Source of the DNA: an uncultured Thermoproteaceae archaeon
GTDB taxonomy: Archaea > Thermoproteota > Thermoprotei > Thermoproteales > Thermocladiaceae
Length of the DNA: 26,990 nt
Assembly: GCA_964575955.1 (NCBI GenBank)
Contig: CAZNTG010000012.1
Location: 1 to 26,990, forward strand
Direction: 5' to 3'
The notes under the pieces were generated by a model. It worked only from the letters and a program-made list of their open reading frames with translations, ran no database searches and was not told the origin of the DNA. The translations under genes were made by a program, and so were the position numbers. The first letter of the stretch is position 1; each line of letters opens with the position of its first letter. Below are positions 1-26,990 of this stretch, piece after piece.

Positions 1-1
1 A

Positions 2-403
2 GAATCAGCATTAACTAGAACATACGAACTTCTAAAGAGAGGACTCTTACCGATATACTCTGTAATGTATATACAGTTTGGAAATTACTACTTAAAGAAG
101 GTTAATACTACAAATATGTTTGAAAATATTGCAATGGCATACACAGATTATATACTTGCAAAACTCCACGATGATATAATAGAATTTCTATACCTATCAA
201 GTACCAACAATATTACAAACATAAAATTCGTTATTAAATTTATAAAAACTCAACAAAATAGACAAACAACACCAGTAACGATTAAGATAGGTGGTGCTAA
301 TATTCAAATTAATCTACCAATAATAGCTCTAAGTGCTGCAGTATTTCTAGCAGGTATATTGCTAGTTGTAGTATTTGTACTACTTGAAAGAAGATCTACA
401 TAA
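2..403 (+). CDS. 3' part of a probable surface/secreted protein with C-terminal membrane anchor (5'-truncated)
   Basis: Frame is open from base 2 (ESALTRTYELL...) to TAA 401-403. It ends in a Thr-rich linker, a hydrophobic helix (LPIIALSAAVFLAGILLVVVFVLL) and an ERRST tail. Confidence 0.6.
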   Translation, partial: ESALTRTYELLKRGLLPIYSVMYIQFGNYYLKKVNTTNMFENIAMAYTDYILAKLHDDIIEFLYLSSTNNITNIKFVIKFIKTQQNRQTTPVTIKIGGANIQINLPIIALSAAVFLAGILLVVVFVLLERRST

Positions 404-404
404 T

Positions 405-1178
405 ATGATTCCTCTAGTAGATGTTCATGCACATTTAGCAAGACCAACACTTCAAAATGTTGTAGATGATATTATTAGAGAGGCTGTTCAAAATAATGTT
501 AAGATAATTGTAGTATCTGTACAAAATGATGTTGAATTAAAGATTGGATTAGAGTTGAAGAGTAGGTATAGTACAATAATATACTTATCAATAGGTCAGG
601 AAATTACAGATTTTACATTAGAAACATATATAAAATTAACACAGAATATTGAAAAACTTGTAAGAGATAGAGTAGTTGTAGCTATTGGAGAAGTTGGATT
701 AGACTATTCTAAAGTTAAGGATAGGATGCTGAAGAATATTTGTAGAACAATATTTGAGAAATGGTTAGAATTATGTAAAAAGTATGAACTACCTGTTATA
801 GTACATTCACATAGAGCTTATAGAGATGTTATAGAGATATTGCAAAGCTTTAATATTAGTAAAGTGATACTCCATGCATATAGTGGTGGTATTGAAATTG
901 CTAAGAAGGCTGTAGATTTAGGATATTACTTCTCAATACCACCATCAATACTACACTCTAAACAGAAACAAAAACTTGTAAGTAATATACCTCTAGAAAA
1001 CATGTTACTTGAAAGTGACACTCCTGAGCTAGGTCCTGAATTTGGTAGTGAGAGTAGACCTGTTCATGTTAAGCTTGTTGTTAAGAAAATTAGTGAGATT
1101 AAGAATGTTAGTGAGGATGAGGTTTCTCTTATAACTACTAGAAATTTTGAGAAGTTGTTTAATATTAAAGTTCTATAA
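405..1178 (+). CDS. tatD: TatD family metal-dependent hydrolase/DNase
   Basis: Motifs DVHAH, AIGEVGLD, LPVIVHS, VILHAYSG, LLESDTP. ATG at 405 directly follows the upstream stop. Confidence 0.92.
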   Translation: MIPLVDVHAHLARPTLQNVVDDIIREAVQNNVKIIVVSVQNDVELKIGLELKSRYSTIIYLSIGQEITDFTLETYIKLTQNIEKLVRDRVVVAIGEVGLDYSKVKDRMLKNICRTIFEKWLELCKKYELPVIVHSHRAYRDVIEILQSFNISKVILHAYSGGIEIAKKAVDLGYYFSIPPSILHSKQKQKLVSNIPLENMLLESDTPELGPEFGSESRPVHVKLVVKKISEIKNVSEDEVSLITTRNFEKLFNIKVL

Positions 1179-1181
1179 TAT

Positions 1182-2336
1182 TCACTCACTTTCATATCTT
1201 GGACTTGTACCTCTCCTCTTTTTCAGTCTCTTATGCTTTCTCAACACGTTTCTAAATAGTAGATTTAGAGCATCTCTAACAGCCTTTATTGGATCCCACT
1301 CTATTACAGATACAACATACTCATCATACGGATCTTTCAGTTTTACATGTATCGAATATTTACACCTCTTCTCATCCTTATCGCTTTCAGAACATTCATA
1401 GACTTTTAAACTAAGTCGAATATCTATGATGTCTGTTAATCTACTAAGCTTACCGTAGTAGTGTGATATTATCTTTTCAAGAAGTTTCCACTTATCTTCA
1501 GGTAGTTCAATCTCAATCTTTGCAGGTATTGGTATTACAACTTTCTCACCAAGTATATACCTCTTAATTATGTCAAGTCCAGAAAATACACCATACACCT
1601 GACCATTCTTCATTATTGGTAATCCAGATATTCCACGATCAATCAATTTCTTAACAACTGATCTAACGTCTTCATCATAGTTAGCAGTCACTACAGGATA
1701 TGTCATTATTGCCTTTACAGGTGCTGCTAATATCTCATCTTCAGAACCTACAACTTCACCGTAAGACTGTCTTTCAGGTATTGATGCATAGTATAGTTTT
1801 TCAACAATATCTCTCATAGTTACAATACCTACAAGTTTACCTTCATCAAGAATAGGCATTCTAGAGATACCTCTTCTAACCATCTCCCACTTAACTTTAG
1901 CTACAGGATCCTCAACATTTGCTGTTATTGCTGGAATTGATGCAAATCTCTCAACTGGTTCAGATTTTACATAACCCTCATCTAGTAGATATTTTGCAAA
2001 TACTTCTCTCCTAATAACACCAATAACCTTACCATCTCTATCAACTACAGGTATATCTCTAACTCTGAGTGTGTAAAATCTGTGAGCTATAGTCTTAACA
2101 TCACTATCAATAGATACCTTATGTGCACCAGTCATTACAGACTTTACCTTAGATGTTAGACTAACTCTACGCTCAAGAAGATCCTTATATATTACAGTTC
2201 CTATAAGTCTATCAGAATCGTCAACAACAGGTACTGTATATATTCTAAACTTTCTAACAAGCTCAACAACCTTACTAATCCTATCATTAATCTTAACTTT
2301 TGGAAATTCAACATCTACTAACTCTTCTGGAAGCAC
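1182..2336 (-). CDS. Four-CBS-domain protein with C-terminal HPF/RaiA-like domain; candidate ribosome hibernation factor
   Basis: Four CBS motifs (VPVVD..LIG, IPVVD..GKVIG, MPILDEGKLVGIVT, LPIMKNGQVYG). The ~115-aa C-terminus has a beta-alpha-beta-beta-beta-alpha pattern (WDPIKAVRDALNLL) and a basic tail. GTG start at 2336 inferred. Confidence 0.75.
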   Translation of the reverse strand: MLPEELVDVEFPKVKINDRISKVVELVRKFRIYTVPVVDDSDRLIGTVIYKDLLERRVSLTSKVKSVMTGAHKVSIDSDVKTIAHRFYTLRVRDIPVVDRDGKVIGVIRREVFAKYLLDEGYVKSEPVERFASIPAITANVEDPVAKVKWEMVRRGISRMPILDEGKLVGIVTMRDIVEKLYYASIPERQSYGEVVGSEDEILAAPVKAIMTYPVVTANYDEDVRSVVKKLIDRGISGLPIMKNGQVYGVFSGLDIIKRYILGEKVVIPIPAKIEIELPEDKWKLLEKIISHYYGKLSRLTDIIDIRLSLKVYECSESDKDEKRCKYSIHVKLKDPYDEYVVSVIEWDPIKAVRDALNLLFRNVLRKHKRLKKRRGTSPRYESE

Positions 2337-2396
2337 AATTAGATATGTGTGAAGATAATATTTTAGTGTTTGGTTAAAGAGAAGTCTGCAATCTAC

Positions 2397-2870
2397 ATGA
2401 GAGAAATATTTAAACATCTGACAGTTGTACTACATAATGTCACTAGTGTACATAGAGTAATTGAGATAGTTAGACTATGTATAGCTTTCTCATGTCCAAA
2501 CATGGTAATTATAAGACCAACAGGAGCGGCAGCACAACAAGGAATACCAGAAGCATTTAAGATAGCTATAAAGGAAAATCTAAACATATCAATACTATCT
2601 GAATTGAAGGATCTTAAAGAAGTTCTAAACATATCAAAAATATACTTCTTAACAACTAGTGAAGGTGAAGAACTTGAAAAACATATAAAAGACATGGTTA
2701 GAGAATTGAAAAATGGTGAAAAGATAGCACTTGTAGTACACGGTCAAGATCTACCATTTCTACCTAGAGAAATTCAGCTTGGAATACCAATAAAGATATT
2801 TAACAAATTAGCACCAGCAACATCACTACTATCAATAGTCTTGTGGGAATTATGTAAAGAGTCTACATAA
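2397..2870 (+). CDS. DUF2122/COG4080 family SPOUT (SpoU-like) putative RNA methyltransferase
   Basis: VVLHNVTS..R and GAAAQQGIPEAFK motifs typical of this archaeal family. Confidence 0.7.
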   Translation: MREIFKHLTVVLHNVTSVHRVIEIVRLCIAFSCPNMVIIRPTGAAAQQGIPEAFKIAIKENLNISILSELKDLKEVLNISKIYFLTTSEGEELEKHIKDMVRELKNGEKIALVVHGQDLPFLPREIQLGIPIKIFNKLAPATSLLSIVLWELCKEST

Positions 2871-3674
2871 AACATCATTAACATAATTACAAAGTTCTAA
2901 CAATATCCTATACGCTCTATCAGGATCGTAATCTCTACGTATAGTCGATATATATCTAGCATTTAGACCTGAAATAACAATACTCTCATCAACATATAGT
3001 GAATATACATCAAGATTTTCATTAGGCTTTATAGTTAGATAACCATGAATCCAAAAATATTCTAAACCTCTAGGATCAACTCTACGAACTATGTAATGTG
3101 TAAATTTTATTTCAGAAATATCACATACTTTAGCTTTAGTATTTCTAGTAATTCTATGTGGAAGATTTATAGATATTACATCTATTGGTTTTAAACTACC
3201 TCTCCTATCTATAACAAACCTACAGATCTCACTTATAATTGTTATAAGTTTATCATCTCTAAAATTAACATTATCTTTAAACAATATTGAGAATGATATT
3301 CCAGGAATATTCTTAACAATTGAAGCATATATACATGGAGATATTGTTCCAGATGCAAGTACTGCTTGAAGACCTGTATTATCACCAATATTTACACCAC
3401 TAATAACAATGTCAAAATCTCCCAATGTTGAAAATGCATATATAACAGCATCGCAAGGTCTTCCAGATATTACATACATGTCTATACCATCAATACATGT
3501 TTTCCATACACGAATTGGCTTATGAAGAGTTATTCCAAGACTACCTGCTGATTGTGGCTTTTCAGGAACTACAACACATATATCCAAACCTTCAATTCTA
3601 GATAATGCAGAGTATAGCAATCTCAATCCGGGACTTAGAAAACCATCATCATTAGTTACTAACACTTTAACCAT
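2850..3674 (-). CDS. surE: 5'/3'-nucleotidase SurE
   Basis: VLVTNDDG, ISGVNIGDNTG and SGT motifs. Confidence 0.95.
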   Translation of the reverse strand: MVKVLVTNDDGFLSPGLRLLYSALSRIEGLDICVVVPEKPQSAGSLGITLHKPIRVWKTCIDGIDMYVISGRPCDAVIYAFSTLGDFDIVISGVNIGDNTGLQAVLASGTISPCIYASIVKNIPGISFSILFKDNVNFRDDKLITIISEICRFVIDRRGSLKPIDVISINLPHRITRNTKAKVCDISEIKFTHYIVRRVDPRGLEYFWIHGYLTIKPNENLDVYSLYVDESIVISGLNARYISTIRRDYDPDRAYRILLELCNYVNDVLCRLFT

Positions 3675-3726
3675 ATATCCTCAATATAGAGAACGTAATA
3701 TAAAGGAGATCCAAAATAACATAATT

Positions 3727-4236
3727 GTGACACCTGAAGAGAAGAAAGTAAAAGGTGAGGAAGAAGAAGTCATAGAAGTACCTCTAAGACCAGTATCTAG
3801 AGAAGATATTAGAAGATTAGAGACAGCACTACTAATAGCATCACTATTCACTCCAGAAGTTATAGAATTATTGAAAAGTGGTGAAAGATTAACATGGATT
3901 GATAGTCTAGCAACAGCTGCAGGAGCACTTGCAAGAGAGAAAGCTGGAATGACTCTTAGAGAGATTGCGGAAGAGCTAGGTAAGACAGAGGCAACAATTA
4001 GAAAACATCTAAAAGGTGAGACAAAGGCAGGACAGATAGTATTAAAGACATATGAGAAATTTATGAAAGAGGGCGTCAAGATTGAAATACCATTTCCAGG
4101 AACTGTAGAAACTCCAGAAGTTGAAAAGCTTAGAAAAGAGATTGAAGAATTGAAGAAGCAGATTGAAGAATGTAGAACACAACTATCTAAATGTAGTGAA
4201 AAGATTGAAAATATTAAGAAGATAGTGCTAGAATAG
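3727..4236 (+). CDS. Archaeal HTH transcriptional regulator (COG1318-like) with C-terminal coiled coil
   Basis: ERLTWIDSLATAAGALAREKAG, HTH IAEELGKTEATIRKHLKGETKAG. GTG start. Confidence 0.8.
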   Translation: MTPEEKKVKGEEEEVIEVPLRPVSREDIRRLETALLIASLFTPEVIELLKSGERLTWIDSLATAAGALAREKAGMTLREIAEELGKTEATIRKHLKGETKAGQIVLKTYEKFMKEGVKIEIPFPGTVETPEVEKLRKEIEELKKQIEECRTQLSKCSEKIENIKKIVLE

Positions 4237-4238
4237 TA

Positions 4239-5297
4239 CTATTCTGATATCTTCTCTAATATCTTATCAATATTTATACATTTAGAAACCTTATCTACAA
4301 TAATGTCAATCCTCTTATCACCAATCCTAACCTTACCACTAGCCTGTAATATCTTTGAAACTGTTGTATATGTATCATAGTTTACGAGAATTATAGGTAC
4401 ACCCCTCTCCTCAGCTCTAGCAATAACTCTCGGACTAGGCATAATACCACCTGTAAGTATTATAGCTCTAGTATCTGTCTCAAGAGCTAGCATTATAATA
4501 TCAGCTCTATCACCACCAGTAATCACAATCTTGTTCGGTGTTGATCTCATATATCTAAGAGCTGCATCAGGAGTCATAGCACCAACAAGAACATGTTCAT
4601 AAGTTGTGTCTAGCTTATCTTCATTAACTAGAACCTTACCTTGAAGCTCATCAACAAGCTCTCTAATACTTGGATTTAGTAAATTCAAATCTTCATCAAC
4701 AATACCTAAAACATCTACATTCTCACTAGCTAAAATTCTACACCACTCATCAACAATAGACTTAATCCAAGGTCTAACACAGTTAAATACTACTCCAAGA
4801 ATGTCAATACCCCTACTTTTAGCAAGTTCAATACCTGCTAATATATCTCCAATATTATCTTCAGATGTTGGTTTTGAAACAATTAGAACTTTACAATTAA
4901 GTTCTTTAACTATGTCAAGTTCTAAAACTTTTCCAAGAATTTTATGTGTTAATGATTTATAACCAACACCAACGACAATATCATACTTACTCTTTAGATA
5001 ATTCCACCTATCTTTAATAGTTTTTAAAAGCTCTTCACTCTTAATCTTAGTTAAAAATTCTAGATATCTACTAGAACCTTCAACTCTAATAGGACATACA
5101 TCTGATATATTTTCAACACATTTAGAAACTTGTAAAAGTACTTCTACAGTCTCATCTCTAACACCACCAAAATTGAACATGAATGGTTTAAATGGAACTA
5201 CTTTCAAACCCTTCTTAACAAGTTGAGATATTAATGCTATTGCTATTGTAGTCTTTCCAGAAGCTCTCTCTGTAGATGCTATGTAGATTGGTCTCAT
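4239..5297 (-). CDS. Phosphotransacetylase N-terminal-like protein (BioD-like AAA_26 + DRTGG domain)
   Basis: SGKTTIA P-loop, VGAM, ITGGDRADI, IILTGG. One-base TAATG overlap with the upstream acyl-CoA synthetase. Confidence 0.88.
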   Translation of the reverse strand: MRPIYIASTERASGKTTIAIALISQLVKKGLKVVPFKPFMFNFGGVRDETVEVLLQVSKCVENISDVCPIRVEGSSRYLEFLTKIKSEELLKTIKDRWNYLKSKYDIVVGVGYKSLTHKILGKVLELDIVKELNCKVLIVSKPTSEDNIGDILAGIELAKSRGIDILGVVFNCVRPWIKSIVDEWCRILASENVDVLGIVDEDLNLLNPSIRELVDELQGKVLVNEDKLDTTYEHVLVGAMTPDAALRYMRSTPNKIVITGGDRADIIMLALETDTRAIILTGGIMPSPRVIARAEERGVPIILVNYDTYTTVSKILQASGKVRIGDKRIDIIVDKVSKCINIDKILEKISE

Positions 5298-7417
5298 TAT
5301 CTCACCACTACCTTAACATCTATTGCATACACATCATTATGTGTTACTAGTAGTGGATTTATGTCAAATTCAACAATATCATCAACAGCATATGCAAGTG
5401 ATGAAACTTTAAGAATTGTATCAACTATCAATTCAACATTTACAGGTCTACTACCTCTATAACCCATCAATATCTTACCAATCTTAGTATCATAAATCAT
5501 GTCTAAAGCTTCAAGTCTAGTGATTGGGACTACTCTCATAGATACATCTTTAAACAGTTCAACATATATACCACCCATACCAAACAACACTACAGGACCA
5601 AACTGTGGATCACGTGTAAATCCTATGATAGTCTCATACATTCCACGAATCATTCTAGATACATGTATACCGAAAATCTTTGCATGTGGTGCAAATATGC
5701 GAACTCTCTCCATAATATCTCTAAAAGCTCTTCTAACCTCATCTTCACTAGATATATTCAACTTTACACAACCAATATCACTCTTATGAATTATATCTGG
5801 AGATACTACTCTAAGAACAACAGGATAGCCAATCTTCTCAGCAATCTGTACAGCCTCATCTTCACTCTTAGCAAGACCTCCTGGTGGTACTTTAATACCA
5901 ATACTTGAGACTAACTCTAAAGCTTCATCTAGAGTAAGTACTCTCCTACCTTCATTCCTAACTTTCTCAATAATATTTTTAACATATTTAACATCTATTG
6001 AATATAGTTCAATCTTCTCACTAGCATATTCTAAAACCTTAAATCTAAGTTTAAACCATTTATCTAGTATTGATATAGATTCTACAGCATCTTCAATACT
6101 TGTAAATACAGGAACTCTACTACTTATCAACATCTTTATAGCATCTTCAAAACTTTCACCACCTAGAAAAGATACTACAACAATCTTATTTCTAAACTTC
6201 TCAACAATATTAACAATCTTCTCAGCAAGTTCTCTAGGTCTAGTTGTTGCTTGTGGTGTAGCTATTATAAGCACCGTATTGATATTTGGATCTTTAAGAA
6301 CTATATCTAGAACATTTACATACCTTTCAGGATCTGCATCACCAAGAACATCGATAGGATTGTGAAGTGCAGCTGCTGGAGGTAGAACTTTTCTCAAATT
6401 TTCAACAAGTTCATAACTTAATGATGCAAGTTCAATACCACACTTCTCACATGTATCTGTAGCAATTATTCCAGGACCTCCAGCATTTGTAACAATTACT
6501 AATCTAGGCTTATCAATCTTCGAAGGATCATCATATCTAGATACTAGTTTTATAAATGAGAATAGTTCTCTAAGAGAACTTACCTGAACAACACCAGCCT
6601 GTTGAAAAGCTACTTCATAAATCTTAGCACTACCTGCAAGTGAGCCGGTGTGTGATGATACTGCTCTAGCACCTCTCTCAGTAACTCCAGCCTTAATAGC
6701 AACAATAATCTTATCTTTAACAACTTCTCTACACTTATTAATAAATTCTCTACCTCTATCAATAGATTCTACATACATCAAAACTATTCTAGTAGTCTCA
6801 TCTCTCGAAAGTACATCTAGAAGATCTGTCTCATCAATATCAGACTTATTACCTAGTGAGAAGATTTTATTAAAACCAATATTAAACATCTTTGCAAGAT
6901 CTATAACTGCTGTAATTACAGCACCACTCTGAGATATGAATGATATTGATCCATATCTTGGAGTTGTACTTGAAAATGTTGCATTAAGACCAACATTGAG
7001 ATTCATTATACCAAGACAGTTAGGACCAATAATACGTGAGCCATATCTTCTAGCAATATTTACAATCTCTCTCTCAAGTTTAGCACCTTCAGGACCTGTC
7101 TCTCTAAAACCTGCAGATATTATAACTATGATAGGTACACCCTTCTCACCACACTCTTCAACAACTTTAGGAACAGATCTTGCAGGTATTGCAATTATAG
7201 CAATATCTGGAACTTCAGGAACTTCAAGAATATTTGAATAACATTTCAATCCAAGTATCTCATCAGCATGAGGATTTATAGGATATACACTACCTCTAAA
7301 ACCAGAATCTAAAATATTTCTCAAAATTACATGACCAACCTTCCTAGGATCTCTAGATGCTCCAATAACAGCTACAGATCTAGGTCTAAGTATTGCATCA
7401 ATAATCTTCTCACTCAC
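5297..7417 (-). CDS. acdAB: Acetate/acyl-CoA ligase (ADP-forming), fused alpha-beta subunits
   Basis: AVIGAS CoA-binding fold, IIGPNCLG, SQSGA, phospho-His SHTGSLAG, NAGGPG, C-terminal ATP-grasp (HKSDIG, DPQFGP, DINPL). Confidence 0.92.
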   Translation of the reverse strand: MSEKIIDAILRPRSVAVIGASRDPRKVGHVILRNILDSGFRGSVYPINPHADEILGLKCYSNILEVPEVPDIAIIAIPARSVPKVVEECGEKGVPIIVIISAGFRETGPEGAKLEREIVNIARRYGSRIIGPNCLGIMNLNVGLNATFSSTTPRYGSISFISQSGAVITAVIDLAKMFNIGFNKIFSLGNKSDIDETDLLDVLSRDETTRIVLMYVESIDRGREFINKCREVVKDKIIVAIKAGVTERGARAVSSHTGSLAGSAKIYEVAFQQAGVVQVSSLRELFSFIKLVSRYDDPSKIDKPRLVIVTNAGGPGIIATDTCEKCGIELASLSYELVENLRKVLPPAAALHNPIDVLGDADPERYVNVLDIVLKDPNINTVLIIATPQATTRPRELAEKIVNIVEKFRNKIVVVSFLGGESFEDAIKMLISSRVPVFTSIEDAVESISILDKWFKLRFKVLEYASEKIELYSIDVKYVKNIIEKVRNEGRRVLTLDEALELVSSIGIKVPPGGLAKSEDEAVQIAEKIGYPVVLRVVSPDIIHKSDIGCVKLNISSEDEVRRAFRDIMERVRIFAPHAKIFGIHVSRMIRGMYETIIGFTRDPQFGPVVLFGMGGIYVELFKDVSMRVVPITRLEALDMIYDTKIGKILMGYRGSRPVNVELIVDTILKVSSLAYAVDDIVEFDINPLLVTHNDVYAIDVKVVVR

Positions 7418-7525
7418 GTACTACCAAGATTAGACTATAGAACATATTCAAATACGTTTACTCAAGTGCACACTATGCAGTAGATAGTACATACAAGTTA
7501 AATATAGAGAAAATAGAAGAGAATA

Positions 7526-8491
7526 ATGATAAGTAAAGCACCACTAGTAGTTAAACTATGTGGAGAACATGCAGTAGTCTATGGATATAGAGCAATATCA
7601 TGTGCAATAGATAGATACGTATATACTAAAATTGAAAATATAGATGAGGATAAGATTATACTAAAATTTAGAAATATTGAAGAAGAGTATGATAATAAAA
7701 TTGAGGGATTTTTCAAATATGTAAAATACTGTATAAAGATATTTGAAGAAGAAATTCTTGGAAAAAAGATTAGAAGATTGAAAATAATTACAGAAATAGA
7801 TAGAGATGTAGAACCAGGATCAGGACTTGGAACATCAGCAGCAACAATATCATCAACAATATCAGCATTATGTAAATACTACAACATTAAGCTAGATAGG
7901 AAATATATTGCAGAACTATCATTCAAAATTGAGAAAGGTGTACAGGGTAGAGCTAGTAGAATGGATACATATACATCAACATTAGGAGGAATACTATTAA
8001 TAAAATCTGAAAGTATAGAAAAAATTAACGTAGATATAGACTGGTTAAAGATGAGTATAGTATTGATTAGAAAGTTAAAATCTACAAAAGAGCTCGTAGA
8101 TAGAGTAGCAAAACTATATGAAAAATATAGAAGCTTAATATCTAAGATATTTGAAGCAATAGACATGTGTAGTGAAGAAATTATTAAAGGACTATACATG
8201 AGAGATGAAGAATATCTAGGAAAAGTTATAACTACATGTCACTGGTTATTAAATTGTCTAGATGTTGTAGATGATAGAACTAATAAAATTGTTATAGAAC
8301 TATTAAATACTGGATATTTTACAGGAGCTAAGATTAGTGGAGCTGGATATGGTGGTGCAATACTAGCCATATTAAAGAGAGGTGTAGACACTATAGTTCT
8401 AGAAAATCTTAAGGTGAAGCACAATAGTAACGCATTTAAGATTCTCCACACCGTGCGTATTAGTGACGGGGGAATCGAAATATACGAGTGA
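7526..8491 (+). CDS. mvk: Mevalonate kinase (GHMP kinase)
   Basis: GEHAVVYG, PGSGLGTSAA, GAKISGAGYGG. Confidence 0.9.
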   Translation: MISKAPLVVKLCGEHAVVYGYRAISCAIDRYVYTKIENIDEDKIILKFRNIEEEYDNKIEGFFKYVKYCIKIFEEEILGKKIRRLKIITEIDRDVEPGSGLGTSAATISSTISALCKYYNIKLDRKYIAELSFKIEKGVQGRASRMDTYTSTLGGILLIKSESIEKINVDIDWLKMSIVLIRKLKSTKELVDRVAKLYEKYRSLISKIFEAIDMCSEEIIKGLYMRDEEYLGKVITTCHWLLNCLDVVDDRTNKIVIELLNTGYFTGAKISGAGYGGAILAILKRGVDTIVLENLKVKHNSNAFKILHTVRISDGGIEIYE

Positions 8492-8711
8492 GGATATTAA
8501 GAAGATAATTGAAGATGCAAAAAGTACAATATCGGAATTACGTGAAAAACTTACAAAAAAGACATTCATAAAAGCAATTGGAGGTAGAAGATTAGCAGAA
8601 AAACTTACACTACTTCTAGATTTAACAGAGCTCGCAATTGATGAATATGGTGTAGACCTAGCTAAGAAGTATTTAGAAAAGAAGAAGGGAGTACCCTTTC
8701 GAGAGGAGTGA
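8463..8711 (+). CDS. Small helical hypothetical protein
   Basis: 82-aa ORF overlapping the mvk end, with host-like codon usage. Confidence 0.6.
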   Translation: MTGESKYTSEDIKKIIEDAKSTISELREKLTKKTFIKAIGGRRLAEKLTLLLDLTELAIDEYGVDLAKKYLEKKKGVPFREE

Positions 8712-8784
8712 AAATCCAATTCAGAAACTTCTACTAGACATACACAGTATTGAGATTGAGATTAGACAAATATTGACAATATTG

Positions 8785-9012
8785 ATGAACATAGTAGTAT
8801 ATAAGAGAAGGAGAGAATTATTAGAAGTATATTCAACACTTCCAGAAGAATTAAGAAAGATAATACTAGACTATGTTAGAGAGATAGAGCTTGGAAATCT
8901 ATCTAAAGCTGAGGAAGTTATTAGAAGAAGTGTTTCAGAAATATTTAATAGAGTATATAGCAATATCAAGAACATAGTTAGCAAGTACACACTTGTTGAG
9001 AAATGTATCTAA
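8785..9012 (+). CDS. Small hypothetical protein
   Basis: Amphipathic helical ORF; ATG 8785 (alternative TTG 8773). Confidence 0.55.
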   Translation: MNIVVYKRRRELLEVYSTLPEELRKIILDYVREIELGNLSKAEEVIRRSVSEIFNRVYSNIKNIVSKYTLVEKCI

Positions 9013-9056
9013 ACTAAACGATATACGTATATACCTAAGATGTTGTTAGATACGTA

Positions 9057-9560
9057 ATGGTATTTGAAAAATTTGGAAAAAAGAGAGAGGAGAAGAGACC
9101 TCAGACTCAACCACCAATAATACACATGTACCACATGTATCAACAGGCAATAGATGAAGTAAGAAACTTCCTAGCAAGAGTTGTAGACATGTTAACAAAG
9201 ATTGAACAGACAATACAGGAACTTACAGATAGAGTTGATAGACTTGAAAAAGCGATAGAAGGATACTACATAGTACAGATTAGTCATATACCAGCAACAC
9301 TTCAAGATCTTGTAAAGATGTTAAATCTTAAAGGTGCAGTAGTGTTGAAGAATAATAGTGAAGTAGATAGATTTGGAAATGTAACGATAGATCCTAGAGA
9401 GATACTAACATTAAATTTTAACAATATACTACACGTAGATAGAGATAGAACTCACATATATGCTATAAGAAGTTCAAATAAGATTATAATAGTAGAGTCT
9501 GAAAGAACATTAGATTACTGTACTCTAGGTATAATTAAGAGATTTTTAGACTTCTTCTAA
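9057..9560 (+). CDS. Hypothetical protein: N-terminal coiled coil plus possible roadblock/longin-like alpha-beta domain
   Basis: Heptad segment (LTKIEQTIQELTDRVDRLEKAIE) followed by a helix-2 strands-helix-3 strands-helix pattern. Fold is an inference. Confidence 0.6.
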   Translation: MVFEKFGKKREEKRPQTQPPIIHMYHMYQQAIDEVRNFLARVVDMLTKIEQTIQELTDRVDRLEKAIEGYYIVQISHIPATLQDLVKMLNLKGAVVLKNNSEVDRFGNVTIDPREILTLNFNNILHVDRDRTHIYAIRSSNKIIIVESERTLDYCTLGIIKRFLDFF

Positions 9561-10215
9561 TTATTGAAGATCTAACTCTATATTTAACACGTCTAACATA
9601 CTTTTCAGACTTAGGTTCTACAAATCCATTAACAATACTCTTAATTACTGACTCAACATCAATATTGTCACATCTAATAAATGTGTAGCACATAGCCATG
9701 CTAGATACATGATGTGCATCACTATTACCAATACATGAGACTTTCATTCTTCTACATATTGAATATGTTATCTCATTTACTAGAGGTATAATAACACCAC
9801 CATTATAAACTTCAACAACTTTCCAATCATATTTAAATAGATTTATAAGACCAATACCATGTCTAAATATGTCTAATGGATGTGCAGGTACTAGAATACA
9901 GTCTCTCTCACTAGCCCAATCAGATAGCTCATATATATCTCTAGGTGCATGATCTACCTCTGGAATTTCAGGACAGTATACTAGTATATCTCCAATATTA
10001 GTTCTAATTTCAGCACCTGGAATTATCAATACATTAAAATTTCTCTCTTTAACAATTTTCATAGCTTCTCTACTACCTTTAAATGTGTTGTGGTCTGTTA
10101 TTGATATAATTTTAATACCTTTAAACTCAGCCATCTCTAAATATTCTAGTGGTGTACTAACACCATCACTATACACTGTGTGTAGATGTAGATCTGCCTT
10201 TACAACGTTCTTCAT
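9535..10215 (-). CDS. PHP-domain metal-dependent phosphoesterase
   Basis: DLHLHTVYSDG, ITDHN, GAEI, AHP, GNSDAH. Confidence 0.92.
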   Translation of the reverse strand: MKNVVKADLHLHTVYSDGVSTPLEYLEMAEFKGIKIISITDHNTFKGSREAMKIVKERNFNVLIIPGAEIRTNIGDILVYCPEIPEVDHAPRDIYELSDWASERDCILVPAHPLDIFRHGIGLINLFKYDWKVVEVYNGGVIIPLVNEITYSICRRMKVSCIGNSDAHHVSSMAMCYTFIRCDNIDVESVIKSIVNGFVEPKSEKYVRRVKYRVRSSIIRRSLKIS

Positions 10216-10849
10216 ATTCTCTAGCTAGATCTCTCTCTACAATATCACCGTTAGGTGTCAACTCTTTAAATATCTGTGCTTCAAAGATGTATATTGTAGT
10301 ATATTCATCAGTCCAACAGGTTATTGGCATTAACGCCTTTTCACAAACCTCATTTAGAAATGTCACAACATCCCAACAATACTCAACAGGTACTTGTGGT
10401 AGTAGAAGTCCTGAAAATATACCTCTCTTAACAACTAGACCATGTTTACCAATAATAATCTTAGAGAGATACTCCTTAGGACTTGAAACCTTCAACTCCT
10501 CTAAAGGACTTAAAACAGATACCTCAATAACAATCCTATCAAGTTCACTAGGCTTAACAGGTTCAAATCTTGGATCTTCAGTAGCAGCAGCAATAGCACT
10601 CTCAATAACAGACTTAACAAGTGGCATACCACCCTGTGGAAAACCAATACAACCTCTAAGCTCTGTAAGATCAGGACCATGATACACCTCTAATGTAGTA
10701 AATACACCATAATTAAGATCAAACAATCTTCTAGGAGCATCAGATGGCGGTTCAATCTTTCTACCATTAACAACATACTCATAGATAGCTCTTCTAGCAA
10801 GCTTAACTAGATACTTCCCTTCGTCAAGTGTTAACGGTCTGAAAGACAT
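10169..10849 (-). CDS. AMMECR1 domain protein
   Basis: GVFTTL, LRGCIG, DPRF, EVSVLS, GLLLPQV. Confidence 0.93.
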   Translation of the reverse strand: MSFRPLTLDEGKYLVKLARRAIYEYVVNGRKIEPPSDAPRRLFDLNYGVFTTLEVYHGPDLTELRGCIGFPQGGMPLVKSVIESAIAAATEDPRFEPVKPSELDRIVIEVSVLSPLEELKVSSPKEYLSKIIIGKHGLVVKRGIFSGLLLPQVPVEYCWDVVTFLNEVCEKALMPITCWTDEYTTIYIFEAQIFKELTPNGDIVERDLAREYEERCKGRSTSTHSV

Positions 10850-10885
10850 ATATTGTCAAGATAAATCTTGTAAAATTAATAAGTT

Positions 10886-11140
10886 ATGCTAACAAGAAAA
10901 AACATGAATTACAAATGTACAGTATGTGGACAAGAAATAACTCCTAGAGAAGTTGCATATATTAAAGGTAGTGTTGTTGTATGTATTAAATGCTTACCAA
11001 AATACTACATAAAAAACATATGTCAGATAGTTAATAGAAGATTAAAAGGTGAAGATCACCCATCCTGTAAATACTGTAGATTTTATGAAGAATGTACTAG
11101 ATATATAGAAGAGATAAGAAAAAGCTTAGAAGAGAAATGA
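10886..11140 (+). CDS. Small Cys-rich zinc-binding protein
   Basis: CTVC, CIKC, C, CKYC...C motifs in 84 aa. Confidence 0.7.
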   Translation: MLTRKNMNYKCTVCGQEITPREVAYIKGSVVVCIKCLPKYYIKNICQIVNRRLKGEDHPSCKYCRFYEECTRYIEEIRKSLEEK

Positions 11141-11185
11141 TGAATCCTTCGGCTTACTGAAGATGATGTAAATGACCTGCGCTGA
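11137..11185 (+). ncRNA. Box C/D methylation-guide sRNA
   Basis: C box ATGATGA 11137-43; guide ATCCTTCGGCTTA; D' CTGA 11157-60; C' ATGATGT 11163-69; guide AAATGACCTGCG; D CTGA 11182-85. Confidence 0.88.
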
Positions 11186-11247
11186 AAATAATCATAAAAG
11201 TACAATCATAGCAACAATTATTAATATTTGAAAAATTCTAAAAGATA

Positions 11248-12093
11248 GTGTTGACAATATATAAAGAAGGAGATAGGATACTATACGCACCCTGCATTGG
11301 AGATTGTACAAAATGTCCTGTAAAACATAGAGCAGTAATATACGGACCTGTAAAATCGAGAAGAAGAGGTAGAAGTCTTGGAATAAATCCATTTCCAAAA
11401 TTTAAAGTATGCTCATTCGACTGCATATACTGTCTAAGAGGAAGAACAGTATATAAGGTAGATACACCAGAAAAAGCACCATTACAAATAGATGTTGAAG
11501 ATATATTAAAAATATTGGAAAAAGTACTTAGAGAAGTAGAGACAGACACAATAGACTTATCAGGTAATGGAGAACCAACACTATATCCAAAAATCGGAGA
11601 ATTATGTAGAGAAATTAGTAAAATATGTAGAGAATATTCAATAAAATCATTTGGAATATTTACAAATAGTACAACATTAAAAAATAGAAACATCATAAAC
11701 GCACTAAAATATCTAGATCATATAGAAGCAAAGTTAGATACAGGTATAGAAGATAAGCTATACAAAATAAATAGACCAATAGAGACTATAAAAATTAGAG
11801 ACATAATTGAAGGATTGAAAAATCTAAGAAATATAAATGCTGAAAAAGTGATACAAATACTACTATTCAAATATTATGAAAATGGTATAGAGTTAAAAAA
11901 CTACACATCTGAAGATGCTGAGAAGATTGTAGAAATCTTGAGAATTGTAGAGCCAGATTATATAAACATATATACAATATATAGACCTGTTGAGACTAGG
12001 TATAAACTTCTACAAGTAACATATGAAGAAGTTTATGATTATGTTAAAGTACTTGAGAGTAATGGATTTAAAGTTAGATTATTTCTAACATAG
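11248..12093 (+). CDS. Radical SAM protein (COG0731-like, TYW1-related Fe-S oxidoreductase)
   Basis: YGPVKSRRRGRSLGIN, CSFDCIYC, LSGNGEPTLYP, FTNS, KLD. Confidence 0.88.
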   Translation: MLTIYKEGDRILYAPCIGDCTKCPVKHRAVIYGPVKSRRRGRSLGINPFPKFKVCSFDCIYCLRGRTVYKVDTPEKAPLQIDVEDILKILEKVLREVETDTIDLSGNGEPTLYPKIGELCREISKICREYSIKSFGIFTNSTTLKNRNIINALKYLDHIEAKLDTGIEDKLYKINRPIETIKIRDIIEGLKNLRNINAEKVIQILLFKYYENGIELKNYTSEDAEKIVEILRIVEPDYINIYTIYRPVETRYKLLQVTYEEVYDYVKVLESNGFKVRLFLT

Positions 12094-12107
12094 CTGTAAC
12101 ATCAGGT

Positions 12108-13295
12108 ATGTCTGAGAAATTTAATATAAAGAAGTTAAATTATAAAGCTTTCAGATATTCACAGGTATCAATAGCATTACTATACTTTTCATATGGATTT
12201 CTATATGGATTTCTAGCATGGTATATACCATTTAAACTAGTATTCATGCTAGGACCAATAATAGCAGCAATATTTTTAGTACTTATGCATTTTATAGACA
12301 TATTTCTATCAACTATAGCTAATCAAGTAAAGAAGTTTAAGACTAGGAAAATATTGACTAGTGTTGGAATTATTCTATACTTAATATCTTACATACTTAC
12401 AATACTCTCAGTTACATATAGTAATATCATACTTATATTAATTGCATGTATATGTGTTGGTCTTTCTGCAATAGGCTCAATCCCTCTAAGTTTAATATTA
12501 TTTGAAAATCTACCTGAAGAATATTCATATGAAATATCTTCAATATGCTCAATATTGCTTGTTGTTGGTTGGGGAGTTAGTAGTTCACTAATTGCATACC
12601 TATTTATCCTAGATAAGATCTATGTTATAATTTTAATATCTTCAATATGTACATTATCACTAGCACTATCACTAACTTTGAGAGGTGTTTATAGAGAGAA
12701 TGATAATTCTAAGATTAGTATATTTTCAGCTTTTAGAGAATATATTAAGTCAGGTTTTGAAATTTTGAAAATTAATAATAGAATTGCAATCATGTTACTA
12801 TTAAGCTCACTTGCATGGGGAATAACTTATGAATATTTATCTCCGTATCTTTTTGAAGCTAAACATCTAACTATCCTAAATATTGGTCTACTATTCACAG
12901 CAATGATACTTGTTGGTGGTGTTGTTGATCTAGTTATAGATTCAATCATTGGTATGAATAGTGAATATTTTAGAAATATCGTTATCTTAAGCTCATTTAT
13001 AGGATTTCTATCTTGGATTGCTGTAATATTTGTACCTCCATATCTCGAGATTATACCAATAACAATATCATATTCCTGTCTTAGAATCTCAATATTGAAA
13101 GGATGTTATATATACCTACTATCAACTAGTGATTATGATAAGAAGATAGCTATGTCAGATATATATCATGCATATACAGATTTTCTAAATATTATTGCTG
13201 TAGGTATTGGTGGTGTTCTATATTCAATATTTAGAAGTTTACCAATAATATGCACATCTACACTACAATTACTAACACTTGCAACAGTTATCTAA
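12108..13295 (+). CDS. MFS-type transporter
   Basis: 395 aa with about 12 hydrophobic segments in two halves separated by a hydrophilic loop. Confidence 0.7.
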   Translation: MSEKFNIKKLNYKAFRYSQVSIALLYFSYGFLYGFLAWYIPFKLVFMLGPIIAAIFLVLMHFIDIFLSTIANQVKKFKTRKILTSVGIILYLISYILTILSVTYSNIILILIACICVGLSAIGSIPLSLILFENLPEEYSYEISSICSILLVVGWGVSSSLIAYLFILDKIYVIILISSICTLSLALSLTLRGVYRENDNSKISIFSAFREYIKSGFEILKINNRIAIMLLLSSLAWGITYEYLSPYLFEAKHLTILNIGLLFTAMILVGGVVDLVIDSIIGMNSEYFRNIVILSSFIGFLSWIAVIFVPPYLEIIPITISYSCLRISILKGCYIYLLSTSDYDKKIAMSDIYHAYTDFLNIIAVGIGGVLYSIFRSLPIICTSTLQLLTLATVI

Positions 13296-13860
13296 CTTTA
13301 AAACTTCTTAAACAACCTCTATAGTGCCTAACTGCAGGACATCCAGGACATGTACCTTCTCTAAATCTTCTACATTTCAAACAATCTCTACCACATGGTG
13401 CAACATCATATACCTCCAATGGAATTTTTAGATATAGATAATCTGGAATGTACAATCTGTCTAGTATATATACTTCAACTTTCTCAGCTTCAGGAATCAT
13501 CTTTATAGCACAGTCAAGAGATATACAGTCAATCACTGACTCTTCCTCTGCAATCATCATAGCTATGTATGTTCTAGATCCTGATGATGCAAACATTATC
13601 ATTCTAGGACATTTATAAAATCTTTCTAATATATTTTCAATATTTGAACTACTTCTCAATCTACCAATAACAAGTACTATACCTTTAATAAAATCTTTAC
13701 TAAATAATGCTGTTATTTTTATTGGTAATTTTCTTAATCTTTTTCTAATTGCTGTATGTGATATTCCGACAATCTTCCCAAGATCTCTAATAGACATTCT
13801 ACCATCTTGCTGTAGTGCTGATATTATCATAATGTCAATATTGTCAAGTTTGAACTCCAT
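13288..13860 (-). CDS. Lrp/AsnC-family HTH regulator with C-terminal Cys cluster
   Basis: LDNIDIMIISALQQDGRMS..L...VGISHTAIRKRL; C-terminal CGRDCLKC...CPGCP. Confidence 0.85.
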   Translation of the reverse strand: MEFKLDNIDIMIISALQQDGRMSIRDLGKIVGISHTAIRKRLRKLPIKITALFSKDFIKGIVLVIGRLRSSSNIENILERFYKCPRMIMFASSGSRTYIAMMIAEEESVIDCISLDCAIKMIPEAEKVEVYILDRLYIPDYLYLKIPLEVYDVAPCGRDCLKCRRFREGTCPGCPAVRHYRGCLRSFKVR

Positions 13861-13868
13861 CTAGAAAT

Positions 13869-13882
13869 TTTCCAATTGGAAA
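13869..13882. promoter_or_regulatory. Perfect 14-bp palindrome TTTCCAATTGGAAA, candidate operator
   Basis: Lies in the 68-bp divergent gap between the Lrp regulator and the TSUP transporter. Confidence 0.55.
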
Positions 13883-13928
13883 CTCATATATTTATTTTCC
13901 ATAACTGAGGTTTACAAAATGCAGAAAC

Positions 13929-14738
13929 ATGATGTATATGATAGTAAAGATAATATTACTAATACTCACAGGTATAGCTGCAGGTATTGTAGGTGGTTTT
14001 CTAGGTATCGGTGGTTGTGTAATAATGCTTCCAGCACTAGTATTTCTATTTGGATATTCAGTACCTGTAGCTATAGGTACAACAATTACAGCAGTCATAG
14101 TTACTGCAAGTTCAGGTGCTGCAGCTCATATAAGATTGAAAAATGTAGACTATAAGACTGTGAAGATTGTTGCAATATCTGGAGCTATAGGTTCTGCTGT
14201 TGGTTCAATAATATTTATGTATATTTGGAAACAGACATGGCTTCTAGATCTAATTCTTGGAGGTGCATTTCTATATGTAGCAGTCAGGATGGTGTATGAA
14301 GGATTGAAGAGGGGTAAACTACCTGAGAAAGTTGGTAAAGAAGTTCCTGGTGGCGTAATATCTAAATCTTTGATAGGCTTCTTCATAGGTATAATATCTG
14401 GAATTGTTGGACTTGGAGGAGGTTATGCACTAGTACCAGCATTCATATACATACTAGGATCACCTGTAAAGATTGCTGTAGGAACATCATTACCATCATT
14501 CATATCTATAGCTGTTGTAAGTGCAGGATTTAAAATGTGGCAACATCTTGTAGATCTAGTAGCAGCTGCATGTCTAGGAGGTGGTACAGCTCTAGGTGCT
14601 TGGATTGGTGCATGGCTAGTACCTAGATCACCTGTATGGATTATAAGGCTAGTATTTGGATTTGTATTTCTATTCGTGGCTTTAGAATTCATATTTAAAG
14701 GACTACACCCATTCATACATCACATAGTTATAGTTTAA
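13929..14738 (+). CDS. TSUP / TauE-SafE family sulfur-compound transporter
   Basis: Duplicated GIGGC..LP / GLGGG..VP motifs, AIGT / AVGTS, about 8 TM segments. Confidence 0.9.
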   Translation: MMYMIVKIILLILTGIAAGIVGGFLGIGGCVIMLPALVFLFGYSVPVAIGTTITAVIVTASSGAAAHIRLKNVDYKTVKIVAISGAIGSAVGSIIFMYIWKQTWLLDLILGGAFLYVAVRMVYEGLKRGKLPEKVGKEVPGGVISKSLIGFFIGIISGIVGLGGGYALVPAFIYILGSPVKIAVGTSLPSFISIAVVSAGFKMWQHLVDLVAAACLGGGTALGAWIGAWLVPRSPVWIIRLVFGFVFLFVALEFIFKGLHPFIHHIVIV

Positions 14739-14739
14739 A

Positions 14740-15495
14740 CTATCTAAAAAGCCAATCTTCTCTTGGCATAACTACATCATTTATTGAACATTCTTCACAC
14801 TTCTCATATTCTAAACCTCTAACTATGACTACAGGTATACCTTCATCACCTTGACCCATAACTAGCTCTGCAGCTGCTGCAATCTCATCAACAATACATA
14901 TACTTGTCCTAGTCATCTCATATCCATACCTATCTCTCCTACCTACATAACTTCTAAATGGTCTAATACCCGAAATACCAATTGCAAAATTTACAGCACC
15001 TCTCCTAAATGGTCTACCACACGTATCTGTAATAATTACAGCAACATCTCTACCAGTCAACTCTCTAATTCTAAATCTAACACGTCTAGCAGATTCATCA
15101 GGATTTTTAGGAAGTAGTGCAACTCTAACACCAGAACCATCAACATTAGAGAAATCAACACCAGAATTACCACAAACAATACCTCTAGTGAAAGTAATTA
15201 ATAGACCAGACTTAACCTTCAAAACTTCTCCCTCTCTAATAATAACTTCAACAAGTCTAGGATCTAAATTACATAATTTAGAAATCTCATAAGCCTGAGT
15301 ACTAGGTTTAACATCTCTCAAATCAATAATTAAACCTTCAGCTTTTGATATAATCTTACTAGCAATAACAATAATATCATTATCAAGAATATCAATACCA
15401 CACCTCCTACAAGATTCAACAATCAATAAACCAACATCATCTCCATGCTTAACATCAGGAAAGTCAAAGATAGGAATAATCTCAACCTTCCTCAC
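14740..15495 (-). CDS. cofE: Coenzyme F420-0:L-glutamate ligase
   Basis: SKIISKAEG, NSGVDFSN, LLPKNPD.SA, ITDT.GRPFR.G, DEIAAAA.LVMG. GTG start at 15495 inferred. Confidence 0.9.
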   Translation of the reverse strand: MRKVEIIPIFDFPDVKHGDDVGLLIVESCRRCGIDILDNDIIVIASKIISKAEGLIIDLRDVKPSTQAYEISKLCNLDPRLVEVIIREGEVLKVKSGLLITFTRGIVCGNSGVDFSNVDGSGVRVALLPKNPDESARRVRFRIRELTGRDVAVIITDTCGRPFRRGAVNFAIGISGIRPFRSYVGRRDRYGYEMTRTSICIVDEIAAAAELVMGQGDEGIPVVIVRGLEYEKCEECSINDVVMPREDWLFR

Positions 15496-15560
15496 ACACG
15501 TAAAAAAACAGTATGAAAAAATCAAAATTAACACAGTAAGTATAGAAAACCTACAAGTTC

Positions 15561-15574
15561 AGAAAAGTATAAAT
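15561..15574 (+). promoter_or_regulatory. BRE/TATA promoter of the wHTH gene (probably leaderless)
   Basis: AGAAAAGTATAAAT about 24 bp upstream of ATG 15598. Confidence 0.5.
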
Positions 15575-15597
15575 TTCAGACAAAACATAACTACAAC

Positions 15598-15939
15598 ATG
15601 AATAAAGGTACTGAAAAACTATTCGGTACAGAAGTCGAAGCATTCCTAGGATTGAGATATACAAGAATGCTAGTAAGACTATTAAAAGAAATAGAAAATT
15701 TTGAAAAAGTTAAAAGTAGACCACCATACACAAGAGAAATACTATCAATAATAAAAACATGGACACACGGACACTACATACTAACACTAGCAGAATCATT
15801 AGGATTCATAGAAAGATATGAAGGATATCTAATAAGAAAGAAAGCAAAAATAAAAGTAACATTCAACAAAATAACAGAACTAGGAAGACAATTCATAGAA
15901 ATATACAAACCAATAGAAGAAACAAAAGAAGCAGAATAA
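15598..15939 (+). CDS. Small winged-helix DNA-binding protein
   Basis: Helix-turn-helix then LAESLGFIER, a basic wing and ITELGRQF, typical of MarR/PadR-like wHTH ends. Confidence 0.7.
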   Translation: MNKGTEKLFGTEVEAFLGLRYTRMLVRLLKEIENFEKVKSRPPYTREILSIIKTWTHGHYILTLAESLGFIERYEGYLIRKKAKIKVTFNKITELGRQFIEIYKPIEETKEAE

Positions 15940-15984
15940 AAATACTCAAAGACAGGAAAATCAAACCCTGAATTTATTATACAG

Positions 15985-16086
15985 GGGGCGTTACTAATTT
16001 TTGGTAACACCCCTCAAGAATGTTAGAATGTGTAAAAACCTGATGCAATAATCATCAGAAATTCCAATTTCAATCCTCTTTTTGAG
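15985..16086 (+). repeat. Left arm of a perfect 102-bp inverted repeat
   Basis: GGGGCGTTACTAA...CCAATTTCAATCCTCTTTTTGAG is the base-for-base reverse complement of 17327-17428. Confidence 0.97.
16034..16058 (-). terminator. Candidate pre-crRNA terminator (hairpin + U tract)
   Basis: Minus strand reads CTGATG-attattg-CATCAG-G-TTTTT just after the trailer repeat; identical copy on + at 17355-17379. Confidence 0.5.
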
Positions 16087-17115
16087 ATTCTCGACAATGC
16101 ACATGTCAACACTGGTGGAGGCGTAGAGTGGCTCCTTTCAATCCTCTTTTTGAGATTCAGCATATGCAGACTCCAAGATACGTGAATACCGTGCAACAGA
16201 TGCTTTCAATCCTCTTTTTGAGATTCTGATGCAGGATGAAAAACTTTGGACATCAGAGATTGATCTTGACTTTCAATCCTCTTTTTGAGATTCCTCTGTG
16301 TTGGACTGTACGTGAAGTAGACCAAGTCATAAGTTTTCTTTCAATCCTCTTTTTGAGATTCCAAGAGTACATAGACAGGTTGACAGTGTTTAATGATAGT
16401 TGTGCGTTGTTCTTTCAATCCTCTTTTTGAGATTCGGATACTTCAGACAGCACTCATATACGTGCTCTACAGCTGATGATCTTTCAATCCTCTTTTTGAG
16501 ATTCGAGGATTGAGGCAATGCAGTTCATTGAGGCTTGTAAATCAATCTTTCAATCCTCTTTTTGAGATTCGGAACATTGTCGTGGGGAATAACTTTTGCA
16601 AGCACAAATGCCTTTCAATCCTCTTTTTGAGATTCCCCCGTCTCGGGACTGTGCACTGTGGAGGACATGTGGGACACCTGCTTTCAATCCTCTTTTTGAG
16701 ATTCAGAGTTTTTGGACAAGTATGGAGTCTAGAAAGTTGTGGAGGCTTTCAATCCTCTTTTTGAGATTCGATTAGATGATGATAACATTGTCATAAGAAC
16801 ATCTCAACCTACTTTCAATCCTCTTTTTGAGATTCACTGAATTATTAGAGTACATAGCAAAGAAAGACGGTGAAAGTGAGTCTTTCAATCCTCTTTTTGA
16901 GATTCAACTTTTAATGCTATTAATCAAACAATTTTTGGGAAGTCTTATGTCTTTCAATCCTCTTTTTGAGATTCAATTATACATGATGAGTTTTTACTAG
17001 GCTGATACATGATGAGGACTTTCAATCCTCTTTTTGAGATTCCGTGTCTAAGAACGTCGTTAGAAATCGTAACACCGTCGAAAGTTACGTACTTTCAATC
17101 CTCTTTTTGAGATTC
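16067..17115 (-). CRISPR. CRISPR array: 16 repeats (24 bp, GAATCTCAAAAAGAGGATTGAAAG on -) and 15 spacers of 41-50 bp
   Basis: Repeats start at 16067, 16135, 16203, 16270, 16338, 16412, 16481, 16547, 16612, 16681, 16746, 16812, 16882, 16951, 17019, 17092. The ATTGAAAG handle, the right-hand leader and the mutated left terminal repeat fix the orientation. Confidence 0.99.
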
Positions 17116-17175
17116 TGTTTTCTTGTTTTTTCTGTTTGTTTTTGTTTTGTGTTTTTTCTTAAGTTTTTCCTATTC
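17116..17175 (-). promoter_or_regulatory. CRISPR leader with BRE/TATA
   Basis: Minus strand reads GGAAAAACTTAAG followed by an A-rich tract running into the first repeat. Confidence 0.8.
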
Positions 17176-17215
17176 TACCATTAGAACATCCATAACTCAG
17201 CCCTAAACCATAATA

Positions 17216-17346
17216 GAGACTTCCAAAGAACAATTGAAAATGTTATTATGTGTCAAGTCCGTGAGAAGAAGAGCTACATGAAGGATATTGAGCCTGAGCC
17301 ATTTCTCAGATTCATCTTCATGAAACCTCAAAAAGAGGATTGAAAT
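17216..17346 (+). CRISPR. Degenerate, oppositely oriented mini-array / solitary repeat unit
   Basis: AAACCTCAAAAAGAGGATTGAAAT (17323-46) is 21/24 identical to the repeat. A weaker repeat-like GAGACTTCCAAAGAACAATTGAAAA lies at 17216-40. Confidence 0.5.
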
Positions 17347-17428
17347 TGGAATTTCTGATGATTATTGCATCAGGTTTTTACACATTCTAACATTCTTGAG
17401 GGGTGTTACCAAAAATTAGTAACGCCCC
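17327..17428 (-). repeat. Right arm of a perfect 102-bp inverted repeat
   Basis: Exact reverse complement of 15985-16086. Confidence 0.97.
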
Positions 17429-17460
17429 TTAGCTTTAGTAGTTTTGTATTCCTGAACCTG

Positions 17461-18531
17461 TCATTCTACTTTTGGTTTTACTTCTCTTATCTGTCTTTCT
17501 ATTTTTCTTATTTTGTTTTGTAGTAGTACTATTCTTGAGTCTAGGCTTTCATCTACTATTTCATATCTTTCTACTTCTCTATTTAGCTCTTTTATGAGTT
17601 TTTTTGTCCATTCTTTTACTTCTTCATGTTTTAACATTCCTTCTCTACCTATCTTGTATAGTGAGTATCCTAGACTCATGTAGCTTTTTACTTCTATGAA
17701 GTGTGGGTTTGCTTTTTTTATTAATTCTGCAAATTCTTGTATGTATTTTTCATCTGTGTTTAATCCTTTTATTAATGTTAATCTTATTACTGTTCTTGTC
17801 TTTATTGTTGATAGTAGTTCTAGACTTTTATTGAAGTCTTTCCATGCATTTTCTCTATTTAGTATTGGTATGTGAATTTTCTTATATAGTTCCTCGTTTG
17901 GTGCTGTTAATGATAGGTATAGTTGTGTTGGTAGTGCATCTTCTCTATCCATCTTCTCTATCATTTCAGGTACTCTACCATTAGTTACTACAAATATTGA
18001 TCTTATGTTTGGTTGTTGTCTAAGCTCTATTATTAATTCTGGAAGTTTTGGATATAGACATGGCTCTCCTGATAGTGATATTGCCCAGTGTGTTGGTTTT
18101 AATGCTTCTTCAACTCTCTCACGTGTACATTTTGGATGTCCAAAATATCCTGATAGTAGTCTTCTCCTCTCTTTTAATATTCCTTCAATAATTTCTTTAG
18201 GATCATACACTTCTTCAGGTTTTGGTATGTAGTAGTCGTATGATTCTGTAGGTCTCCAACAGTATATACACTTGTTTAAGCATATCATACCTATTGGAGA
18301 CATCTCTACACACCTATGAGAACCTCCATATGGTGCTCCATAGAACTTAACTTTATAACAACTTCTAAGATCTGTAAGACTTCTCTTAGTCCAATGACAT
18401 AGTTCTACTGTTGCATGTTTCCAAACACCATAGCCAGCTTTTATTAGACTTTTAGCAAATTCTGGACTAATACAAAGTTTTCCATTTTCATCAAATATGT
18501 GATATCTCAAACTTACTGTTGATACTTCCAT
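17461..18531 (-). CDS. taw1: tRNA 4-demethylwyosine synthase (radical SAM)
   Basis: H.TVELCHWTK, CYKVKFYG, SHRCVEMSP, CLNKCIYCWRP, HWAISLSGEP, IEVKSYM..GYS. Confidence 0.95.
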   Translation of the reverse strand: MEVSTVSLRYHIFDENGKLCISPEFAKSLIKAGYGVWKHATVELCHWTKRSLTDLRSCYKVKFYGAPYGGSHRCVEMSPIGMICLNKCIYCWRPTESYDYYIPKPEEVYDPKEIIEGILKERRRLLSGYFGHPKCTRERVEEALKPTHWAISLSGEPCLYPKLPELIIELRQQPNIRSIFVVTNGRVPEMIEKMDREDALPTQLYLSLTAPNEELYKKIHIPILNRENAWKDFNKSLELLSTIKTRTVIRLTLIKGLNTDEKYIQEFAELIKKANPHFIEVKSYMSLGYSLYKIGREGMLKHEEVKEWTKKLIKELNREVERYEIVDESLDSRIVLLQNKIRKIERQIREVKPKVE

Positions 18532-18573
18532 AGATTATTCATGTGTTAATTATCTTAAATATCTGCCTCTAAA

Positions 18574-19173
18574 ATGATTAATGACATGTTTAGAGGCTAT
18601 ATTGCTCCTAAAGTATATTTTAAATGTGTACTATGTGGTGAATGTTGTAAAAGATATTGGATACCTATAACTCATGTTGATTTATTGAGAATTTATAAAA
18701 ACACAGGTCTAGAACCTCTAAACTTTATAACATTCTTTAAGAAAGATATGACTACAGGTTGGGACTATCCAACAATTAAGTTTGAAGATGGTGAATACTA
18801 TATGATACTTGCAAAAAGACCTGATGGATCATGCATATTTAATAAGTATGTTAATGATAGATTGATATGTAAGATACATAAATTTAAACCACTAGTATGT
18901 AGATTCTACCCATTCATATACTGGATTGAGAATGATATTGTTAAATTTGAAATACTTGACAAAGCTATAAACTACTGTCCAGGTATTGGTATTGGTCCAG
19001 TACATGATTTTGAAGTTGAGTATAAAGCAGTTATTGAGATTAGGAAAGCTAAGGAGGAGTATTCTAGAATTGTTAGTAAGTGGAATAGTCTTGTAGATAA
19101 GGGTATTGTAAATCCAACACCTGAATCATTTATTAGATTTATTTTAAATACTGTAAGTCTAGATGAAGTTTAG
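18574..19173 (+). CDS. YkgJ family Cys-cluster (CxxCxxCC) protein
   Basis: FKCVLCGECC, CIF, CKIHKFKPLVCRFYPF, CPGIG. Confidence 0.88.
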   Translation: MINDMFRGYIAPKVYFKCVLCGECCKRYWIPITHVDLLRIYKNTGLEPLNFITFFKKDMTTGWDYPTIKFEDGEYYMILAKRPDGSCIFNKYVNDRLICKIHKFKPLVCRFYPFIYWIENDIVKFEILDKAINYCPGIGIGPVHDFEVEYKAVIEIRKAKEEYSRIVSKWNSLVDKGIVNPTPESFIRFILNTVSLDEV

Positions 19174-19359
19174 TGCAAGTATTATAACTATGAATATTAT
19201 GGATATTATTATCAATATTTTTGGATCTACACGAATCTTCTCATATTCTTTAGCTTCAGGAAACTTTAACAATCCAGCAGCTAGTAGTGGAAGTGTCATA
19301 TCTCTAAGTCTTCTACGTCTTCTCTTTCTTTCAGAAGTTTTTGAAGATTTTTGAGACAT
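19159..19359 (-). CDS. secG: Preprotein translocase subunit Sec61beta/SecG
   Basis: Basic N-terminus, AAGLLKF, IRVDP, single C-terminal TM helix. Confidence 0.8.
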   Translation of the reverse strand: MSQKSSKTSERKRRRRRLRDMTLPLLAAGLLKFPEAKEYEKIRVDPKILIIISIIFIVIILALNFI

Positions 19360-19364
19360 CTAAA

Positions 19365-19940
19365 CTACTGTTCTTCACTACTTATTAAGCCTTGTGTTTC
19401 AAGTCTATCTTCACGTCCTCTTGGTGGTTTTATTAGTGAGTTTCCATATGGGTCTTCTAGTATTAGTGTGAATGTTATCTTACCTTCAAGTGCCATCTTT
19501 ACCTTATTCATAAATTCTCTAATTCTCTCTTTCTCCTCTTCAGAATCTGTAAGTACTAACATTCTTTCAGCAAAATCTAGAACTTTATATAGAAGTCCTT
19601 CTACTGTTGTTATAAATGCTTCAGCTGCAATACCTGGATCAATACTAAATCCGAGATCTGGACTACGTATTCTACATGTTTTTGATCTAAATATCATTGT
19701 CTCAGTTACATCTCTATCATCTCTAATTATGTATTTGTAAGTTTTCCATCTCTTAGCTTCTAGATATTGTAAGTCTACATGTCTATATCCACAGCTTGAA
19801 CATCTGTATGAGTATAGTATTATATTTCCGAAGTTTGGTATTTCGTATAGTAGTTCTGAAACTTCCAAACTCTCAACTCCACATACAGGACACTTCTCAA
19901 TTCCTCTATATAGCAATTTTCCAAATGAGAACTCACTCAT
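19365..19940 (-). CDS. ZPR1 zinc-finger domain protein
   Basis: CPVC, IPNFG, CSSCGYR, ITTVEGLL, FTLILEDPYGNS. Confidence 0.92.
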   Translation of the reverse strand: MSEFSFGKLLYRGIEKCPVCGVESLEVSELLYEIPNFGNIILYSYRCSSCGYRHVDLQYLEAKRWKTYKYIIRDDRDVTETMIFRSKTCRIRSPDLGFSIDPGIAAEAFITTVEGLLYKVLDFAERMLVLTDSEEEKERIREFMNKVKMALEGKITFTLILEDPYGNSLIKPPRGREDRLETQGLISSEEQ

Positions 19941-20023
19941 AGCAATATTCTTTGAGATTAGAGGTTTAATAAGTGAGACGCAATATTTAATTAATCTTAC
20001 AAATTTTAAAATCTTGAATAGGC

Positions 20024-20401
20024 ATGTTTAAAATATCTGAGAAGTTGAAACATCTCATAATACTTCTAGCAATATTAATATTCTACTCAATATCCGCATA
20101 TGGTATTTGGAGTGTTGTCTTAATACCAAATGTAATTAAAGAACAACTATCACCAGTACAGCTATCTGAGATATACACCATGTATAGTATATGTGTAATA
20201 TTGACTATAGGTCTTGGAATATTGACATACATGCTAGTAACAACATATACAGGAGGTGTAGTTGGAGGTAAGAAGTATAGAGTAACACATATATCAGCAT
20301 CAGCATTGATATTGACAGTCATATTGATAATAGTCTTAATAGCATGTATAGCATCATACTACTACCTAGCAAACATAACAGCACCACTATCACCAGGGTA
20401 A
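20024..20401 (+). CDS. Small membrane protein (three TM helices)
   Basis: Three hydrophobic segments in 125 aa. Confidence 0.65.
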   Translation: MFKISEKLKHLIILLAILIFYSISAYGIWSVVLIPNVIKEQLSPVQLSEIYTMYSICVILTIGLGILTYMLVTTYTGGVVGGKKYRVTHISASALILTVILIIVLIACIASYYYLANITAPLSPG

Positions 20402-20452
20402 GTGATGAAGACTTCGGCTACCAGAATAGATGAAGAATATCACCCAAGCTGA
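20402..20452 (+). ncRNA. Box C/D guide sRNA
   Basis: C GTGATGA 20402-08; guide AGACTTCGGCTAC; D' CAGA; C' ATGAAGA 20430-36; guide ATATCACCCAAG; D CTGA 20449-52. Confidence 0.82.
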
Positions 20453-20501
20453 TCAGCGAGTAGACGCATCATCACTAATCAGGTAAGAGCGTGATCATCA
20501 T
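20453..20501 (-). ncRNA. Box C/D guide sRNA
   Basis: Minus strand: ATGATGA-TCACGCTCTTAC-CTGA-tta-GTGATGA-TGCGTCTACTCG-CTGA. Confidence 0.9.
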
Positions 20502-20525
20502 GAATGAAGTATTGAATTCGTGTAG

Positions 20526-20578
20526 TCAGTTGCGACACACCTCTTCACTTACTTATCTGCCGCTCAGACGTTCATCAT
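20526..20578 (-). ncRNA. Box C/D guide sRNA
   Basis: Minus strand: ATGATGA-ACGTCTGAGCGG-CAGA-taagtaa-GTGAAGA-GGTGTGTCGCAA-CTGA. Confidence 0.85.
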
Positions 20579-21561
20579 TCAGTCTTTACTAGTAGTCCAA
20601 AGTTTCTTATATATCTTGCAGAGCTATTATACACAGTTTTAGATCTTGGTGGTGATAGTAGTATTATTACGTATTTTGAAATTTTTGATCTATCCTTACT
20701 TATGTAAGATTCTAAAATACTCAACTTTTCTAATAATGTAGGTATTTGTATTATATTTGTTGTAGAATCTAGAAGTTTTAGAAGTTCTTGAAGTGTTGTT
20801 CTATATCTAGCTACGATATCTATAACTTCTAAATCTTCTAAATTCTCAATCTTCTGCTTAGCTTGTTGTGATTCTAAAAAATTTGCAGATGTGTACTTTC
20901 TTATCAATTCTAGTAATGTATTTGGCATCTTAATTAGAGAACCTACAGAGACTGCAGGTAGGAATACGTATAGTAGATGTGATGTTAATAGTTTAAGTGT
21001 GCATAATTCTGGACTTGACATGAAGTTTATGAAGAAGTCATTTATTATCGATCTTGCACCTATAAGATTTAGATCTAGTAATATGTGTGCAAGTACTTCT
21101 AGTGGTGTTAATTTTCTAGTTATTGGATATCTAGAAAGCATCCATAATAATTTTGAATTTAACTTCCTCAATCTATCATATACGTAATGTATCTCATCTC
21201 TACAATACTCAATATTGAATAGTGGAAATTCTATAACTATTGTCTCAACAATTCTCTGAGTTATATTTGAATATCCAAGTTCTACAAGATTTTTTGCAAA
21301 ACAGTAATGTCTAAAAACTTCTACAAGTTTTACAGTTTCAAGATTTATATCATCTCTAAATAGTTTAACTTTTCTAATATCATCCTTTTCAAATATCTTA
21401 CTCTCAATGTCGTTAAGTTCTGTATTTATTAATGTTATCATTGGTGTTTGTAAATCTACAATTCTTGCTAAATTTAGTAATGATGGATATTCTTGTAAAA
21501 GTATTCTCCTACCTAAATTTAGCTTAGACGTAATAGTTCTAAGTAGGTCAATATTCCACAT
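20575..21561 (-). CDS. Hypothetical, largely helical protein
   Basis: 328-aa ORF with host-like composition; no motif recognised. Confidence 0.65.
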   Translation of the reverse strand: MWNIDLLRTITSKLNLGRRILLQEYPSLLNLARIVDLQTPMITLINTELNDIESKIFEKDDIRKVKLFRDDINLETVKLVEVFRHYCFAKNLVELGYSNITQRIVETIVIEFPLFNIEYCRDEIHYVYDRLRKLNSKLLWMLSRYPITRKLTPLEVLAHILLDLNLIGARSIINDFFINFMSSPELCTLKLLTSHLLYVFLPAVSVGSLIKMPNTLLELIRKYTSANFLESQQAKQKIENLEDLEVIDIVARYRTTLQELLKLLDSTTNIIQIPTLLEKLSILESYISKDRSKISKYVIILLSPPRSKTVYNSSARYIRNFGLLVKTE

Positions 21562-21610
21562 TACCTACATTACACATATATCTCTAAATCCCTTATTTAC
21601 TTACTGTATC

Positions 21611-22924
21611 ATGAAGATATTGTTAGAAAATGCAAAAATACTTTTAAATAATAGAGAGTTGAAGAGGTTTGACATAGTTGTAGATAGTGAAAGTGGTAAA
21701 ATATGTAAGATAGGTCTTGGAATATCGAAGAGAGATTACGATATTAAGATTAGATTAGAAAATCACCACATAGTACTTCCAGGATTTGTAGATATACATG
21801 TACATTGTAGAGATTGGAAACAATCACATAAAGAGACAATAGAGACCTGTAGCATGGCTGCAGCTGCTGGTGGTGTTGTTAAGATATTCGATATGCCAAA
21901 TACAGATCCAAAGATAGATAATGTAGAACTATACTTAGACAGGTTAAAATATTGTAGAGAGAAGTCTAAAGTAGAGTATTATCTACATGCAGGAGTACCA
22001 AGGAAAATTGAAGAATTGTATAGATACTATGAGAGTGGTGTTAGAAGTATAAAAGTATATCCTGAAGATATTGAGAGATTAGTAGAGGAAAATTTGATAG
22101 ATGAATTCTTTAAAATATGTGAAAAATTTAACATACTACTAATATTTCATTGTGAAGATTTAAAAATTATTAGAGATATGTATTTGAAATATGAACATAA
22201 CTTCAAAAATCATAGATTTATAAGATGTAGAGATAGTGAAATATCTTGTATAAACTTTATAATATCTAAAATCTTGAGATTTAGAAATATTAGAGTACAT
22301 TTCACACATGTATCAACTGTAGATTCTATAAAAATTATAAATAGGTATAGACAGTATTCAAAAATTACTCTAGATATAACACCACACCATTTAATACTAA
22401 CTGATGAAATGTGTTTTGAAAATTCAAAATTTGAAAATATTTGTAAAGTTAATCCACCACTTAGAGATTCATATGATAGAGATGGTATTTTTGTAGAATT
22501 TTTAAATGGTAGAGTTGACTGTGTTGTTAGTGATCATGCACCACACAGCATTGATGAGAAATTGAGAGATTACGATATTTGTCCCCCTGGATTTCCAGGT
22601 CTTGAGACAACATCTCTAATACTACTTTCACTATGGAGATATGGTTTTATAGATATTGTAGATGCTGTTAAACTATATTGTGAAAATCCTTGTAAGATTG
22701 TTGGTATAGAATATCCAAAAATTTGTGAAAATTCATTTGCTGACATGTGTATAGTAGATGTTAAACGTGAGAAGGTTGTAGATTCTTCAAAATTTAGATC
22801 ACTTTCAAAGTATAGTCCTTTTGATGGTTTTAGAGTTCCTGTTAGTATTGTTGCAACATTTTATCATGGTAAGCCTATATTTATTGATGAGTATTATTAT
22901 GACTACTTCTCTAAGCTTCTATAA
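21611..22924 (+). CDS. pyrC: Dihydroorotase
   Basis: LPGFVDIHVHCR, AAAAGG, DMPNT.P, HCE, HVST, TPHHL, KVNPPLR, SDHAPH, PGFPGLET, SKYSPFDG. ATG 21611 chosen over the long overlapping extension. Confidence 0.9.
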   Translation: MKILLENAKILLNNRELKRFDIVVDSESGKICKIGLGISKRDYDIKIRLENHHIVLPGFVDIHVHCRDWKQSHKETIETCSMAAAAGGVVKIFDMPNTDPKIDNVELYLDRLKYCREKSKVEYYLHAGVPRKIEELYRYYESGVRSIKVYPEDIERLVEENLIDEFFKICEKFNILLIFHCEDLKIIRDMYLKYEHNFKNHRFIRCRDSEISCINFIISKILRFRNIRVHFTHVSTVDSIKIINRYRQYSKITLDITPHHLILTDEMCFENSKFENICKVNPPLRDSYDRDGIFVEFLNGRVDCVVSDHAPHSIDEKLRDYDICPPGFPGLETTSLILLSLWRYGFIDIVDAVKLYCENPCKIVGIEYPKICENSFADMCIVDVKREKVVDSSKFRSLSKYSPFDGFRVPVSIVATFYHGKPIFIDEYYYDYFSKLL

Positions 22925-23997
22925 AGTTTTTCAAATTCTATAATAGCTTCACTATATATTTTAACAGCGTATTCTAGATCTCTTATATATACAACTTCTT
23001 CATCGGTATGTAGTGTCTCATGTTCTCCTGGTCCATATGCTATTATGTTATTACATATCTTGACTATTATATTCATGTCTGACGTTCCCCATTTCTTTGC
23101 AGGTATTGGTGATCTGCCTAGTATTTTAATTATAGCTCTTGTTAATGCTCTTGCCATAATATTCATAATATCTACCTGAACAGGATCTACACATTCATAA
23201 TATTCTAACCATGTTTTTGATGTAGAATCTACATCTTTAATATCTCTAATCTTCTCTATAATATCACTACATTTTAATTTTGGTGGTATTCTAACATCTA
23301 GAATCATCTCAGCATATTTTGGTATTTGATTTGGAACTTCACTACTCTTAACTACTGTAGGTACTATAGTTACCTTGTTATATTCATATCCTGCATCTAG
23401 TATCTTAAATATCTTTTGATATATCTCGTATATTTTTAATATTGGATTAGTGCTAGATATTGGTGTTGATGCATGTCCACCTCTTGCTTTTGATATAATT
23501 CTAATTTTTAGAGATCCTCTATATGTGTAGACTATCTTGTCTATTCCTGTTGGCTCTCCAATTATTACACCATCAGGTTTTTCAAGTATTTTTTCTTCAA
23601 CATCTTTTACAAGATTTATAGATCCTCTACTTGTTGTTTCTTCTTCTACAACACCTGTAAATACTATCTTACCTTTAAAATTTTCAATTTCTATAAACGT
23701 CTTCAACATACATGTTAGTGGTGCTTTATCATCAGCTATTCCTGATCCAACAATCTTGTCTTGATATATCTCAACTCTAGGCTCTGTAGGTATTGTATCC
23801 ATATGTGCGTGAAGCCATATTATTGGTCTTCCACTACCTTTTATAGCTATTACATTACCAACATTGTCTATGTATGCATCATCTGAATATTCTTTAACTA
23901 TGTTTAGTATATATTTTGCAAGTTCTTGCTCTCTACCACTTGGTGAATATATTTTAGCAATGTCTATAAATGTTTTTAATAAGTCTATTCTAGACAT
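22903..23997 (-). CDS. lysK: [LysW]-lysine/[LysW]-ornithine hydrolase (M20 family)
   Basis: YSPSGRE, HAHMDT, DDK, VEEETTSRG, GEP, GHAS, GTSDMN, YGPG; adjacent to lysWX. Confidence 0.88.
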   Translation of the reverse strand: MSRIDLLKTFIDIAKIYSPSGREQELAKYILNIVKEYSDDAYIDNVGNVIAIKGSGRPIIWLHAHMDTIPTEPRVEIYQDKIVGSGIADDKAPLTCMLKTFIEIENFKGKIVFTGVVEEETTSRGSINLVKDVEEKILEKPDGVIIGEPTGIDKIVYTYRGSLKIRIISKARGGHASTPISSTNPILKIYEIYQKIFKILDAGYEYNKVTIVPTVVKSSEVPNQIPKYAEMILDVRIPPKLKCSDIIEKIRDIKDVDSTSKTWLEYYECVDPVQVDIMNIMARALTRAIIKILGRSPIPAKKWGTSDMNIIVKICNNIIAYGPGEHETLHTDEEVVYIRDLEYAVKIYSEAIIEFEKLYRSLEK

Positions 23998-24002
23998 CTC
24001 AA

Positions 24003-24872
24003 CTACTTCTTCAAATATCTTAGAAGCATGTTAACTATCTCATTTGCAACATTTATACCTGTAACTCTCATAACATTCTTAAATTCTGGTACTACATTAA
24101 CTTCAAGAACTACATATCCATCTTTTGTCTCTACAATATCAACTCCTGAGTATAGTGCACCAATACTCTTACTTGCCTTTACAGATATCTCTTCAAGTTC
24201 AGGATCTATCTTTACAGGTTCTGCTTTACCACCTCTAGCTGTGTTTGTTCTCCACTCCATACATGGTGCATATCTATATATTCCAGCTACTGCTCTATCT
24301 TCAACAACTATTATACGTATATCTCTTCCAGGTTTTTCTAAGTATTCCTGTAGCATCAATATCTTCATTGATGGTGTTTCCATTCTAGATCTATGTTTTA
24401 TAAGTAGTTCAAGTTCTGAAGCTCTAGATATTAGACTAACCATCCTACCCCAAGATCCTGATATTGGCTTAACTATGAGTGGCCCATTTGAGAATATTTT
24501 AAATGCTTCAATAGCCTTCTCATTACTTAATGCTAGTATTGATTTTGGTACAGGTATTCCATTTTTAGCAAGTTTTATAAGTGTTAAGAATTTGTTATTT
24601 CCAATATCTATAACATGTGATGGATTTATTACAAATATTCCAATCTCTTCAAATATTTTCGATATTAACTCACTACGTGTATGACTTATAGATCTTATAA
24701 GTGCTATATTGTTAGTATTTGAGAATTGTGTAGTTATGGATTCAGTATCTATCAATATCTTGTCCAGGTTTATGAGTGTGTGAGAGATTCCTCTCTTCCT
24801 AAGTTCTTCAATGATTAGTTTTTCATCAAGTCTAAGTATGTCGTGTACTACTAGTATGGCAATACTACTCAC
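24003..24872 (-). CDS. lysX: Alpha-aminoadipate--LysW ligase (RimK-family ATP-grasp)
   Basis: KP..GSWGR, KPGRDIR, IYR, WRTNTARGG, EVN.VPEFK (LysX-type rather than ArgX-type signature). Confidence 0.9.
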   Translation of the reverse strand: MSSIAILVVHDILRLDEKLIIEELRKRGISHTLINLDKILIDTESITTQFSNTNNIALIRSISHTRSELISKIFEEIGIFVINPSHVIDIGNNKFLTLIKLAKNGIPVPKSILALSNEKAIEAFKIFSNGPLIVKPISGSWGRMVSLISRASELELLIKHRSRMETPSMKILMLQEYLEKPGRDIRIIVVEDRAVAGIYRYAPCMEWRTNTARGGKAEPVKIDPELEEISVKASKSIGALYSGVDIVETKDGYVVLEVNVVPEFKNVMRVTGINVANEIVNMLLRYLKK

Positions 24873-25041
24873 CCCAGTCTTCAGCTTCTACTTCAATCTT
24901 CTTTAACTGTACAACTCCTGAGTTTAATGTTATTTGATATTTCTGACCACATGTTGGGCATGATACTAGTTCTCCATCTACAACATCGTCTGGTATATCA
25001 AATTCTGTTCCACAAATTTCACATGTAACTTTCTTTGGCAT
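24865..25041 (-). CDS. lysW: Amino-group carrier protein LysW
   Basis: CEICG / CPTCG zinc ribbon and C-terminal EDWGE; alternative start at 25053. Confidence 0.95.
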   Translation of the reverse strand: MPKKVTCEICGTEFDIPDDVVDGELVSCPTCGQKYQITLNSGVVQLKKIEVEAEDWGE

Positions 25042-25101
25042 GGTATTAGTCATGGTCTTAGTTTAATTTAAAAATATTACTCTTAGATGTATATTGTGGT
25101 A

Positions 25102-25332
25102 TTATATAAGTCTTATGTAGTATGGATTATCTTTCTTTGTTGTTGATTCTACAATTATGAGTTTTGCAAGCTCTAGCTTCATCAATGCTTTCAATATTTC
25201 TGAATCTGTAACATCTTTATAATATGCTTTAACTGCTTCTACAAGATCTGAATACCATAATTCTCCACCTCTATTACGTAGTACTGATATTATTATGTAC
25301 TCTATTGGTATTGGTCTTCTCATACTATACAT
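25102..25332 (-). CDS. Small winged-helix protein
   Basis: Three helices ([14 protein letters not shown]) plus a beta hairpin; overlaps the cdc48 stop. Confidence 0.7.
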
Positions 25333-26990
25333 ATAGTGGCTGTGCTCTCATTCTCTCAGCATGCCACATCTGTCTAATCTTCTCATACCAACTCTCGTAG
25401 AATTTCAACATTTCTGGTGTTATTGATGGTCTAACCTTCTTCATAGCTTCTAAGAAGTGTCTCATCTTTATCTCTGTACAGTTTATATCTTCTCTCATAG
25501 CTAGCATAACTGCCTCACGTACTAGTAGTTCAAGGTCAGCTCCAGAGTATCCTTCTGTCATTCTTGCAATCTCCATAAGATCGACATCAGATGCTAATGG
25601 TACTGATCTTGTATGTATTCTCAATATGTCAAATCTAGCTTTAAGTCCTGGTGGTGGAACATATATTATCCTATCGAATCTTCCCGGTCTTAGTAATGCT
25701 GGATCAACAATATCTGGCCTGTTTGTTGCTGCAATAACAACAACATTCTCTAGTGGTGCAATACCATCAATCTCTGCTAATAGTTGTGCAACTATTCTCT
25801 CCATAGCATGACTCTCACCTTCAGATAATCCTCTTGCTGGTGCTATTGCGTCTATTTCATCGAAGAATACTACGCATGGTGCTGCCATACGAGCCTTCTT
25901 GAAGATTTCACGAATTGCACGTTCTGACTCACCAAACCATTTACTCAGTATTTCCGGTCCTCTAACTGCCACAAAGTTTGCACCACTCTCAGTAGCAACA
26001 GCCTTAGCCAACAACGTCTTACCACAACCAGGAGGACCGAAGAGCAACACTCCTTTCGGTGGTCTAATTCCAAATTTTCTAAACTTATGTGGATATTTTA
26101 GTGGCCATTCAATTGCTTCACGTAGCTCTTGCTTAACCTGTTCTAGACCGCCAATATCGTCCCATCTGACCTTTGGAACTTCTATATGAATCTCTCTTAA
26201 TGCACTTGGAACAATCTCTTTCATTGCTTCTAAGAAGTCGTTCATTGTTACCTGTATTTTTGATAGTGTTTCTTCATTTATTGTCATTGGCTCATTTAGA
26301 TTTATCAATCCACTCTGTATAGCTCTACGTAATGCACGCATTGCTGCTTCTCTACATAATGCTGCTAGGTCTGCTCCTGTGTATCCATGTGTCATCTCTG
26401 CAAGTTTTCTAAGATCTACATCTTTTGCAAGTGGCATATTGCGTGTATGTACTAGAAGTATTTCATATCTACCATGTGTGTCTGGTGGATTAATCCAGAT
26501 CTCTCTGTCGAATCTTCCTGGTCTTCTTAGTGCTGGGTCTACTGCTTCTGGTCTGTTTGTTGCTCCTATGACTATTACTTGTCCTCTTTCTTGCAATCCA
26601 TCCATTAGTGTTAGTAGTTGTGCTACAATTCTCTTCTCTACCTCTCCTGTAACTTCTTCACGTTTTGGTGCTATTGCGTCTATCTCATCTATGAATATTA
26701 TTGCTGGAGCATTCTTCTTAGCTTCTTCAAAAATTTCTCTCAACCTAGCCTCAGACTCACCATAGTATTTTGAAACAATTTCAGGACCGTTAATTGCTAT
26801 AAAGTATGCATTTACCTCATTTGCAACAGCTTTAGCAAGGAGAGTCTTACCACATCCTGGTGGTCCGTATAGAAGTATTCCTTTCGGAGGTTCAATTCCC
26901 AAATGCTTAAAAATCTCAGGATGACGAAGAGGAAGCTCAACCAACTCACGAATCTTCTGCTTAGCCTCCTCCAAATCACCAATATCCTCC
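25325..26990 (-). CDS. cdc48: CDC48/VAT family AAA+ ATPase (N-domain lies beyond the window)
   Basis: Two AAA modules with [21 protein letters not shown] and [12 protein letters not shown] / [12 protein letters not shown]; C-terminal HbYX-like LYV. Frame is open to the window edge. Confidence 0.97.

What the first reader, a model, noticed from the sequence alone, without database searches (positions are those of the whole stretch)
15985..17428. CRISPR array packaged between perfect 102-bp inverted repeats: candidate mobile or invertible array cassette
Seen: 15985-16086 and 17327-17428 are exact reverse complements. They enclose the array and leader, contain no cas or transposase gene, and sit between two convergent genes. 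The inner 20 bp of each arm is the CRISPR repeat itself. Established: ordinary arrays are leader-repeats-trailer without terminal inverted repeats, and repeats have been proposed to derive from casposon ends/targets. Inference: this is (a) a MITE-like non-autonomous element that moves immune memory using a transposase or Cas1-type integrase in trans, (b) an invertible 1.24-kb segment, or (c) two back-to-back arrays with a recently duplicated trailer. Perfect identity implies recent origin or active homogenisation.
Basis: partly seen in the sequence, partly recalled or inferred. Interest (0 to 1): 0.92.

Follow-up and report, generated by a model that had tools for sequence, protein, structure and literature searches.

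The report
CRISPR array with inverted duplicated trailer
An ordinary stand-alone archaeal CRISPR array has had its far end (last repeat plus terminator-bearing trailer) copied in reverse orientation to the other side of its leader, which gives a real 102-base perfect inverted repeat but shows no sign of being a mobile element.

Summary
Arms 15985-16086 and 17327-17428 are exact reverse complements (105 nt with one mismatch). They enclose a 16-repeat array and its leader, between convergent wHTH and taw1 genes. In unitigs of a public run the 102-nt arm has twice the depth of its flanks and all four junctions exist. That run is probably the source sample.

Each arm holds three parts: the terminal repeat, a hairpin plus T5 terminator-like site that faces outward, and an outer palindrome. 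The palindrome is not a transposon tip. A similar one lies beside every wHTH-family gene I examined, in this genome and in relatives. The left arm is therefore native sequence and the right arm is the derived copy.

I found no target-site duplication and no complete further copy of the arm in any collection searched. No recombinase or transposase lies in the window. Only 1 of 24 arrays surveyed has flanking inverted repeats. The cas genes (type I-A) lie on another contig beside an array with the same repeat and a homologous leader.

Best reading: a lineage-specific inverted duplication in a variable defence hotspot. Homologous recombination between the arms could flip the segment, but I could not test this. 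Interest is low to moderate.

The parts
15598..15939 (+). wHTH-family gene (113 aa, P0001), reading towards the array
   Evidence: ORF. No Pfam or NCBIfam hit. The Atlas model resembles PadR/ArsR/HxlR/MarR winged-helix regulators at TM 0.63-0.67 (a lead only). Orthologue in conserved synteny in G004 and G001.
15985..16089 (.). Left arm of the inverted repeat (102 nt exact, 105 nt with one mismatch): outer palindrome, trailer and terminal repeat
   Evidence: Arm unitig at twice the flank depth in run X1.
15985..16013 (.). Outer palindrome (GC-rich ends, GTTAC-N9-GTAAC core); native 3' element of the wHTH gene
   Evidence: Folds as a 10-bp stem. Similar palindromes lie downstream of all 3 wHTH paralogues in G000 and beside homologues in G001, G002, G004, G006 and genus g5.
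16029..16059 (-). Terminator-like hairpin (7 bp) followed by TTTTT, at the inferred 3' end of the pre-crRNA
   Evidence: scan_promoters_terminators, (4 sites found against 0.8 expected in shuffles). Present in the MFE and centroid folds.
16067..17115 (-). CRISPR array: 16 repeats of 24 nt and 15 spacers of about 41-50 nt. The terminal repeat 16067-16090 has one mismatch. Transcription from the minus strand is inferred.
   Evidence: Leader homology lies on the high-coordinate side. A protospacer-like match in run X2 has CCA at the 5' side in the minus-strand sense.
17116..17239 (-). Leader; block 17136-17239 is 86.5% identical to the leader of the cas-adjacent array on contig C6
   Evidence: BLAST (C6:417446-417548). 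csa1-cas1-cas2 follow that leader.
17240..17322 (.). 83-nt unique segment of unknown origin between the leader and the inverted repeat copy
   Evidence: No match in the genome or in relatives' loci.
17323..17346 (+). Solitary CRISPR repeat in inverted orientation: 3 mismatches to the consensus, 2 to the left terminal repeat
17324..17428 (.). Right arm of the inverted repeat (the derived copy)
   Evidence: Relatives have no palindrome at the 3' side of taw1.
17354..17384 (+). Terminator-like hairpin plus TTTTT facing outward towards taw1
17400..17428 (.). Outer palindrome, right-arm copy
17461..18531 (-). taw1-like radical SAM wyosine-formation gene, reading towards the cassette
   Evidence: Pfam Wyosine_form 4.9e-17 and Radical_SAM 5e-15. 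73-85% nucleotide identity in 6 congeners.

Best explanation
The locus is a stand-alone CRISPR array with its own leader. It is served in trans by the type I-A cas cassette on contig C6, and it lies in a variable defence hotspot between a wHTH regulator gene and taw1.

The trailer end of the array was duplicated in inverted orientation to the far side of the leader. The copied unit is the terminal repeat, a hairpin plus T5 terminator, and the palindrome that normally follows wHTH-family genes.

The duplication is specific to this lineage and is either recent or kept identical by gene conversion. The sharp inner edge lies at or inside the repeat. Either the copied unit ended there, or later repeat-repeat recombination removed the shared spacers next to it.

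The likely consequences are passive. Both sides of the array now carry outward-facing and inward-facing oligo-T/hairpin sites, which would end the pre-crRNA and block read-through from the two convergent genes. The 102-bp arms also give homologous recombination a substrate to flip the 1.24-kb segment.

Shown: the anatomy, the copy number, the homology of leader and palindrome, and the absence of the arm elsewhere. Inferred: direction of transcription, terminator function, mechanism of duplication, and flipping.
For: - The inverted repeat is real: exact over 102 nt. The arm unitig has depth 37.1 against 18.6-20.9 for the four junction unitigs in X1.
- The array is an ordinary member of the genome's type I-A family. 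It has the same 24-nt repeat as C6:415191-417440. Its leader block is 86.5% identical to the leader that adjoins csa1-cas1-cas2. The rest of the cassette (cas3 HD, cas3 helicase, csa2/cas7, csa5, csa3, cas6, cas4) follows on C6.
- The left arm is native. A related palindrome lies downstream of all 3 wHTH paralogues in G000. One also lies downstream of the orthologue in G004 and G001 at the same syntenic spot.
- All 6 hairpin-only BLAST hits in other genomes lie within about 600 nt of a wHTH homologue.
- The 3' side of taw1 carries no such palindrome in any of the 7 relatives' loci I printed.
- The third, 87%-identical copy of the outer 55 nt (C6:523163-523217) marks a site where G002 and G004 still have a wHTH paralogue with its palindrome. 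That copy is therefore a vertical remnant, not a transposed element.
- The right-arm repeat matches the left terminal repeat at 22 of 24 positions, including the terminal variant base.
- Terminator-like sites lie in both arms, facing outward.
- The arrangement is a one-off: 1 of 24 arrays with both flanks available has a flanking inverted repeat (20 arrays in 8 relatives, 4 in G000).
Against: - No ancestral state, with the array but without the right arm, was found. The closest relatives available are only 73-85% identical in taw1, and none has an array here. The direction and age of the duplication therefore rest on the palindrome argument alone.
- The mechanism is not demonstrated.
- The 83 nt at 17240-17322 are unexplained.
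- In run X2 (another study) a unitig crosses the outer edge of the right arm unbroken, and the wHTH-side unitig stops at 15982. That population may have a different left end, which a simple model of one recent duplication does not predict.
- X1 is probably the sample the window was assembled from, so it is not fully independent support.
- Terminator and insulation roles are inferred from sequence only. No RNA data were available.
Confidence: 0.6

Rival explanations
1. Flip-flop segment. The 1.24-kb inner segment (array plus leader) exists in both orientations in the population. Homologous recombination between the 102-bp arms would invert it, or a site-specific recombinase acting on the outer palindromes would. 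The same exchanges would keep the arms identical. This is compatible with the duplication origin. The rival claim is that inversion is frequent or functional.
For: Perfect identity over 102 nt, while the older third copy of the outer 55 nt is only 87% identical. The k=31 graph is equally consistent with either orientation. The outer element is a 10-9-10 palindrome with an asymmetric centre, in opposite orientation in the two arms.
Against: No orientation-resolving read was seen. No recombinase lies in the window. The genome has no PF00589 hit, and its only two PF00239 hits lie on other contigs. The promoter-bearing leader and the whole array lie inside the segment, so flipping changes no obvious output. 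The palindrome is explained by its association with the wHTH genes.
Confidence: 0.25
2. Mobile cassette. The arms are terminal inverted repeats of a non-autonomous element that carries a CRISPR array and is moved in trans by a transposase or a Cas1-type integrase.
For: Long perfect terminal inverted repeats enclose cargo with no enzyme gene. The site is a variable hotspot that holds an AriA/AbiL-like ATPase system in relatives. Two Cas1 genes are in the genome.
Against: - No target-site duplication at the arm ends.
- No complete second copy of the arm in the genome, and none in 62 genomes of the order.
- 0 hits for exact words of the arm in metagenome, genome and viral contigs. No match for the whole cassette in phage or plasmid records.
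- The CRISPR repeat lies at the inner end of each arm, not at the tip.
- The tips are the wHTH-associated palindrome.
- Both Cas1 genes sit in csa1-cas1 operons next to leaders.
- No Y1 transposase was found.
Confidence: 0.04
3. Assembly artefact. The inverted repeat was created by mis-joining at CRISPR repeats or at the palindrome.
For: The genome is a 15-contig draft. CRISPR arrays and palindromes are classic trouble spots. X1 is probably the same data set as the assembly.
Against: All four junctions exist as k-mers and the arm has twice the flank depth in X1. In X2 (another study), unitigs of 17161-17356 and 17327-17902 abut at the inner edge with a 30-nt overlap, and the second runs unbroken across the arm and its outer edge into taw1. 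The shared CRISPR part is only 20 nt, too short to mislead usual assembly word sizes (inference).
Confidence: 0.05
4. Functional leader element. The inverted repeat copy, 207 nt upstream of the first repeat, acts as a docking motif for the Cas1-Cas2 integrase or for a repeat-binding protein. Alternatively it yields a crRNA-like RNA (8-nt handle plus trailer) from the plus strand.
For: Papers report that leader inverted-repeat motifs bind the type I-F integrase (10.1101/2023.05.26.542337, passages read) and that archaeal leaders carry motifs up to about 400-500 bp upstream (PMC13748974, passages read). The solitary repeat is nearly intact and is followed by a terminator-like site.
Against: The homologous cas-adjacent leader on C6 has no such copy. 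Its best repeat-like site matches 15 of 24 positions, at about chance level: windows with 15 or more matches make up 6e-4 of all genome windows, about 0.2 expected per leader. 0 of the 23 other arrays surveyed have a flanking inverted repeat of 400 nt or less away. No expression data were available.
Confidence: 0.06

Closest known systems
Stand-alone (orphan) CRISPR arrays served in trans by a type I-A cas cassette
   Same: 24-nt repeat identical to that of a cas-adjacent array. Homologous leader. 41-50-nt spacers. No adjacent cas genes.
   Different: The terminal repeat plus 81-nt trailer is present a second time, inverted, beyond the leader. None of the 23 other arrays examined has this.
Inverted duplications that flip by homologous recombination, and site-specific invertible switches such as Hin or fimS (named from recall)
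   Same: Perfect inverted repeats bracket a short segment.
   Different: No invertase gene is nearby. The promoter and the array are both inside the segment, so there is no on/off logic. No second orientation was observed.
MITEs and casposons
   Same: Terminal inverted repeats around cargo with no enzyme gene.
   Different: No target-site duplication, a single copy, the CRISPR repeat at the inner rather than the outer end, and no solo Cas1 or family B polymerase context.
Inverted-repeat motifs in CRISPR leaders that position the integrase (type I-F with IHF; Pyrococcus furiosus type I-B leader motifs)
   Same: A repeat-related inverted element lies a few hundred bases upstream of the first repeat (passages only).
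   Different: Here it is a 102-nt exact copy of the trailer end. It is absent from the paralogous leader in the same genome.
Solitary repeat units, mini-arrays and anti-repeats (the abstract of PMC10651486 on RNA anti-CRISPRs, seen in the listing; tracrRNA anti-repeats from recall)
   Same: A single CRISPR repeat outside the array, followed by a terminator-like site.
   Different: It is chromosomal and not in a virus. It is identical to the array's own terminal repeat and trailer. No type II or V genes are present.

Membership tests
CRISPR array (type I-A associated) | Regularly spaced identical direct repeats with unique spacers | tested here: met
   16 repeats at spacings of 65-74 nt. 15 reach the Rfam CRISPR-DR45 gathering score.
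CRISPR array (type I-A associated) | Leader at one end, homologous to the leader of a cas-linked array | tested here: met
   17136-17239 is 86.5% identical to C6:417446-417548, which adjoins csa1-cas1-cas2.
CRISPR array (type I-A associated) | Adjacent cas genes | tested here: not met
   No cas gene among the 27 window ORFs scanned with Pfam. The cas cassette is on contig C6. The array is therefore an orphan served in trans (inferred).
CRISPR array (type I-A associated) | Spacers that match foreign DNA beside a PAM | tested here: inconclusive
   One spacer (16505-16546) matches non-CRISPR DNA in run X2, with CCA on the 5' side in the minus-strand sense. That CCN is the type I-A PAM is recalled, not tested. 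The other spacers were not searched.
MITE / non-autonomous transposon | Terminal inverted repeats | tested here: met
   102 nt exact.
MITE / non-autonomous transposon | Target-site duplication flanking the ends | tested here: not met
   The bases outside the arms (…TACAG on the left, TTAGC… on the right) share no direct repeat.
MITE / non-autonomous transposon | Multiple copies in the genome or in relatives | tested here: not met
   Only the two arms plus one 55-nt partial copy in G000. No full arm in the other 61 of the 62 genomes of the order. 0 hits in three contig collections. No match in phage or plasmid records.
MITE / non-autonomous transposon | A cognate transposase bounded by the same ends | tested here: not met
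   The ends occur nowhere else. No PF01797 and no PF00589 hit. Two PF00239 genes lie on C3 and C6, with no arm-like sequence anywhere else in the genome.
MITE / non-autonomous transposon | An empty site in relatives | tested here: inconclusive
   G001 and G004 keep wHTH and taw1 as neighbours but hold a 2.2-kb ATPase cassette there. Other congeners have other genes beside taw1. No near-identical genome was available.
Casposon | A Cas1 casposase inside the element | tested here: not met
   No ORF of 80 aa or more between the arms, apart from one that runs across the repeats. Both Cas1 genes are in cas operons elsewhere.
Site-specific invertible segment | A recombinase gene next to or inside the segment | tested here: not met
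   No recombinase domain among the window ORFs scanned.
Site-specific invertible segment | Both orientations present in the population | not testable with these tools
   Only k=31 contigs could be laid, and the arm is 102 nt. The single read-laying run was used.

The most novel reading that the evidence does not exclude
The array is a flip-flop cassette bracketed by two operator palindromes of the neighbouring wHTH regulator. On this reading the protein, whose paralogues each carry their own palindrome variant, binds both ends. It would insulate or loop out the array. Recombination between the arms would switch which convergent gene (taw1 or wHTH) reads towards the leader. CRISPR expression would then be tied to a dedicated regulator and to segment orientation.
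Probability: 0.08. Interest if true: 0.6.

Novelty: new member of a known kind. Interest (0 to 1): 0.27.

Why it matters
If the arms had been transposon ends, this would have been a vehicle for moving immune memory between genomes. The evidence points the other way. The finding is instead a clean example of how local recombination reshapes the ends of CRISPR arrays.

It is also a caution: long inverted repeats around an array need not mean mobility, because here the outer tips are regulator-associated palindromes.

The more useful by-products are two. First, a wHTH gene family is consistently paired with a palindrome. Second, a hotspot holds a CRISPR array in one lineage and an AriA/AbiL-like ATPase system in its relatives.

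Tried and rejected
- Exact-word scans for the arm gave nothing. A 24-nt word from the palindrome found 0 stretches in metagenome contigs. A 22-nt word from the trailer found 0 in genome contigs and 0 in viral contigs. Exact words miss diverged copies.
- BLAST of the whole cassette against phage and plasmid records found no match.
- The search for related loci with taw1 in metagenome contigs gave 7 loci. None had a CRISPR repeat or the arm downstream of taw1.
- I tested a repeat-like motif in the leader (17217-17240, 14 of 24 matches; C6 homologue 15 of 24) as a possible remnant of a divergent array. I rejected it as near chance: 0.2% and 0.06% of all genome windows reach those scores.
- I searched the 83-nt segment 17240-17322 as DNA and in six frames against the genome and the relatives' loci. 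Nothing was found.
- I considered an IS200/IS605-type reading of the subterminal hairpins. No Y1 transposase was found and there is no family of such ends.
- I considered a C/D-box or other known RNA in the trailer. The Rfam gathering-score scan of the window gave only CRISPR-DR45.
- Runs X3 and X4 (small share) covered only the CRISPR repeats with other spacers. They say nothing about this locus.
- In X2, the missing cover of 15983-16009 and of most spacers could not be interpreted.
- Literature: four full-text searches listed no paper that describes an array flanked by an inverted copy of its own trailer. PMC4524480 uses 'inversion' for spacer order only (passages). Supplementary files were not opened.
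No earlier findings were used.
- No structure prediction, complex prediction or large protein search was run, because none would have changed the verdict.
Full report
**Observation**

The window holds an inverted repeat with arms 15985-16089 and 17324-17428 (105 nt, one mismatch, 1234 nt apart). Identity is exact over 15985-16086 against 17327-17428.

Between the arms lie 16 direct 24-nt repeats, starting at 16067 through 17092, with 15 spacers. Fifteen repeats reach the Rfam CRISPR-DR45 gathering score. The sixteenth is the terminal variant, with one mismatch. One more repeat copy lies at 17323-17346 in the opposite orientation, with 3 mismatches to the consensus and 2 to the left terminal repeat.

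The flanking genes converge on the cassette. A 113-aa wHTH-like ORF lies at 15598-15939 (+). A taw1-like radical-SAM/Wyosine_form ORF lies at 17461-18531 (-). No real ORF lies between the arms.

**Is it an assembly artefact?**

Logan contigs (k=31) of four public runs were laid on 14500-19000. Run X1 shares 0.92 of the words and is probably the source sample.

- The arm is a separate 102-nt unitig at depth 37.1.
- Its four neighbours have depths of 18.6-20.9, and each runs exactly 30 nt into the arm.

This is the signature of a true two-copy inverted repeat. It also means the orientation of the inner segment cannot be read from these data.

Run X2 comes from another study and shares 0.45 of the words. 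It carries the leader side, the inner junction, the whole right arm and taw1 (unitigs 17161-17356 and 17327-17902), with one base difference at 17269. It has almost none of the spacers. Its wHTH-side unitig stops at 15982, and its right-arm unitig is not broken at the outer edge of the arm. I could not decide whether that population has a different left end.

**What the array is**

The genome (1.52 Mb, 15 contigs; the window is the whole of contig C12) has two more arrays of this repeat family on contig C6:

- C6:415191-417440 has 34 copies of the same repeat.
- C6:429089-430743 has 25 copies of a variant repeat.

Between them lies a type I-A cassette: csa1, cas1, cas2, cas3 HD, cas3 helicase, two ORFs without a Pfam match, csa2/cas7, csa5, csa3, cas6 and cas4. 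The 104 nt to the right of the C12 array (17136-17239) are 86.5% identical to the sequence between the first C6 array and csa1. The leader is therefore on the high-coordinate side, and the array is read from the minus strand.

Two further points fit this direction. The repeat then ends in ATTGAAAG, which I recall as the 8-nt handle of this repeat class. Spacer 16505-16546 also has a non-CRISPR match in run X2 whose flank gives CCA at the 5' side in the minus-strand sense. That CCN is the type I-A PAM is recall.

A second repeat family (C2, C10, C14) and a second csa1-cas1 at the start of C8 also exist. Neither Cas1 is therefore solitary.

**Anatomy of the arm**

Reading outward from the array, each arm has three parts:

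1. The terminal repeat.
2. A 7-bp hairpin followed by TTTTT. This terminator-like site is found on the outward strand of both arms. Four such sites were found in 15500-17600, against 0.8 expected in shuffles.
3. A 29-nt palindrome with GC-rich ends and a GTTAC-N9-GTAAC core. It is present in the MFE and centroid folds.

**The outer palindrome belongs to the wHTH gene family**

In this genome the strict motif occurs only in the two arms, at C6:523192, and once more loosely at C6:104270. That is 4 hits, against 0.8 in shuffles.

The third copy is 87% identical to the outer 55 nt of the arm. It lies between a RIO-kinase-like gene and a macro-domain gene. In G002 and G004 the same intergenic spot holds a wHTH paralogue with its own palindrome. 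The G000 copy is therefore what remains after that gene was lost.

The other two wHTH paralogues of G000 (C6:272373-272657 and C9:135948-135715) each have a GTTTC-N9-GAAAC palindrome 150-190 nt downstream. The orthologue in G004 and G001 sits in the same cofE-wHTH-…-taw1 synteny and has a GCGTTAC…GTAACGC palindrome downstream.

A BLAST of the arm against 62 genomes of the order found only short hits to the palindrome itself. Six of those hits lie in other genomes, and all six are within about 600 nt of a wHTH homologue. I dropped a seventh short hit, L030, because it matched a different part of the query. In genus g5, two copies lie directly upstream of the homologue's start codon, like an operator.

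The protein has no Pfam, NCBIfam or PDB sequence match. Its Atlas model resembles PadR/ArsR/HxlR/MarR winged-helix regulators (a lead only).

The left arm's tip is therefore native to the 3' side of wHTH. The 3' side of taw1 has no palindrome in relatives. The right arm is the derived copy.

**Tests of mobility**

- The bases outside the arms show no target-site duplication.
- No complete further copy of the arm exists in the genome or in 62 genomes of the order.
- Exact words from the arm found nothing in metagenome, genome or viral contig collections. The cassette found nothing in phage or plasmid records.
- The 27 window ORFs scanned with Pfam are housekeeping genes or gave no match. None is a recombinase or transposase.
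- The genome gave no PF00589 and no PF01797 hit. It has two PF00239 genes, on other contigs. Completeness is 94.7%.

**Relatives and the hotspot**

In G001 and G004, wHTH and taw1 are still neighbours, but the interval holds about 2.2 kb. It carries a split AAA_15/AAA_21 ATPase whose best PADLOC matches are AriA and AbiLi, plus a 227-aa partner. No CRISPR repeat is there. The G002 contig starts inside the same ATPase gene.

G003, G005, G006, G008 and three metagenome contigs have other genes next to taw1. The spot is variable and rich in defence genes. No relative is close enough to give an empty site: taw1 is only 73-85% identical.

**Is a flanking inverted repeat usual?**

I located arrays with a simple word-spacing finder and compared 400-nt flanks, including the terminal repeats, on opposite strands. 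Of 24 arrays with both flanks available, only the C12 array has a flanking inverted repeat. Twenty of the arrays are in 8 relatives and 4 are in G000. I left out the arrays at the contig ends of C2 and C14.

**Interpretation**

The best-supported account is a lineage-specific inverted duplication of the trailer end of an orphan type I-A array. It is either recent or kept identical by gene conversion.

The identity stops inside or at the repeat. The right copy still matches the left terminal repeat at 22 of 24 positions. Either the copied unit ended at the repeat, or the two copies once shared more sequence and later repeat-repeat deletions removed it. Such deletions are the normal way arrays lose spacers.

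The likely effect is passive. Hairpin and oligo-T sites now face both ways on both sides of the array, between two convergent genes.

Homologous recombination between the 102-bp arms could flip the segment. I could not test this, and flipping would change no obvious output, because the promoter and the array lie inside together.

A role of the inverted repeat copy as a leader motif for the integrase is conceivable, given work on type I-F and Pyrococcus furiosus leaders (passages only). But the paralogous leader in the same genome lacks such a copy.

**Novelty**

Four full-text searches listed no description of an array flanked by an inverted copy of its own trailer. Even so, I regard this as a structural accident of a known kind of locus and not a new system.

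Noticed in passing
window 15598-16013; G000 C6:272373-272900 and C9:135350-135948; loci L019, L020, L025, L028, L029, L031-L034, L065: A wHTH protein family with no Pfam or NCBIfam match is consistently paired with a palindrome (GTTAC-N9-GTAAC or GTTTC-N9-GAAAC). The palindrome lies downstream of the gene in this genus. In genus g5 it occurs as two copies directly upstream of the start codon. It looks like a regulator with its own operator, and the half-sites change symmetrically between paralogues.
   Followed up: partly
G000 C6:523163-523217 (L036); L025 2760-3560; L065 2040-2840: The RIO-kinase/macro-domain intergenic region holds a wHTH paralogue plus palindrome in G002 and G004. In this genome only a 55-nt palindrome module remains there. 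It is 87% identical to the outer part of the arms.
   Followed up: yes
L019 1670-3950; L020 240-2427; L021 1-406: In three congeners the wHTH-taw1 interval holds an AAA_15/AAA_21 ATPase (best PADLOC matches AriA and AbiLi), split into two or three ORFs, plus a 227-aa partner of no known family. The site is therefore a defence hotspot with different cargo in different lineages. A homologue 47-49% identical lies at G000 C6:466393-468483.
   Followed up: partly
window 16505-16546: This spacer matches non-CRISPR DNA in run X2. Loose ends fall exactly at both spacer edges and the bin depth is 25.6. CCA lies at the 5' side in the minus-strand sense. It is probably a protospacer on a co-occurring virus or plasmid.
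   Followed up: no
window 15982 and 17327-17902 in run X2: In a second study's contigs the wHTH-side unitig ends 2 nt before the arm, and the right-arm unitig is not broken at its outer edge. That population may lack the left arm or have a different one. This is unresolved.
   Followed up: no
window 17240-17322: An 83-nt segment between the leader and the inverted repeat copy has no match anywhere searched. It looked less AT-rich than the leader (by eye, not computed). By eye it also contains a possible 32-codon frame that runs into the repeat.
   Followed up: partly
G000 C2:59749-60642, C10:17405-18215, C14:17660-18735, C8:1-2600: There is a second CRISPR repeat family with three arrays, two of them at contig ends. 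A second csa1-like gene and cas1 lie behind a matching leader at the start of C8. The C10 array is another orphan and has no flanking inverted repeat.
   Followed up: partly
window 17080 and 17082 in run X1: Two base variants, at about half depth, lie in the leader-proximal spacer. They may reflect strain micro-heterogeneity in the sample, or mis-laid contigs of other arrays.
   Followed up: no

Follow-up and report, generated by a model that had tools for sequence, protein, structure and literature searches.

How a CRISPR array comes to hold what reads as most of a box C/D sRNA gene is the question raised by the spacer at 16975–17018 of the window (the whole 26,990-nt stretch of DNA analysed here, from an uncultured Thermoproteaceae archaeon, hereafter the host). 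The question turns on whether the boxes of this spacer are those of a genuine sRNA gene, whether such a gene belongs to the host, and what the array could do with it. We favour a foreign origin, to which we assign a probability of roughly 0.6: the DNA from which the spacer was acquired would encode a canonical C/D sRNA and would have been either a mobile element or the chromosome of another archaeon.

An sRNA-like spacer in a leader-proximal slot

The array contains 15 perfect copies of a repeat that Rfam assigns to CRISPR-DR45 and a 16th copy at 16067 with one mismatch, which is the degenerate trailer-end repeat (Table 1). At gathering thresholds Rfam recovered only repeats in the window, missing even its real sRNAs. 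At the other end, alignment reveals conservation between the ~130 nt that follow 17115 on the right and the sequence flanking array 1, which has the same repeat, on contig C6 of the host assembly. The reverse-complemented repeat has as its end ATTGAAAG, described as the 8-nt crRNA 5′ tag made by Cas6 (PMC3491384). Taken together, the conserved right flank, the degenerate distal repeat and this tag place the leader at the right end, with crRNA produced from the − strand. With the leader on the right, the spacer is the second-newest of the array, in line with the earlier note on this DNA, which had also correctly deduced that the crRNA is antisense to the sRNA. Further arrays in the host genome lie on contigs C2, C10 and C14. 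On the strength of a spacer match C14 was considered as a mobile element and rejected, the match being to a spacer of the further array at the end of that contig.

The spacer is a unique sequence between two copies of CRISPR-DR45 (16951–16974 and 17019–17042), as is expected of a CRISPR spacer, and its length of 44 nt is the modal one among the 72 spacers of this repeat family. Read on the + strand, it comprises AATTATAC, ATGATGA, GTTTTTACTAGG, CTGA, TAC, ATGATGA and GGA, the last being the first 3 nt of a would-be D guide. Features of a C/D sRNA gene are found in the order and at the distances typical of such genes, with a C box (RUGAUGA), a guide of ~12 nt and a D′ box (CUGA), followed, across the linker TAC, by a C′ box (UGAUGA) within the usual 3–9 nt past D′. 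The spacer ends 3 nt past C′, and the next repeat contains no CTGA at 10–15 nt. The earlier note placed each of these boxes on the + strand at its correct position, and its description of a box C/D sRNA architecture holds for a unit that is cut off before the D guide and whose boxes and spacing are those of host genes. Stop codons occur in all three + frames, so the spacer is not + strand coding sequence; frame −3 is open, and frame −1 is open until a terminal stop.

Two copies of a perfect 12-nt direct repeat overlap the C and C′ boxes (Table 1). The copies part directly beyond the 12 nt, with TT following one and GA the other. Identity extends 5 nt leftward from the C and C′ boxes of the spacer, compared with 0–1 nt in 25/25 host sRNAs. 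This repeat makes the two C-type boxes non-independent of one another.

Table 1 Coordinates of the spacer, its array and the reference features, given as positions in the window unless another contig is named.
Feature	Position	Strand	Details
CRISPR array	16067..17115	−	16 repeats and 15 spacers; repeat on + strand CTTTCAATCCTCTTTTTGAGATTC
Leader	17116..17245	−	~130 nt, T-rich on + strand; from alignment with C6 flank
Spacer	16975..17018	+ (box C/D sRNA sense; crRNA is the complement)	44 nt, second from leader
C box ATGATGA	16983..16989	+	
Putative D′ guide GTTTTTACTAGG	16990..17001	+	12 nt, 33% GC
D′ box CTGA	17002..17005	+	
D′–C′ linker TAC	17006..17008	+	3 nt
C′ box ATGATGA	17009..17015	+	3 nt after D′; followed by GGA, then CRISPR repeat
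Direct repeat ATACATGATGAG, copy 1	16979..16990	+	12 nt
Direct repeat ATACATGATGAG, copy 2	17005..17016	+	period 26, interval 14 nt
Host C/D sRNA, perfect boxes	20453..20500	−	reference for spacing
C/D sRNA candidate	11138..11185	+	
C/D sRNA candidate	20403..20452	+	
C/D sRNA candidate	20526..20577	−	
Type I-A cassette	contig C6		Csa1, Cas1, Cas2, Cas3″, Cas3′, Cas5a, Csa2, Csa5, Csa3, Cas6, Cas4

Box pattern against chance and host sRNAs

The host assembly comprises 1.52 Mb in 15 contigs with a GC content of 33% and a completeness of 94.7%. The three-box pattern (C, D′ and C′) has 25 matches on the two strands of this genome (3.04 Mb, including all three of the further arrays), of which 24 are complete C/D sRNAs with a D box 10–15 nt past C′ and the 25th is the spacer. 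As all 24 of the other occurrences are complete sRNAs, the three-box pattern marks sRNA genes in this background. Within the window the pattern was matched twice, with 0.00 matches expected from 100 shuffles, and none of 20,000 shuffled sets of the 72 spacers of the same repeat family contained a match (analytic expectation 1.6e-5). Chance does not account for the box architecture of the spacer.

The likeness to host genes extends to finer details. The base preceding the C box is A in the spacer and A or G in 23/23 strict host sRNAs, and the D′–C′ distance of the spacer is the commonest host value, host linkers, measured up to TGATGA, being 2–6 nt long. A strict four-box pattern, which includes the D box, has 12 matches in the host genome. 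The four C/D sRNAs of the same spacing that the earlier note had reported in the window were recovered as well, three of them with 1–2 box mismatches each.

The putative guide is AT-rich, and its GC content falls within the lowest 6% of 50 host guides (mean 54%). With ≤1 mismatch allowed, the complement of the guide (CCTAGTAAAAAC) matched none of the 46 host tRNAs. Nor did it match the rRNA of genome G259 (see below) or the rRNA operons of nine relatives, which stood in for host rRNA genes that the assembly lacks. As a control, 46 guides of genuine host sRNAs were put through the same comparison (≤1 mismatch in 11 nt): no single relative's rRNA was matched by more than 12 of them on the sense strand, against ~1/46 on the antisense rRNA strand. 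Given this control and the unassembled host rRNA, the missing guide target is a weak argument against an sRNA origin. The guide has one perfect 12-mer match elsewhere in the host assembly (C6, ~236135), which is no more than chance predicts.

An alternative that dispenses with an sRNA altogether takes the source to be an interspaced repeat of ATACATGATGAG recurring every 26 nt (iteron-like or tandem), or a piece of a − strand gene. The perfect 12-nt direct repeat with a period of 26 speaks for it, since TGATGA boxes that arose as one duplication raise the chance expectation by approximately the inverse probability of one box. The same point is made by one of two matches to the strict four-box pattern in the viral contigs of IMG/VR (L022), which is a perfect 26-nt tandem duplication that satisfies all four boxes and so demonstrates that such a duplication can mimic a full sRNA. 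The open −3 and −1 frames and the AT-rich guide with no target found point the same way. Even so, a single unit would still need TGATGA, 12 nt and CTGA, together with a period that happens to place the next box 2–10 nt past CTGA, and every match to the three-box pattern in 3.04 Mb of host sequence, the spacer aside, is a real sRNA. The earlier note had named a simple tandem repeat as an outcome that would speak against its interpretation; the direct repeat is real, but its copies diverge immediately past 12 nt and so do not form a plain tandem repeat. The same architecture moreover occurs, with no duplication of this kind, in array spacers of two other genomes (G002 and G259, see below). We consider this explanation improbable, and a box C/D sRNA gene almost certainly the origin of the spacer.

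Search for a second copy of the spacer

The earlier note suggested that the spacer targets a C/D sRNA of the host or of a related strain, and this suggestion was not supported. Outside its own slot, the spacer finds as its best match in the host genome (94.7% complete) a stretch of 13 nt, and a search with 26 nt of the spacer, allowing ≤3 mismatches, gave no match in 60 relatives (same genus 0/6, same family 0/30). The same search gave no match outside the host itself (G000) in 400 genomes of the phylum Thermoproteota. Searched exactly, a 21-nt core of the spacer was absent from viral contigs, genomes (one per GTDB species) and metagenome contigs, and these collections likewise contained no match to a pattern of the boxes and their flanks in which the 12 guide positions were left free. 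The 5′ and 3′ halves of the spacer had no match in viral contigs, and blastn of the spacer against phages returned only chance matches (E = 3). For the whole array, BLAST against phages and plasmids revealed no protospacer, and against 40 relatives the matches listed were exclusively repeat-to-repeat.

Four runs (X1–X4) were also compared; none of the six run entries listed for the stretch is recorded as RNA. Of the words sampled from the array region, 87% occur in run X1, which is labelled as a hydrothermal vent metagenome and is the probable source sample of the host. Over 16963–17030 it provided one contig of 152 nt, which is the array itself, with no partial pieces and no loose ends, while runs X2–X4 provided none; the comparison is one of assembled contigs, which a 44-nt partial match may escape, and is no proof of absence.

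These results bear most directly on the possibility that the spacer derives from an sRNA gene of the host or of a very close strain, with self-targeting leading to autoimmunity or regulation. Such a gene would have to be located in the unassembled ~5% of the genome, or to have been lost after acquisition, and an assembly that is 94.7% complete and in which even the rRNA genes are missing leaves room for the former. The flanks and spacing of the boxes, which are like those of host sRNAs, would also be accounted for, as would the position of the spacer, leader-proximal slots being where short-lived self-targeting spacers are expected. Set against this are the 13-nt limit on host matches, the empty same-genus and same-family searches and, subject to the caveat given above, the recovery of only the array contig from X1. 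A DNA-targeting type I-A system is furthermore present, which would make a PAM-bearing self target harmful. On balance we regard an origin from an sRNA gene of the host or of a very close strain as unlikely.

sRNA-like spacers in other genomes

We looked for comparable spacers with an anchored scan, in which a C box, 12 nt and a D box were tied to the 8-nt repeat end in both orientations, across 321 genomes, 120 from the class and 201 from a Sulfolobales-like order. In the antisense orientation, the 120 class genomes contained three matches, namely the present spacer, a spacer in G002, and one sRNA outside arrays; this third match, a host sRNA beside a lysine/glutamate-rich coding sequence, was judged to be due to chance. 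The 201 further genomes also contained three antisense matches, two in arrays (G259 and G488) and one outside (G554), of which the G488 match has two boxes only and is at chance level. In the sense orientation there were 3 + 3 matches (120 and 201 genomes, respectively). Five of these six are ordinary sRNA genes outside arrays, one of them (L034) being classed by a matched string identical to that of another (L033), and the sixth, in an array of G595, has two boxes only.

The G002 spacer (L030:1473-1522), from the same genus as the host, is a complete unit with C (1 mismatch), 11 nt, D′, 3 nt, C′, 12 nt and D, which occupies the final spacer slot of its array, with degenerate repeats on either side, and has ends that nearly match those of the slot. 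The G259 spacer (L039:1498-1533) is 36 nt long and comprises C, 12 nt, D′, 4 nt and C′ (1 mismatch), ending at C′. Both are antisense to the crRNA. No other copy of the G002 spacer was found in G000–G005, and none of the G259 spacer in 47 genomes of its family or among phages and plasmids; neither spacer had a match in IMG/VR. Compared with rRNA, the guides of the two produced one single match with 1 mismatch and otherwise none.

These cases invite the idea that sRNA-like spacers function within the array, either because + strand transcripts bind L7Ae through the D′–loop–C′ element or because spacer slots serve to copy sRNA genes. The complete G002 unit, with ends near those of the last slot, speaks in favour, and all three of the sRNA-like spacers are antisense to crRNA, although a ratio of three antisense to none sense is too small to be significant. 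That the movement of C/D sRNA genes in archaea is treated as an open question (PMC3491384, PMC7994747) leaves space for the idea. The copy in the window has neither D guide nor D box, however, and the repeat that follows supplies no CTGA, so that no terminal C/D kink-turn could form, and both a + strand promoter and a + strand transcript are hypothetical. The host Cas1 (338 aa) lacks a reverse-transcriptase part, and three cases in 321 genomes fit rare random sampling. By rough estimate, a few cases among thousands of spacers correspond to what occasional sampling of sRNA-bearing DNA would give. An in-array function is in our judgement very unlikely; the bolder variant, in which spacer slots would be a route for the copying of sRNA genes, is hinted at by the complete unit of G002.

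Nature of the source DNA

Viruses of hyperthermophilic archaea are thinly sampled. Within IMG/VR (2.9 million contigs) the strict four-box C/D pattern was matched only twice, by the tandem duplication L022 described above and by L023:14177-14225 on the − strand. The latter is canonical-looking and is located at the 5′ end of an integrase ORF on a tailed-virus contig, where the sRNA-like unit may be DNA of the virus's own host at an attachment site. Neither of the two continues as a five-box tandem form.

On the reading that we favour, the source would be an sRNA gene and that gene would be foreign to the host. The near absence of strict C/D patterns from IMG/VR lowers the probability of a viral carrier, and spacers drawn from the genomes of other cells are known (PMC12612501). 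We consider a virus or plasmid with its own guide RNA, the alternative put forward in the earlier note, and the chromosome of another archaeon about equally probable as the source. Our search of the literature found no report of C/D sRNAs on archaeal viruses or plasmids and none of sRNA-like CRISPR spacers. The more general proposition that mobile elements infecting hyperthermophilic Thermoproteota have C/D methylation guides of their own, with CRISPR arrays as the only record of them so far, is speculative and in our judgement rather unlikely. Were it true, type III systems could sense an invader through an abundant guide RNA.

Acquisition and possible use of the spacer

Uptake of foreign DNA would explain the spacer as follows. 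The protospacer would cover about the first three-quarters, from the 5′ end, of an archaeal box C/D sRNA gene of canonical form, spanning 8 nt of 5′ flank, the C box, the 12-nt guide, D′, the 3-nt linker, C′ and the initial 3 nt of a second guide. This gene would have resided on DNA foreign to the host, either a virus or plasmid with its own methylation guide or an archaeal chromosome, and its incorporation would have been an ordinary and recent acquisition. The leader beginning at 17116 would drive a − strand transcript of the array, which Cas6 would cut to yield a crRNA that is the complement of the sRNA.

The host possesses systems with which such a crRNA might be used. A full type I-A cassette is located between two arrays on C6 (Table 1), and two Cmr2/Cas10 (type III) ORFs, on C2 and C7, have sizes of 1006 and 1176 aa. 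Acquisition and interference by type I-A systems have been associated with a CCN PAM (10.1101/486738), and type III systems are described as targeting transcripts (PMC7515739). The crRNA could guide the type I-A complex to invader DNA. Being complementary to the sense strand of the sRNA, it could also pair with the sRNA transcript itself, a polarity that would suit recognition of that transcript by the two Cas10 (type III) systems. We suggest that either Cas system could employ this crRNA, whereas any function past ordinary immunity would be conjecture.

CRISPR spacers keep a dated account of the DNA that enters a cell, and one representing a C/D sRNA gene that the host lacks would indicate that such genes arrive on incoming DNA. 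This touches on the mobility of C/D sRNA genes in archaea, which is raised as an open question under the heading 'Mobile C/D box sRNAs' in PMC3491384 and in the Discussion of PMC7994747. If the carrier was a virus or plasmid, its methylation guide would, as far as our literature search shows, be without published precedent on an archaeal mobile element; if it was an archaeal chromosome, the spacer would be another ordinary case of inter-species spacer uptake.

Comparison with known systems

Archaeal box C/D sRNA genes, whose ~50-nt RNAs direct 2′-O-methylation of rRNA or tRNA, 5 nt upstream of D′ or D, with L7Ae, Nop5 and fibrillarin, are the closest match to the spacer in boxes, 12-nt guide and spacing. 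The spacer differs from them in ending 3 nt past C′, without a D guide or D box, in having a guide for which no rRNA or tRNA target was found, and in its setting, as it occupies an array slot and is read antisense from the array promoter. The 5 identical nt to the left of its C and C′ boxes further set it apart from 25/25 host sRNAs.

Among spacers, those derived from foreign chromosomes or episymbionts, as reported in PMC12612501, are similar in having no viral or plasmid match and a cellular type of gene content; the difference from the spacers described there is that no donor genome was found here (scans of GTDB species and 460 Thermoproteota genomes). Self-targeting spacers as described in PMC6990116 share with it the leader-proximal slot and host-type gene content, but differ from it in that no copy is present in the host genome examined here.

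The TIGR arrays of phages and archaeal viruses resemble the spacer in combining short conserved repeats with guide-length segments and, according to PMC12045711, are virus-borne and evolutionarily linked to box C/D RNPs. In the account given by that source, they consist of two alternating 8–12-nt repeats with ~9-nt spacers and CCA / UG motifs, adjoining a Nop-domain Tas gene (PMC12045711). The spacer, in contrast, has one 12-nt repeat with a 14-nt interval, canonical kink-turn boxes and a 12-nt spacing, and is distinct from TIGR arrays as characterised there. On this description TIGR arrays are the nearest virus-borne relatives of C/D guides, and the spacer itself is of a known kind with unusual and informative content.

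Box C/D sRNA-like spacers in other archaeal genomes

Spacers with the architecture of a box C/D sRNA were found in other archaeal genomes. In G002, a genome of the same genus as the host (contig C21, locus L030:1473-1522), a complete C/D sRNA-like unit (C box with one mismatch, 11 nt, D', 3 nt, C', 12 nt, D) occupies the oldest spacer position in an array whose repeat is CTTTCAATTCTTTTTTAGATTTTTG. This unit is antisense to the crRNA and flanked by degenerate repeats, and no second copy of the unit was present among genomes G000–G005 (G000 being the host). In the Sulfolobaceae-like genome G259 (contig C1, locus L039:1498-1533), a 36-nt spacer, likewise antisense to the crRNA, reads GCG, ATGATGA, 12 nt, CTGA, CTTA, AGATGA, its 3' end forming a C'-like box; this spacer had no match in phages, plasmids, IMG/VR, 47 same-family genomes or the G259 rRNA.

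The host assembly contains no 16S or 23S rRNA gene. Its sRNA genes occur in clusters, such as those at C9:111295 and C9:111361 or within window 20403-20577, and at C3:125693-125740 another TGATGA directly follows an sRNA D box.

C/D patterns in viral contigs

IMG/VR contig L023, which encodes portal and ParB proteins, has all four boxes of a canonical C/D pattern on its minus strand (14177-14225), and a T run comes after them. The pattern lies at the 5' end of an ORF for an integrase (13099-14271, minus strand). Either it is an sRNA carried by the virus, or the DNA here is that of a host at an attachment site. The candidate at 4704-4753 of IMG/VR contig L022 (~61% GC) was rejected as a C/D sRNA, the full pattern being produced accidentally by a perfect 26-nt tandem duplication, which provides a useful negative example for C/D pattern matching.

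Genomic context of the window array

Six CRISPR arrays, among which at least two types of repeat occur, are present in the host genome, along with a single type I-A cassette and two genes for Cas10. The cas genes are all distant from the window array, which has as neighbours an F420-ligase-like gene, TauE and a wyosine radical-SAM gene. An ORF in the C6 cassette, which had no NCBIfam match, is a candidate for the large subunit (Cas8a) on the basis of its position.

CRISPR arrays and candidate large-subunit ORF of the host genome
Feature	Contig	Coordinates	Strand	Position
CRISPR array	C2	59749-60642
CRISPR arrays, two	C6
CRISPR array	C10	17405-18215
CRISPR array	C12
CRISPR array	C14	17660-18735
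412-aa ORF	C6	L024:5327-6565	-	between Cas3' and Cas5a

The window array and its leader are enclosed by a 105-nt inverted repeat (arms 15985-16089 and 17324-17428, 99% complementary, spaced by 1234 nt), each arm comprising ~82 nt of flank and the degenerate terminal repeat. This arrangement looks like an array cassette with inverted ends, or else a second array, empty and divergent.

The newest window spacer (17043-17091) has 30 identical nucleotides in common with the spacer at 430545-430586 in array 2 of contig C6, and the spacer at 16227-16269 is identical to C6:430272-430315 at 42 of 43 positions; the same invader regions were thus sampled by two arrays.
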